Source of the DNA: Rhodocyclaceae bacterium
GTDB lineage: Bacteria > Pseudomonadota > Gammaproteobacteria > Burkholderiales > Rhodocyclaceae
DNA length: 64,000 nucleotides
Assembly: GCA_047605765.1 (NCBI GenBank)
Contig: JASGFB010000002.1
Location: forward strand, 6,142 to 70,141
Reading direction: 5' to 3'
In this document: one piece after another, positions 1 through 64,000 of the stretch
Layout of the letters: each line of letters begins with the position of its first letter
Position numbering within the stretch: the stretch's first letter is position 1
Made by a program: the position numbers and the translations under genes
The notes under the pieces: generated by a model
The model's input: only the letters and a program-made list of their open reading frames with translations
What the model was told of the DNA's origin: nothing
Databases searched by the model: none

Positions 1-87
1 GCGCCGCGCGCGTTACGCTCATGGCGTTGTCGCGACGTGCCGCCCGTGTGGTGCGTCGCGCTGTACTTACCCGTCCACACGATATTC

Positions 88-453
88 ATGGAACCTCGCC
101 AAACCGCTGCCACCGCGCGCCCGAGTGTACTGTCGCTGAACATCAATTCGCGTTCGGCGCTGTACGCGGCCTACATGCCGTTCATCAAGAATGGCGGCCT
201 GTTCGTGCCCACGCCGCGCACTTACCAGCCGGGCGATGAAGTGTTCATGCTGCTGCAATTGATGGACGATCCCGCCAAGCTGGCCGTCAAGGGCAAGGTA
301 GCCTGGATCACGCCCGCCAATGCGCAGAACGGCAAGATCCAGGGCATGGGCGTGCAGTTCGCCGCCGACGAGGGCGGCCAGGCCGTCAAGATCAAGATCG
401 AACAGATCCTGGGCAGCGCGCTGGGCTCCAACCGCCCGACCCACACGCTCTGA
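88..453 (+). CDS. pilZ: Type IV pilus assembly protein PilZ
   Basis: SALYAAYMPFIKNGGLFVPT...GKVAWITP...GMGVQF...RPTHTL matches the PilZ family; lies next to tatD as usual. Confidence 0.92.
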   Translation: MEPRQTAATARPSVLSLNINSRSALYAAYMPFIKNGGLFVPTPRTYQPGDEVFMLLQLMDDPAKLAVKGKVAWITPANAQNGKIQGMGVQFAADEGGQAVKIKIEQILGSALGSNRPTHTL

Positions 454-534
454 GCGTTCTCTGGCGGGGCTGCTTTCGGGCAGACGGGCGCAGGCGGTAG
501 AATCGTCGGCCGTTTCCCCGCATCACCGCCTCCT

Positions 535-1314
535 ATGTTTGTCGATTCCCACTGCCATATCGATTTCCCGGATCTGGCCGCCGACGGCGAAGCCTTGTTC
601 GCGCGCATGGCGGCGGCCAAGGTCACGCACGCCATGTGTATCGGCGTGAATTTCGAGAACCTGCCGCGTGTCCTCGACATTGCCGCGTCGCATCCGAACA
701 TTTTCGCGTCGGTGGGGCTGCATCCCGAAAACACCGAGTGCGAAGAAGCCAGCGTCGACAAATTGCTGGATTGGGCTGCCCGCCCCAAAGTGGTCGCCAT
801 CGGTGAGACGGGGCTGGACTATTACTGGCACAAGGACAAGCCGGAATGGCAGCGTGAGCGGTTTCGCGCCCATATCCGCGCGGCACGCGCCTGCGACAAG
901 CCCCTGGTGATCCACACGCGCGACGCGGCGGACGACACATTGCGCATCATGCGCGAAGAAGGCGCGGACGTGCCGCGCGGCGTCATGCACTGCTTTACCG
1001 AGACCCAGGCGGTGGCCGATGCGGCGCTGGAGATGGGTTTTTACATCTCGTTCTCCGGCATCGTCACCTTCAAGAACGCCGTGGCGCTGAAAGAAGTCGC
1101 GCGCAGCGTGCCGCTCGATCGCATGCTGATCGAAACCGATTCACCCTACCTGGCGCCGGTGCCGTATCGCGGTAAACAGAACGAGCCTTCGTATGTGCCG
1201 CACGTGGCGGCGGAGATCGCACGCTTGCGCGATGTGCCGGTGGAAGAAATTGCGGCAGCCACCACGCGCAACTTCTTCGCGTTGTTCAAGCACGCGGCAC
1301 CATTGGCGGCATAG
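535..1314 (+). CDS. tatD: TatD-family DNase (YcfH)
   Basis: DSHCH, GLHP, IGETGLDY, VIHTR, MHCFT and LIETDSPY motifs. Confidence 0.93.
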   Translation: MFVDSHCHIDFPDLAADGEALFARMAAAKVTHAMCIGVNFENLPRVLDIAASHPNIFASVGLHPENTECEEASVDKLLDWAARPKVVAIGETGLDYYWHKDKPEWQRERFRAHIRAARACDKPLVIHTRDAADDTLRIMREEGADVPRGVMHCFTETQAVADAALEMGFYISFSGIVTFKNAVALKEVARSVPLDRMLIETDSPYLAPVPYRGKQNEPSYVPHVAAEIARLRDVPVEEIAAATTRNFFALFKHAAPLAA

Positions 1315-1338
1315 GGGCAGGGCGGCCGACGCGGCAAT

Positions 1339-1369
1339 AAAAAAGGGCTCCTTGTGGAGCCCTTTGTTT
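1339..1369. terminator. Bidirectional intrinsic terminator between convergent tatD and suhB
   Basis: aaaaaagggctcc-ttgt-ggagccctttgttt hairpin with A and T tails. Confidence 0.8.
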
Positions 1370-1384
1370 GTCCGAGCGGAACGC

Positions 1385-2179
1385 TTACGCGCGGATGCTG
1401 CCGCGGTGGTTCTGGATGATCGGCAGCAGCTGGCTGAACACCTTGGGCGTGCCCGCCACCAGGTTGCCGGTTTCCAGGTAGGCCGATTCGCCCGAGAAGT
1501 CGCTGACCAGACCGCCGGCCTCACTCACCAGCAGGGTGCCGGCAGCCATGTCCCAGGGCATCAGGCCCAGTTCGAAGAAGCCGTCGACGCGGCCGCAGGC
1601 GACGTACGCCAGATCCAGCGCAGCGGCACCGGGGCGGCGCAGACCGGCGGTTTTTTCGGCCAACTCGCGGAACATGCCCAGGTAGGCGTCCATGTGTTCC
1701 ATGGTCTTGAACGGGAAACCGGTGGCCACCAGCGATTCGCTCAGGCGCGTGCGCTTGGAGACGCGGATGCGGCGTTCATTGAGGAAGGCGCCACGGCCAC
1801 GCGAGGCAGTGAACAGCTCATTGCGGTTCGGGTCGTAGATCACCGCCTGCTGCACGACACCCTTTTCGGCCAGGGCGATCGACACCGCGTATTGCGGGAA
1901 GCCGTGGATGAAGTTGGTGGTGCCGTCGAGGGGGTCGATGATCCATTGGAATTCTGCGTCCCCGGTCTGGCCCGACTCCTCTGCTAGAATGGCGTGCTCC
2001 GGGTAAGCCTCACGAATGACTTCAATGATGGCTTGCTCGGCGGCCGCATCGATCTCCGTGACAAAGTCGTTCTGTGACTTGGCGCGCACTTGCAGCAAGT
2101 CCAGGTCGAGGGTGCCACGATTGATGATGGTGCCGGCGCGGCGGGCGGCCTTGACGGCGATATTCAGAGTGGGATGCAT
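1385..2179 (-). CDS. suhB: Inositol monophosphatase / Nus factor SuhB
   Basis: [16 protein letters not shown] start; [12 protein letters not shown] and WDMAAG motifs. Confidence 0.95.
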
Positions 2180-2259
2180 GAGCGTCGAACCAGTTCGGGG
2201 CAGGCGCCGCACAATGAATAAGCAACGCCGCACATTCGGAAAACCCGCAATTATAACGT

Positions 2260-3018
2260 ATGACCGAGCAATCCCCGATCCTTCACGCAGCGGATGCGTT
2301 ACAACGTGTGCGCGTGGTGCTGGCACGTCCCAGCCACCCCGGCAATATCGGCGCCGCTGCCCGTGCGCTCAAGACCATGGGCCTGTCGCGCCTGTATCTG
2401 GTGCAGCCCAAGAGCTTTCCGCACCCTGAGGCCGAAGCGCGTGCCTCCGGCGCCACCGACGTGCTGGCGCAGGCGGTGGTGTGCGACACCCTGCAGGACG
2501 CCCTGGCCGGCGTGACGCTGGCCGCCGCGCTGACCTCCCGTCGGCGTGAGCTGTCAGTGCCCATGCAATGGTCGCGCGAAGCGGCCGGCACGCTGGCTAC
2601 GCAAGCGGCGGTGGGCGAGGTGGCGCTGGTTTTCGGCAACGAAACCTACGGCCTGTCCAATGACGAGCTGGCGCTGTGCCAGGTGCCGGTCATGATTCCG
2701 GCCAATCCGGACTACGCCTCGCTCAATCTGGCTTCCGCCGTGCAACTGATGTGTTACGAGCTGCGCCTGGCCTGCGTGATCACCGGGCAGGCGCCGGCCC
2801 AGCAGGCCGACCTGGCGACTGTCGACGAAGTGGAGCAGTTGTATGCGCACTTCCAGTCGGCCATGACCCGCAGTGGTTTCTTCGATCCGGCCAATCCAAA
2901 GCGGCTCATGCCGCGTCTGCGGCGCCTGTTCGGGCGCGTACGGCTCGAAAAGGACGAAGTAAACATCCTGCGCGGCATGCTGAACTTCTTTGAGAAGCCG
3001 TTCCAAGACCGTTCCTGA
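2260..3018 (+). CDS. trmJ: tRNA (C32/U32) 2'-O-methyltransferase TrmJ
   Basis: [26 protein letters not shown] and [14 protein letters not shown] motifs; suhB-trmJ-cysE-isc synteny. Confidence 0.92.
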
Positions 3019-3096
3019 GGACGACAACGGTCCCAATTGCTGCGATTGCGCCGTTTCTGCCCCGATTTTGGCCAGATTCGGCCGATAATCGCCCTA

Positions 3097-3121
3097 ATAG
3101 TTGACCGTAAAAGTCGGGTTT
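3097..3121. promoter_or_regulatory. IscR type-1 operator upstream of cysE
   Basis: ATAGTTGACCGTAAAAGTCGGGTTT compared with consensus ATASYYGACTRWWWYAGTCRRSTAT. Confidence 0.7.
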
Positions 3122-3159
3122 CTTAGGATAGTTTCCTTTTCAATTTTCGGATTGTTCAG

Positions 3160-3915
3160 ATGTTTTCCCACATACGTGAAGATGCCGCCAGCGTGTTGGC
3201 ACGCGACCCCGCCGCCCGCAGCCTGCTGGAGGTAGTCACGTGTTATCCGGGCATCCACGCGGTCATCCTGCACCGGATGGGAAATGCGCTGTGGCGGCGG
3301 GGGTTTCGGCTGCTGGCGCGCTGGGTATCGCAATTCGGCCGCTTCATGACCGGCATCGAAATCCACCCGGCCGCTCGCATCGGCCGCCGCGTCTTCATCG
3401 ACCACGGCATGGGCGTGGTGATCGGCGAGACTGCCGAGGTCGGCGATGACTGCACGATCTACCAGGGTGTGACGCTGGGCGGCACCTCGCTGTACCGCGG
3501 CGTCAAACGCCATCCGACACTGGAAGCCGGCGTGGTGGTAGGGGCCGGCGCTAAAGTATTGGGCGGTTTCACTGTGGGGCGCGGCGCCAAGATCGGCTCG
3601 AACGCCGTGGTGGTCAAGCCGGTGCCGGCCGAGGCGACTGCCGTCGGCAATCCGGCGCGCATCATCCAGCCGGATGAAAAGACGCGCGGCCACAGTCCCG
3701 AGGTGCAAGGTTTCACCGCCTACGGGGTGACCCGCAACATGGACGATCCGCTCGTCAAGGCGGTGCATGCGCTGCTCGATCATGCGACCGAGCAGGACAA
3801 GCGTATCGATTTGCTCATGGGTCGGCTCAAGGCGGCGGGGTTGTGCACCGAATCGGACGATGCCAAGACGCAGCGTTCATTCGATCATGACTATCTTTCG
3901 AAGATTGTCGATTAA
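3160..3915 (+). CDS. cysE: Serine O-acetyltransferase
   Basis: [32 protein letters not shown] and RHPTL hexapeptide-repeat motifs. Confidence 0.95.
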
Positions 3916-3933
3916 ATCCCTTAATGTGGCCGA

Positions 3934-3986
3934 TTGCTTGACTGTTTTTCTCGGGTATTTTAATCTTGAGGAAATTAATCAAGTAT
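3934..3986. promoter_or_regulatory. Two tandem IscR type-1 operators in the iscR promoter
   Basis: TTGCTTGACTGTTTTTCTCGGGTAT (3934-3958) and AATCTTGAGGAAATTAATCAAGTAT (3962-3986). Confidence 0.7.
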
Positions 3987-4007
3987 TGATTCATCCGGAG
4001 CAGTGAA

Positions 4008-4490
4008 ATGCGGCTTACCACGAAAGGGCGGTTCGCAGTGACCGCCATGATCGATCTGGCCCTGCGCGAGGGCGACGGGCCCGTGACGCTGGCCGGCATC
4101 AGCGAGCGCCAGAGCATTTCGCTGTCCTATCTCGAGCAATTGTTCGGCAAGTTGCGCCGCTATGAACTGGTCAACAGCGTGCGCGGCCCGGGTGGCGGCT
4201 ATTGTCTGGCGCGTCCGATGGATGGCATTTCGGTGGCCGACATCATCATCGCGGTGGATGAGCCCTTGGACGCGACGCAGTGCGGCGGCAAGGAAAACTG
4301 CCATGATGACCGTCGCTGCATGACGCACGACCTGTGGACCAACCTCAACCGCCACATGTTCGATTACCTGCAGTCGGTGAATCTGGGCGGCTTGGTGGCC
4401 GAACAGCGCAAGCGCATGGAACGCAACGTGTCGGTCTTGCGCGATGAGCGCAGCCAACTGAGCGATCCGAGGGAATCGGCTGCGGCCTGA
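4008..4490 (+). CDS. iscR: Fe-S cluster assembly regulator IscR
   Basis: MRLTTKGRFAVTAMIDLA Rrf2 N-terminus; C-x5-C-x5-C plus His ligands (TQCGGKENCHDDRRCMTHDLW). Confidence 0.96.
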   Translation: MRLTTKGRFAVTAMIDLALREGDGPVTLAGISERQSISLSYLEQLFGKLRRYELVNSVRGPGGGYCLARPMDGISVADIIIAVDEPLDATQCGGKENCHDDRRCMTHDLWTNLNRHMFDYLQSVNLGGLVAEQRKRMERNVSVLRDERSQLSDPRESAAA

Positions 4491-4501
4491 AGCATTCGAC
4501 G

Positions 4502-5653
4502 ATGTTCGCGCCGGCTTATTTCGATGCCAATGCCACCACGCCGCTGGACGCGCGCGTGCGCGAGGCGATGCTGCCCTACCTGTCGGGCCGCTTCGGCAAT
4601 GCGTCGAGCCGCCACGAATACGGCCGTCAGGCTCGCGCCGCCATCGATGCAGCGCGCCAGCAGGTCGCCGCGGCGGTGGGTGCCCATCCGACCGAGCTGG
4701 TGTTTACCAGTGGCGGGTCGGAGGCCAACAACCTTTTCATCAAAGGGGCGGCGGCAAGCCGGCAGAGCGGCACCCTGCTGATCGGCGCCACCGAACACCC
4801 TTGTGTGCGTCTGCCAGCGCGTCATCTGGCCAACGCTGGCTGGCGCATCGGTCAACTGCCGGTCGGCGACGACGGCCATCTCGACGCGGCGGCGGCCCTG
4901 GCGCAGATCGAAATGCAACGGCCGGCCGTGGTGTCGGTGATGCTCGCCAACAACGAGTGCGGCACGGTCAATGATGTGGCGGCTCTGGCGGCGGCCACGC
5001 GGCAGGTGGGCGGTTGGTGCCACACCGACGCGGTGCAGGCCCTGGGCAAGATGCCGGTCGATTTTCGCGCCCTGGGCGTGCATGCGATGACGCTGTCGTC
5101 GCACAAGATTTATGGTCCCATCGGTGCCGGTGCGCTGGTGTTGGACAAGCGGGTCGACATCCCGGCCCTGATCGCCGGTGGCGGTCAGGAGCGCGGTCTG
5201 CGTGCCGGCACCGAGAACGTCGCGGCGATTGTCGGTTTCGGCCTGGCGGCAGAACTGGCCATTGCCGACATGGCAGAACGCACGGCCCGGCAGCGCGCCG
5301 CACGTGATCTGTTCGAAGCGGGCCTGGGCGGTCTGGGGGCACTGATCTTCGGTGCCGTCGGCGAGCGTCTGCCGAACACCACCTTTTTCGCCTTCGAGCA
5401 CATCGATGGCGAAACCCTGGTGGCCAAACTGGATCGCGCCGGTTTTGCAGTGGCCAGCGGGTCGGCCTGTTCGAGCGCCAGCGCCGAGCCTTCGCGCACG
5501 CTGCTGGCGATGGGCGTGCCGGACGATGTGGCGCGCGGCGCGGTGCGCGTGAGCATGCCGCACGATGTACGACTGGATGACGTGGAACGTCTGTTGCGGG
5601 CACTGAAACAGACGGTAGATGAGTTGAAACACCTGACGGCCGTGGTCGTATAA
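4502..5653 (+). CDS. Group I cysteine desulfurase (NifS/IscS-like paralog)
   Basis: [23 protein letters not shown] (PLP Lys) and SGSAC (catalytic Cys); lacks the IscS C-terminal SPLW tail. Confidence 0.9.
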
Positions 5654-5685
5654 ACGCGGCACGCAGGTCAGCCCTGGAGCGAGAG

Positions 5686-6897
5686 ATGTTGAAGTTTCCG
5701 ATTTATCTGGACTATTCGGCCACCACACCGGTGGACCCGCGCGTCGCGCAAAAGATGATCCCGTATTTGACGGAACTGTACGGCAATCCGGCCAGTCGCT
5801 CGCATGCGATGGGTTGGGCTGCCGAAGAGGCCGTCGAATGGTCGCGCGAGCAAGTCGCCGCGCTGGTCAACTGTGACCCCAAGGAGATCATCTGGACCTC
5901 CGGCGCCACCGAGTCGGATAACCTCGCCATCAAGGGCGCTGCCAATTTCTACGCCTCCAAGGGCAAGCACATCATCACCGTCAAGACCGAGCACAAGGCG
6001 GTGCTGGATACCTTCCGCGAACTCGAACGCGTGGGGTTCGAGGCCACTTACCTCGACGTACAGGAAAACGGCCTGATCGACCTTGAGCTGCTCAAGGCGA
6101 CGCTTCGCCCGGACACCACGCTGGTGTCGGTGATGATGGTCAACAATGAAATCGGCGTGGTCCAGGATATCGAAGCGATCGGCGAGCTGTGCCGTAGCAA
6201 GGGGATCATCTTCCACGTCGACGCGGCGCAGGCTACCGGCAAGGTCGACATCGATCTGCAGAAGCTGAAGGTCGACCTGATGTCCTTCTCTGCGCACAAG
6301 ACCTACGGCCCCAAGGGCATCGGCGCCCTGTACGTGCGCCGCAAGCCGCGCGTGCGCCTCGAAGCGCAGATGCACGGTGGCGGTCACGAGCGTGGCCTGC
6401 GTTCGGGCACCCTGGCCACACACCAGATCGTTGGCATGGGCGAAGCCTTCCGCATCGCCAAGGAAGAAATGGCCAGCGAGAACGTGCGCATCGGCGCCCT
6501 GCGCGACAAGCTGCTCAAGGGGCTGTCGGACATGGAAGAGGTCTACGTCAATGGTGACCTCGAGCACCGTGTGCCGCACAACCTGAACGTCAGCTTCAAT
6601 TTTGTCGAAGGCGAATCACTGATCATGGCGGTCAAGGACATCGCCGTGTCGTCGGGTTCGGCGTGTACGTCCGCCTCGCTCGAGCCGTCCTACGTGCTGC
6701 GCGCGCTGGGCCGCAACGACGAACTGGCGCATAGCTCGATCCGTTTCACCATCGGCCGTTTCACGACCGAAGACGAAATCGATTTCACCGTCGATCTGCT
6801 GCACGGCAAGATCGGCAAGCTGCGCGAACTCTCGCCCCTGTGGGAGATGTTCAAGGATGGCGTGGACTTGAATACGGTCCAGTGGGCAGCACATTGA
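5686..6897 (+). CDS. iscS: Cysteine desulfurase IscS
   Basis: [34 protein letters not shown] and C-terminal [10 protein letters not shown]. Confidence 0.97.
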
Positions 6898-6951
6898 TGA
6901 ATGGAGCGGGTGCCCCGCGCGCCCGCTGCGTTGCGATGAAGGAGCAACAAC

Positions 6952-7368
6952 ATGGCATATAGCGACAAAGTTCTGGATCACTACGAAAACCCGCGCAACG
7001 TCGGTTCGTTCGGCAAGGACGACGCTTCGGTGGTCGGTACCGGCATGGTCGGCGCCCCTGCTTGCGGCGACGTCATGAAGCTGCAGATCAAGGTCAATCC
7101 GCAGACGGGCGTGATCGAAGACGCCAAGTTCAAGACCTACGGTTGCGGCTCGGCGATCGCTTCCAGCTCGCTGGTGACTGAATGGGTCAAGGGCAAGACG
7201 CTGGACGAGGCGGTCAACATCAAGAACACCGCCATCGCTGAAGAACTGGCGCTGCCGCCGGTGAAGATCCACTGTTCCATCCTGGCCGAAGATGCCATCA
7301 AGGCGGCGGTCGAGGATTACCGCAAAAAGCACGCCGCAGCCGACGACGCCGCGACGCGCGCGGCCTGA
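6952..7368 (+). CDS. iscU: Fe-S scaffold IscU
   Basis: DHYENPRNVG, PACGD, GCGSA and LPPVKIHCS. Confidence 0.97.
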   Translation: MAYSDKVLDHYENPRNVGSFGKDDASVVGTGMVGAPACGDVMKLQIKVNPQTGVIEDAKFKTYGCGSAIASSSLVTEWVKGKTLDEAVNIKNTAIAEELALPPVKIHCSILAEDAIKAAVEDYRKKHAAADDAATRAA

Positions 7369-7377
7369 GGAGGTAGC

Positions 7378-7701
7378 ATGGCAGTGACCCTATCCGAAGC
7401 GGCGGCCAGCCACATCAGCAAGTTCCTGGTCAAGCGGGGCAAGGGCATCGGCATTCGCCTGGGGGTGAAGACCTCGGGGTGTTCGGGCATGGCCTACAAG
7501 CTCGAATATGCCGATGAATCCGTTGCCGACGACGTAGTGTTCGAGAGCCATGGCGTGAAGGTGCTGGTCGATCCCAAGAGCCTGCCCTACATCGACGGCA
7601 CCGAACTGGATTTCGCCCGCGAAGGCCTCAATGAAGGCTTCAAGTTCAACAACCCGAACGTCAAGAACGAGTGCGGGTGTGGTGAGAGCTTCCACGTCTG
7701 A
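7378..7701 (+). CDS. iscA: A-type Fe-S carrier IscA
   Basis: SGCSGMAY and CGCGESF. Confidence 0.96.
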
Positions 7702-7864
7702 GGCCTTGCGCGCGGTGGTGGATGCGCGTTATGCCGAAAGCCTGCGCATCACCGGCGGCGAGGCGCGCTAAAATGCGCGCGGACCGCCATCGCGGCGGCA
7801 TCGACAGAATGTGCGAATCACACTTTTCGCCCCGCTGTGAATCGATCCGGCGGGGCGTTTGATT

Positions 7865-8368
7865 ATGCAAGATTATTTTTCTCTCTTCGGTTTGCCTGAG
7901 CGCTATGCGCTCGACATGGCTCAGCTCGAACAGGCCTATCGCAAGGTGCAGGCACAGGTGCATCCCGATCGCTATGCCCATCGCCCCGAGGCCGAGCGCC
8001 GGGTCGCCATGCAGTGGGCCACGCTGGCCAACGAAGCCCATCGGGCGTTGCGCAACCCGGTGGCGCGGGCGCGTTATCTGCTGTCCCGACGGGGCACCGA
8101 GATCGATGCCGAGCGCAATACCGCCATGTCGCCTGCTTTCCTGATGCAACAGATGGAATGGCGCGAAGCCGTCGAGGAAGCCGCCGGCGATGCGGCCGCG
8201 CTGGCCGGCCTGCTGGCCGAGATGGAAAGCGAGGAATCCGCCGCCTTCGACGCCCTGGCGCGTGCCCTCGATGAAACGCCGGACGCCGCCGCCGCCGCCG
8301 AGACGGTGCGCCGCCTGATGTTCATCGAACGCCTGCGCAGCGAAATCGAAGAAGCCATGGCCGGCTAG
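7865..8368 (+). CDS. hscB: Co-chaperone HscB
   Basis: J-domain HPD motif; FLMQQMEWRE; operon position. Confidence 0.93.
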   Translation: MQDYFSLFGLPERYALDMAQLEQAYRKVQAQVHPDRYAHRPEAERRVAMQWATLANEAHRALRNPVARARYLLSRRGTEIDAERNTAMSPAFLMQQMEWREAVEEAAGDAAALAGLLAEMESEESAAFDALARALDETPDAAAAAETVRRLMFIERLRSEIEEAMAG

Positions 8369-8413
8369 GCATACGCCCGACACGGCCGACCACGAACACA
8401 GAAAAGAACCACG

Positions 8414-10273
8414 ATGGCTTTGCTACAACTGTCCGAGCCCGGCGAAACGCCCGAACCCCATCAACACCGCCGCGCGGTGGGGATCGACCTGGGGACGACC
8501 AACTCCCTGGTGGCCACCGTGCGCCATTCCTTGCCCGAGTGCTTGCCGGGCGACCGCTGCGGCATTCTGCTGCCGTCGGTTGTGCGCTACCTGCCCGACG
8601 GTGCGACGATCGTCGGCCAGGAGGCCGCCAGTGCCCAGGCTGCCGATTCACGTAACACCATTGCCTCGGTCAAGCGCCTGATGGGGCGCAGCCTGGCCGA
8701 CACCGATCCGGCGCCGCGCGCACGCTATGACTTGATCGACAACGGCGGCATGGTGCGTATCGGCACGGTGGCTGGCGCAGTGACGCCGGTCGAAGTCTCC
8801 GCCCAGATCCTGCGGGTCCTGCGCGAGCGCGCCGAATCGTCGCTCGGCGGCGATCTGGTCGGGGCCGTCATCACGGTGCCGGCGTATTTCGACGATGCCC
8901 AGCGTCAGGCCACCAAGGACGCCGCCAGGCTGGCCGGCCTCAACGTGCTGCGCCTGCTCAACGAACCGACCGCCGCCGCCATCGCCTATGGCCTGGATAA
9001 CGCCGCAGAAGGCGTGTATGCGGTGTATGACCTCGGTGGCGGCACGCTCGATTGTTCCATCCTGCGCCTGTCGCGCGGGGTCTTCGAAGTGATGGCCACC
9101 AGTGGCGACTCTGCCCTTGGCGGCGATGATTTCGACCAGGCGCTGGCCGACTGGCTGACGCAAGAGGCAGGCGAAGGCGCCATCGCCTCGCGCGGCATCA
9201 TGGTCGAGGCGCGCCGTGTCAAGGAAGCGCTCACGCGCAACGACAGCGTGGTGGCCAAGGTGCCGCTGGCGTCGGGCGGTGTGCGTGACATCGACGTCAC
9301 GGCGACGCATTTCCAGGCCCTCACCAGTGCCCTGGTGGAGCGTACCCTGGTGCCCATCCGCAAGGCGTTGCGCGATGCCAACGTCAAGACGGGCGAGGTG
9401 CAGGCCATCGTCATGGTCGGCGGTGCCACGCGCATGCCGCACGTGCGTGCGGCCGTCGAAGCTTTTTTTGGCCAGGAACCCTTTACCGACATCGATCCGG
9501 ACAAGGTCGTCGCCATCGGTGCGGCGATCCAGGCCAACGTGCTGGCGGGCAACCGCCGTGCCGGCGAAGACTGGCTGCTGCTGGATGTCACGCCGCTGTC
9601 GCTGGGCCTCGAAACCATGGGCGGCCTGGTTGAGAAGATCATTCCGCGCAATTCGACCATTCCCACCGCCAAGGCGCAGGAATTCACTACCCACAAGGAC
9701 GGCCAGACGGCCATGGCGATCCACGTGGTGCAGGGCGAGCGTGAACTGGTCAGCGACTGCCGTTCGCTGGCGCGCTTCGAACTGCGCGACATTCCGCCGA
9801 TGGTGGCCGGGGGGGCACGCATCCGCGTGACCTTCCAGGTCGATGCCGACGGTCTCCTGTCGGTGTCGGCGCGCGAACAATCCACCGGCGTCGAAGCCAG
9901 TGTCACCGTCAAGCCCAGCTATGGGCTGAGCGATGAAGAAGTCGCGACCATGCTCAAGTCGGGCTACGAGAATGCGGGTGACGATATGCGCGCCCGCGCC
10001 TTGCGCGAACAACTGGTCGAGGGCGAACGCCTGATCGACGCCACGCGCATGGCCATGCGCGAAGACGCCGAACTGCTCGACGCCGGCGAGCGCGCCCGCA
10101 TCGATGCCCACATCGACGCCTTGCGCGACGCGGCGCGCGGCACCGATCATGTGGTCATCAAGAGCGCCATCGAGGCGCTGTCGCAGGCCACCGCCGACTT
10201 TGCCGCCCGCCGCATGGACAAGGCGATCCGCCGGGCGCTGGCGGGCAACCGCATCGACAATCTTTCCGTATAG
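8414..10273 (+). CDS. hscA: Hsp70-type chaperone HscA
   Basis: [33 protein letters not shown] and KPSYGL. Confidence 0.96.
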
Positions 10274-10284
10274 CTGGACGTTTC

Positions 10285-10635
10285 ATGACCCAAATCGTCG
10301 TACTGCCGCACGTGGAGTTGTGTCCCGATGGCGCCGTCATCGAAGGGCAAGAAGGGCAATCGGTCTGCGACGCGTTGCTCGAGGCCGGCATCGAAATCGA
10401 ACACGCCTGCGAAAAATCCTGCGCGTGCACCACCTGTCACGTGGTGATCCGTGAGGGGTTTACCTCGCTGGAAGACGCCGAAGAACTCGAAGAAGACATG
10501 CTCGACAAGGCCTGGGGCCTGGAGCCGACATCACGCCTGTCGTGCCAGGCCAAGATAGCCGACACCCCATTGGTGGTCGAAATTCCGCGCTACACCATCA
10601 ATATGGTGAGCGAAGGGGGAGGGAAGAAGAAATGA
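10285..10635 (+). CDS. fdx: ISC [2Fe-2S] ferredoxin
   Basis: HACEKSCACTTCH and SRLSCQ. Confidence 0.96.
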   Translation: MTQIVVLPHVELCPDGAVIEGQEGQSVCDALLEAGIEIEHACEKSCACTTCHVVIREGFTSLEDAEELEEDMLDKAWGLEPTSRLSCQAKIADTPLVVEIPRYTINMVSEGGGKKK

Positions 10636-10826
10636 AATGGACCGATACGCTGGAAATCGCCATCGCCCTGTCGGACGCTCATCCCGACGTTGACCCGAAT
10701 CGGGTGAATTTCGTCGACCTCATGCGTTGGGTGATGGAATTGCCCGATTTCGACGACGACCCCAAGCGTTGTGGCGAACGCATTCTCGAGGCCATCCAGG
10801 CAGCCTGGATCGAAGAGCAGGATTGA
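10632..10826 (+). CDS. iscX: Fe-S assembly protein IscX
   Basis: MKWTDTLEIAIAL...ERILEAIQAAWIEE; ATGA overlap with fdx. Confidence 0.92.
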   Translation: MKWTDTLEIAIALSDAHPDVDPNRVNFVDLMRWVMELPDFDDDPKRCGERILEAIQAAWIEEQD

Positions 10827-10856
10827 CGGCGCCCGCCACCGCATGAAATCGTTTTG

Positions 10857-10882
10857 AAAAGCCCGCCGCGCGCGGGCTTTTT
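10857..10882. terminator. Intrinsic terminator after the isc operon (bidirectional)
   Basis: aaaagcccgc-cgcgc-gcgggcttttt. Confidence 0.8.
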
Positions 10883-10895
10883 CATGTCCGGGCCG

Positions 10896-11951
10896 TTACA
10901 GCGCGGCGTCTACGCCAAGGCGCTGCGCCCACTCGCGCAGTCGCGCCACCACCTCGGGGGCCACTTCGACCCCCTCGGCCTGTGCCCGCGCGATATTGCG
11001 CGCCGTCTGCTCGCCAGGCATGCGCACTGGCCGCGTCTCATCGATGGGGGCGCTGGCGTGGCAGCGTGCCGTCAAGTCGTCCATGGTTGCGATGAATGCC
11101 TCGCGCCCGGCGAAGGCCTCCGGGTCGATCACTTGCAGATAGACGCTCCCTCCCCAACGCTTCTCGGAATCCTTGCGTCCGAAGCCGGACAAACCCTGCG
11201 TGAGGGCTTCGACCATCAAGGCCAGGCCGAAGCCCTTATGACCATATTCCAGCCCGCCCAACAGCAGGATGCTGCCACGGGGATCGCTCTGCTCGAGTAC
11301 GCGGGGGTCACGGCTGGCGGCGCCGTGGCCGTCGAGCAGCCAGGGTTCGGCGAGCATTTCGCCAGCGGCGGCTTTCTGACGCACCATCGACACGGTCGTG
11401 ATGGAGGCGCTGATGTCCACCAGCACCGGGGTGCGCGTGCCGGGATAGCCGATGGCGAACGGGTTGGGCGTGAACACCGGCTGACGGCCGCCATAGGGCG
11501 CCACGAAACCGAAGGCCGGATCGGAACTGGCCAGAATGGCGATGTAGCCGCGATCGACCGCCTGTTTGACGAGGCTGGCGAGGCAGGCGATGTGATGGCT
11601 GCGGCGCAGTGCGATGCTCACCATGCCGGCCTGCGGCAAGCGCTGGAAGGCCACGTTGAGCGCTTCGTCCACCAGCCACAGGCCGGGCAGGTAGCGGCCA
11701 TCCCACACCACGGTGCTGCCGTGATCGGCGATAACCTCCGGCTGCCCATGGGTGGCCATCAGCCCCTGGGCGATCTGATCGAGATAAAGCGGGCACAGCG
11801 CCACGCCGTGCGTGTGCCGGCCCATCATGTCGCCCAGCACCAGCAGTTCGGCCACGCGTTGCGCCTTGTCGTGTTCCAGTCCTGCCGCCTGCAAGAGGCG
11901 CTGCGCCAGCATGGTCAGACCGCTGCCGTCGAAGCGGGGTGTATCGCTCAT
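10896..11951 (-). CDS. Ldh_2-family (type 2 malate/L-lactate dehydrogenase-like) oxidoreductase
   Basis: GRHTHG, SHHIACL, VAPYGG...FTPNP, GHKGFGLALMVEAL and VRMPGE. Confidence 0.85.
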   Translation of the reverse strand: MSDTPRFDGSGLTMLAQRLLQAAGLEHDKAQRVAELLVLGDMMGRHTHGVALCPLYLDQIAQGLMATHGQPEVIADHGSTVVWDGRYLPGLWLVDEALNVAFQRLPQAGMVSIALRRSHHIACLASLVKQAVDRGYIAILASSDPAFGFVAPYGGRQPVFTPNPFAIGYPGTRTPVLVDISASITTVSMVRQKAAAGEMLAEPWLLDGHGAASRDPRVLEQSDPRGSILLLGGLEYGHKGFGLALMVEALTQGLSGFGRKDSEKRWGGSVYLQVIDPEAFAGREAFIATMDDLTARCHASAPIDETRPVRMPGEQTARNIARAQAEGVEVAPEVVARLREWAQRLGVDAAL

Positions 11952-12079
11952 GTCCGTCTCCGTCCGTTGTCGAAAACGGACTACGCTAAGCGCGCCTGCG
12001 CCGATGGCGCTTGCCGCAGGACAGGAACATGTGCATCCGGCCTGACACGCCATGTCCAGGCATGCGTGTCAGGCCGGGT

Positions 12080-13069
12080 TCAGGGCTCGTTGCGCAGGGC
12101 CGTTTCCAGCGCCACGGCGGAGCCCGTCAATGCCGGGTACTTGGCGGTGATGACGAAGGTCGGGATGCGCGACAGGTACTGCGAAAAACGGCCCTTGTTT
12201 TCGAAGCGCGCGCGGAAGGGGGATTTGACGAAGAAATCGCCCAGTTTGGGCACGATGCCGCCGCCGATAAAGATCCCGCCGAAGGCGCCGAGGGTGAGCG
12301 CGAGGTCTGCCGCCGAGGTGGCCAGCAAGGCGCAGAACATGTTGCAGGTGTCCACGCACAGTTTGTCGGTGCCGTGCACGGCGCGTTCGGTGATCTCGGG
12401 GGCTTCCAGCGGTTCGACGCTGCCGCCGCGTACTTCGGCCAGGGCCTGGTAGAGCGCCGTCATGCCGGGGCCCGACACGGCGCGTTCGGCCGACACGTGC
12501 TCATAGCGGCGCATGAGGGCGGACAGCACTGCCAGCTCCTCGTCCGATTGCCCCGTCAGCGTGACGTGGCCGCCTTCGCCCTGCAGCGGCGCGTAATGGC
12601 CGCCCGGATAGGGAATCAGGCCGGACACGCCGAGGCCTGTTCCCGGCCCGATGACGCCGATGGGCGCGCCTTTTTGCGCCTGCCCGCCACCGACCTGGAA
12701 ACGTTCGTCCTCGCCCAGATGCGGCAGGGACAAAGCCAGCGCGGTGAAGTCGTTGATGAAGACGAGCTTGCGCAGGCCAGCGGCCTGACGTTCGGCCTCG
12801 ATGGAAAACGCCCACGAGTGATTGGTCATGCGGATGGCATCACCGGTCACCGGGTTGGCGATCCCTGCTGCCGCTGCGCAAGGTGTGGGCAGGCTGTGGC
12901 GGGCGAGGTAGGCTTTGATGGCCGCTGCCGGGCCCGGATAGTCGGCGCAGGCGAGGGTGTCGATGTGGCTGAGCGCCGCGCCGGGGGCGGCGAGGGTGGC
13001 AAAGCGCGCATTGGTGCCGCCAATGTCGCCCACCAGCTGTGGGTAGGTGCCGTTATCGGTCGTATGCAT
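12080..13069 (-). CDS. glk: Glucokinase (stand-alone)
   Basis: GDIGGTNARF, INDF, GPGTGLG, GEGGH and SAERAVSGPG. Confidence 0.93.
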   Translation of the reverse strand: MHTTDNGTYPQLVGDIGGTNARFATLAAPGAALSHIDTLACADYPGPAAAIKAYLARHSLPTPCAAAAGIANPVTGDAIRMTNHSWAFSIEAERQAAGLRKLVFINDFTALALSLPHLGEDERFQVGGGQAQKGAPIGVIGPGTGLGVSGLIPYPGGHYAPLQGEGGHVTLTGQSDEELAVLSALMRRYEHVSAERAVSGPGMTALYQALAEVRGGSVEPLEAPEITERAVHGTDKLCVDTCNMFCALLATSAADLALTLGAFGGIFIGGGIVPKLGDFFVKSPFRARFENKGRFSQYLSRIPTFVITAKYPALTGSAVALETALRNEP

Positions 13070-13159
13070 GCTGTCTCCTCGTGCTCGGTGGCCAAACGCA
13101 CCCGGTCGGGCGCGATAGGGTGCTGCGCTGCGCGGAAGCGGCAATCCTGCCGCGTCATG

Positions 13160-14617
13160 TCATTCTTCTTCGGCCCACATCAGGCCGTCGCGGCCCGCCA
13201 GGGCGCTCGATGCGGCCGGGCCCCAGGTGCCCGCAGTATAGGGTTTGGGGCGCTCGGGCGACTCGGCCCAGGCATCGAGGATCGGTTCGACCCAGCGCCA
13301 GGCGGCTTCCTGTTCGTCACGCCGCACGAACAGGGTGAGGTTGCCGCGCAGTGCATCCATCAGCAGGCGCTCGTAGGCTTCCAGGCGCCGGCTGCGGAAG
13401 GCTTCGGAAAAATCCAGATCGAGCGCTACCGGTTCGAGCCGCATGACATCGCCAGGTTCCTTGGCCATCATGTGGAGCATCACGGTCTCGTTCGGCTGCA
13501 TCTGGATTACCAGCCGGTTGGCGAAGCGGTGAAAGGCGCCGCGCCCGAAGATCGAATGCGGTACCTCGCGGAAATTGATGACGATCTCGGCCAGCCGCTC
13601 CTGCAGCCGCTTGCCGGTGCGCAGATAGAACGGCACCCCGGCCCAGCGCCATGAATCGATTTCGGCCTTGATGGCGACGAAGGTCTCGGTACGGCTGCCG
13701 GCCGGGATGCCGGCCTCGTCCAGGTAACCGCCCACCGGCAAGCCATTGATGGCGCCGGCGCGGTACTGGCCGCGCACGGTCTTGGTGGTGACGTCGGCCT
13801 GTGTGATGGGCTTGAGCGCGCGCAGCACCTTGAGCTTTTCGTCGCGCACGGCGTCGGGCGCGATCGAGGCGGGCGGCTCCATTGCCACGATGCACAGCAG
13901 TTGCAGGATGTGGTTCTGCACCATGTCGCGCAGCGCGCCGGTCTTGTCATAGAACTCGCCGCGCGATTCGACGCCCAGCTTCTCGGCCACGGTGATCTGC
14001 ACATCGCGTACCCACTCGCGCCGCCACAGCGGTTCGAACAGGCTGTTGCCGAAGCGCAGGGCGAGCAGATTCTGCACCGGCTCCTTGCCCAGGTAGTGGT
14101 CGATGCGAAAGATCTGCGCTTCGCCGAAATAGGCGCCGACCTCATCGTTGATGGCGCGCGATGAAGCCAGGTCGAACCCGAGTGGCTTTTCGAGGATCAC
14201 ACGGCTGTGCTCATCGACTAGGCCGGCCTGCGAGAGGTTGCGGCAGATGGCGGCGAACAGACTGGGCGCGGTCGACAGGTAATACACGCGCGGGGCACCA
14301 TTGGCTTCGAGCAGGCCCTTGAGCGGTATGAAACTTGATGGGTCGGTGGCGTCGACGAAACTGTATTGGATGCGCTCGGCGAAGCTCGACCAGGCGCTTT
14401 CGGTCAGCAGGTCGCCCACAAAGCGTTTGGCATGGGTGTGGGCCATGGCCAGGTAATCGTCGCGGCCAAGGGCATCGCGAGCCAGTCCGACGATGCGCGA
14501 TGCGGCGGGCAACATACCGTCCGCATGCAGATGGAACAGCGCCGGCAGCAGCTTGCGCATGACAAGGTCGCCGGTGGCGCCAAAGAGCACGACATCGGGC
14601 GCGCGTGAATCGATCAT
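13160..14617 (-). CDS. zwf: Glucose-6-phosphate 1-dehydrogenase
   Basis: [20 protein letters not shown] and RDMVQNH. Confidence 0.96.
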
Positions 14618-14721
14618 GAAAAATCCTGTTGTCCTTGACGGGACGGCATACGTGGCAAAAACGGCTCAGGGCAGTATAGGAAGGAAAACTACACCGTCAC
14701 AACGCCGTGTTTGGGTATACG

Positions 14722-14736
14722 TGTAGCTGTATTACA
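14722..14736. promoter_or_regulatory. HexR-type operator (zwf side)
   Basis: TGTAGCTGTATTACA fits TGTAR-N5-YTACA. Confidence 0.65.
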
Positions 14737-14874
14737 TTGCATTTGTACGTGTGCCAGCGCGGTGGATGCGGCGTTTTTATGGCTGCATCTCTCGTCAAAT
14801 CATAGGCTTGAGCCTTGTTTTTGCTGGACTATTCATAAAACTGTTCCAGCGATAAATTCTTGTTGCGGTCTGTA

Positions 14875-14889
14875 TGTAGTGATACTACA
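14875..14889. promoter_or_regulatory. HexR-type operator (edd side)
   Basis: TGTAGTGATACTACA palindrome. Confidence 0.7.
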
Positions 14890-14937
14890 CTGCGTGCAGG
14901 CTAATTGATGTTAATCAACTAGCGAGCGAAAGCCAGC

Positions 14938-16764
14938 ATGAGCACTCACAGCCAAGTACTGGAAGTCACCCAACGCATCATCGAGCGCAGCCGCGAGCGG
15001 CGGGCGCGTTACCTGGCCCGTCTCGATGCGGCGGTTCCGCATTCGCCATACCGGGGCCAACTGTCGTGCACCAATCTTGCGCATGGCTTTGCGGCCAGTC
15101 CGCAGGAAGACAAGTTGCGCATCATGGCGCTGCGCGCGCCCAACATCGGCATCGTCACGGCCTACAACGACATGCTGTCGGCCCACCAGCCGTTCGGTGT
15201 GTTCCCGGACATCATCAAGAGCGCCGCCCGCGAAGTGGGCGCCACCGCGCAGGTCGCAGGGGGCGTGCCGGCAATGTGCGATGGCATCACGCAAGGCCAG
15301 CCGGGCATGGAACTGTCCCTGTTCTCGCGTGACGTCATCGCCATGTCGACGGCGGTGTCGCTGTCGCACAACATGTTCGATGCCGCCCTGTGCCTGGGCA
15401 TTTGCGACAAGATTGTCCCCGGCCTGCTCATCGGTGCCTTGCGTTTCGGGCATCTGCCCTTCATTTTCGTGCCCGCCGGCCCCATGCCGTCGGGGATTCC
15501 CAACGAAATGAAGGCCAAGGTGCGCCAGCGCTATGCCGCAGGCGAGGTCGGCATGGACGCGCTGCTCGAATCCGAATCGCAGTCGTACCACGCGCCTGGC
15601 ACGTGTACTTTCTACGGCACCGCCAACAGCAACCAGATGCTGATGGAGATCATGGGCCTGCATCTGCCCAATGCCGCCTTTGTCCATCCCGGTACGCCGC
15701 TGCGCGAAGCGCTGACGCGCGCCGCCGCACAGCGCGCCGTGGCCATCACGCGCGAGAGTGCCGAATTCACGCCGATCGGCCGGGTCATCGACGAACGCGC
15801 CATCGTCAATGGCATTGTCGGCCTGCTGGCCACGGGTGGCTCCACCAACCACACCCTGCACCTCGTGGCGGTGGCCCGCGCCGCCGGCATTCTCATCGAC
15901 TGGAGCGATTTCGAAGCGCTCTCGCACGTGGTGCCGCTGCTGGCCAAGGTGTATCCAAACGGCTCGGCCGACGTCAATCAATTCCAGGACGCCGGTGGCG
16001 TGGGCTTCCTGATTCGCGAGCTGCTGTCAGCGGGTTTGCTGTACGCGGACGTCAACACGGTGGTGGGTCGCGGGCTGGAAGCCTACACGCAACTGCCGCA
16101 GCTCGATGGCAGCGGCAAACTGGTGTGGCATGCGGCGCCGGCCGCCAGCGGTGACCCGGCGGTACTGGCTACGGCTGCCCAGCCGTTCAGCCCGGATGGC
16201 GGCTTGCGCTTGCTGCAGGGCAACCTGGGGCGCGCCGTCATCAAGATCTCCGCCGTCAAGCCGCAGCACCGGCTGGTGCGTGCACCGGCCCGCGTCTTCG
16301 ATGGTCAGGAACAGCTCATCGCCGCCTATAAGGCAGGCGAGCTGACCGAGAACTTTGTCGCCGTCATCCGCTTCCAGGGGCCGCAGGCCAATGGCATGCC
16401 CGAACTGCACCAACTCACGCCGACATTGGCCAACATCCTGGACAAGGGCCTGATGACGGCTCTGGTCACCGATGGGCGCATGTCGGGTGCTTCCGGCAAG
16501 GTACCGGCCGCCATCCACGTGACACCCGAGGCGGCCGCTGGCGGCCCGCTCGCGCGCGTGCGCAGCGGTGACATGGTGGTGCTCGATGCCGAAGCCGGCC
16601 AGCTCTACGTCGAGGTGCCCGCCGCTGAATTCGATGCCCGCACGCCCGATGGGTTCGACGTGGCCGCACAGCAATACGGGCTCGGTCGCGATCTGTTCGG
16701 CAACTTCCGCCGCACGGTGAGCGGTGCCGAGCAGGGCGCATCGGTGCTGACGCTCGAAGACTGA
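14938..16764 (+). CDS. edd: Phosphogluconate dehydratase
   Basis: [30 protein letters not shown] and [10 protein letters not shown]. Confidence 0.96.
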
Positions 16765-16939
16765 GCCCCTTAAGGGGCTGCGCGCCGGTCGTCCGAGCGG
16801 GCGCCGGCGCGGCAACACAATAAATGACTCCGGCATGAGTCGGGGCTGGCCGGTTCCAGGCCGCTTCGTGCCTTCAGGCGAAGCGAAAGAGCGTGACAGG
16901 GCGCCCCCGGCGCCGTGCAAACCCAAAGGAGCTACGACG

Positions 16940-18184
16940 ATGAAGAGACTGAAGCTGGCCGCTGCCGCGGTAGCCGTATTCGGTGCGTGCGCGGCAGCGC
17001 AGGCGGCCGAGATCGAAGTGCTGCACTGGTGGACCTCGGGCGGTGAAGCCAAATCGGCTGCCGAGCTGAAGAAAATGCTCGAGGCCAAGGGCGACAAGTG
17101 GAAGGACTTCGCCGTCGCGGGCGGGGGGGGCGAGAACGCCATGACGGTACTCAAGAGCCGTGTGGTGTCGGGCAAGGCGCCGACCGCCGCGCAGGTGAAG
17201 GGCCCCAGCATCCAGGAATGGGGCACCGAAGGGGTGCTCGCCAATCTCGATCCGATCGCCAAGGCCGGCAACTGGGATGCCCTGCTGCCCGGTGTTGTTG
17301 CGAATGTCATGAAATACAAGGGCAACTACGTGGCGGTGCCGGTGAATGTGCACCGCGTGAACTGGATGTGGGTGAATCCGGAAGTCTTCAAGAAAGCCGG
17401 TGCCACGGTGCCCAAGACCTGGGCTGATTTTCCTGCCGCCGCTGAAAAACTGCAGAAGGCCGGCTTCGTTCCGGTGGCCCATGGTGGCCAGCCGTGGCAG
17501 GATTTCACCGTCTTCGAATCGGTCGTGTTGGGCGTTGGCGGCCCCAAGTTCTACCAGGACACGCTGGTCAAGCTCGACCAGAAGGCGCTGACCAGCCCGA
17601 CCATGGAGAAAGCCTTCGACACCTTCCGCCAGGTGCGCAAGTACGTCGACAAGGACGCCGCCAACCGCGACTGGAACCTCGCCACCGCCATGATCATCAA
17701 TGGCAAGGCCGGCATGCAGTTCATGGGTGACTGGGCCAAGGGCGAATTCACTGCCGCCGGTAAAAAGCCGGGCACCGACTACCTGTGCCTGCCGGCGCCG
17801 GGCACCGAGCATGCCTTCACCTTCAACATCGACAGCTTCATCATCTTCAAGCAATCCGGTGCCGATGCGAAGAAGGCGCAGTCCGACTTTGTCACGGCGG
17901 TGATGAGCCCCGAGTTCCAGGAAGTCTTCAACCTCAACAAGGGCTCGATCCCGGTGCGCAGCGGCGTGTCGATGGACAAGTTCGACGATTGCGCCAAGCA
18001 GTCGGCCAAGGACTTCTCCGACGATGCCAAGTCCGGCTCACTGGTGCCTTCGATCGCGCACCAGATGGCCGTGCCAGCGGCCACCACCGGGGCCATGCAG
18101 GACGTGGTGACGGCGTTCTTCAATTCGAATCAGTCGTCCAAGGACGCCGTGGCCAAGCTGGCCGCCGCAGCCAAGACCAAGTAA
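16940..18184 (+). CDS. gtsA: Glucose/mannose ABC transporter substrate-binding protein (GtsA-like)
   Basis: Signal peptide then EVLHWWTSGGE, VAGGGG, PVNVHRVNW and MGDWAKGEF. Confidence 0.85.
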   Translation: MKRLKLAAAAVAVFGACAAAQAAEIEVLHWWTSGGEAKSAAELKKMLEAKGDKWKDFAVAGGGGENAMTVLKSRVVSGKAPTAAQVKGPSIQEWGTEGVLANLDPIAKAGNWDALLPGVVANVMKYKGNYVAVPVNVHRVNWMWVNPEVFKKAGATVPKTWADFPAAAEKLQKAGFVPVAHGGQPWQDFTVFESVVLGVGGPKFYQDTLVKLDQKALTSPTMEKAFDTFRQVRKYVDKDAANRDWNLATAMIINGKAGMQFMGDWAKGEFTAAGKKPGTDYLCLPAPGTEHAFTFNIDSFIIFKQSGADAKKAQSDFVTAVMSPEFQEVFNLNKGSIPVRSGVSMDKFDDCAKQSAKDFSDDAKSGSLVPSIAHQMAVPAATTGAMQDVVTAFFNSNQSSKDAVAKLAAAAKTK

Positions 18185-18242
18185 GCGCCTGTGTTGTACG
18201 GCGCGCGGCTGTGGCCGCGCGCCGATGTCCCGGAGTCGATCG

Positions 18243-19169
18243 ATGTCTGATTCGGTTGCAATCCCGCCGCCCGCGCGCACGCGCGGCGGTGGTCTGATGG
18301 ACGCCGTCGAGGGCGCTTTGCCCAAGATCGTCCTGGCGCCCACCTTCGTGGTGTGCGTGGTGTTCTTCTACGGCTTCATCCTGTGGACGGCGGTGCTGTC
18401 GATGACGCCGTCGCGCATGCTGCCCAACTACGAATTCATCGGCTTTGAACAGTACGTGACGCTGTTTACCAATGACCGTTGGTGGCTGGCGTTGAAGAAT
18501 CTGGCCATTTTCGGCGGTCTGTTCATATTCCTGTGCCTCGCCGTCGGCCTGTTCCTTGCCATTCTGCTGGATCAGCGCATCCGCGCCGAGGGCTTCATCC
18601 GTTCGATCTTCCTGTATCCGATGGCGTTGTCGTTCATCGTTACCGGCACCGCCTGGAAGTGGATTCTCGATCCCAGCATCGGGCTGGAGAAGGTTCTCCA
18701 TGATCTGGGCTGGACGGCATTCTCGTTCGATTGGATCAAGGACCCGGATATGGCGATCTATACCGTCGTCATTGCCGGCATCTGGCAGTCGTCGGGCTTC
18801 GTGATGGCCCTGTTCCTGGCTGGGCTGCGCGGCATCGATGACAGCATCATCAAGGCCGCCAAGGTCGATGGCGCGTCGATGCCGACGATCTATCGCCGCA
18901 TCATCCTGCCCAGCCTGCGGCCGGTGTTCTTTTCGTCGTTCATGATCCTGGCCCACATCGCCATCAAGAGCTTCGATCTGGTGATGGCGCTGACCGGCGG
19001 CGGGCCGGGCTTCTCGACCGACCTGCCGGCCACCTTCATGTACGCCTTCTCGTTTACGCGCAACCAGATCGGGCTGGGCGCGGCGTCTTCGATCATCATG
19101 CTGATGATCGTGGTGTCGGTCATCGTGCCCTTCATGTACTCGGAACTGCGGAGGGCCTACCGTGGGTGA
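18243..19169 (+). CDS. gtsB: Sugar ABC transporter permease (GtsB-like)
   Basis: Hydrophobic segments; EAA-like motif KAAKVDGAS. Confidence 0.85.
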   Translation: MSDSVAIPPPARTRGGGLMDAVEGALPKIVLAPTFVVCVVFFYGFILWTAVLSMTPSRMLPNYEFIGFEQYVTLFTNDRWWLALKNLAIFGGLFIFLCLAVGLFLAILLDQRIRAEGFIRSIFLYPMALSFIVTGTAWKWILDPSIGLEKVLHDLGWTAFSFDWIKDPDMAIYTVVIAGIWQSSGFVMALFLAGLRGIDDSIIKAAKVDGASMPTIYRRIILPSLRPVFFSSFMILAHIAIKSFDLVMALTGGGPGFSTDLPATFMYAFSFTRNQIGLGAASSIIMLMIVVSVIVPFMYSELRRAYRG

Positions 19170-20031
19170 CATCGACAAACCGCGCATGGGCCTGGGCCGC
19201 ATCGTGATGTATGCGGTGCTGATCTACTGCGTGCTGTATTACCTGCTGCCGCTGACGGTGATGCTGTTCAACTCGATCAAGCCGCTGGATGAGCTGAAAG
19301 CCGGTAACGTCATGAGCTTTCCGCACAGCGTCACCTTCGAGCCGTGGCTCAAGGCCTGGAACACCGCATGCACCGGCGTGCAGTGCGAGGGCATGAAGGG
19401 CTACTTCTGGAACTCGGTGTCCTTCGTGGTGCCGGGCGTGCTGATCTCGACACTGGTGGGCGCCTTCAATGGCTACGTGCTGACGATGTGGCGCTTCCGC
19501 GGCTCGGACGTCCTCTTCATGGCGCTGATGCTGGGCTGCTTCATTCCGTTCCAGTCGATCCTGCTCCCGATGGCACGCACGCTCGGCATGCTGGGGATCG
19601 CCCAGTCGGTGGGCGGGCTGATCTTCGTGCATGTGGTGTATGGCATCGCCTTCACGACGCTGTTCTTCCGCAACTACTACGTGACCATCCCCGACGAGTT
19701 GGTCAAGGCCGCGCGCATCGATGGGGCCGGGTTCATCCGCATCTTCCATCGCATCGTCCTGCCGCTGTCCGGGCCGATCATCGTGGTGACCATCATCTGG
19801 CAGTTCACGCAGATCTGGAACGACTTCCTGTTCGGCGTGGTGTTCTCGTCGGGTGATTCGCAGCCCATCACGGTGGCGCTCAACAACCTGGTGAACACGT
19901 CCACCGGCGTCAAGGAATACAACGTCGACATGGCCGCCGCAGTGATCGCGGCGCTGCCTACGCTGTTCGTCTACATCGTGGCCGGCAAGTACTTTGTGCG
20001 CGGGCTGACCGCTGGCGCGGTAAAGGGGTAA
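19162..20031 (+). CDS. gtsC: Sugar ABC transporter permease (GtsC-like)
   Basis: ELVKAARIDGAG, WQFTQIWNDFLFG and FVRGLTAGAVKG. Confidence 0.85.
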   Translation: MGDIDKPRMGLGRIVMYAVLIYCVLYYLLPLTVMLFNSIKPLDELKAGNVMSFPHSVTFEPWLKAWNTACTGVQCEGMKGYFWNSVSFVVPGVLISTLVGAFNGYVLTMWRFRGSDVLFMALMLGCFIPFQSILLPMARTLGMLGIAQSVGGLIFVHVVYGIAFTTLFFRNYYVTIPDELVKAARIDGAGFIRIFHRIVLPLSGPIIVVTIIWQFTQIWNDFLFGVVFSSGDSQPITVALNNLVNTSTGVKEYNVDMAAAVIAALPTLFVYIVAGKYFVRGLTAGAVKG

Positions 20032-20040
20032 GGGATACAC

Positions 20041-21150
20041 ATGGGTGCACTTTCGATTCGCAAGGTCCGCAAGTCGTACGGCTCAACGGAGATCCTCAAG
20101 GGGATCGACCTGGACATCGCCGATGGCGAATTCCTGATCCTGGTGGGGCCATCCGGATGCGGCAAGTCGACACTGCTGTCGATGATCGCCGGCCTGGACA
20201 GCATCACGGCGGGCGACATCCATATCGCCGGGCGCCGCGTCAATGAGCTCTCGCCCAAGGACCGGGACATCGCCATGGTGTTCCAGTCGTACGCGCTGTA
20301 TCCCTCGATGACGGTGCGCGAGAATATTTCCTTCGGACTGGAAATCCGCAAGGTGCCGGTGGCCGAGCGCGAAGCGGCGGTCGCCAAGGTGGCGCAGATC
20401 CTGCAGATCGAACATCTGCTCGACCGGCGCCCCTCGCAGTTGTCCGGCGGCCAACGCCAGCGCGTGGCGATGGGCCGTGCCATCGCGCGCAATCCGGCCT
20501 TGTTCCTGTTCGATGAACCCTTGTCGAATCTGGACGCCAAGCTGCGCGTCGAAATGCGCACCGAAATCAAGCTGCTTCATCAGCGCCTGGGCACCACCAT
20601 CGTGTACGTCACGCACGATCAGATCGAAGCGATGACGCTGGGCGACAAGATCGCTGTCATGAAAGCGGGCGAGGTGCAGCAGTTCGGCACGCCGCAGCAG
20701 ATCTACGACAATCCGGCCAATCTCTTCGTGGCTGGCTTCATGGGCTCACCCTCGATGAACTTCATCAAGGCGCGCGTCGACGACATGGGCAGCGGCTACG
20801 GGTTGGCGCTGGAGAACGACGGCGAGCACTTCGTGTTCCCGGCAGTCAATGCCAACGGTGCGATGAAATCCTGGCTGGGGCGAGAGATCATTTTCGGCAT
20901 TCGTCCCGAGCAGATCACGCAGGTGGCCGAAGGGCAGCTCAATGGCCACGTCGTGCGCCAGGCGCTCAAGATCGACATTACCGAACCGACCGGGCCCGAC
21001 ACGCTGGTGCTGGCGCACGTGAACGGCGCCAAGCTGACCTGCCGTGTGCATCCGGGATACGCGGCGCGACCGGGCGAGCGCATGCCCTTGCAGTTCGATC
21101 TGTCCAAGGCGGTGTACTTCGACCCGGCCACGGAGCAAAGAATCAACTGA
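20041..21150 (+). CDS. gtsD: Sugar ABC transporter ATPase (MalK/GtsD-like)
   Basis: [16 protein letters not shown] and [13 protein letters not shown]. Confidence 0.9.
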
Positions 21151-23006
21151 TGCTTGCGCCCGCGTCACCCTATCCGGATGGGCCGCGCGTACTGGCCGAT
21201 ATCGGCGCCACCAACACGCGCTTTGCTCTCGAGCGTGCGCCCGGCGTGATCGAGCGGATCGAAGTCTTCGCCACTGCCGATTTCGCCGGCGTGGAAGATG
21301 TCTTTCGCACGTACACGCGGCGCGTGAAGGCGGGCGACATGGCCCATGCGGCGATCGCCATTGCCAATCCGATCGATGGCGATCGCGTGCGCATGACCAA
21401 CCGTGACTGGTCGTTTTCGATCGAGGCGACGCGACGCTCGCTTGATCTGGCGACGCTGCTGGTGGTCAATGACTTTACCGCGCTGGCGATGGCCATTCCG
21501 CAACTGACGGCGAATCAGCGCATGCAGATCGGTGGTGGGGTGCCGCGCGAGAATGCCGTCATCGGCCTGCTCGGGCCGGGTACCGGCCTGGGCATCTCGG
21601 GGCTGATCCCCACCGAAGATCGCTGGATCACGCTCGGCAGCGAGGGCGGCCATGCCAGCTTCGCCCCCGGCGACGAGCGTGAAGTGTTCGTGCTGCAATA
21701 TCTGTGGCAGCGCTTTCCGCATGTATCGGCTGAGCGCCTGGTGTCCGGCCCCGGCATCGAATGGTGTTACGAAGCACTGGCCGTGCGGGCCGGGGTGGCG
21801 CGGCGCCCCTTGCGTACACCGGCCATTGTCGAGGCGGCGCTGGCTGGCAGCGATGCCATCTGCGTTGAGGCGGTGGAGTGCTTCTGCGCCATGCTCGGTA
21901 CGGTGGCGGCTGACCTGGCGCTGACGCTGGGGGCGTTCGGCGGCATCTACATCGGCGGTGGTATCGTGCCGCGCCTGAGCGAGCGTTTCCTGGCCTCCGC
22001 CTTCCGGCCACGTTTCGAGTCGAAAGGGCGGTTTTCGGAATACCTCACGCAGGTGCCCAGCTACGTCATCACGGCACCGTACCCGACCTTCCTCGGCGTC
22101 TCGGCAATCTTGTCGGAGTCGCTGCGCGGCAAGGGGGGCGAGAGCCCGCTGATCGAGATCGTGAGGGCTGCGCGCGAGCGCTTGTCGCGGGCCGAACAGC
22201 AGGTGGCGGAGCTGGCCATTTCACGTCCGCGCGCGGTGCTCAACGAACCCATCGCCGAGATCGCGCGGCAGGCGGCGGTGAGCCAACCGACGGTGATCCG
22301 CTTCTGTCGCTCATTGGGCTTTCAGGGTTTGTCCGATTTCAAGCTCAAGCTCGCCTCCGGCCTCACCGGCACGGTGCCCATCCGGCATAGCCAGGTGCGC
22401 CATGGCGACACTGCGCCGGACATCAGTGCCAAGGTGCTCGACAACACGGTGTCGGCGATTCTGCGTCTGCGCGACAGCCTCAATACGGCGGCCGTGGCCG
22501 AGGCAACCGAACTGTTGCGCAATGCGCGGCGCATCGAGCTTTACGGCATCGGCAATTCCGGCGTGGTGGCGCAGGACGGGCAGCACAAGTTCTTCCGCTT
22601 CCGCATCCCGACCTCGGCGTATCCGGATTCGCATATCCAGCAGATGGCGGCGCAGTTGCTGGGGCCCGACGACGTGGTGGTGGCGATTTCGAGTCGCGGG
22701 CGCATCCCTGCGTTGCTGGAAGTGGTGGACGTGGCTCTGGCAGCCGGCGCCAAGGTGATCGCCATCACCGCCGGACAGTCGCCTCTGGCGCGCAAGGCGA
22801 CGGTGTGCATCCCGGTCGACCATTCGGAAGAGCGACCCAACTTCATCGCCATGATTTCGCGCATCCTGCACCTTCTGGTGATCGACGTGCTGGCGGTCGG
22901 CGTGGCCCTGCAGCGCACCGACATCGCTCAGATCCAGCAGTGGGCCGGCATGATCGATGAAGAAGAGCGCGAAGCGCTGCCGCACCGCATCTCGCACATC
23001 GGCTGA
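21150..23006 (+). CDS. Glucokinase-RpiR/HexR transcription regulator fusion
   Basis: N-terminal Glk fold ([22 protein letters not shown]); C-terminal RpiR HTH ([14 protein letters not shown]) plus SIS domain (YGIGNS). Confidence 0.9.
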
Positions 23007-23084
23007 GCGTGGGCGGAGTAACATGCCGCCTGCTGGCGGCGCGGCGGGTGCCACGCCCATCGATAGACGGACAGAGGATTCCAC

Positions 23085-23858
23085 ATGGACTTGGGACTGA
23101 ATGGCAAGGTCGCCCTCATCACGGGGGGCAGTGACGGCATCGGCAAGGCGACGGCAAAGTTGCTGGCGGCCGAAGGGGTGTCGGTGGCGATCGTGGCGCG
23201 TCGCCCGGATGTGCTGGCGGCAGCGGCCGACGAGATCCGCAATGCCGGTGGCAAGGTGCTGCCCATCGCAGCCGATATCTCCGATCCGCACGAGGCGCAG
23301 CGTGTGGTCAAGGAGACGGCGGCGCGTTTCGGTCGTCTGGACATCGTGGTCAACAACGCGGGCACGTCGGCGGCACAGCCTTTCGAATCGGTGACGGACG
23401 AAGCCTGGCAGCACGATCTGGATCTCAAGCTGTTCGCGGCCATCCGCGTTGCGCGCTGCGCCGTGCCGCATCTGCGCCACCAAGGGGGTGGCCGCATCAT
23501 CAACGTCACTGCCATCGGTGGCAAGCACCCTGGCGCCAAGTCCATGCCCAGTTCGGTCAGCCGTGCGGCCGGCATCGCGCTGACCAAGGCTTTGTCCAAG
23601 GAACTGGGACCCGATCGCATCCTGGTCAACACCGTGTGCATCGGGCTGGTAAAGAGCGGGCAGCAAGCCGCAGCAGCGGCCCGCAACGGACTGTCGGCGG
23701 ACGACTATTACACCAAGCTGGGTGAAACCGTACCGCTGGGGCGCGTGGGCGAGGCCGACGAAGTGGCACAGGTGATCACGTTCCTGGCCTCGAATGCGGC
23801 GAGCTATGTGACGGGCACCAGCATCAACCTGGACGGTGGCTTGTCGAGCTCGATCTGA
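23085..23858 (+). CDS. SDR oxidoreductase, atypical (no catalytic Tyr)
   Basis: TGGSDGIG and VNNAG; SSVSRAAG at the YxxxK position. Confidence 0.85.
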   Translation: MDLGLNGKVALITGGSDGIGKATAKLLAAEGVSVAIVARRPDVLAAAADEIRNAGGKVLPIAADISDPHEAQRVVKETAARFGRLDIVVNNAGTSAAQPFESVTDEAWQHDLDLKLFAAIRVARCAVPHLRHQGGGRIINVTAIGGKHPGAKSMPSSVSRAAGIALTKALSKELGPDRILVNTVCIGLVKSGQQAAAAARNGLSADDYYTKLGETVPLGRVGEADEVAQVITFLASNAASYVTGTSINLDGGLSSSI

Positions 23859-23876
23859 GCCGATCGTGCGTCAGTA

Positions 23877-23907
23877 ACAAAAAAGCCGCCCATGGGCGGC
23901 TTTTTGT
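23877..23907. terminator. Bidirectional intrinsic terminator
   Basis: acaaaaaagccgcc-catg-ggcggctttttgt. Confidence 0.85.
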
Positions 23908-23934
23908 GTGGCGGCAGCGGGCAAGCAGGGCGCC

Positions 23935-23975
23935 CAAAAGAAAACAGCCCGGGCCGCATACGCAACCCGGGCTGT
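23935..23975 (-). terminator. Intrinsic terminator after rpsD paralog
   Basis: acagcccggg...cccgggctgt stem followed by a U-rich tail on the minus strand. Confidence 0.65.
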
Positions 23976-23999
23976 CGATGCTGCCTGGTGGGGTGTCGA

Positions 24000-24611
24000 T
24001 TACATGCGCGTGGCGTAGTATTCGACGACCAGCTGCATTTCGACCGGGAACGGAATGTCCGTGATGCCCGGCAGATGCGAAATCGTAGCCTTGGCAGCGG
24101 CATCATCCCATTGCAGCCATTCAGCGCGGGTCAGCGCCGGATCGGCAATGGTTTCCTTGATGATGCCAAGGCTCTTGCTCTTTTCGCGCACGGTGATGAC
24201 GTCACCGATACGCACGCGGTACGACGGGATGTTCACCGGCTTGCCGTTGACCAGGAAGTGGCCGTGGTTCACCAGTTGGCGGCCCGACGGGATGGTCGGC
24301 GCAAAGCCTGCGCGGAACACCACGTTGTCCAGGCGGCGCTCGAGCAGTTGCGCGAGCTTGTCGCCGGTGGCGCCACGGTCGTTCTTGGCTTCAGCCATGA
24401 GGCGACGGATCTGGGTTTCCGTCAGGCCGTAATTCATGCGCAGCTTTTGCTTTTCCATCAGCTGGTTGCCGAAACCCGACTTGCGGCGGGGGCGGGCACC
24501 GTGCTGGCCCGGGGGATTTGGGCGGTTTTCGATGGTCTTGCGGGACAAACCGGGCAGGTCAATACCCAAGGCACGCATGACCTTGAGGCGAGGGCCAGTA
24601 AAACGAGACAT
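24000..24611 (-). CDS. rpsD: 30S ribosomal protein S4, orphan Cys-free paralog (203 aa)
   Basis: MSRFTGPRLK, PPGQHG, QLMEKQKLR, LLERRLDNVVFRAG, RQLVNHGH and LVVEYY; no neighbouring rpsK or rpoA. Confidence 0.95.
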   Translation of the reverse strand: MSRFTGPRLKVMRALGIDLPGLSRKTIENRPNPPGQHGARPRRKSGFGNQLMEKQKLRMNYGLTETQIRRLMAEAKNDRGATGDKLAQLLERRLDNVVFRAGFAPTIPSGRQLVNHGHFLVNGKPVNIPSYRVRIGDVITVREKSKSLGIIKETIADPALTRAEWLQWDDAAAKATISHLPGITDIPFPVEMQLVVEYYATRM

Positions 24612-24691
24612 CAAACTTCTCCAGAAATGTTGTTCAACGCAATGGGCATTGCCCCATCGGGACACGCACTGCGTTGCGGGCTCTGAGCCCG

Positions 24692-24886
24692 CTACTTTGT
24701 CAATATGAGCTTACCGCTGCGGGTAGCCCGAAGAGTATACAACATTCCGAGGTGTTCAATGAAGACCAATGTGCCGCCGCCCAGGAGCGCGCGGCTTGAT
24801 ACGGTCTGCACGGTGGCGGTGTGCGTCGGATGCGGCAGGGGATGCACGGTGTCGAGAGCGGCGGAGGTGGCGATCTGTTGGGTCAT
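24692..24886 (-). CDS. hemP: Hemin uptake protein HemP family
   Basis: SRALLGG...VFIEHLGMLYTLRATRSGKLILTK signature; AAGGA RBS. Confidence 0.88.
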   Translation of the reverse strand: MTQQIATSAALDTVHPLPHPTHTATVQTVSSRALLGGGTLVFIEHLGMLYTLRATRSGKLILTK

Positions 24887-24896
24887 GGCGTCCTTA

Positions 24897-24915
24897 AATG
24901 CAAATCGTTCGCATT
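24897..24915. promoter_or_regulatory. Fur-box-like palindrome immediately upstream of hemP
   Basis: AATGCAAATCGTTCGCATT within TAAATGC...GCATTTA; resembles the AATGAGAATCATTCTCATT Fur box form. Confidence 0.7.
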
Positions 24916-25272
24916 TACAGATTGAATATCTCCACAACTATTTTGTCAAGAACAAAGCCGGTGCCGGTTTGATTCCGGGCATCTACCCGAGCCCGGGTCC
25001 GGTGGTGGCTTGACGTCAAGGTTATGTGAAATCAAACGGTTAAGAAGTCAGACAACTGTGCTTGTTGGAGTTTTTGTGTTTGCGTTATCAATTCCACCAA
25101 ATATAGCGGAAAGGGCCGTATTACAGATTGTTTGACAACTCGCGTCTTTTGGGAGGACGATGCGCGCCAGCCCATACACGCCTTAACGCGAGGTGGTGTG
25201 GGACACATACCAAGAGGGTGGATCGGTCGCGAAATGTTACCGGTCCTATATTTCCACCGAGGAGACATATCC

Positions 25273-27630
25273 ATGCACATGATCGTGCAGCGTCGCGGCT
25301 TGGCCGCCGCGCTCAGCATGTCGTTCCTGTTTGCGCTGACAGCATGCGGCGGGGACGACGATTCCAACGGTTCTAGCAACGCATCGTCCAGTGCGGGCGC
25401 GTCCAGCTCCACTTCGAGCGCCGCGTCGTCCACCGGTACCACCATTCCGCTGGTCGCCCATGCCACCGGTTGGGCCACCATGCAGGGCGGCGTGAGCGGC
25501 GGTGCCGGCGCCGCCAGTACCAATATCTACGTGGTGAGCACGCGCGCGCAGTTGCGTGATGCCCTGGCCAACGTCAACAGCCCGAACTATGCGACCAACG
25601 CCACCGCCGCCAAGGCTGAAGCGAAGATCATCTATATCGACGGCAGTATCTACGGTACCGACCTGGGCAACGGCAGCTTCGCCGATGAGGCGTACTACAA
25701 CAGCCAGGCGTCGATGCTGAAGAAGCCCTGGGATTTCCAGGCCTATCTGCACTTGGTCGATGCTGATCAGACCTACGTGAACAACCTCAAGACCAAGAGC
25801 GCGGCGGGCGACGCCGCTGCCACGGCTGAGCTGACGACCATCAACAACCAGACCTCGGCCCGCACGGCCGGTGCCCAGTTGCAGAAGGCGCAGATCCAGT
25901 TCTCGATCCCGTCGAACACCACCATCCTCGGTGTGGGCGCGAAAGCCAAGATCATCGACGGCTACTTCGAGGTGAACGGCACCAGCAACATCATCGTGCG
26001 CAACGTCGAATTCCAGGCGCCGCAGGATCTCTTCCCGGCCTGGGATGGTTCAGATGGCGATACGGGCAACTGGAACTCGCGCTACGACTCGTTCTCGGTG
26101 GTGACCGGCAAGTACATGTGGATCGACCACTGCACCTTCAGCGACGGTGCGCACCTGGACAGCCAGGAGCCGGTGATCTTCGGCAAGCACGTGCAACGCC
26201 ATGACGGCCTGCTGGATTTCGAAGACGGCTCCGACTTTGTGACGGTGTCGCACAACATCTTCAGGAATCACGACAAGACCAACATGATCGGCTCGGGTGA
26301 TTCGCAGGGCTCGAAGGATCGCGGCAAATTCCACATGACGTGGTCGGGCAACCTGTGGGAGAACTCGCAGGAGCGCGCACCGCGCGTGCGTTTCGGCCAG
26401 GTCCACCTGTACAACAACTACGGCGTGGGCAACACCGACGATCCCGATTACCCGATGATCAGCCGCAATGCCGGCAGCGCGCATTATTTCATCGGCATGG
26501 GCATCGAATCGTCGATCCTGTCCGAAACCAATGCCTTCGTGCAGACCGGTTCGAAAGTGAATCGCGATGTGGTGGTGGATAACTTCTACGGCTACATGCT
26601 CAAGGACAACGGTTCGTGGTTCAACGGCGAACCGCTGGTCATCAATGACATCGCCAAGGCCAAGTACGACGCCAACAAGGCCAAGGAAGTCGCCGCCGCT
26701 GCTGCCGCCAGCCGTGCCGTGGCCGATTGGGCAACGCACGAGTTCACCAATGAACTGGGTTGGACGCCGGCGTATCCCTACACGCTGGGCAAGAGCGCCG
26801 ATGACGTGCGCAACTACGTGCTGACCAATGCTGGTGCGGGCAAGCTGGCGATCGTCGCCGACACCGCCAATGGCCGGCCGGATTTCAACGGTGGTTACGC
26901 CGATCCGAATTCGAGTTCGTCCAGTTCGTCGTCTTCGTCGTCGAGCTCGAGTTCGTCCAGCTCGTCGAGCCTGCCGGCCGGCGCTGAAATCACGCTGGAT
27001 GGCGCTACCCTCGGGACGGCGCGTGCCATCGGCGGTGCCGCCGCCACGGCCGCTTACGACACCGTCTCCAGCACGTATACGCTGACCGGTTCGGGCGCCA
27101 TCGGCCTGGTGACCGCGCCGACGTCCTCCGACTCGCTCGAATATGCGTACAAGCAGATCACGGGTGACTTCGTCATCACTGCGCGCCTGACTTCGCTGGA
27201 AATCCCGACGGGCATCTCGACCGCCAACATCCGCGCCGGCCTCATGCTGCGCAACAGCCTGGATGCCGGTTCGCGCTTCTACGCCGTGCTGTTCCGCGGC
27301 AACAACGCGGCCCGCTGGGAGCAGCGCAAGATCGACAATGACACCAGCGCACCGTCGTCGTCGAACCTGACGGCGCCGAGTGGTGTGACGACGATTCCGA
27401 CGCCCTCCGCGAGCTCGCCGATCTACCTGAAGCTGCAGCGGGCCGGCCAGGTCATCACAGTGTGGTATTCGATCGATGGCTCCAACTGGTCGACCACCAA
27501 GTCGCAAGACTTCTCGGCGAGCGGCTACACGGCACTCGATAACACGGTCTACATCGGTCTGGCCGGCGTATCGGGCCTTGCCAGCGTGACCTCCAAGAGC
27601 GTCTTCGACCAAGTGACCATCACGCCGTAA
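25273..27630 (+). CDS. Lipoprotein pectate lyase (PL1) with Ser-rich linkers and a C-terminal concanavalin-like beta-sandwich
   Basis: Lipobox LTAC; SNTTILG, NIIVRN, WIDHCTF, HDGLLD and RAPRVRFGQVHLYNNY PL1 motifs; GGAG RBS. Confidence 0.88.
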   Translation: MHMIVQRRGLAAALSMSFLFALTACGGDDDSNGSSNASSSAGASSSTSSAASSTGTTIPLVAHATGWATMQGGVSGGAGAASTNIYVVSTRAQLRDALANVNSPNYATNATAAKAEAKIIYIDGSIYGTDLGNGSFADEAYYNSQASMLKKPWDFQAYLHLVDADQTYVNNLKTKSAAGDAAATAELTTINNQTSARTAGAQLQKAQIQFSIPSNTTILGVGAKAKIIDGYFEVNGTSNIIVRNVEFQAPQDLFPAWDGSDGDTGNWNSRYDSFSVVTGKYMWIDHCTFSDGAHLDSQEPVIFGKHVQRHDGLLDFEDGSDFVTVSHNIFRNHDKTNMIGSGDSQGSKDRGKFHMTWSGNLWENSQERAPRVRFGQVHLYNNYGVGNTDDPDYPMISRNAGSAHYFIGMGIESSILSETNAFVQTGSKVNRDVVVDNFYGYMLKDNGSWFNGEPLVINDIAKAKYDANKAKEVAAAAAASRAVADWATHEFTNELGWTPAYPYTLGKSADDVRNYVLTNAGAGKLAIVADTANGRPDFNGGYADPNSSSSSSSSSSSSSSSSSSSSLPAGAEITLDGATLGTARAIGGAAATAAYDTVSSTYTLTGSGAIGLVTAPTSSDSLEYAYKQITGDFVITARLTSLEIPTGISTANIRAGLMLRNSLDAGSRFYAVLFRGNNAARWEQRKIDNDTSAPSSSNLTAPSGVTTIPTPSASSPIYLKLQRAGQVITVWYSIDGSNWSTTKSQDFSASGYTALDNTVYIGLAGVSGLASVTSKSVFDQVTITP
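26911..26970 (+). repeat. Poly-serine linker (20 Ser) encoded by mixed Ser codons
   Basis: tcgagttcgtccagttcgtcgtcttcg... between the lyase and C-terminal domains. Confidence 0.85.
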
Positions 27631-27678
27631 CGAACAGCCTCTCCAGCTGTCCCCAGCCGCTCTTCGGGGCGGCCCTTG

Positions 27679-27713
27679 CGCCCGACAGGTTCGCCTGCCG
27701 GGCGTTTTTGTTT
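27679..27713 (+). terminator. Intrinsic terminator after the pectate lyase gene
   Basis: cgcccgacagg-ttcg-cctgccgggcg followed by ttttt. Confidence 0.85.
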
Positions 27714-27787
27714 GATTGCACTTGGGTATATCGTCGCCCGAATTGGAGATGATGCGGGAATGTCTTCAGTGCGCAGAGGAGGGGGAT

Positions 27788-28279
27788 GTGGCCAGGCCAT
27801 CATTGGCTGGTGCGTGGAGCGCCTTCATGACCGTGCGCGTCCCGGTGCGGGAGGTGGGAAAAATCATCGGAGGGAAGGTCCAGCAGAATATTGAGATGTC
27901 AAAGGGCGGATTTGACAACGCTTGTCCTATCCGAATGAGTTACGTTCTGAATGTGACTGGGTTTCCCATTCCCAAAACCGGCTTGCACGCAATGGTAAGC
28001 GGTGCGGATGGAAGTCAGTATATTTACCGTCTTGTCGACATGATGGGCTACTTGGAGAGGGCTTTCGGAAAGCCGGACAAAACGGTTCGATCACCAACGG
28101 AAGCGGATTTTGCTCGCACGAAGGGCATCATCGTGGTGAAAGGATATGGATGGCGAGGTGCAAGGGGTCATGTGACGCTGTGGAACGGCAGCGCTTGTGC
28201 CGATAGCTGCCACCTGTTGAATGACCCCGACAACGGTTCTTTCGTCGCAGAGGTAGCTCATTTATGGTTACTGCATTGA
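27788..28279 (+). CDS. tae4: Type VI secretion peptidoglycan amidase effector, Tae4 family
   Basis: GTG start after GAGGAGG; NACPIRMSYVLN (catalytic Cys), KGIIVV and ARGHVTLWNG (catalytic His), CHLLNDPDNG. Confidence 0.9.
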   Translation: MARPSLAGAWSAFMTVRVPVREVGKIIGGKVQQNIEMSKGGFDNACPIRMSYVLNVTGFPIPKTGLHAMVSGADGSQYIYRLVDMMGYLERAFGKPDKTVRSPTEADFARTKGIIVVKGYGWRGARGHVTLWNGSACADSCHLLNDPDNGSFVAEVAHLWLLH

Positions 28280-28659
28280 AAAATGCCGTCCTCGTCGCGG
28301 CTGTTATGGGGTTGTCGACAACAAGTGGTGGAGTGCGTGCGGAGCGGTATGAGATCTACGAATATTCGCAGAAGACCTTGTTGAAGAATTGGGCGTTGAG
28401 TGTCTGCCTCGCTGGCGTTGCCAAGGATGAATGGCATCGCGAGGACGCCAATGCCAGTGCCAGTGCCTATCTTGAATTTGGACGCCAGCCGATCGAAGCC
28501 TATGAAGAATTGCGTGACCTCGCGTCCAAATATGAAGCACGTATCTATAGCCACAGCAGCTCGGTCAAGTCGGAGCTGAACACAATGAAGTGCATCGACC
28601 TGTTTCACAGCAAGGAACTCAATGCGTTGGCGACACAATGGGTCAAGAAATACCCCTGA
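28264..28659 (+). CDS. tai4: T6SS amidase immunity protein Tai4, copy 1 (start may be TTG at 28276)
   Basis: Signal peptide; YSQxxLLKNWALSxCLA, ASAYLEFG and NTMKCIDLFH. Confidence 0.9.
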   Translation: MVTALKNAVLVAAVMGLSTTSGGVRAERYEIYEYSQKTLLKNWALSVCLAGVAKDEWHREDANASASAYLEFGRQPIEAYEELRDLASKYEARIYSHSSSVKSELNTMKCIDLFHSKELNALATQWVKKYP

Positions 28660-28706
28660 AGGCTCTTGCGAGCAGCATGCCCCGTCCTGAATTGCGTCGC
28701 TCAGAT

Positions 28707-28835
28707 ATGGATGGTGCAAAGGGTCATGTGACGCTGTGGAACGGCAGCGCTTGTGCCGATAGCTGCCACCTGTTGAATGACCCCGACAACGGTTCTTTCG
28801 TCGCAGAGGTAGCTCATTTATGGTTACTGCATTGA
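28707..28835 (+). pseudogene. Truncated tae4 C-terminal fragment (42 codons)
   Basis: MDGAKGHVTLWNG...HLWLLH; lacks the catalytic Cys region. Confidence 0.8.
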
Positions 28836-29215
28836 AAAATGCCGTCCTCGTCGCGGCTGTTATGGGGTTGTCGACAACAAGTGGTGGAGTGCGTGCGGAG
28901 CGGCACGAGATCTACGAATATTCGCAGAGGACTTTGTTGAAGAACTGGGCACTGAGTGTCTGCCTTGCAAAGGTGTCTAAGGATGAATGGCATCGCGAGG
29001 ACGCCAATGCCAGTGCCGGTGCCTATCTTGAATTCGGGCGCCAGCCGATTGAGGCCTATGAAGAATTGCGTGACCTTGCGTCCAAATATGCGGCGCGTAC
29101 CTATAGCAGCAGTAATTCGGCTGAAGCCGAGCTGAACACGATGAAGTGCATCGACCTGTTTCACAGCAAGGAACTCAATGCATTGGCGAGGCGGTGGGTC
29201 AAGAAACACCCTTGA
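28820..29215 (+). CDS. tai4: T6SS amidase immunity protein Tai4, copy 2
   Basis: 15 of 131 residues differ from copy 1 by manual alignment; same motifs. Confidence 0.9.
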   Translation: MVTALKNAVLVAAVMGLSTTSGGVRAERHEIYEYSQRTLLKNWALSVCLAKVSKDEWHREDANASAGAYLEFGRQPIEAYEELRDLASKYAARTYSSSNSAEAELNTMKCIDLFHSKELNALARRWVKKHP

Positions 29216-29240
29216 TCGCTCTTGTGAGCAGAGCACGAAC

Positions 29241-29272
29241 AAAAAGGCCACCTTGCGGTGGCCTTTCGTTTT
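29241..29272. terminator. Bidirectional terminator between tai4 and typA
   Basis: aaaaaggccacc-ttgc-ggtggcctttcgtttt. Confidence 0.82.
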
Positions 29273-29293
29273 GCGGTGCGCTGCGGGGCGGGT

Positions 29294-31111
29294 TTATTCC
29301 GCGTCGGCGCGGGCGGCGCGCTTGCGCTCGTGTTCCTTGAGGTGGCGCTTGCGCAGGCGGATGTTTTGCGGCGTGATTTCAACCAGCTCATCGTCGGCGA
29401 TGAACTCGATCGCCGATTCCAGGGTGAGTTGGATCGGCGGCGTCAGGGTGACGGCCTCGTCCTTGCCGGAGGCGCGGACGTTGGTCAATTGCTTGCCCTT
29501 GATCGGGTTGACCACCAGATCGTTGTCACGCGAGTGGATGCCGATGATCATGCCCTCGTACAGGCGGTCGCCGGGGCTGACGAACATGCGGCCACGGTCT
29601 TGCAGGTTCCACAGGGCATAGGCCACGGCGTCGCCGTCGTTTTGCGAAATCAGCACGCCATTGCGGCGCTCGGCCATGGTGCCGGCCATCGGACCGTAGT
29701 CGTCGAAGACGTGGCTGGCCAGGCCCGTGCCACGGGTCAGGGTCAGGAATTCACCCTGGAAGCCGATCAGGCCACGCGCCGGGATGCGGTATTCGAGGCG
29801 CACACGACCCTTGCCGTCCGGTTGCATGTCCTGCAGCTCGCCACGGCGGCGGCCGAGTTCTTCCATCACCGCACCCTGGTGGTTTTCTTCGACGTCCACC
29901 GTCAGCATTTCGTACGGCTCATGGCGTTCGCCGTCGACTTCGCGATACACCACGCGCGGGCGGCCCACTGCCAGCTCGTAGCCTTCGCGGCGCATGTTTT
30001 CCAGCAGGATGGTCAGGTGCAGTTCACCACGGCCGGACACTTCGAAGACGTCGGCGTCATCGGTGTACTTGACGCGCAGCGCCACGTTCTTGAGGAGTTC
30101 CTTTTCCAGACGCTCGCGGATTTGGCGGCTGGTCACGAACTTGCCTTCGCGGCCCGCCAGCGGCGAGCTGTTGACGATGAAGTTCATGGTCAGCGTCGGC
30201 TCGTCCACCGCGATCGGCTTGAGGCCTTCGGGCTTTTCCGGATCGCACAGCGTCACGCCGATACCAACCTGGTCGATGCCGCTGACCAGGATGATGTCGC
30301 CGGCCTCGGCCGATTCGGCCGCCGAGCGCTCCAGGCCCTGGAAGGTCAGCACCTGGCTGACCTTGGCCTTGCCACGCGACTCGTCACCGTACATCACCAC
30401 TACGTCCTGGTTGGGACGGATGCGGCCGCGCTTGATGCGGCCGATGCCGAGCTGGCCAATGTAAGTGGAGTAGTCCAGCGAGCAGATCTGCACTTGCAGC
30501 GGGCCTTCGGCGTCCACTTCAGGCTGCGGCACGTATTGCAGGATGGCTTCGAACAGCGGCTTCATGTCGGTGCCGGGGGTGCTGGCGTCGAGCATGGCGT
30601 AGCCGTTCAGCGCCGAGGCGTACACCACGGGGAAGTCCAATTGTTCTTCGGTGGCGCCCAGTTTGTCGAACAGGTCGAAGGTGTGGTTGATGACCCAGTC
30701 GGGGCGTGCGCCCGGACGGTCGATCTTGTTGATCACCACGATCGGCTTGAGACCCAGTGCCAGCGCCTTGCGCGTCACGAAGCGGGTCTGCGGCATCGGG
30801 CCTTCGACGGCGTCGACCAGCAGCAGCACCGAATCGACCATCGACAGCACGCGCTCGACTTCACCGCCGAAGTCGGCGTGCCCCGGGGTGTCGACGATGT
30901 TGATGTGGGTCTCGCCGTACTGGATGGCGCAGTTCTTGGCCAGGATGGTGATGCCACGCTCGCGCTCGATGTCGCCGCTGTCCATCACGCGCTCGGCCAC
31001 CTGCTGGTTGTCGCGGAAGGTGCCGGATTGGCGCAGAAGCTGGTCAACCAGCGTGGTCTTGCCATGGTCGACGTGAGCGATGATGGCGATATTGCGGATG
31101 GCGCGAGTCAT
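29294..31111 (-). CDS. typA: Translational GTPase TypA/BipA
   Basis: [32 protein letters not shown] and GRGELHL. Confidence 0.97.
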
Positions 31112-31284
31112 AGGAACGTTGTGGGGGTGTGCGTTATGAGGTAAATCAGGAGGATTTACAAAAAGCCCTCGATTTTAGCACGCCAAGGCGGGGGGTGAGC
31201 CAGCGCAACTTTGTGACAAGGCGCATCCGCGCCGGCAGGCCATGGCATCGCATAAAATGGGCGGACTCATTTCCCGGGATTCCT

Positions 31285-32025
31285 ATGCTTGCGATCATTG
31301 GCGGTAGTGGTCTGTCCAAGTTGTCCAACCTGACTGTCGAGCGCCGCGAAGTCGTGCGCACGCCTTTCGGCGAACCCTCCGGGGCGCTCCTGTTCGGTCG
31401 CGTGTGCGACCAGCCCGCCGTGTTCCTGGCGCGCCACGGCTACGGCCATACGGTGCCGCCGCACAAAGTCAATTACCGCGCCAACATCTGGGCGCTCAAA
31501 CAGGCCGGCGCCCAGTGCATCGTGTCGGTGGCTTCGGTCGGCGGCATCCGCGCCGACCTAGTGCCCGGCGCGCTGGTGGTGCCCGACCAGATCATCGATT
31601 ACACCTGGGATCGCCCCAACAGCTTTTTCGATGGCGGTGAGACGCCGGTGGTGCATGTCGATTTCACCCATCCGTACGATCAGGTCCTGCGCCAGCGCCT
31701 GCTGGCTGCGGCCGAGGCTGCTGGCGAAGCGGTCTTCGATGGAGCGGTCTACGCCGCGACGCAAGGTCCGCGCCTGGAAACCATTGCCGAGATCAACCGC
31801 TTCGAGCGCGACGGTGCCGACATCGTGGGCATGACCGGCATGCCCGAGGCGGTGCTGGCACGGGAGTTGGAGCTGCCCTATGCTGCCCTGGCCATGGTGG
31901 TCAATCCAGCGGCCGGGCGGGGCGGCAGCGTCCAGGGCATTGAAATGCGCGCCATGGCGAGCACCACCGAAGCCATCATCGGCCGGGTGCATAACGTGCT
32001 GCAGCATCTGTGCGCCACCTGCTGA
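31285..32025 (+). CDS. S-methyl-5'-thioinosine/thioadenosine phosphorylase
   Basis: [34 protein letters not shown] and VVNPAAG. Confidence 0.88.
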
Positions 32026-32035
32026 GGAGAGGGAC

Positions 32036-32569
32036 ATGATCCGCGAAGTCCTCAAGATGGGCGATCCACGGCTGTTGCGCCGCGCACGCGAGATCGAGCG
32101 TTTCGATACGCCCGAGTTGCATGCGCTGATCGCCGACATGTTCGACACCATGCACCACCTGTCGGGCGCCGGCCTGGCCGCGCCCCAGATCGGCGTCGAT
32201 CTGCGCCTGGTGATCTTTGGTTTTTCGCACAACGAGCGCTATCCGCACGCCCATGAGGTGCCCGAGACGGTCCTCATCAACCCCGTGCTGGAGCCGTTGT
32301 CGGACGACATGGAAAACGGCTGGGAAGGCTGCCTGTCGGTGCCGGGCCTGCGCGGCCTGGTGCCGCGTTACCAATCCCTGCGCTATAGCGGCTTTGATCA
32401 GTTCGGGCAGCGCATCGAGCGCGAAGTGAGCGATTTTCACGCGCGTGTGGTGCAGCACGAATGCGATCACCTGGACGGCATCCTGTATCCGATGCGCATC
32501 ACCGATTTTTCCAACTTCGGTTTCACCGACGTGCTGTTCCCCGAGCTGGCGGGGCAGCCCGACGACTGA
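32036..32569 (+). CDS. def: Peptide deformylase
   Basis: [15 protein letters not shown] and QHECDH. Confidence 0.94.
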
Positions 32570-32602
32570 AGCTGCCCCATCGCCCGCGCGCCGCGCGGGT
32601 GA

Positions 32603-33376
32603 TCATTGCCAGTAGTTTTCGAACAGCATGCTGCCGACGAGTCCACGTCGGCAGGGCTGAAAATCCCGTTCGCGCAGCAATTCGCGCATATCGGCCGTAA
32701 AGCCGGGGTTGCCGCAGACCATGACGCGGGCCTCGCGCGCGTCGAGCGCCGCACCGGCGGCGAATTCCAGCGAGCCGTCCTGCACCATTTCCGGCATGCG
32801 GCGATTCAATTCGCTGGCGCCCGCCTCGCGCGTCACCACCGGCAGGTAACGCAACTGGTCCGTGTGACGCGACGCGCAGGCGCGCAACTCATCGCCGTAG
32901 GCCAGCTCTGCTGCGCTGCGCACGCTGTGCACGACGATCAGCCGTTCATAGCGCTGCAACACGCTGCCTTCGCGCAGCATCGATACATACGGGCCCAGGC
33001 CCGAGCCGGTGGCCAGCATCCACAGGGTGCGCCCCGGCGCCAATTGGGTTTCGATGAAGAATCCCAGCGCCAGCGGATCGAACAGCACCGGCTGGCCGGG
33101 TTCGAGGCGCGCCAGCGGCGCGGTCAACTGGCCGTCCGGCACCAGCGTGATGAGAAATTCCAGCTCCGCTTCGTGCGGGGCGGAAACGATCGAATAAGGC
33201 CGCCATACGATGTCGCCCCCTTCGCCGACCGGCAGACCGAGTTTGGCGTAATGGCCGGGCGAGAAACTGAAACCATCGGGCCTGGGAATGCGCAGCGACC
33301 ATTGGTGAGGCGCCCAGCGGAGCCATTGGGTGATCGGCTGCGGGGCCCAGCGGACGGGGGCGGCGGGGGCATTCAT
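32603..33376 (-). CDS. fpr: Ferredoxin-NADP+ reductase
   Basis: RPYSIVS, ATGSGLGPY, MVCGNP and C-terminal ENYW. Confidence 0.88.
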   Translation of the reverse strand: MNAPAAPVRWAPQPITQWLRWAPHQWSLRIPRPDGFSFSPGHYAKLGLPVGEGGDIVWRPYSIVSAPHEAELEFLITLVPDGQLTAPLARLEPGQPVLFDPLALGFFIETQLAPGRTLWMLATGSGLGPYVSMLREGSVLQRYERLIVVHSVRSAAELAYGDELRACASRHTDQLRYLPVVTREAGASELNRRMPEMVQDGSLEFAAGAALDAREARVMVCGNPGFTADMRELLRERDFQPCRRGLVGSMLFENYWQ

Positions 33377-33471
33377 GACGACTCTCCATGTTGAACACGA
33401 AAGGGCGGGCGCTCGGGCCGGACGCAGGCGGGGGCAGACACACTTTGCCGATTGCCCGCACTGGATGGCTC

Positions 33472-33487
33472 CTGTATTTTTATACAG
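33472..33487. promoter_or_regulatory. LexA (SOS) box
   Basis: CTGTATTTTTATACAG = CTGT-N8-ACAG, 25 bp upstream of the helicase start. Confidence 0.85.
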
Positions 33488-33511
33488 TTATCGAAAGCCC
33501 GCCCGTGTTTG

Positions 33512-35614
33512 ATGAATTCTGCCGCATCTTCTGCCCCCGCTGAACCGCCGTCGTATCTCGCCAAGCTCAACGCCGAGCAACGGCAGGCCGTCACCTATGG
33601 CATCGGCCATGGCACGCACGAGACGGGCCCCTTGCTGGTGATCGCCGGTGCGGGGTCGGGCAAGACCAACACGCTGGCGCACCGCGTGGCGCACCTGATC
33701 GCGCACAACGTCGACCCGCGGGGCATTCTGCTGCTGACCTTTTCGCGCCGGGCAGCGATCGAGATGACACGCCGGGTAGAGCGCATCGTCGGCACCCTCG
33801 ACGGCCCGCAGGCGCGTCTGGCCAAATCGGCGCTGGAATGGGCCGGCACCTTTCACAGTATCGGAGCGCGCCTGCTGCGCGAATACGCCGAGCACCTGGG
33901 CATGAGCCCGTCGTTCACCATTCACGACCGCGAAGACTCGGCGGATCTGATGAACCTGGCGCGCCATGACCTGGGCCTGTCGGCCAAGGACAAACGCTTT
34001 CCGGCCAAGAACACCTGCCTCGCGATCTATTCGAAGGTCGTCAATACCGAGCGCGCGCTGGCCGATGTGCTCGAAAACAGCTACCCCTGGTGCGTCGAAT
34101 GGGAAGAAGAACTGCGTCAGCTCTTCGGCCAGTACGTTGGGGCCAAACAGCAGCAGGCGGTGCTCGATTACGACGACCTTCTGCTGTACTGGGCGCAGAT
34201 GCTGACCGAACCGGCGCTGGCTGCCAGCGTGGGGGGGCGCTTTTCGCACGTGCTGGTCGACGAATACCAGGACACCAATCGCTTGCAGGCGTCGATCCTT
34301 AAGGGCATGAAACCCGATGGACGCGGGCTCACCGTGGTCGGCGACGACGCCCAATCGATCTATGCCTTCCGGGGCGCCACGGTGCGCAACATCCTCGACT
34401 TTCCCGATCAGTTCGATCCGCCAGCGCAGGTGGTGACCCTGGAGCGCAACTATCGCTCGACGCAGGCCATCCTTAATGCGTCGAACGCCGTGATTGGCCA
34501 GGCGACCGAGCGCTTCACCAAGAACCTATGGACCGAACGTCCGCTGGCGGAATCGCCGCGCCTGGTGACGGTGCGTGACGAAGGCGACCAGGCGCGCTAC
34601 GTGGTCGAGCAGGTGCTGGCGCGCCGTGAAGAAGGCGTCAAACTGACCCGGCAGGCGGTGCTGTTCCGCGCCGCGCAGCACAGTTCGCAACTCGAGATCG
34701 AGCTGACGCGCCGCAACATCCCCTTCGTCAAATTTGGCGGGCTCAAATTCCTCGAAGCCGCCCACGTCAAGGATCTGCTGGCGATCCTGCGCTGGATCGA
34801 AAATCCGCGCGACCGTGTGGCGGGGTTCCGCGTGCTGTTGCTGCTGCCGGGCGTCGGACCCAAAACGGCCGGCAAAGTGCTCGACGATATCGCGGCGGCC
34901 GACAACGCGGTGGCGGTGGTGCGCGCCGTCAAGCCGCCCCCGTTGGCCGCCGATGACTGGAAGCATTTGTGCGACATGCTGGCGGTGGCCCGTTCTGGCA
35001 ATGCGTCGTGGCCCGCCGAGTTCGAATGGGTGCGGCGCTGGTACGCGCCACAGCTCGAACGCAAGCACGAGGATGCCGAAGTGCGCGCGGCCGATCTGCT
35101 GCAGATGGAAAAGATCGCCGCCGGCTACGCCACGCGTGAGCGCTTTCTATCGGAACTCACGCTCGATCCGCCCGATGCCACCAGCGATGAATCCGGCGCG
35201 CCGTTGCTCGACGAGGACTACCTCATCCTGTCGACCATCCACTCGGCCAAGGGGCAAGAGTGGGACAGTGTCTATCTGCTCAACGCGGTGGACGGATGCA
35301 TTCCTTCCGACATGGCGACCGGCAGCACTGATGAGATCGAAGAAGAGCGCCGCCTGCTGTACGTAGCGATGACGCGCGCCAAAGATCAACTGCAGATCCT
35401 CACGCCGCAGCGTTTCTATGTGCACGGCCAGGCCAGCCAGGGTGATCGCCATGTGTATGCCACCTGCACGCGATTTATTCCCGCCGCGCTGGTGCCCCTG
35501 TTCGAAGCGCGTGCCTGGCCGGTGGCGACACCGCCTGCGCTGAACACGCCGGCTACGCCGCCGACACAGGCCTTCATCGACATCGCCGCGCGCATGCGCA
35601 AGATGTGGCAGTAA
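33512..35614 (+). CDS. UvrD/REP-family SF1A helicase
   Basis: AGAGSGKT, VDEYQDTN, VGDDAQSIY, LERNYRS, STIHSAKGQEW and EERRLLYVAMTRA. Confidence 0.92.
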   Translation: MNSAASSAPAEPPSYLAKLNAEQRQAVTYGIGHGTHETGPLLVIAGAGSGKTNTLAHRVAHLIAHNVDPRGILLLTFSRRAAIEMTRRVERIVGTLDGPQARLAKSALEWAGTFHSIGARLLREYAEHLGMSPSFTIHDREDSADLMNLARHDLGLSAKDKRFPAKNTCLAIYSKVVNTERALADVLENSYPWCVEWEEELRQLFGQYVGAKQQQAVLDYDDLLLYWAQMLTEPALAASVGGRFSHVLVDEYQDTNRLQASILKGMKPDGRGLTVVGDDAQSIYAFRGATVRNILDFPDQFDPPAQVVTLERNYRSTQAILNASNAVIGQATERFTKNLWTERPLAESPRLVTVRDEGDQARYVVEQVLARREEGVKLTRQAVLFRAAQHSSQLEIELTRRNIPFVKFGGLKFLEAAHVKDLLAILRWIENPRDRVAGFRVLLLLPGVGPKTAGKVLDDIAAADNAVAVVRAVKPPPLAADDWKHLCDMLAVARSGNASWPAEFEWVRRWYAPQLERKHEDAEVRAADLLQMEKIAAGYATRERFLSELTLDPPDATSDESGAPLLDEDYLILSTIHSAKGQEWDSVYLLNAVDGCIPSDMATGSTDEIEEERRLLYVAMTRAKDQLQILTPQRFYVHGQASQGDRHVYATCTRFIPAALVPLFEARAWPVATPPALNTPATPPTQAFIDIAARMRKMWQ

Positions 35615-35618
35615 GGCA

Positions 35619-36353
35619 TCAACCCATCTGCATGCACGCCACCAGGGCGGGTGAGATGCCCACATAGGCGGCCCCGTCCGGCCCCACCCGCTGGGGGCGT
35701 GCCTGCGTACACACTTCGCGCAGTGCGGCCATGCCGGCGCTGACGCTATCGAGCACCGGCAGGTCAAAGTGTGGCGCCAGGCGATCGCCCCAGCCGGCCA
35801 AGGCGGCCCCGCCTACCAGAATGGCATCCACTTGCCAGCGTGCTGCGGCCCGTTCGCAGGCCGTGCGCACGTGGGTGAGCGCGCGATCGCCGCCGGCCTG
35901 CAGATCCAACCCCGATTGCGGCAGGATCTCGATGCCCGCCAGGGCCGTGGCGAGGCCGTGCGCCTGAGACAGGCGTTCGAGCATCGGCTGCCAGCGCGCA
36001 CCCCCTGTGACGACGGCAAAGCGCCCGTGGCCGGCTGCCGCACGCATCGAGGCCGTCGCCAGGCCCACGACGTGCGCCGGGCAGAGCTCTTCGAGCGCCG
36101 TCAGGCCCGGATCGCCGAAACAGCCGATCAGCACCGCGTCATGATCCTCGTGGGCATGGGCGGCCCAGGTGTCGAGTACGGCATGGGCCGCGACCGTATA
36201 GGCCGCCTCGGAGGCGATGTAGCGTGCGCCGAAATGCGCTGTCGCGGCATCGACGTGGGCACCCGGTAGCGCCTCGCGTGCGTGGCGCGTCAGCCTATCG
36301 GTGACGCTTGCCGTGGTATTGGGATTGATGATCAGGACGCGTGGCGTGCTCAC
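35619..36353 (-). CDS. Asp/Glu/hydantoin racemase family protein
   Basis: IINPNTT and IGCFGDPG; second catalytic site reads VGGAALAG. Confidence 0.85.
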   Translation of the reverse strand: MSTPRVLIINPNTTASVTDRLTRHAREALPGAHVDAATAHFGARYIASEAAYTVAAHAVLDTWAAHAHEDHDAVLIGCFGDPGLTALEELCPAHVVGLATASMRAAAGHGRFAVVTGGARWQPMLERLSQAHGLATALAGIEILPQSGLDLQAGGDRALTHVRTACERAAARWQVDAILVGGAALAGWGDRLAPHFDLPVLDSVSAGMAALREVCTQARPQRVGPDGAAYVGISPALVACMQMG

Positions 36354-37039
36354 GCTTGCAACCCCAGCAGTACGCCGAAGTCGTTTTCGGCCTCGGTGGA
36401 GGGTGTGAAGTCGAGCATGTTCTCAATGTGTGTGAGATGGCGGCGCATCAGGCGGCGTGCCGTGGCGCTATCGCCGCTGGTCATCGCCGACAGCAGCGAA
36501 TGATGCTCGGTACAGCCGCAGCCATAGGCGCCTTGCGGGCTGAAGGCCATCAGGATCAGCGAGGTGCGCGACACCAGTTCGCGCAGCATCTTTTCGAGCG
36601 TGGCGTTGCCGGCGCGCCCGGCCATCTCCAGGTGAAACTGCCCCGACAGCCGGATGGCCGAGCGGCGCTCACCGGCGGCATGCGCGGCGCGCTCCTGTTC
36701 GATCAATGCCGCCAGCGCGGCATGATCCTCGGCGCGTGCGCGCCGCATGTAGGCCTCGCACAGCGGGACTTCGACCAGGCGACGGGCATCGAACACTTCG
36801 CGCGCCTCGGTCATGGTCGGGCTTGCTACCGCCGCGCCGCGATTGGGTGTGAGCGTGACGAGCTGTTCGCTGGCCAGTCGCACCAGTACCTGGCGGATGC
36901 GCGTGCGCGATACGCCAAAGGCCTGGCCGAGCTTCTCTTCGGTCAGCCGCATGCCCGGCGGTAGGCGATGGGCGAGGATGGCGTCGACGATCTGTTCGTA
37001 GATGCCGGTGTCGGACAGGGGCGGCGTGCGCATGTCCAT
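36350..37039 (-). CDS. GntR/FCD-family transcriptional regulator
   Basis: LPPGMRLTEEKL...FGVSRTRIRQ wHTH plus FCD domain. Confidence 0.9.
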   Translation of the reverse strand: MDMRTPPLSDTGIYEQIVDAILAHRLPPGMRLTEEKLGQAFGVSRTRIRQVLVRLASEQLVTLTPNRGAAVASPTMTEAREVFDARRLVEVPLCEAYMRRARAEDHAALAALIEQERAAHAAGERRSAIRLSGQFHLEMAGRAGNATLEKMLRELVSRTSLILMAFSPQGAYGCGCTEHHSLLSAMTSGDSATARRLMRRHLTHIENMLDFTPSTEAENDFGVLLGLQA

Positions 37040-37041
37040 GC

Positions 37042-37917
37042 TCAGGCGCCCTGGCGTCGCCGTGCCAGCCAGGCCATGGCGCCGATGGCCACGCCCATGA
37101 CGATGAAGGACACCAGAGTCGTCATGGTGCCCAGCGCGTAGATCACTGGCGTGGTAGCCGTGGTGGTCAGCCCTTGGAGTTCCAGCGGCAGGGTGTTGAG
37201 ATCGCCGATGGCCTGCGAGGACCGTGCGATTTCGTCCCACGACAAGGTGAAGCCGAACATGCCGACGCCGACCACCGATGGGCCGATCAGGGGCAGCACG
37301 ACGTGGCGGAAGGTCTGCCAGGGCGTCGCGCCCAGGTCACGTGCGGCTTCTTCATAGGCCGGATTGAAGCGATTGAAGACGGCGAACATCACCAGCAGGC
37401 CGAAGGGCAGGGTCCAGGTCAGTTGCGCACCCAGGGCCGAGGTGTACAAGCCCATGGTGGTATTGAAGGTGGCGGCCAGTTCGTCCCAGCCGAAGGCTGC
37501 CAACAGGGCCTTGAGGGCGGTGTCGAGCAGGCGGAACTCCAGTCCGACGCCAAGCGAGACGACGATCGAAGGCATGATCAGGCTGGCCACCGTGACGAAG
37601 AACAGCACCGTGGCGCCACGCATGCCTTTGCGAAAGGCCAGGCTGGCGGATACTGCCAGCAGTACCGTGAGCGCCGTCACCGCGATGCCGAGCTTGAGCG
37701 AACGCCAGAACGCGGCGCCGATGTCGACAACGCCGACGCCTTCGAACAGCTTATAGAACCAATGCAGCGACCAGCCGCGCATGGGGAACACCAGGCCACC
37801 CTCCGGCCCCTGCAGGCTGAGCACGAAAATACAGATCACCGGCCCATAGAGAAACAGCACGAAGAGGGTGAAGAACAGGGCCAGGGCATAGAAGCTGAAG
37901 CTACGGTGTTCTTTCAT
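37042..37917 (-). CDS. ABC transporter permease (PotC-like)
   Basis: YEEAARDLGAT EAA motif; FTLSWDE. Confidence 0.88.
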   Translation of the reverse strand: MKEHRSFSFYALALFFTLFVLFLYGPVICIFVLSLQGPEGGLVFPMRGWSLHWFYKLFEGVGVVDIGAAFWRSLKLGIAVTALTVLLAVSASLAFRKGMRGATVLFFVTVASLIMPSIVVSLGVGLEFRLLDTALKALLAAFGWDELAATFNTTMGLYTSALGAQLTWTLPFGLLVMFAVFNRFNPAYEEAARDLGATPWQTFRHVVLPLIGPSVVGVGMFGFTLSWDEIARSSQAIGDLNTLPLELQGLTTTATTPVIYALGTMTTLVSFIVMGVAIGAMAWLARRRQGA

Positions 37918-37918
37918 G

Positions 37919-38836
37919 TCACAGCTCCTTGCGCAGATCGACCAGGCGCGTCAGGGCCCAGATGATCATCAGCACCACCGCCAGCAGGATCACGGCGTTG
38001 GCGGCGGCCATGGGGAATTGCAGATACGAGGTCTGCACCTGGATGATCTTGCCCACCGAAGCGATCTGCTGGCCGCCCATCACCCCGATGGTGACGAAGT
38101 CGCCCATCACGATGGTGATGACGAAGATCGAGCCGATGATGATGCCGGTGCGCGACAAGGGCACCACCACGTTCCACAGCGCCTGCCACGCGTTGGCGCC
38201 GCTGTCGCGGGCGGCCTCCAGCAGTGCGCGGTCGATGCGCATCATCGAGTTGAAGATCGGCACGATCATGAAGAAGGTGAACAGGTGCACGAAGGCCAGC
38301 ACCACCGAGAACGGCGAGTACAGCAGCCATTCCACTGGCTGCTGTACGAGCCCGGTGGATTGCAGGAACTGATTGACCACGCCGTTGCGCCCGAGCAGCG
38401 GCACCCACGAAATCATGCGGATGACGTTGGACGTCCAGAACGGGATCGTGCATAGCACGAACAGCAGCGTCTGCATGGTGGTCGTGCGCACGTGAAAGGC
38501 CAGGAAGTAGGCCACCGTGAAGCCGATCACCAGCGTGAACAACCAGGTCAGCGCGCAGTAGGTGAGGGTGGACAGGTAGGTCTTGAAGGTCACGCACATC
38601 TCGGCGGTGTTGCTGCAGCCATCGAATATGCTGACGTAATTCTTGCCGGTGAAGGCCGGGATGAGTTCGTATTCGGTGGCATCCCAGAAGCTCACCGCGA
38701 TGACCAGCAGCAAGGGCACGATGAAGAACACCGCGAACACGGCGGCGAACGGGCCAGCCTGTAACCACGCCGGTGCGGCACGCGCACGCAGCGGCGTGCG
38801 GATCGGGGCGGACACGGCAACGGGTTCGTTCATCAT
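37919..38836 (-). CDS. ABC transporter permease (PotB-like)
   Basis: IPFWTSNVIR and LLEAARDSGA. Confidence 0.88.
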   Translation of the reverse strand: MMNEPVAVSAPIRTPLRARAAPAWLQAGPFAAVFAVFFIVPLLLVIAVSFWDATEYELIPAFTGKNYVSIFDGCSNTAEMCVTFKTYLSTLTYCALTWLFTLVIGFTVAYFLAFHVRTTTMQTLLFVLCTIPFWTSNVIRMISWVPLLGRNGVVNQFLQSTGLVQQPVEWLLYSPFSVVLAFVHLFTFFMIVPIFNSMMRIDRALLEAARDSGANAWQALWNVVVPLSRTGIIIGSIFVITIVMGDFVTIGVMGGQQIASVGKIIQVQTSYLQFPMAAANAVILLAVVLMIIWALTRLVDLRKEL

Positions 38837-38907
38837 GGTGCAGGGCCTTTTGTTGCGGAGGGGCGGCGCCGGTGGGCGCCACCCCGGTTACATCGACATC
38901 ACACCGC

Positions 38908-40194
38908 TCAGGCGGCGACGAACTCGTTCCACTTCTGGACCATGTAGGCGTTCTCGTCCATCACCGCGTTCCAGCAGGCGATGGCGCCCATGCGCTGTTC
39001 GTACGAGCCACCGTCACGCACGGTGCCGGCCTTTTCGATCACGGTGCCGTCGGGGGCCTTGATGTCCTTGGCGGCGGCCTTGCCTTCCATCCAGTACGCC
39101 CACTCATAGGCTTCCATGTGCGACTTGGCGGTCTCCAGCACGGCCGAGTAATAGCCCTGGCGATTGAGGTAGGCGCCGGCCCAGCCATCGAGGAACCAGT
39201 TGATGAACTCGTAGGCCGCATCGAGCTTCCTGCCTTGCAGCGTGGCGGGCAGACCGAAACCCGACGCCCACGCGCGATAGCCTTCCTTGAGCGGCTGGAA
39301 GACGCAGGCCACACCCTGCGAGCGCACCTTGGTGACGGCGGGCGACCACATCGACTGGATTACCACTTCGCCCGAGGACATGAGGTTCACGCTCTCGTTG
39401 AAGTCTTTCCACAGGGCGCGAAACTGACCATTCTTTTTCGCTTCGATGAGCGTCTTGATGGTCAGATCGATTTCCTTCTTGGTCATGTTCCCCTTGTCCG
39501 GGTACTTGTAGAGACCCATGGCCTCGACCACCATGGCCGCGTCCATGATGCCGATGGACGGAATGTTGAGGATTGCCGCCTTGCCCTTGAATTGCGGGTT
39601 GAGCAGCTCGGCCCACGAATTGATGGGACGCTTGATGAGGTCGGGGCGGATGCCCAGCGTGTCGGCGTTGTAGGTGGTCGGGATCAGCGTCACGAATTGC
39701 GACGGCGACTTGGCGAACACCTTCGATTTTTCGCCTTCCAGGAACATGACCTTCTTGGGGGCGGTGCCCTGATCGCCCACCTTCTTGCCGGCCACTTCGC
39801 CGCGCGTGAAGAGGGTCGTGATCTTGTCGAAGTTCTTCACGCGGCGCGCGTCGATCCCCTTGATGTTGCCGGTGGGGACGATCTTCTTGAGCGAAAAGTA
39901 CTCGGTGTCGAGCAGGTCGAACGAATTCGGCGCGGTGACGGCGCGCTTGCTGACATCATCGGTGGTGACCGGGATGTACTGGATCTCAATGCCGGTGTCG
40001 GCCTTGAATTTCTCGGCGATGGCCTTGTCCTGGTTCACCGCCGTGCCCAGGTAGCGGAGGACGATCTTTTCCTGCGCCTTGACGTAGGGGAAGCCCGTGA
40101 TGGCGGCGGTGGCGACCGCCCCCTTGAGCAGCGTGCGGCGTGCCCCGTTGACCGGTTCGCTCTGGTCTTCCTTCTTCACTTCAGTCATCTTCAT
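38908..40194 (-). CDS. ABC substrate-binding protein, PotD/PotF-like, with a Tat signal
   Basis: ARRTLLKG twin-arginine motif; SWAELL; position between ATPase and permeases. Confidence 0.85.
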   Translation of the reverse strand: MKMTEVKKEDQSEPVNGARRTLLKGAVATAAITGFPYVKAQEKIVLRYLGTAVNQDKAIAEKFKADTGIEIQYIPVTTDDVSKRAVTAPNSFDLLDTEYFSLKKIVPTGNIKGIDARRVKNFDKITTLFTRGEVAGKKVGDQGTAPKKVMFLEGEKSKVFAKSPSQFVTLIPTTYNADTLGIRPDLIKRPINSWAELLNPQFKGKAAILNIPSIGIMDAAMVVEAMGLYKYPDKGNMTKKEIDLTIKTLIEAKKNGQFRALWKDFNESVNLMSSGEVVIQSMWSPAVTKVRSQGVACVFQPLKEGYRAWASGFGLPATLQGRKLDAAYEFINWFLDGWAGAYLNRQGYYSAVLETAKSHMEAYEWAYWMEGKAAAKDIKAPDGTVIEKAGTVRDGGSYEQRMGAIACWNAVMDENAYMVQKWNEFVAA

Positions 40195-40260
40195 CTCCGG
40201 ATGGATGGTCGTTGAGATGCCGGCCCCGCGCCGGCGCAGGTGATCGGGGGCGTGCCGGGA

Positions 40261-41277
<1,017 letters not shown>

Positions 41278-41310
41278 TGCATGCCCCATCGGTGTGTCCG
41301 GGGCTGTCAG

Positions 41311-41326
41311 AGCAACGGCTATGCCA
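41311..41326 (-). promoter_or_regulatory. sigma54 -24/-12 promoter
   Basis: Minus strand TGGCATAGCCGTTGCT compared with TGGCAC-N5-TTGCW. Confidence 0.8.
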
Positions 41327-41356
41327 TGCGCGTGATGGCTTGAGTCATTCTTTTGG

Positions 41357-41369
41357 AATCAATGTCTTG
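41357..41369 (+). promoter_or_regulatory. IHF site
   Basis: AATCAATGTCTTG matches WATCAANNNNTTR exactly. Confidence 0.65.
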
Positions 41370-41412
41370 CGGATGCAGGGTGCGCGATTTTGTATGCATT
41401 CCGCCGGCCGAT

Positions 41413-41429
41413 TGCACGCAATCGGTGCG
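41413..41429. promoter_or_regulatory. NtrC-like upstream activator site
   Basis: TGCACGCAATCGGTGCG compared with TGCACC-N5-GGTGCA. Confidence 0.55.
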
Positions 41430-41507
41430 GCGCCAAGGGCGCGCGTACGGCTTTGGGGATCGTGCGGACAGTGGCCGGCGGGCGGAGGGTGCCCGGCCGG
41501 CGAGGGA

Positions 41508-41948
41508 TCAGCGGTGGGGCCGCTCGATGGTGTTCTTGAGGCGTTCGAGGACGCGCGTGACGAGTTCGAGATCGTCCTCGGAGACATCCGCCAGCAATTC
41601 CTGGCGGTATTGCGCGGCGATCGTCTTGAGCTCGCCGTATAGTGCCTGGCCGGCATCGGTGAGGGCCACGTGCTTGACGCGGCGGTCGGTCGGCGAAGGA
41701 ATGCGCTTGACGAAGCCGGCGCCTTCCAGGCGATCCAGCGTGCTGACCATGGTGGCGCCTTCAACGCCCAGCAGGTTCGACACCTCGATCTGCGACATGG
41801 GTTCGGGGGCGCGGGCGATGGCGCTGATGGCCTGCCAGCCGGCGCGGCCCAGGCCGAAATCCTTCAGCCGGCGATCCAGCTCCAACCGCCACAGGTGGGC
41901 GAGGCCATGCAGCGTGGTGGAGAATCTCTCGTCGAGTGGCAGTGTCAT
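41508..41948 (-). CDS. MarR/SlyA-family regulator
   Basis: LDRLE...KRIPSPTDRRVKHVALT winged helix. Confidence 0.9.
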   Translation of the reverse strand: MTLPLDERFSTTLHGLAHLWRLELDRRLKDFGLGRAGWQAISAIARAPEPMSQIEVSNLLGVEGATMVSTLDRLEGAGFVKRIPSPTDRRVKHVALTDAGQALYGELKTIAAQYRQELLADVSEDDLELVTRVLERLKNTIERPHR

Positions 41949-42077
41949 GAAAATGCCGTGTAGTTGTCGTTGTTGCGCGGCAGTGTACCGCGTCTGGGGC
42001 TGTTGGCGCATGTTGGGGCCGACCGCCTGCCTATAATGAACGGAATGCGTGAAATATCAAACACATGAGGCGGCCGC

Positions 42078-42560
42078 ATGAAGCGAAGCGTGTTGGGATT
42101 GATTGCCGCCGCAGGAGCGACGGTGGCCGTTGCAGCGGGGCAGGTCGAGGTTCGGTTCAATGATCCGCAGAACTACGTCGACGGCGATCCGCGTGGCGGA
42201 GCACCGACCCGCTCGGTGCTCAACGCCTTCGAACGTTATCTGGTCAGCGCCGGTAGCGCCCGCCTGAGCGGCGCACAGACCCTTTCCATCGTGGTCCTCG
42301 ACATCGATCTGGCTGGCGAAATCAACCCGCTGCGCCCGCAGGGCGTGCGCGTGATGGGGGCGGTGACGCCGCCACGCATCAAGCTCAAATACCAGATCAG
42401 CGAAAACGGCAGAGTCTTCGCCGAAGGCGAGGAACTCGTCACGAACCCGGATTACCTGACGGATGCGGCATCGCGCACCGACGGCGATCCGCTGTTCTAC
42501 GAAAAGCGCATGCTCGACGCCTGGTTCGACCGTCGCATCGGTACGTCGGCGAAGGAATAG
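42078..42560 (+). CDS. Secreted DUF3016-like protein
   Basis: Signal peptide; DIDLAG...PPRIKLKY...YEKRMLDAWF. Confidence 0.75.
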   Translation: MKRSVLGLIAAAGATVAVAAGQVEVRFNDPQNYVDGDPRGGAPTRSVLNAFERYLVSAGSARLSGAQTLSIVVLDIDLAGEINPLRPQGVRVMGAVTPPRIKLKYQISENGRVFAEGEELVTNPDYLTDAASRTDGDPLFYEKRMLDAWFDRRIGTSAKE

Positions 42561-42653
42561 CGGGGATGGCGGGGGTGGCAGGAATAGCGCGGCCAGGATG
42601 CCTTGCTCAAGGGGTGGCTCAGTCTACGAACTAGCTCAGCCCCTCGTCCCAAC

Positions 42654-42694
42654 AAAAAAGCCGTACCTGCCTGGCAGGTACGGCTTTTCATTTT
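42654..42694. terminator. Bidirectional terminator
   Basis: aaaaaagccgtacctgc-ctg-gcaggtacggcttttcatttt. Confidence 0.85.
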
Positions 42695-42711
42695 GGGCGA
42701 GGGGTGCTCGG

Positions 42712-43554
42712 TTATTCCGGGCAGTACAGGCCGTGCTTGCGGAAGATCGCACGGGCTTTGAGCGTCTGTTCCGGCGTCGGCGTCGGGCAGTCGGTGAGCT
42801 GGTACTTCATGCCCATCTGTTCCCACTTGAATTTGCCCAGTTGGTGGAAGGGCAGGACTTCGGCGCGTTCCACATTGCCCAGCGATGCTGCAAAGCGGGC
42901 TACGCCTTCGATGTTGTCTTCGGCGTCGGTCAGCCCCGGCACCAGGACGAAGCGCACCCATATCGGGCGTTTGCGTTCAGCCAGACGGCGCGCAAAGGCC
43001 AATACCGGTTCGACCGGCTTGGCGGTGGCGCGGATGTGCGTTTCCGGATCCCAGCTTTTGATGTCGATGAGGAACAGATCGATGCCGTCGATCTCGGCGT
43101 CCGACAGCTTGTTGCCCAGGAAGCCGTTGGTATCCAGGGCAGTGTGGATACCCATGGCCTTGGCACCGCGCAGGATATTCATCACGAACCGGTCCTGCAC
43201 CAGCGGCTCGCCGCCGGAAACGGTCACGCCGCCGCCGGAGAACTTCAGGTAATCCTTGTACTTGGACAGTTCCTCGAGGATGTCGTCGGCCGCCACCAGG
43301 CGACCGTTCTTGAGCTTCCAGGTGTCCGGGTTGTGGCAATACTGGCAACGGAATTCGCAGCCGGTGGTCCAGAACACCACGCGGATGCCCGGGCCGTCGA
43401 CCGCCGATCCGGTTTCTTCGGAGTGCAGGAAGCCCCAACGGCCTTCCTGCGCGAATTCATTGACCTGATCGTCGTTCAGATCGTCGTTCGATTCGGTGCG
43501 GAGCTCGAATCGGCTGCCTTGCAGACGGCGCTTTTCAGTATGGGGTGTCGTCAT
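42712..43554 (-). CDS. pflA: Pyruvate formate-lyase activating enzyme (radical SAM)
   Basis: VDGPGIR, CEFRCQYCHNPDTW, SGGEP and LPFHQLG. Confidence 0.95.
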   Translation of the reverse strand: MTTPHTEKRRLQGSRFELRTESNDDLNDDQVNEFAQEGRWGFLHSEETGSAVDGPGIRVVFWTTGCEFRCQYCHNPDTWKLKNGRLVAADDILEELSKYKDYLKFSGGGVTVSGGEPLVQDRFVMNILRGAKAMGIHTALDTNGFLGNKLSDAEIDGIDLFLIDIKSWDPETHIRATAKPVEPVLAFARRLAERKRPIWVRFVLVPGLTDAEDNIEGVARFAASLGNVERAEVLPFHQLGKFKWEQMGMKYQLTDCPTPTPEQTLKARAIFRKHGLYCPE

Positions 43555-43679
43555 GTCGGTCTCGTTTTGTACCTATCCGCCCAATCTTACCCGCGGGTGT
43601 GCGCGGGCGGTGCATGCGGCAATGCCGCAAGCCGCGTGTTGGCCGGTGGCGCACGCATCAGGGACCAAGGCGGCGCCAT

Positions 43680-43723
43680 AAAGAAAAATCCCGGCTCGGG
43701 CAACGTCGCGCCCGGGCCGGGAT
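43680..43723 (-). terminator. Hairpin/terminator between pflB and pflA
   Basis: atcccggctcgggc...gcccgggccgggat with a U-run on the minus strand. Confidence 0.7.
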
Positions 43724-43758
43724 ATGCCTAGCTAGTAGCTATGCAGCGATGGCGCTGA

Positions 43759-46023
43759 TCAGAGCTCGCCGTGGAACGTACGGCTGATCACATCCATTTG
43801 CTGCTCGCGGGTCAGCTTGATGAAGTTGACCGCGTAGCCCGACACGCGAATCGTCAGTTGCGGATACTTTTCCGGATTGTTCATGGCATCCACCAGCGTG
43901 TCGCGGTTGAGCACGTTCACATTGACGTGGAAGCCGGTGGTACCGAAGAAGCCATCCAGCGAACGGGCGAGGTTCGTGGTCTGGTCATCGACGCTGGCGC
44001 CCATACCCGTCGGCACGATGCTGGAGGTCAGCGAGATGCCGTCCTGGCAGTGTTCGTACGGGAGCTTGGCAACCGACATCGCCGACGCCACGAAGCCCAG
44101 CTTGTCGCGGCCGTGCATCGGGTTGGCACCCGGTGCGAACGGTTCGCCAGCGCGGCGGCCGTCCGGCGTGTTGCCGGTGGCCTTGCCATAGACCACGTTC
44201 GACGTGATGGTCAGCACCGATTGGGTGTGCATCGCGTCGCGGTAGGTCCGGTGCTTGCGCAGCTTGTTCATGAACGTTTCGGTCAGCCACACCGCGTATT
44301 GGTCGACGCGGTCGTCGTTGTTGCCGAACTTCGGGAAATCGCCTTCGATCGCGTAGTCGGTGATCAGGCCGGATTCGTCGCGAACGACCTTGACCTTGCC
44401 GAACTTGATGGCGGACAGCGAATCAGCCACCACCGACAGGCCGGCGATACCGAAGGCCATCGTGCGCAGCGGGTTGTAATCGTGCAGCGCCATTTCGATA
44501 CGCTCGTAAGCGTACTTGTCGTGCATGTAATGGATGACGTTCATCGCATTCACGTACGTGCGGGCCAGCCATTCCATGGCGTGGTCGAACTTGGCCATCA
44601 CGTCGTCGAATTCAAGGTAGTCGCCCTTGACGCCGTCGAACGGATCCATGACCTGATCGCCGGACACTTCGTCACGGCCGCCGTTGATTGCGTACAGCAT
44701 GCACTTGGCGAGGTTCACACGAGCGCCGAACAGTTGCATTTGCTTGCCCACGCGCATGGCGGACACGCAGCAGGCGATGGCGGTGTCGTCACCCCAGGCC
44801 GGACGCATCAGTTCGTCGGATTCGTACTGGACGGCGCTGGTGTCGATCGAAACCTTGGCGCAGAACTTCTTGAAGCCTTCCGGCAGCTTCGGCGACCAGA
44901 ACACGGTCATGTTGGGTTCCGGTGCCGGCCCCAGGTTGTACAGGGTCTGCAGGTAACGGAAGCTGTTCTTGGTGACCAGCGGACGGCCGTCGGCGGCCAC
45001 GCCACCGATGGATTCGGTCACCCAGGTCGGGTCGCCCGAGAACAGTGCGTCGTATTCCGGCGTGCGCAGGAAGCGGACGATACGCAGCTTGATGATGAAG
45101 TCGTCGATGATTTCCTGGGCTTGGGCTTCGTTCAGCGTGCCTTCCTTCAGGTCACGTTCGAAGTACACATCCAGGAAGGTCGAGGTACGGCCCAGCGACA
45201 TGGCTGCGCCGTTTTGTTCCTTGACGGCGGCCAGGTAGCCGAAGTACAGCCATTGCACGGCTTCCTTGGCGGTAGCGGCCGGACGGGAAATGTCGAAGCC
45301 GTACTTGGCGGCCATTTCCTTCAGCTCGGTCAGCGCCTTGGCTTGTTCGGACAGTTCTTCGCGGTCGCGGATGATTTCGTCGGTCGAGTGAGCGTGATCG
45401 ATCGAAGCCTTTTCAGCCTTCTTGAACTTGATCAGCGCATCCACGCCGTACAGCGCCACGCGGCGATAGTCGCCGATGATGCGGCCACGGCCATAGGCAT
45501 CGGGCAGGCCGGTAACGATGTGCGAGCTGCGAGCCTTGCGGACGTCCAGCGGGTAAGCATCGAAGACGCCGTCGTTGTGGGTCTTGCGGTACTTGGTGAA
45601 GATTTCGCGGTTCTTGGGATCAACCGGGAAGTTGAACGCCTTCAGGCTGGTTTCCACCATGCGCCAGCCGCCGTTCGGGAAAATGGCGCGCTTCAGCGGG
45701 GCATCGGTCTGCAGGCCGACGATCACTTCGTTGGCTTTGTCGATGTAGCCAGCGTCGTGAGCGGTGATGGACGAGGGAATTTGCGAGACGTCGAGCACGC
45801 CGCGCTCACGTTCTTGAACGAACAGTTCGGACAGCTTGTTCCAGATGGCCGTAGTGCGAGGCGTAGCGGGGGCCAGGAAACTGGCGTCGCCTTCGTACGG
45901 CGTAATGTTCGCTTGGATGAAATCACGGACGTCGATGGACGTTTTCCATTCGGCGCCTTTGAACCCACGCCACGGTTCTGCTGTTGTGCCAGTGGCTTGA
46001 GCGATTTGGTCGCGTTCCGACAT
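43759..46023 (-). CDS. pflB: Pyruvate formate-lyase (glycyl radical enzyme)
   Basis: IACCVS catalytic Cys pair; TIRVSGYAV glycyl-radical motif; [17 protein letters not shown]. Confidence 0.97.
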
Positions 46024-46141
46024 GATTGCCTCCTACGGCTATTTGAAGTCCGAATGCCCCGGTAGGGCAGTGCGCGTTAGGCCCTTGTGGGGCCAGGCTC
46101 GCGCTGTTGAAAGAAGTATGCGCTTGAAGACCCTCTAATGT

Positions 46142-46155
46142 TTGACTTAGCGCAA
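46142..46155. promoter_or_regulatory. FNR-like box centred near -41 of a putative pflB promoter
   Basis: TTGACTTAGCGCAA compared with TTGAT-N4-ATCAA; -10 CATACT at 46120-46115. Confidence 0.55.
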
Positions 46156-46178
46156 ATTGAAGCCTGCCATCCCAATAA

Positions 46179-46191
46179 AATCAAGGCATTA
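46179..46191 (+). promoter_or_regulatory. IHF site upstream of pflB
   Basis: AATCAAGGCATTA matches WATCAANNNNTTR exactly. Confidence 0.55.
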
Positions 46192-46394
46192 CATGCACTT
46201 ATTCAGAAATAGAAAAAGCTTCTGGTGCGCTGCAATAATGCAAAATGAATATGAAAACGGCACCTATCGATTACTCAGTATAGGTGCCGAATTCTTTCGC
46301 GGTGTCAGGCTTTTCTCATATTAAGAAGCCCTTACAAGAGAGGGGGATCAGACCCCTGATCCCGTGTCACACCGATTCACAATTGACGTGTTTG

Positions 46395-47708
46395 TCAGCT
46401 TTGTCCCTTTTGTTGCGATGCAGAACCAGATTGCCCGCCGCGATGACGTCTGGGACGCCGGCGCTGTGCTGCGGCGGCGTCGCCGGAGCCGCGATTCTGG
46501 TTGCGCGGTGGTGCGTTGCGGTGCGTGTTGCTGCGCTCAACCGCTGGCGCGTCATTCACCGGTGAGGGGACGAAATCACTCACCGCCACGCGCTCGATCG
46601 GCCGCTTGATGAGTCGTTCGATGGCCCCCAGCAGCTTCAGTTCCTCGGCGTCCACCAGCGATACGGCGGCGCCGGCGCTGCCTGCGCGGCCCGTACGACC
46701 GATGCGGTGCACATAGTCTTCGGCGACATTGGGCAGTTCGAAGTTCACCACCTGCGGCAGTTGATCGATATCGAGACCGCGCGCCGCGATGTCGGTCGCC
46801 ACCAGCACCGGCAGGCTACCGTCCTTGAATTCGGACAGCGCGCGCGTGCGGGCATTCTGGCTCTTGTTGCCATGGATGGCCGCCGAGGGAATGCCTTGCT
46901 TGTCGAGGTATTCGGCCAGTCGGTTGGCGCCATGCTTGGTGCGCGTGAATACCAGCACCTGGCGCCAGTCGTGCTTCTTGACCAAGTGGGCGAGCAATTC
47001 GCGCTTCTGCTTTTGGCCGATCAGGTGCACCGATTGCTGCACGAGTTCCGAGGCCGTGTTGCGGCGGGCCACGTCGACGCGGCCCGGCTCATTCAACAGG
47101 CCGTCGGCGAGGGTGCGGATTTCGTCCGAGAAGGTGGCCGAGAACAACAGGTTCTGGCGCTTGGCGGGCAACAGCGCCAGGATCTTGCGGATGTCGCGGA
47201 TGAAGCCCATGTCGAGCATGCGGTCGGCTTCGTCGAGAACGAGGATTTCCACGCCCGACAGGTCCAGCGTCTTCTGCCCGACGTGATCCAGCAGGCGGCC
47301 CGGCGTGGCGACCAGAATGTCTACGGGTTTGCGCAGGGCACTGATCTGCGGCGTGATATTGACGCCACCGAACATCACCATCGAGGTGATAGGCACGTAC
47401 TTGCCATAGATGCGGACGGACTCTTCGACCTGAGCGGCCAGCTCGCGCGTCGGCGTCAGGATCAGGCAGCGCGGGCGGCCGGGTTTGTTGGTGCGTGCCT
47501 GGCCGTTGAGGCGCTGCAGCACGGGGAGGGTGAAGCCGGCCGTCTTGCCGGTGCCGGTCTGGGCGGTGGCCAGCAGATCGCCGCCGTTCAGTACGAGGGG
47601 GATGGCCTGCGATTGGATCGGAGTGGGGCGCTCATAGCCGGCGTCGGCGATAGCGCGCAGAAAGGGTTCTGCCAGTTGCAAACTGGCAAACGAAACCTCG
47701 GATGTCAT
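46395..47708 (-). CDS. rhlE: DEAD-box RNA helicase RhlE
   Basis: [29 protein letters not shown] and [10 protein letters not shown]. Confidence 0.93.
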
Positions 47709-47912
47709 GCAGTTGGAACTCCAGCGGCGGCCTGCCGCTCGGAGCGACACCAATCGAGGCGAACAGGCCTGTATTCGACCCCGCAGCCGGGGTGTAGAGG
47801 GAAGAACTCGCCGGTACGCCGATTGGCAAGGCGTACGGAAACAACTGATATTGTAAGGCTTTGCGACCCCTCGCGGGGTGTTTGCATGACCTTTTCTGAC
47901 ATCCGGTTGGGA

Positions 47913-47946
47913 AATAACAAACGGCGCTTTCGCGCCGTTTGTTATT
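47913..47946. terminator. Hairpin terminator after uxaC
   Basis: aataacaaacggcgc-tttc-gcgccgtttgttatt. Confidence 0.8.
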
Positions 47947-47968
47947 CCGCCGGCTATCGCCGGTGGGA

Positions 47969-49372
47969 TCAGCCGAGCTGGAAGTAGCGTTCGGCGTTGC
48001 CGTAGCAAATGCCTTCGACGATCTTCTTGAGCTGCGCCCAGTCTTGCGGGTATTCGCCGTTCTCGACCCAGCCACCGATCATGTTGCACAGGATGCGGCG
48101 GAAGTATTCGTGACGGGTGTACGACAGGAAGCTGCGCGAGTCGGTCAGCATGCCGACGAAGGCCCCCAGGTTGCCCAACTGCGACAGGGCGGTGATCTGG
48201 CGGATCATGCCGTCCTTCTGGTCGTTGAACCACCAGCCGGAACCGAACTGCATCTTGCCCACGACCTTACCGTCCTGGTAGTTGCCGATCATGGTCGCCA
48301 GCACTTCGTTGTGGATCGGGTTCAGGCAGTACAGGATCGTCTTCGGCAGCAGATCGTCGCCATCCAGGGTGTCCAGGAAGCGGGCGATCTTGGCCGAGAT
48401 CAGATCGTCGGCGATCGAATCCCAGCCGGTATCGGCGCCCAGGTGCTTGAACATGCGCGTGTTGTTGTTGCGCTGCGCACCGATGTGCAGTTGCATGGCC
48501 CAGCCGCGGCGTGCGTATTCGCGGCCCAGGTGCAGCATGACGGCGGTCTTGAACTGGTCGGCTTCTTCCTTCGACACGGCCTCGTTGCTCATGGCGCGGG
48601 CCAGGATCGTGGTCAGTTCGGATTCGGATGCCGGGGCGAAGAACGCCACGTCGATGGCATGATCGGACAGCTTGCAGCCATGGGCGGCGAAGTAGTCCAG
48701 GCGAGCATCCAGTGCCTTGAGCAGGCCGGGGAAATCATCGATCGCCACGCCCGACACGGCGGACAGGCGGCGGATGTAGTCCTGGAAGCCGGCGCGGTCG
48801 ATGTTGAACGACTTGTCCGGACGGAAAGTCGGCAGCACCTTGACACCAAAGCCCTCGGCGGCGATCGCCTTGTGGTTGGCCAGATCGTCGACCGGGTCGT
48901 CGGTGGTGCACACCGCCTTGACGTTGGAACGTTCCATCAGGCCGCGCGCCGACAGTTCGGGCTTGCCGATCTGGGCGTTGCAGACTTCCCACAGCTCATC
49001 GGCCGTGGCGCTGGAAACCAGCGTACGGGTGCCGAAGTAGCGTTGCAGTTCGAGGTGGCTCCAGTGGTAGAGCGGGTTGCCCACGCCCATCGGCAGCACT
49101 TCGCAGAACTTGCGGAACTTGGCCTGATCGGGCTGGTTGCCGGTGATGAAATCCTCGGTCACGCCCGAAGAGCGCATGAAGCGCCACTTGTAGTGGTCGC
49201 CGCCCAGCCAGATTTCCGTGATGTTACGGAACGACTTGTTCTGCGCGATTTCTGCCGGCGGCAGGTGGCAGTGGTAGTCGATGATGGGTTGCGGCGCCGC
49301 GTACTCGTGGTAGAGCTTCTGTGCGGTGGGGGTTTCGAGAAGGAAATTCTCGTCCATGAAGGCTTTAGCCAT
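47969..49372 (-). CDS. uxaC: Uronate isomerase
   Basis: [35 protein letters not shown] and [18 protein letters not shown]. Confidence 0.96.
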
Positions 49373-49503
49373 AACCTGTCTCCAAAAGGCGAATCAATGC
49401 TCGCGTCAAGATGTCAGACCAAAAATTGTATCCCACGCAACCCTTGTCTTACAGGTTGAGATCAACTGTTACTGGTCGCATTCCGACAAGAATGTGTAAA
49501 TTC

Positions 49504-50355
49504 TTAAACTCCACTGTAGGTGGAATACCCGCCATCCACCGCCACCACGCTGCCCGTCACATAGCTCGCGCCTTTGGGCGACACCAGCCATAGCAGGGCG
49601 CCGAGCAATTCCTCGGCTTCGCCGAAGCGCGCCATCGGCGTCTGGTTGATCACGCGCTGGGCCCGTTCGGTGTAGCTGCCATCGGCGTTGATCATCATCT
49701 TGCGGTTCTGCTCGGTAATGAAAAAGCCGGGCGCCAGGGCGTTCACGCGGATGCCCTGCTGCGCGAAGTGCGTCGCCAGCCATTGCGTGAAGTTGGCCAC
49801 CGCCGCCTTTGCTCCACTATAGGCAGCGACCTGCGTGAGCGGCCGGAACGAGGCCATCGAGGCAATGTTGATGATCGAGCAGCCGGCGCGGCCGACCATC
49901 TGCTTGCCGAAGACCTGGCTGGGCAGGATGGTGCCCATCAGGTTGAGATCGAAGACGAACTCGAAGCCGCTCATGTCCAGTTCGAAGAAGCTGGTGTTGT
50001 CGGCGCTGGCCGTGTCGGGGTCGAAGAAGCGCTGGCCGGTCACGCCCTTCGGGTTGTTGCCGCCGGCACCGTTGATCAGGATGTCACAGGGGCCGAAGGT
50101 GGCGGCGATATGCGCCGCTGCCGCTTCGATCGAGGCGCGGTCCAGCACGTTGCAACTGACGCCCTGCGCAATGCCGCCGGCGTGCTCGATTTCGGCCGCC
50201 AGGGCTTCGGCCTTGCCCATGTCGCGGCCGAGGATGGCGACCTTGGCGCCGCAGGCGGCCAGCGCCCGGCACATTTCGGCGCCGAGCACGCCGCTGCCGC
50301 CGGTGACGGCTGCGACCTTGTTCTTCAGATCGATGTGGAACGGTAGTTCGGTCAT
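49504..50355 (-). CDS. uxuB: SDR-type D-mannonate oxidoreductase (UxuB-like)
   Basis: TGGSGVLG, INGAGGN, YSGAK and PGFFITEQNR; adjacent to uxaC. Confidence 0.8.
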   Translation of the reverse strand: MTELPFHIDLKNKVAAVTGGSGVLGAEMCRALAACGAKVAILGRDMGKAEALAAEIEHAGGIAQGVSCNVLDRASIEAAAAHIAATFGPCDILINGAGGNNPKGVTGQRFFDPDTASADNTSFFELDMSGFEFVFDLNLMGTILPSQVFGKQMVGRAGCSIINIASMASFRPLTQVAAYSGAKAAVANFTQWLATHFAQQGIRVNALAPGFFITEQNRKMMINADGSYTERAQRVINQTPMARFGEAEELLGALLWLVSPKGASYVTGSVVAVDGGYSTYSGV

Positions 50356-50621
50356 GCAATAGCCCTTGCCTGTGGCCGCGCCTGGGCGTGGCCTGTTCTT
50401 GTAAGGGGGATCGAGGCCGTATTGGCCAGCCCCTGGATGCGGCCCGCCTCGAAAATCGGGCCGCGGTCGTAAGACCGCCCGCCATGATACGCCCCGCCAG
50501 CACCCCGTACCGCCCCGGCGGGCCCTTGTGGGGCGGGGTGGACCTTTCGCCACTGCGCGGGCATTTGGGCTTCTTGTATGGTACTTTACGTGCATCGATC
50601 ACTTATGTTGAAGGCATTTTC

Positions 50622-51338
50622 GTGCCCAGAGCCAAAGCCAACGTGGACGGCCCGGCCGTATTCCGCTATCGCGAACCGGTGTCCATCGGCGCACAACTGC
50701 ACCGCCACCTGCGCGACGCCATCATTCGTGCCGATTTCAAACCCGGCCAGGCGCTGTCAGAAACCGAACTGAGCAAGCTCTACGCGGTGAGCCGCCAGCC
50801 GGTGCGCGAGGCCTTCATCAAGCTGGCCGAAGAACGCCTGGTCGAAGTGCTGCCCCAGCGCGGTACCTTCGTGGTCAAGATCTCGATTGAAGACGTCATG
50901 GATGCGCGCTTCGTGCGCGAAGTGATCGAAGTGGCCATCGTCGAAGAAGTCGCCGCCCGTGCCACGCCGGAACTGGTGGCCGAACTGCGCGACGTGCTGG
51001 ATCAGCAGGCCGCCGTGCCGCCGCACGACATCGCCACGTTGATGGCGCTGGATGAAGCCTTCCACAAGAAGCTGGCCAGCGCCGTGCAGCGCGATCACGC
51101 CTGGCGCATCATCGAGAGCGTCAAGGCCCAGATGGATCGCGTGCGTTACCTGAGCATCGACGACGCCACGCCGGTGACGGTGATCGTCGATCAGCACCGC
51201 CAGGTGGTCGATGCCATCGAGGCCGGCGACCCGGTGGCGGCGGCCAGTGCCATGCGTGCGCATCTGCGCGAAATTCTCACCTCGCTGCCGCAGATCGCGC
51301 AGCGCCATCCGGACCTGTTTCAACCCACCGAGGGCTGA
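50622..51338 (+). CDS. GntR/FCD regulator (RspR/UxuR-like); start uncertain
   Basis: LSETEL...VSRQPVREAFIKL, PQRGTFV and KAQMDRVRYL. Confidence 0.88.
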   Translation: MPRAKANVDGPAVFRYREPVSIGAQLHRHLRDAIIRADFKPGQALSETELSKLYAVSRQPVREAFIKLAEERLVEVLPQRGTFVVKISIEDVMDARFVREVIEVAIVEEVAARATPELVAELRDVLDQQAAVPPHDIATLMALDEAFHKKLASAVQRDHAWRIIESVKAQMDRVRYLSIDDATPVTVIVDQHRQVVDAIEAGDPVAAASAMRAHLREILTSLPQIAQRHPDLFQPTEG

Positions 51339-51566
51339 ATGCCTTGGCGCCCGCCGGCGCTCATGCTGGCGGGATTCCCTTTCACTTCTGCTGTCTTTCG
51401 CGCTTTTCTCGCAGCGCGTCGGTTGTTTCTGAGAGGGGGGCGTGAAGTCAAACGGCCGCCACAAAGGCGCCGTGCTTAGCGCGGCGCGTTTCATTGCCCC
51501 ACTACCATACATGTTCCCTGCGCATTGATTGCATACGGTGCGCGAACGGTTCCATGGAGGAGTGGC

Positions 51567-52550
51567 ATGAACAAGACAATCCGTACGCTATGCAGCACCC
51601 TGGCCTCGCTGGGCCTGCTGATCGCCGCCGATTCGGCGGTCGCGCAGACTTATTTGCTCAATGTCAGCACGGCGCTGGTGGCCGACGACCCCATGTACAA
51701 GGGCCTGCTCGAATTCAAGAAGAATGTCGAGGCTCGCAGCAAGGGGCGCATCAAGGTCAAGACCTTCCCGGCTTCGCAGCTTGGCTCCGATGAAGACATC
51801 ATCGAACAGATCAAGGCGGGGGCTGGCATCGCGCTCATCACCGATGGCGCGCGCCTGGAGCCCTATGCTCGCGAGTTCGGCATCCTGACCGCGCCCTATC
51901 TGGTCGACAACTACGCCGCCATGCGTAAAGTCGTGGCCTCGCCGCTGTTCGAGTCTTGGGGCAAGACGCTGCATGACAAGGGCGGCTTCCAGGTATTTTC
52001 GTTCAACTGGTACCAGGGCGAACGCCACCTGGTAACCAACAAGCCGGTCAGCAAACCCACCGACCTGGCGGGCGTGCGCATGCGCACCCCGGGGGCTCCG
52101 CTATGGCTGGAAAGCGTGCGCGCGCTTGGCGCCACCCCGACGCCAATGCCCTGGACCGAGTCGTATTCCGCCCTGCAACTGAAGGCCATCGACGCGGTCG
52201 AGGCGCAATTGCCGGCCATCTATGGCTCACGCCTGTACGAAGTCGCCAAGTACATCACCAAGACGCGCCATATCCAGCTCATGACCGGGTTGGTCGGTTC
52301 GGCCAAGTGGTTCGACAAGCTGCCCGCCGACCTTCAGGTCATCGTACGCGAGGAGTCGCTCAATGCGGGCGATCATGCTTCGCAGCTCACGCTCGGCCAA
52401 CTGGCGACGTACGAAAAGGACATGCAGGCCAAGGGTATGAAGATATCCAGCGTCGACGTCACGCCATTCGTAGCCGCCTCCAAGGCGGTCTATGACAAGT
52501 TTGGCTACGGCGATCTGCGCAAGCAGATCGATGCCGTCGTCGCGCACTGA
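51567..52550 (+). CDS. dctP: TRAP transporter substrate-binding protein DctP
   Basis: Signal peptide; SQLGSD, DLAGVRMR and LGATPTPMPWTESYSALQ. Confidence 0.9.
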   Translation: MNKTIRTLCSTLASLGLLIAADSAVAQTYLLNVSTALVADDPMYKGLLEFKKNVEARSKGRIKVKTFPASQLGSDEDIIEQIKAGAGIALITDGARLEPYAREFGILTAPYLVDNYAAMRKVVASPLFESWGKTLHDKGGFQVFSFNWYQGERHLVTNKPVSKPTDLAGVRMRTPGAPLWLESVRALGATPTPMPWTESYSALQLKAIDAVEAQLPAIYGSRLYEVAKYITKTRHIQLMTGLVGSAKWFDKLPADLQVIVREESLNAGDHASQLTLGQLATYEKDMQAKGMKISSVDVTPFVAASKAVYDKFGYGDLRKQIDAVVAH

Positions 52551-52608
52551 GCGTCAGACGATGCCCGCCGGGGCCGCAGTGCCCCGGCCGTTCCCCGAGT
52601 CATCCCTC

Positions 52609-53100
52609 ATGAAACACTTTCTGTACACGGTCGAAGAATCGCTGGCGATGCTGTGCTTTGCCGCGACCACGGCGTTGGTCCTCGTCGGCGCGGCGTCGCG
52701 AACCTTGGGCATGCCCATCGTCGAATCCGTCGATCTCGCCCAACTGGGTTTTGCGTGGACCTGTGCGTTGGGTGCGGACATCGCTCTCAAGCACAAGGCC
52801 CATGTGGTGATCGATGTGGTGGTCAAGCGCCTGCCGCTGCCCGTGCGGCGCGCACTGGGTGTGCTCTGGCACATCGTCATGCTGGGTTTTCTGGCCATGC
52901 TGGTGTGGTATGGCGCCGAACTCACGCTCCTCAATACGCAGCGCAAGCTGGGTGACGTCGGCATCAGCTATGCCTGGGTGACCGTGACGGTACCGGTGGC
53001 GGCTTCGCTCATGAGCCTCACCTTGCTGCATTCGCTTTGGCAGGTATGGCGCGGACACGCCGAGATCGCCGTGCAGGGCCGCGATGGAGACGCACTATGA
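52609..53100 (+). CDS. dctQ: TRAP small permease DctQ
   Basis: Four TM segments; HVVIDVV; lies between dctP and dctM. Confidence 0.85.
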   Translation: MKHFLYTVEESLAMLCFAATTALVLVGAASRTLGMPIVESVDLAQLGFAWTCALGADIALKHKAHVVIDVVVKRLPLPVRRALGVLWHIVMLGFLAMLVWYGAELTLLNTQRKLGDVGISYAWVTVTVPVAASLMSLTLLHSLWQVWRGHAEIAVQGRDGDAL

Positions 53101-54380
53101 GCGGCACGCTGACCTTATTGTTTCTGGCGCTGATGTTCCTTGGTATGCCTGTGGCATTTGCTATTGGCGTGGCCTTCATGGGCTTCTACTTGTTTGGCCC
53201 CATGCCGGCATCCATTGCCGTGCAGAAGATCGCCTCATCGACGCAATCCTTTCCGCTCCTGGCGGTTCCCTTGTTCGTGTTCGCCGGCCATCTCATGAAT
53301 GAATCCGGCATCACCGAGAGGCTGGTCCGCCTGTCCACGATCATGACGGGCTGGATCCGCGGCGGGTTGGCGCACGTGGCCATCCTGCTGGCAGCCTTCA
53401 TGGGGGGCGTGTCGGGTGCGGCGGTGGCCGATGCCGCCATGGAGGCGCGCGTGCTCGGCCCGTCCATGCTGGCGCGTGGCTATTCGAAGGGTTTCGCGGC
53501 TGGTGCCATCGCCGTCGGCTCTCTCATCACGGCCACCATCCCGCCGAGCATTGGGCTGATCCTGTACGGTTTTCTCGGCAATGTTTCCATCGGCCGGCTG
53601 TTCGTGGCCGGCATCGTGCCGGGCGTGCTGATGACCATGCTGCTGATGTCCACCGCGTACTTCATCGCGCGCCGGCGGGGCTATGTGGCTGAACTGGAGC
53701 GCCCACCCAGCATGAGGGAGGTCGTCGTCAAGATGTGGGATTGCAAGTGGGCCTTGCTGTTCCCGATCTTCCTTATCATCGGTATCCGCTACGGCATCTT
53801 CACGCCATCCGAGGCGGGCGCCTTTGCCGTGGCCTATGCCATCGTGATCGGTATGTATGTCTATCGCGAACTCACGCTGGCCAAATTGCTCGATTGCCTG
53901 CGCCAAGCCGTGCGCGACGTTGGCATGATCATGTTGATCATCATGCTGTCTTCGATGATCGGTTACGTCATCACGCTCGAATCCGTGCCGCAGACCGCCA
54001 CCGAATTCCTGGTCGGGCTGACCAGCAACAGATATGCGCTGCTGTTCCTTATCATCGTCTTCATCATCGCGCTGGGTACCTTGCTGGAGAGTACGGTCAT
54101 CACGCTGCTGCTGACGCCGATCCTGGTGCCGATCGTTTCGGCGGTCGGTATCGACCTGGTTCACTTCGGGTTGCTGATGATGACGTGCGTGACGCTTGGT
54201 TCGATGACGCCGCCGGTGGGGGTGGCGATGTTCACCGTATGCGGCATTCTCAAATGCCCAATGGACGAATACGCTCGTGAGGCGCTGCCCTTCATCGGCG
54301 CAGTGCTGGCGCTTGTGGTGATCATGGCCGTGTGGCCACAGATGCTCCTGTTCCTGCCCAATCTGGTGTTCGGCGCTTGA
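53097..54380 (+). CDS. dctM: TRAP large permease DctM
   Basis: SFPLLAVPLF, GVSGAAVADAA, IPPSI and TPPVG. Confidence 0.92.
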   Translation: MSGTLTLLFLALMFLGMPVAFAIGVAFMGFYLFGPMPASIAVQKIASSTQSFPLLAVPLFVFAGHLMNESGITERLVRLSTIMTGWIRGGLAHVAILLAAFMGGVSGAAVADAAMEARVLGPSMLARGYSKGFAAGAIAVGSLITATIPPSIGLILYGFLGNVSIGRLFVAGIVPGVLMTMLLMSTAYFIARRRGYVAELERPPSMREVVVKMWDCKWALLFPIFLIIGIRYGIFTPSEAGAFAVAYAIVIGMYVYRELTLAKLLDCLRQAVRDVGMIMLIIMLSSMIGYVITLESVPQTATEFLVGLTSNRYALLFLIIVFIIALGTLLESTVITLLLTPILVPIVSAVGIDLVHFGLLMMTCVTLGSMTPPVGVAMFTVCGILKCPMDEYAREALPFIGAVLALVVIMAVWPQMLLFLPNLVFGA

Positions 54381-54791
54381 CGGCGACCCGCTGGAATAAC
54401 CCGGGTCCGCCACGGTGTGGGCCGTTCTCATGCAGGCACGCGGTGCCTCCATGAGTGGGCGCTTGGCCCAGTTGCCCGCGATGCGGGCGATCGCCACGGC
54501 GCGGTGGCCGGACGACGGAATAAAAATGCGTGCAATGTACGCCGTGCGCACATGCGGTACATGACCTGACAAGCCTGCCATGTGGGCGATACCGACCGGG
54601 CACGCGCCGGGCTGGTTCGCTTGCCATCACGCCTGAGCGTCATGGCGTTCCACCCATTCGTCATGAGTGGCCGCGTCTGTCGGGGGGCTCGGTGCGGGGC
54701 GGGAGGGCCCATCGATGTCCCCATCGACGGGCCCTTCGCTTGGCGGCCGGACCAGTTGCCGTTCAAACGCCTTACAGCCTTGCGGCTATCG

Positions 54792-55946
54792 TTAGCTCTG
54801 CAGCAGCTTCAAGACTTGCTGCGGCAGGGCATTTGCTTGCGCCAGCATCGCGGTGCCGGCTTGTTGGAGGATCTGCGAGCGCGACAGGTTGGCGGTTTCC
54901 GACGCGAAGTCCGCGTCGGTGATGCGCCCCTTGGCGGCCGACAGGTTCTCGGTCGTCGTCTGCAAGTTGGCGACGGTCGAGGTAAAACGGTTCTGGATGG
55001 CACCCAGGTTGGCGCGTGCTTCGCTCACATCCTTCAGCGCGTTGTCGATCTGCGAGATCGTCATCTGCGCGTTGGTGAAGGAATCGACCGTCAGCGCCGC
55101 GATACCGGTGGTGGTGGTCGACGTGCCGGTGGTGGCGTTGTTGGGCCAGCCTGACACGGTAGCGTCGTTGGTGGTACCGGCGATGGCGATGGCACCATTC
55201 GAACTCAGCGTGATCTGGCCGGTGGTCTTGTCGTAGGACGCACCCACACCCGTCTGCGACGACACGCGGTTGATCGCTTCGGTCATCTGCGCTGCGCGTT
55301 CCTGCGCATTCGATGCCGGGTCGACCTTGCCGATGTCGATGCCGTTGATCGTCACGCCGGCGGCGGGGATGGCCGTGCCATAACCGGTCAGCGTCGTGTT
55401 GGCGATGGTCGAGGTGTAACGCGTCAGCGAGCCACCCAGGGCGGCGGTCTGCGCGTTCATGATCGAACCGATGCCGATCGTTTCACCGGCGTTGGCGCCG
55501 ATCTGGAACTGCACGCCGGTAAAGGAACCATCGAGCAGCTTGTTGCCGTTGAAGCTGGTCTGTTCAGCCACGCGTTGGATTTCAGCTTGCAGCTGGGCGA
55601 CTTCAGCCTGCAGGGCGTCGCGGTCGCTTTGCGTGTTGGTGCCGTTGGAAGCCTGCACCGCCAGTTCGCGGATACGTTGCAGATCGTTGCCGATCTCACC
55701 GAGCGCGCCTTCGGCCGTCTGGGCCAGCGACACACCGTCGTTGGCATTGCGGATGGCCTGCGTCAGGCCCCGCACTTGCGTGGTCATGCGTTCGGAGATC
55801 GCCAGACCTGCGGCGTCATCCTTGGCACTGTTGATACGCAACCCCGACGAGAGGCGTTGCAGGGACGTTGACAACGAACTCTGCGACGTCGTCAGGTTAC
55901 GTTGGGCATTTAACGATGCCACATTCGTGTTGATGGTCATGGCCAT
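54792..55946 (-). CDS. fliC: Flagellin
   Basis: [39 protein letters not shown] and [12 protein letters not shown]; GGAGG RBS. Confidence 0.96.
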
Positions 55947-56058
55947 GGCCAATTTCCTCCGAGTAGTGCATTTGAACGGTCCGGCCGAACTTTCTGGAGG
56001 AAATCCCCAGAGCCGCCCCCGGCATACCCGCCGGAAGCGTTCAGCTCAGTCCCTCTAT

Positions 56059-56074
56059 TGCAAGGGGTGGGCCA
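56059..56074 (-). promoter_or_regulatory. sigma54 -24/-12 promoter for flagellin
   Basis: Minus strand TGGCCCACCCCTTGCA. Confidence 0.65.
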
Positions 56075-56279
56075 GTTTGTGCGCCAAACAGAAATAGCCT
56101 TGAAAAACAGTGCTTTTCGCGCGTTTGAGGGGGGCTTGCCGGCATGCCGTCGGGGTGGGCGGCAAATGCTGCCGCCCGGTGTGCGGCTTCTGCCGCCGTG
56201 TGCGGCAAGCCTTGCAGGCAGAACGGCCGCTTTGCCGGCCGTGGTTGGCCGAACGCGAAAAGGGCATGCCAGAAACGAC

Positions 56280-56313
56280 GATGCCCCGAGGGCTCACAGG
56301 CACTCGGGGCATC
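56280..56313. terminator. Stem-loop downstream of the small Pro/Tyr-rich gene
   Basis: gatgccccgag...ctcggggcatc. Confidence 0.5.
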
Positions 56314-56358
56314 GAAAGCGCCGCTGCGCGGGCGGTGGCCGCGCAGCGGAATGCGCGT

Positions 56359-56694
56359 TCAGCGCAGTGGAATCACGATGGGGGGCACGCTGACGCCGAT
56401 GGTGATGGCCGGGCGGCCATAGACCGGCATCGGCGCCACATACACCGGCTCGCGGTAGATCACGCGCGGTTCGCGATACATCACGCGGGGCGGCGGCACT
56501 TCGCGATAGATCACCGTCCGTTCGACGACGCGCGGGCCACGGTCGTAGTAACGGTGGTCATAACGGTCATAACGTTCATAGCGCTCGTAACGATCGGGGC
56601 CGCGACGGCCGTGATCATGGGCGGAAGCCGCCAGCGGCAGCAGAGCAGACGCGCCGAGAATGGCCGCCGCGGCAGTCTTGATGAAGGTACGCAT
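56359..56694 (-). CDS. Small secreted Arg/Tyr/Pro-rich repeat protein
   Basis: AAGGAG RBS; signal peptide ending ASA; RY(E/D) and V(I/M)YRE(P) repeats. Confidence 0.75.
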   Translation of the reverse strand: MRTFIKTAAAAILGASALLPLAASAHDHGRRGPDRYERYERYDRYDHRYYDRGPRVVERTVIYREVPPPRVMYREPRVIYREPVYVAPMPVYGRPAITIGVSVPPIVIPLR

Positions 56695-56820
56695 CTTGTT
56701 CTCCTTGCGTGGTGGCGGATGTGCCGAACCGACGCCTTGAACACTATGCGCACGCCATGCGACGGGCTGTAATCAATTGAAAGGAATTGCAAAGCCCGTC
56801 GCAGGAATATGGAAGAAAAG

Positions 56821-57984
56821 TCAGTCCATTGTCGCCATTGCCCGACGCGCCAAGGCCCCCACCAGGGCGGCGAATACCGCCACCACCAGCAGGCCCACGC
56901 CCAGTCCCCAGTGGTGGGCCAGGAAGCCGATCAACGGCGGACCGACCATGAAGCCGAGGTAGCCCGCACCCGACACGGCGGCGATGCCGTTGGCGGCCGG
57001 TACGCCGGGCACCCGGGCGGCGGCCGAGAACAACACCGGCACGATGTTCGAAAAGCCCAGGCCGACCAGCGCGAAGCCCGCCAGCGCTGCCCACGGCTGG
57101 CTGATCGCCAGGGCCGCCAGCATGGCCAGCGCCGCCAGCCAGGCCGATAGTGTCAGGGTGCGTCGCGCGCCCAGGCGGGCACGCACGAAATCGCCGCCGA
57201 AGCGGCCGGCCGCCATGGCGGCCGAGAAGGTGCCATAGGCCAGGGCGGCGATGGCGACCGGGCTGTCCAGCACGCGCACCATATAGAGCGTGCTCCAGTC
57301 ATACATGGCGCCTTCGCCGATCAAGCCGAAGGCCGCCAGCATGCCGAGCAGAAGCAATAGCCCGCGTGGCAGCCGGAAGGGCGCGTCGGCGTGTTCCGGT
57401 GCATGCGTGTGTTCGGCCGGCAGCATATGGCCGGCGGCCAGCCAGATGGATGCGAAGCACATCACCCCGACCCCCGCCAGATGCCACACCGGCGCGATGC
57501 CGGCAGCGGCCACGCTGCTGCCCAGCAGCGCGCCGGCCATGCCGCCGAGGCTGAAGAAACCGTGGAACGAAGACATGATGGGCCGCGCATAGGCGGTCTC
57601 CACCGCCACCGCTTCGGCATTCATCGCCACGTCGAAACTGCCGTTGGCCAGGCCGAACACGAACAGCACCGCCATGGCGGCGAAATAGCTGGGCATGTGC
57701 AGCAACAGGGCCAACGACAGGCACAGGACCAGGCCGGCCGCCAGCACCACCGGCCGCGCACCGTGGCGCGCCACCCAATTGCCGACGCGCGTGAGGGCGA
57801 TCAGCGAACCGAGGCCGGCGGCCAGCATCAGCCACGACAGTTCGGCCTCGGTCAGGTCATATTGCTGGCGCACGGTCGGCACGTGTACGCCCCAACTGGC
57901 GAACAGCAGGCCGCCGACGAAGAAATGGACATTGGTCGCCACGCGCGAGGCGCGCGGTACCTGGGCAAGGGGAGGGGGCTGCAT
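56821..57984 (-). CDS. MFS transporter
   Basis: About 12 TM segments; FDVAMNA, MSSFHGFFSLG and GRFGGD. Confidence 0.88.
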   Translation of the reverse strand: MQPPPLAQVPRASRVATNVHFFVGGLLFASWGVHVPTVRQQYDLTEAELSWLMLAAGLGSLIALTRVGNWVARHGARPVVLAAGLVLCLSLALLLHMPSYFAAMAVLFVFGLANGSFDVAMNAEAVAVETAYARPIMSSFHGFFSLGGMAGALLGSSVAAAGIAPVWHLAGVGVMCFASIWLAAGHMLPAEHTHAPEHADAPFRLPRGLLLLLGMLAAFGLIGEGAMYDWSTLYMVRVLDSPVAIAALAYGTFSAAMAAGRFGGDFVRARLGARRTLTLSAWLAALAMLAALAISQPWAALAGFALVGLGFSNIVPVLFSAAARVPGVPAANGIAAVSGAGYLGFMVGPPLIGFLAHHWGLGVGLLVVAVFAALVGALARRAMATMD

Positions 57985-58085
57985 GGTTGTTCTTGTGTGA
58001 GAACGCGCGACGGGCGTTGCGCGATAGTGCGATCGGAGCGCGCCGCCCTGCCGGATCGCCCGGCGGCGCGCTGCGGTGTGACGGA

Positions 58086-58475
58086 TCAATCGTCGGCAGG
58101 TTCCGCGATGTCGCCGTCAACGTAGTACCAGTGGCCGCCCTCGCGCACGAAGCGGCTTGTTTCATGCAGCCGGTGCGCGCGGCCGCCGATGCGATAGCGC
58201 GCCACGAATTCGACCACGGCGCGATCGCCGATGGGCGCCGGCGCGCGCACGATCTTCAGGCCCAGCCATTTGACGCCGTCGTCGAAATCCAGCGTGGGTG
58301 GCCGTGTGCTGGCATGCCAGCTCGATAGCAGATAAGGCGCCCGCTGCTGTGCGAGCGCCGTGTAGCGCGAGCGCATCAGCGCTTCGGCGCTGGCCGCCGG
58401 CGTGCCCTCATGAAGCGGGCCGCAACAGCGCGCATACGGACGGTTCGAACCGCAGGGGCAGGTCAGATCGGGCAT
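58086..58475 (-). CDS. ychJ: YchJ family (SEC-C motif) protein
   Basis: CPCGS...CC, LMRSRY and ETSRFVREGGHWYYVDG. Confidence 0.9.
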   Translation of the reverse strand: MPDLTCPCGSNRPYARCCGPLHEGTPAASAEALMRSRYTALAQQRAPYLLSSWHASTRPPTLDFDDGVKWLGLKIVRAPAPIGDRAVVEFVARYRIGGRAHRLHETSRFVREGGHWYYVDGDIAEPADD

Positions 58476-58533
58476 GGCGCGCGCCGCAAAAGGCCCAAAG
58501 TGTAGCGCGCGCCGCCCTGCCGCGACAGCGTGG

Positions 58534-59550
58534 CTACTTGGTGTACAGATCGGCGACCTGCTCCATCAGCGCGCTGTGATGCGCATGCAGGCGGTCTTCC
58601 AGCGCATCCTTTTCGGGGTCGATGGTCGGCGCCTCGGCTTCGAACCAGGTGAACAGGGTCGCCAGGCCTTCGTGCAAGCCGATGCGCGGGGCGAATTCCG
58701 GGATGTCGCGCCGGATCTTGCTGTTGTCGAACAGGCCCGGGTACGACTTTTCGAACAGCAGGTGAGCGCACAGATTGGGCGCCGCCCGGTGCAGCACCTG
58801 TGCCGGCAGGTAGAACAGGCGCGGTTCCACGCCCAGCACGCGACCGGCCTCCAGGTACAGATCGCGCCATACCGTCGGCGTTTCGTTGGTGGCGTGGTAG
58901 TGCTGGCCGTAAGTGGCCGGGTTGCCCACCGCGCCAGCGAAAGCCACCGCCAGGTCCGGCGCGAAGGTGAAGCTCCATGGCGTGAGCCCGTCGCCGAACA
59001 TCACCAGGGGCTTGCCCCGGCGCAGGCGGTCGATGACGCCGTAGTTCTGGCGCAGCACGCCAAAGCCCATGGCCCCCGGTCCGAACGTGAGCGAAGGCCG
59101 GATGAGGGTGATCGGCAGACCCTGCTCGCGCATCAGCGCCTGCAGGTAGCGCTCGATCTGTGCCTTGTTGTACGAATACGGGAACGACGGGTCATCGCAC
59201 AGCACTTCGGCGTCCTCGCGGATCGGCACGGTGCGATAGGGGCGGGCATAGGCCGACGAACTCGAACACACGATGATCTGCGCCACGCGGCCGCCAAAGG
59301 TGTCGACGGTAGAGCGCGCGTCTTCTTCGGTGAAGGCGATCATGTCGATCACCACATCGAAGTTCTCCGCCTGCATGCGCGTGCGGAAGCCCTCGCGATC
59401 GGCGCGATCGCCGACGATGACGCGCACCCCCGGCGGCGGCACGGTGCGCTGCCCGCGATTGAACAGCGTCACCTCGTGCTGCTTGGCCTGCAACAACGGA
59501 ACGATGGCCCGGCTGATCTGCCCCGTGCCCCCCAGGATCAGGACTTTCAT
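58534..59550 (-). CDS. NAD-dependent epimerase/dehydratase (extended SDR)
   Basis: ILGGTGQIS, FNRG and YSYNK. Confidence 0.85.
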   Translation of the reverse strand: MKVLILGGTGQISRAIVPLLQAKQHEVTLFNRGQRTVPPPGVRVIVGDRADREGFRTRMQAENFDVVIDMIAFTEEDARSTVDTFGGRVAQIIVCSSSSAYARPYRTVPIREDAEVLCDDPSFPYSYNKAQIERYLQALMREQGLPITLIRPSLTFGPGAMGFGVLRQNYGVIDRLRRGKPLVMFGDGLTPWSFTFAPDLAVAFAGAVGNPATYGQHYHATNETPTVWRDLYLEAGRVLGVEPRLFYLPAQVLHRAAPNLCAHLLFEKSYPGLFDNSKIRRDIPEFAPRIGLHEGLATLFTWFEAEAPTIDPEKDALEDRLHAHHSALMEQVADLYTK

Positions 59551-59688
59551 ATGTTCTCCCACGATGCCGCGCGCGCATGTCGCGCAGGCTGCATTGTGCC
59601 CGTGCGCCAGGCCGATGCGAATGCGGGGATCACCAGCTTGCCTCGGCGCCGCGCGCGTCTGCGAGAGAGCCCAATGGCTACCTGATCG

Positions 59689-61122
59689 TCATGCGGCGGC
59701 GGCGACGATCTTGCCCAGGCGCCGTACCGCGTCGTCCACTTCGTTGGTGAACGGCATGCCACAACTGATGCGCAGGTAATGGTCGTAGCGGTCGGAGTTG
59801 GAGAACATCAGGCCGGGCGAGACACGGATGCCGGCCTTCAGTGCGGTCTGGAAAATGACCGTCGAGCTTTGTTCGATGGGCAACTGCAACCACAGCAGCA
59901 TGCCGCCGGCCGGCACCGAAAAGCGCGTGCCGGCGGGAAAGTGCTCGGCGATGGCCTCGGCCATGCGGGCGCGGCGTTCCTTGAGCAGGCGCCGCAGCCG
60001 CATGAGGTGGCGGTCATAGGCCGCCGAGCCCATGAATTCGGCCACCGCCATCTGCGACAGCGCTTCGTTGGGCCGGCTCTGCGCGTACTTGAGCATCTTG
60101 ATGCGCGCGCCCCAGCGGCCGCCGGCCACCCAGCCCAGGCGCATGCCCGGTGCCAGCGTCTTGTGCAGCGACGCGCAGTGGATGACGTTGTCGTGGGTGT
60201 CCCAGGCCTTGAGCGCGCGCAGCGGCTCGTCGTCGTCGCTGAGGGCGCCGTAGGTGTCGTCTTCGATCAACGGCACGTTCTGCGCGTCGCACAGCGCCAC
60301 CAGGTTCTGCTTGTCGGCGTCGGGCATGACGCTGCCGAGCGGGTTCTGGAAATTGGGCACGACCACCACGGCGCGGATGTTGGGCTGTGTCTGGAAGGCC
60401 AGTTCCAGCGCTTCGACCGACATACCGCGTTGCGGGCTGGTGGGGATTTCGATGCTGCGCAGGCCGAGCGTTTCCAGGATCTGCAGCAGGCCGTAGTAAC
60501 AGGGCGATTCCACCGCCACTGTGTCGCCCGGTCGCGTCACTGCGCGCAGGGCCAGGTTCATGGCCTCGGTGCAGCCGTGCGTCACCACCACATCTTCGGG
60601 CGACAGGCGAATGCCGCTGGCCAGGGCGCGGCGCGCCAGCGTGGCGCGGAAGCCGCGCTCGCCATGGGCCGGTGCCGGGCTCACCAACACGTCGGGCCTG
60701 CGCCGCAGGGCACGCGCGGCGGCATGCTTGAGGGCCTCGACCGGATAGGCGTCCGACGAGCCGAAGGCCACTGCCAGATTGGCTTTGACCGGGTAGCGCT
60801 CGCACTGGGCGATGAAATCCGATACCCGGTTATGGATGCCCACGTACTGCGCCGGATTGGGTGCGCTGGCCGGATCCGGCTCACTCACCGGTTCGATATG
60901 GGTGCGCCGGGGGCGCCGCACGAAGAATCCGGATCGCGGCCGCGCCTCCAGCCAGCCTGTGTCTTCCAGGTGGCGGCAGGCCTGCAGGGCGGTCGATACG
61001 CTGACCTTGTGCAGATGCGTCAGAGACCGTACCGAAGGCATGCGACTGCCGGGGGCCAGGGTGCCGGCTTCGATCGCGGATTGGTAATGCGTGGCCAGTT
61101 GCAGGTAGAGCGGGGCGTCCAT
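59689..61122 (-). CDS. MocR-family PLP-dependent GntR regulator
   Basis: PSVR wHTH; IEDDTY and SLHKTLAPGMRLGW aminotransferase-like domain. Confidence 0.93.
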   Translation of the reverse strand: MDAPLYLQLATHYQSAIEAGTLAPGSRMPSVRSLTHLHKVSVSTALQACRHLEDTGWLEARPRSGFFVRRPRRTHIEPVSEPDPASAPNPAQYVGIHNRVSDFIAQCERYPVKANLAVAFGSSDAYPVEALKHAAARALRRRPDVLVSPAPAHGERGFRATLARRALASGIRLSPEDVVVTHGCTEAMNLALRAVTRPGDTVAVESPCYYGLLQILETLGLRSIEIPTSPQRGMSVEALELAFQTQPNIRAVVVVPNFQNPLGSVMPDADKQNLVALCDAQNVPLIEDDTYGALSDDDEPLRALKAWDTHDNVIHCASLHKTLAPGMRLGWVAGGRWGARIKMLKYAQSRPNEALSQMAVAEFMGSAAYDRHLMRLRRLLKERRARMAEAIAEHFPAGTRFSVPAGGMLLWLQLPIEQSSTVIFQTALKAGIRVSPGLMFSNSDRYDHYLRISCGMPFTNEVDDAVRRLGKIVAAAA

Positions 61123-61154
61123 GGGGCGATCATCGCGCGCCGCAAGCGGGCGAT

Positions 61155-61368
61155 ACAGACACAGTTACATCGAAATGCGACCATAACAGATCGCTGTGGC
61201 GCTGTCAGATTGATTCCCCATGCATAGATCTTCAGCGCCCTCCGCATGCCCCGCAATGCCCCATGCACAGGGCGCAACGGTGTTTGCCTGTCGTAGCCGG
61301 CCGTTTGTCCGGCATGAACGGCAGAACAGATACAGATGCGGGCCAAAGCGGCCATAACAGATTGCTGT
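61155..61368 (+). repeat. Two copies of a bipartite operator-like motif
   Basis: ACAGAYACAG-N16-CCATAACAGATYGCTGT starting at 61155 and 61326. Confidence 0.75.
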
Positions 61369-61474
61369 CCGACACCCTGGACCCCCTGACAAACCAGTGC
61401 CCTGTGTCTGTTGGCGGCGACACCCGGTGCGTACGCTGTATGCCATGTTCCACGTCACCTTGAAGGCGACCATC

Positions 61475-61831
61475 ATGCGCAGCACCGATATCCGTGAAAC
61501 CTTGGCGCTCGAACCGGGCGAGCGCCGTTTCCTGCAGGCCCGCGCCGGTACGCTCGTCCTGGCCCAGGCCGGCAATCTGACCCTGACCCGTCCCTTGGCC
61601 TCGGTGGCCGACACGCTGCAACCGGTATGTGTGCGTCTCAACGGCGGTGAAGCATACGGGGTGGATGAAGAAGGCTGGATCTGCCTGGAAGCGGCGCGCG
61701 GGATGGCTGATGTGCTGATCGTGACACCGGCCGACCATCGTATCGGCGCCCTGGTGTGGCAACTGGCGCGGCAACTCTGGAGCCGCTGGCTGGGGCGCGA
61801 CCGCAAGCTGCGCAACCAGGCCGCAGCCTGA
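61475..61831 (+). CDS. Small DUF2917-like protein
   Basis: Cupin-like LEPGE...GTLVLAQAGNLTLT...LNGGEAY; divergent from MocR. Confidence 0.55.
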   Translation: MRSTDIRETLALEPGERRFLQARAGTLVLAQAGNLTLTRPLASVADTLQPVCVRLNGGEAYGVDEEGWICLEAARGMADVLIVTPADHRIGALVWQLARQLWSRWLGRDRKLRNQAAA

Positions 61832-61874
61832 TCGCCGGCGCGCGGCGGATCGTCGCCGCGCCGTTCTCACTGTG

Positions 61875-64000
61875 TCAGGGCGTGGCGTTGATGGTGCGCA
61901 GCCACGCTTCCATGGCTTCGGCGGTCAGCGGTTTGGAGATGAAATACCCTTGCAGCGCATGGCAGCCGCGCAGGGCCAGGAAATCTCGCTGCCCACGCGT
62001 CTCGACCCCTTCCGCCACCACTTCCATCCCCAGGTTGCGCGCCAGCGACAGCGTGGCGGCGGCAATTGCCGCGTCTTCCGGGTCGCCCGGCAGATCCCGC
62101 ACGAACGAGCGATCGAGCTTGAGGCGCTCGATCGGCAGGCGCTTGAGGTAGGCCAGGCTGGAATAGCCGGTGCCGAAATCGTCCAGCGCCAGGCGGATGC
62201 CTTGCGCGCCGATGCGATTGAGGCGGGCGATCAGCTCGTCGGTCGGCGTCATCAGCGCGCTTTCGGTGATCTCCAGTTCAATGCGGTGCGGCCGCGCGCC
62301 GGTCTCGCGCACGATGGCGGCGACGCGCTCGGCGAAATCGGATTGCTGGAACTGCAGCGCCGAGATGTTCACGGCGATCGTCAGGTCCAGGCCCACTTCG
62401 GCCCAGCGCGCCTGCTGGCGACAGGCCGTGCTCAGAATCCAGTCGCCCAGCGAATGGATGAGGCCGGATTCCTCCGCCATCGGTACGAACTGCATCGGTG
62501 CCAGCAGCCCGCGCTCGGGGTGCTGCCAGCGCACCAGCGCCTCGCAGGCCGAGATACGGCTGGTGCCGATGTCCTGCTGCGGCTGATAGTGCAACACTAG
62601 TTCCTGGCGCTCGATGGCGCGGCGCAGGGCCGTTTCGAGCTTGAGCCGTTCGTTGGCGCGCTCATTCATGGCCGGCACGAAATACCGGTAGGTGTTGCGG
62701 CCGGACTGCTTGGCGCCGTACATGGCGACGTCGGCGTGCTTGAGCAGGGTGTCGACGTCGGTGCCGTCTTCGGGGAACAGCGCGATGCCGATGCTCGCCG
62801 AGGCGTTCAGATCCTGTTGATCGATGATCAGCGGCTCATTGAGGGTCGAGATCAGTTTGTCGGCCACCAGGCCAGCGTCGTTGGCCTGCTGCAGGCGCGG
62901 CAGCAGGATCACGAATTCGTCGCCGCCCAGGCGGCCCAGCAGGTCTTCTTCGCGCAGGCTGTCCGACAGGCGTCGCGCCACGGTGGTCAGCATGCGGTCA
63001 CCCATCGGGTGGCCGAGCGAATCGTTCACCGTCTTGAAGTGATCCAGATCGAGGAACAGCACCGCCGCGCGGTCGTGATGCCGCTGCGCCGCCGTCAGCA
63101 TGGTGCCGGCGCGTTCGATCCAGTGCATGCGATTGGGCAGGCCGGTGAGCGCGTCGAAACGCGCCAGGAAATGGATGTGCGCGTCCGCCTCGCGCGCGGC
63201 GGTGACGTTCTGCATGGTGCCGCGCACGCGCATCAGGGCGCCGTCTTCCCATTCGCTTTCGATCTGGCACAGCAGCACCTGGGGGCGTCCGTCGACCAGC
63301 TTGCGGGTGCAGTCGAGCGATACCGTGCGCGCCTCGGCGCGGGCGTCGGCCAGCGCTTGCTGCAGGCGGTTCTGTTGCTCGCCGCGGAAGCGCGCCAGCA
63401 GATCCTCCCAGCCCATCGGCGATGATTCCGGCAGGTCGAGGATGCGCCGTAATTCGGCCGAGCAACTGAAGACACCGTCGGGCGTCATCTCCCAACTGCC
63501 CATGCCGGCAATGCGCTGCGCCTGCAGCAGTTCGGCGCGCTGGGCGGCGAGCTGTTCGCCGGCGTGGGCCAGTTGGGTGGTGCGTTCGGCCACCAGATCC
63601 TCGATGCGGCGCGTGCGGCCGGTGGTGGCCAGCAGGAATGCGCCCAGCATGCCGACCATGCACAGCCCGACGGCCAGCGTCGTCCACACCGCCCAGGTGC
63701 GTCCGGCGCTCATGTAAGCCGGCATGGCGCGCAATTCGATGCGCCATTGGCGACCGGCGAACGGCAGCGGCATCTGCGTGGACAATCCGCGCATGCGCCA
63801 GGCCGCCGAGCCGCACTCGGCATTGCCCGACAGGCGTTGATTGCCCGGCGCGCCGTCGGTGTCGAGCAGGCACAGTTCGATGTTCGAACGCGGCAGATCG
63901 ACCGCCGCGGCGATGGCGTCTTCCATGCGCAACACGCCGGAGATGACGCCGCGCAAGGTGCCGCGTCCGTGTTCGGACGGATAGAACACCGCCTGATAGA
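61875..64000 (-). CDS. Membrane sensor diguanylate cyclase/phosphodiesterase (CHASE-like, PAS-like, GGDEF, EAL); 5' end outside the window
   Basis: RxxD I-site, GGDEF, EAL and DDFGTGYSS all intact; frame stays open to the window end. Confidence 0.92.
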   Translation of the reverse strand, partial: YQAVFYPSEHGRGTLRGVISGVLRMEDAIAAAVDLPRSNIELCLLDTDGAPGNQRLSGNAECGSAAWRMRGLSTQMPLPFAGRQWRIELRAMPAYMSAGRTWAVWTTLAVGLCMVGMLGAFLLATTGRTRRIEDLVAERTTQLAHAGEQLAAQRAELLQAQRIAGMGSWEMTPDGVFSCSAELRRILDLPESSPMGWEDLLARFRGEQQNRLQQALADARAEARTVSLDCTRKLVDGRPQVLLCQIESEWEDGALMRVRGTMQNVTAAREADAHIHFLARFDALTGLPNRMHWIERAGTMLTAAQRHHDRAAVLFLDLDHFKTVNDSLGHPMGDRMLTTVARRLSDSLREEDLLGRLGGDEFVILLPRLQQANDAGLVADKLISTLNEPLIIDQQDLNASASIGIALFPEDGTDVDTLLKHADVAMYGAKQSGRNTYRYFVPAMNERANERLKLETALRRAIERQELVLHYQPQQDIGTSRISACEALVRWQHPERGLLAPMQFVPMAEESGLIHSLGDWILSTACRQQARWAEVGLDLTIAVNISALQFQQSDFAERVAAIVRETGARPHRIELEITESALMTPTDELIARLNRIGAQGIRLALDDFGTGYSSLAYLKRLPIERLKLDRSFVRDLPGDPEDAAIAAATLSLARNLGMEVVAEGVETRGQRDFLALRGCHALQGYFISKPLTAEAMEAWLRTINATP

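Follow-up and report, generated by a model that had tools for sequence, protein, structure and literature searches.

The ribosomal protein S4 (uS4) encoded beside hemP in a Rhodocyclaceae bacterium is the single, essential S4 of this organism, and it has taken over after deletion of the native four-cysteine rpsD. Its gene lies in a stretch of 64,000 nucleotides (contig JASGFB010000002.1 of assembly GCA_047605765.1, positions 6,142 to 70,141 of the forward strand), which is called the window here and to which all positions refer unless another contig is named. In the explanation that we favour, and regard as likely, this sole S4 of the cysteine-free C-(IV) type displaced the cysteine-containing C+ form, is expressed mainly from a promoter of its own in the 3' end of hemP, and retains the Fur-like operator upstream of hemP as a residue of an earlier arrangement. 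The original prediction for this locus was different: iron starvation would replace a housekeeping S4 by the one found here and so produce specialised ribosomes.

Results

The S4 gene of the window

The locus comprises the following genes and signals.

24921-24949, minus strand: candidate hemP promoter, read from the sequence
24897-24915, minus strand: Fur-box-like imperfect palindrome with 7/9 arm pairs, flanked by the hemP -10 box and ribosome-binding site
24692-24886, minus strand: hemP (HemP/HmuP family), 64 aa; PF10636 at 62.1 bits, cut-off 25
24734-24739, minus strand: TATACT, candidate -10 box of an rpsD promoter, in the context TTGTATACT, within the last hemP codons
24612-24691, minus strand: hemP-rpsD spacer, that is, the rpsD leader, 80 nt, with two predicted hairpins
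24000-24611, minus strand: rpsD (uS4), 203 aa, cysteine-free and of C-(IV) type; the only uS4 gene of the genome
23943-23976, minus strand: intrinsic terminator after rpsD, a 15-pair stem followed by a T-run; the only terminator-like site of this strand

The prediction of an intact S4 gene holds. The 203-aa product matches full-length uS4 profiles above their curated cut-offs (NF003717, 243 bits with a cut-off of 116; TIGR01017, 226.6 bits with a cut-off of 177.2), contains both PF00163 and PF01479 (the S4/S9 N-terminal and S4 RNA-binding domains) and aligns end to end with uS4 chains from solved ribosomes. Its translation has no cysteine at all, as had been noticed. The canonical alpha-operon S4 of Rhodocyclaceae has 209 aa and four cysteines in the pattern of the Thermus-type zinc ribbon, CxxC...CxxxxC, and most order-level relatives also have four cysteines. 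Given that the canonical S4 carries these four residues, the S4 pair of the family is one of C+ (alpha operon) versus C- (elsewhere), a point absent from the original prediction. The N-terminus of the window protein was rightly called unusual, since it does not match the cysteine pattern of the alpha-operon proteins. Neither the two cysteine pairs nor the N-terminal indel of C+ S4 is found in the protein, which is encoded outside the alpha operon and does not group with the S4 of the host lineage; these features place it in the C-(IV) class of Chen et al. (2009). From its being the sole S4 in at least four lineages, we infer that it is incorporated into the 30S subunit.

A single S4 and an alpha operon without rpsD

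One S4 was found in the whole assembly (4.49 Mb, 220 contigs, 89% complete) by searches with the window protein, with PF00163 and with the canonical S4 of a relative. The rpsM, rpsK and rpoA genes, from which the S4 gene had been said to be separated, are indeed on another contig (C31). There the alpha operon is contiguous, in the order secY, rpsM, rpsK, a 219-bp gap, rpoA and rplQ, and the gap contains neither rpsD nor a recognisable relic of it. Two congeners, Uliginosibacterium sp. sgz301328 (G001; 100% complete, S4 protein 96% identical to that of the window) and G002 (an assembly of three contigs), have a single S4 each, of C- type, and in both rpsK is directly followed by rpoA. A related Uliginosibacterium genome (G015) keeps the order rpsK-rpsD(C+)-rpoA. 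The second rpsD that the original prediction placed in the alpha operon is absent, the genome of the window (G000) and both congeners being single-copy, and no C+ partner was found elsewhere in the three genomes. A sole rpsD is the very outcome that the original prediction had named as refuting it. Because only one S4 is encoded, an iron-driven exchange of S4 is impossible in this organism; there is nothing to swap, and therefore the sole S4 must be expressed at all times.

Origin and distribution of the C- type

When compared with the window protein, S4 from Brevibacillus, Acidimicrobiia, a Poribacteria MAG and other sources score 165-254 bits, and the alpha-operon S4 of its own family score 120-145 bits with the N-terminus unaligned. 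The C- clade is nearer to S4 of Firmicutes, Actinobacteria and Poribacteria than to the C+ S4 of the host family. We placed 51 C- type copies, 25 canonical betaproteobacterial S4 and 18 from other phyla on a maximum-likelihood tree, which was obtained by a quick search with no mixture model and with the fragmentary rows L069 and L093 left out. On this tree the C- type is monophyletic (SH-aLRT 99), stands apart from the canonical clade (99) and is joined to two MAG sequences (100), and the window S4 groups (100) with those of its two congeners, nested among the copies of two-copy genomes. The closest S4 proteins outside Betaproteobacteria are L043 and L044, from a Poribacteria MAG and an unclassified MAG (58-59% identity, SH-aLRT 100). 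A horizontal origin of the C- S4 is likely. Thus the proposal of an alternative S4 paralog is borne out in so far as a distinct paralog or xenolog clade exists, but it fails for the genome of the window, which has no second S4.

S4 scores are bimodal in the 201 sampled Rhodocyclaceae genomes, with C- proteins at 240 bits or more and canonical ones at 149 bits or less, and 47 of these genomes (about 23%) carry the C- type. In an order-wide sample, the type is present in 13 of 396 good-quality genomes, seven of them from family f29, where 7/11 sampled genomes have it. Methylotenera mobilis (Methylophilaceae) carries it too, and f29 appears to be Methylophilaceae. Most carriers are two-copy, with C+ and C-. 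At least four lineages, including that of the window, have lost the C+ gene. The loss was verified by an intact rpsK-rpoA junction in the window genus (3/3 genomes), in G175 and in G072 (genus g71); for genus g117 of family f29, in which two near-complete genomes are single-copy, it is taken from copy count and not from the junction. Five other genomes that seemed to be sole-copy (G063, G110, G130, G146 and G158) were set aside, because rpsK is missing from their assemblies as well and their copy status is uninformative.

Iron genes and Fur sites around C- S4 genes

All ORFs within 3.5 kb of the 51 C- S4 loci were clustered unlabelled and then named with Pfam. TonB-dependent receptors were found at 20 loci, an ExbB-like protein with DUF2149 at 12, CobN-like proteins at eight (all among those 12), bacterioferritin (Bfr) at seven and ExbB/ExbD at five. 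The adjacency of hemP and S4 seen in the window recurs, with hemP at 13/51 loci. Precomputed annotation gives the orders S4-hemP-hemP-TonB-ExbB-ExbD in Methylotenera mobilis, hemP-S4-TonB behind a CobN module in Niveibacterium and FtrABCD-S4 in Denitromonas. Methylotenera mobilis and Niveibacterium terrae are two-copy species, and so is G015, which also has the order hemP-S4. Of the 51 loci, 42 have an iron gene nearby or a Fur site scoring 15 bits or more.

The Fur matrix was made from eight sites of the window's genome that lie beside TonB receptors and bfr, and at a threshold of 15 bits this genome has 26 Fur site clusters per 4.5 Mb. Sites of at least 15 bits occur within 700 bp upstream of S4 in 17/50 C- loci, where that density predicts 0.004 per locus; among them are sites of 27.1 bits (-87), 25.8 bits (-319), 18.5 bits (-44) and 17.1 bits (-34). 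At several further loci the site is farther up, at the head of the operon, and the loci of family f29 have sites of 21-24 bits located 360-440 bp upstream. In control scans, the alpha-operon loci (90 kb) contained one cluster and the downstream flanks (162 kb) five. A binomial test gives a nominal P of 1e-28, which exaggerates the enrichment, because the loci are related.

No Zur box of the form TGTTAT-N3-ATAACA (at most two mismatches) was found within 700 bp upstream of S4 in 51 loci, and the same pattern recovers the zur-znu operators in the genome of the window. Both operators, TGTTATTACATAACA and TGTTATGTTATAACG, are of Zur type and stand on either side of zur-znu, at positions 10442 and 11609 of contig C63. 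The genome also encodes six Fur-family proteins and a single L31, of the four-cysteine type.

The other sole-copy lineages differ in what they have kept, and Fur control seems to be relaxed in two of them. In g117, S4 follows htpG, a terminator and then a promoter (TTGTATAAT), and no Fur site above 9 bits was found upstream of S4, whereas two-copy relatives have boxes of 21-24 bits; farther downstream, exbBD is still preceded by its Fur boxes. The S4 gene of g71 stands alone with its own terminator, and has no Fur box and no iron neighbours. In G175 a Fur-like site of 13 bits is kept upstream of orfX-S4, so that not every sole-copy lineage has lost Fur control. About 200-260 nt before the stand-alone S4 of g71 (L157), a TTTTGCAAA motif is repeated (TTTTGCAAACTTTTGCAAA); it may be the operator of another regulator.

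A small partner gene, orfX

A gene of about 80-100 codons, named orfX here, accompanies S4 at most of these loci. An iterated profile started from its neighbour cluster detects it at 41/51 loci with E <1e-5 and at 43/51 with E <1e-3. It is on the S4 strand, and either ends 13-55 nt before S4 or starts just past the S4 stop codon (for example L037:4623-4865, minus strand; L127:3648-3947, plus strand; L041, about 3315-3674, plus strand). The product has an invariant Leu and an invariant Trp and often a C-terminal His. It matched no Pfam family, the Atlas gives hypothetical-protein clusters only, and the three-helix bundle, predicted with good confidence (pLDDT 84), has no match at E <0.001 in a Foldseek search of the PDB. 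Within the window genus, orfX is intact in G002, a fragment in Uliginosibacterium sp. sgz301328 and missing from the window; g71 lacks it as well. Such decay would fit a function linked to the presence of two S4 proteins.

hemP and its upstream region

The candidate hemP promoter consists of a -35 box TTGACA (24949-24944), a 17-nt spacer and a -10 box TTCAAT (24926-24921), and was missed by the consensus scan because position 2 of its -10 box is T. The Fur-like palindrome is where it had been described, ending 10 nt before the hemP ATG and adjoining the ribosome-binding site, AAGGA. No other site of the 64-kb window comes within three mismatches of AATGCGAATCATTCGCATT, the form found at orthologous loci (the palindrome has two mismatches; 0.05 sites expected by chance). 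The spacing between hemP and S4 was also described correctly, as 80 bp on the same strand, and on the minus strand the hairpin at 24676-24692 is not followed by a T-run, in agreement with the reported lack of a U-tailed terminator between the two genes.

The strength of the palindrome as a Fur site is a different matter. Strong boxes at two-copy loci support the Fur connection that had been suggested, but the window site reaches only about 7 bits on the 19-mer matrix (eight sites, same genome), when the homologous congener site has 16-17 bits and the sites of orthologous loci 15-27. The Fur-like site of the window genus reads GAACGATT where strong sites read GAATCATT, and this departure in the core may weaken it. 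In view of the low score on the matrix of its own genome, the palindrome may no longer bind Fur, and we do not claim such binding.

A hemP-led haem-uptake operon would have a TonB-dependent haem receptor or transporter downstream. None is present in the 64-kb window, where tblastn with TonB-receptor, ExbB/D, CobN and Bfr seeds detected no haem receptor, in agreement with the original prediction, and no other iron-uptake gene. The neighbours of the pair are an SDR gene with a glucokinase-RpiR fusion at one end and, at the other, a pectate lyase gene. The fusion is a single ORF of 618 aa (21150-23006, plus strand) with a glucokinase domain, an RpiR-type HTH and a SIS domain. The secreted pectate lyase (PF00544; 25273-27630, plus strand) is divergent from hemP and contains a stretch of some 20 serines; no Pfam family was assigned to its C-terminal part, of about 250 aa. 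The nearest clear Fur box, a strong one (GAGAATGACAATCATTCTC), is about 3 kb past the end of the window (C2:73288) and precedes an ORF of 679 aa whose product has a signal peptide and is probably a TonB-dependent receptor.

The rpsD leader and a candidate internal promoter

The predicted fold of the leader consists of two hairpins and a 4-bp pairing extending to the start codon. Hairpin 1 (24676-24692) begins with the final base of the hemP stop codon and is identical in the three congeners, and hairpin 2 (about 24635-24676) keeps its base, AACG/CGUU, and varies at its tip; a ribosome-binding site, GGAG, is found near 24618-24622. The fold is marginally better than that of shuffled sequences (z = -1.8), and covariation is uninformative with two distinct sequence variants. 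Rfam searches of 23800-25300 at permissive thresholds returned sub-threshold noise and no S4 or other ribosomal leader. That the leader serves autoregulation of rpsD is a guess.

Over its last 19 codons, hemP encodes a peptide unchanged from that of relatives, but does so with AT-rich codons (TTG TAT ACT CTT ... ATA TTG ACA). Their GC3 is 0.53-0.58 in the three congeners (0.58 in the window) as against 0.74-0.84 in two-copy relatives, and this 3' stretch is nearly identical among congeners whereas the 5' part of hemP diverges. No good -35 box accompanies the TATACT box, and a sigma-70 consensus scan listed no promoter at this place. The promoter of g117 (TTGTATAAT) offers a parallel in another sole-copy lineage. 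Public sequencing runs contained at most 11% of the sampled words in any run, and one RNA contig was informative. This metatranscriptome contig of 726 nt, from a relative, is about 91% identical, has the congener-type leader and covers 23993-24716, ending some 11 nt downstream of the start expected from the TATACT box; a DNA contig of another run continues through hemP. The RNA contig is a weak hint only, since it is a single contig from one study and such libraries can contain DNA. Taken together, the TATACT box and the RNA contig hint weakly at an iron-independent transcription of rpsD.

Discussion

How the sole S4 may have come about

The gene order and the sequence comparisons suggest the following history. 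The ancestor of these Betaproteobacteria would have acquired the C-(IV) S4 as a second copy, tied to Fur-controlled iron or haem operons. In the Uliginosibacterium-like genus, deletion of the native four-cysteine rpsD from the alpha operon would have left the C- copy to take over, and the hemP-rpsD pair would be the remnant of an ancestral operon made up of a Fur box, orfX, hemP and S4. An own promoter of rpsD is proposed because an essential gene cannot depend on Fur derepression. Transcription would then start mainly from this promoter, whose -10 box is made by AT-rich synonymous codons of hemP, and would yield a structured leader of about 115 nt, with the Fur-type operator at the hemP promoter adding only read-through transcripts at low iron.

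For the two-copy families we propose, tentatively, that Fur rather than zinc and Zur turns on the cysteine-free S4 and orfX under iron starvation. In the two-copy species of Rhodocyclaceae and f29, the C- S4 would replace or supplement the zinc-ribbon S4 in 30S assembly. The window would represent an end state, in which the alternative S4 is the only one and is in the course of escaping from Fur control.

Several other explanations of the locus deserve consideration. The iron-starvation swap, as first proposed for this genome, took account of a Fur-like palindrome at the hemP promoter and of the lack of a terminator before rpsD, and the iron link of the clade in other genomes speaks for it as well. 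It is scarcely credible here, given that rpsD is the sole copy, that the alpha operon has lost its own rpsD and that no other S4 exists in any of the three congeners. What stands of the proposal is the iron-linked alternative S4 as such, a clade located in iron loci behind Fur boxes; it does not apply to this genome. A further possibility is that rpsD has no promoter and is read through from that of hemP, the operator having decayed and the pair having become constitutive. The perfect TTGACA of the hemP -35 box would suit such an arrangement, as would the missing terminator between the genes, the weakness of the candidate internal promoter and the mismatches that all three congeners have in the central AATCATT core of the operator (GAACGATT). 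We consider it unlikely, because the RNA contig spans rpsD and its leader and stops in the 3' end of hemP, where the DNA contig runs on, and because the genus-specific synonymous changes cluster at that 3' end and not at the operator.

Two more explanations concern the clade as a whole. The existence of a C+ versus C- pair, and the resemblance of Fur and Zur boxes as AT-rich palindromes, could point to a classical zinc-sparing paralog under Zur, as for L31B, L36B or S14. This is very improbable, since 0/51 loci have a Zur-type box within 700 bp upstream by a pattern that works on zur-znu, the neighbours are iron genes and not zinc genes, and Zur sites were not found at S4 paralogs by Chen et al. 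(2009; PMC3087516). Alternatively, the S4 xenolog may have arrived on an iron-uptake island, so that its position has no regulatory meaning. The likely horizontal origin and the fluid gene order around S4 are consistent with such hitch-hiking, to which we nevertheless give little credence: the Fur boxes are directly upstream of S4 or orfX-S4, in many iron contexts and in two families, and two of the three other sole-copy lineages (g71 and g117) have no Fur box, unlike their two-copy relatives. Displacement of the C+ gene, followed by expression from a promoter within hemP, remains the explanation that we prefer for the window.

Relation to known systems

The displacement of C+ by C-(IV) S4 has been known since 2009. 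Chen, Roberts and Luthey-Schulten (PMC3087516) described C+/C-(IV) pairs in Nitrosomonas europaea and three Deltaproteobacteria, and reported that Methylobacillus flagellatus has only a C-(IV) S4, encoded outside the alpha operon, the C+ gene having been lost after horizontal acquisition. Their paper reports no Zur sites at S4 paralogs, leaves open how these are regulated and nowhere contains the word iron. The two-copy relatives of the window resemble the pairs of Nitrosomonas europaea, Bdellovibrio, Myxococcus and Sorangium, with C+ in the alpha operon and C-(IV) elsewhere. The organism studied here resembles Methylobacillus flagellatus, in that both are Betaproteobacteria in which C+ was lost and the sole S4 is of C-(IV) type and outside the alpha operon. 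Its displacement took place in Rhodocyclaceae and is independent of that event; moreover, its S4 follows hemP and a Fur-like operator, whereas the report on Methylobacillus flagellatus gave no genomic or regulatory context.

Among alternative ribosomal proteins, L31B/YkgM, L36B, S14, S18, L28 and L33 are Zur-regulated C- paralogs (for a review, see PMC11672702). The S4 family is like these in that a zinc-ribbon ribosomal protein has a cysteine-free copy whose gene follows an operator of the Fur family. It is unlike them in that the protein is S4 and both its operator and the genes around it belong to the iron (Fur) type and not the zinc type; the C+ partner, furthermore, is present in the two-copy relatives and absent from the genome of the window. 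As for hemP/hmuP haem-uptake loci, the window shares with them a HemP-family gene behind a Fur-type box, but the gene that follows encodes a ribosomal protein and not a receptor or transporter. In Bacillus subtilis, rpsD is a stand-alone gene outside the alpha operon, encodes a C- S4 and is autoregulated through a structured leader. The window rpsD encodes a C- S4 of similar sequence, also outside the alpha operon, and has a leader predicted to be structured; unlike that of Bacillus subtilis, this leader matches no S4 leader of Rfam.

To our knowledge, the described C+/C- pairs of ribosomal proteins all answer to zinc via Zur. A 2024 review of bacterial metal homeostasis names no control other than Zur and, in the first half of its text, does not mention S4, and a search of the literature, which is itself incompletely searchable, gave no report of a Fur-linked S4 paralog. 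As far as that literature extends, the association of C- S4 with Fur and iron, the orfX gene and the absence of Fur boxes in two sole-copy lineages, all drawn from comparative genomics, appear to be new, and the S4 family looks like an undescribed iron-linked ribosomal paralog.

Our results provide a clean new case in which a core ribosomal gene has been replaced by a copy of foreign type, a point of importance to phylogenies in which rpsD serves as a marker. The sole-copy lineages are natural experiments, indicating that the paralog can carry the whole function of S4. With respect to the regulation of proteobacterial C- S4, open since 2009, the comparative data propose Fur and iron, together with an unannotated partner gene. 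S4 is an early 30S assembly protein, which nucleates assembly and affects the accuracy of decoding; hence an iron-dependent exchange of S4 would be a new form of ribosome remodelling. If this proposal is true, two-copy species would possess an iron-controlled counterpart of the Zur-controlled alternative ribosome, and the four-cysteine site of the C+ S4 would be a liability, or a store of metal, when iron is scarce.
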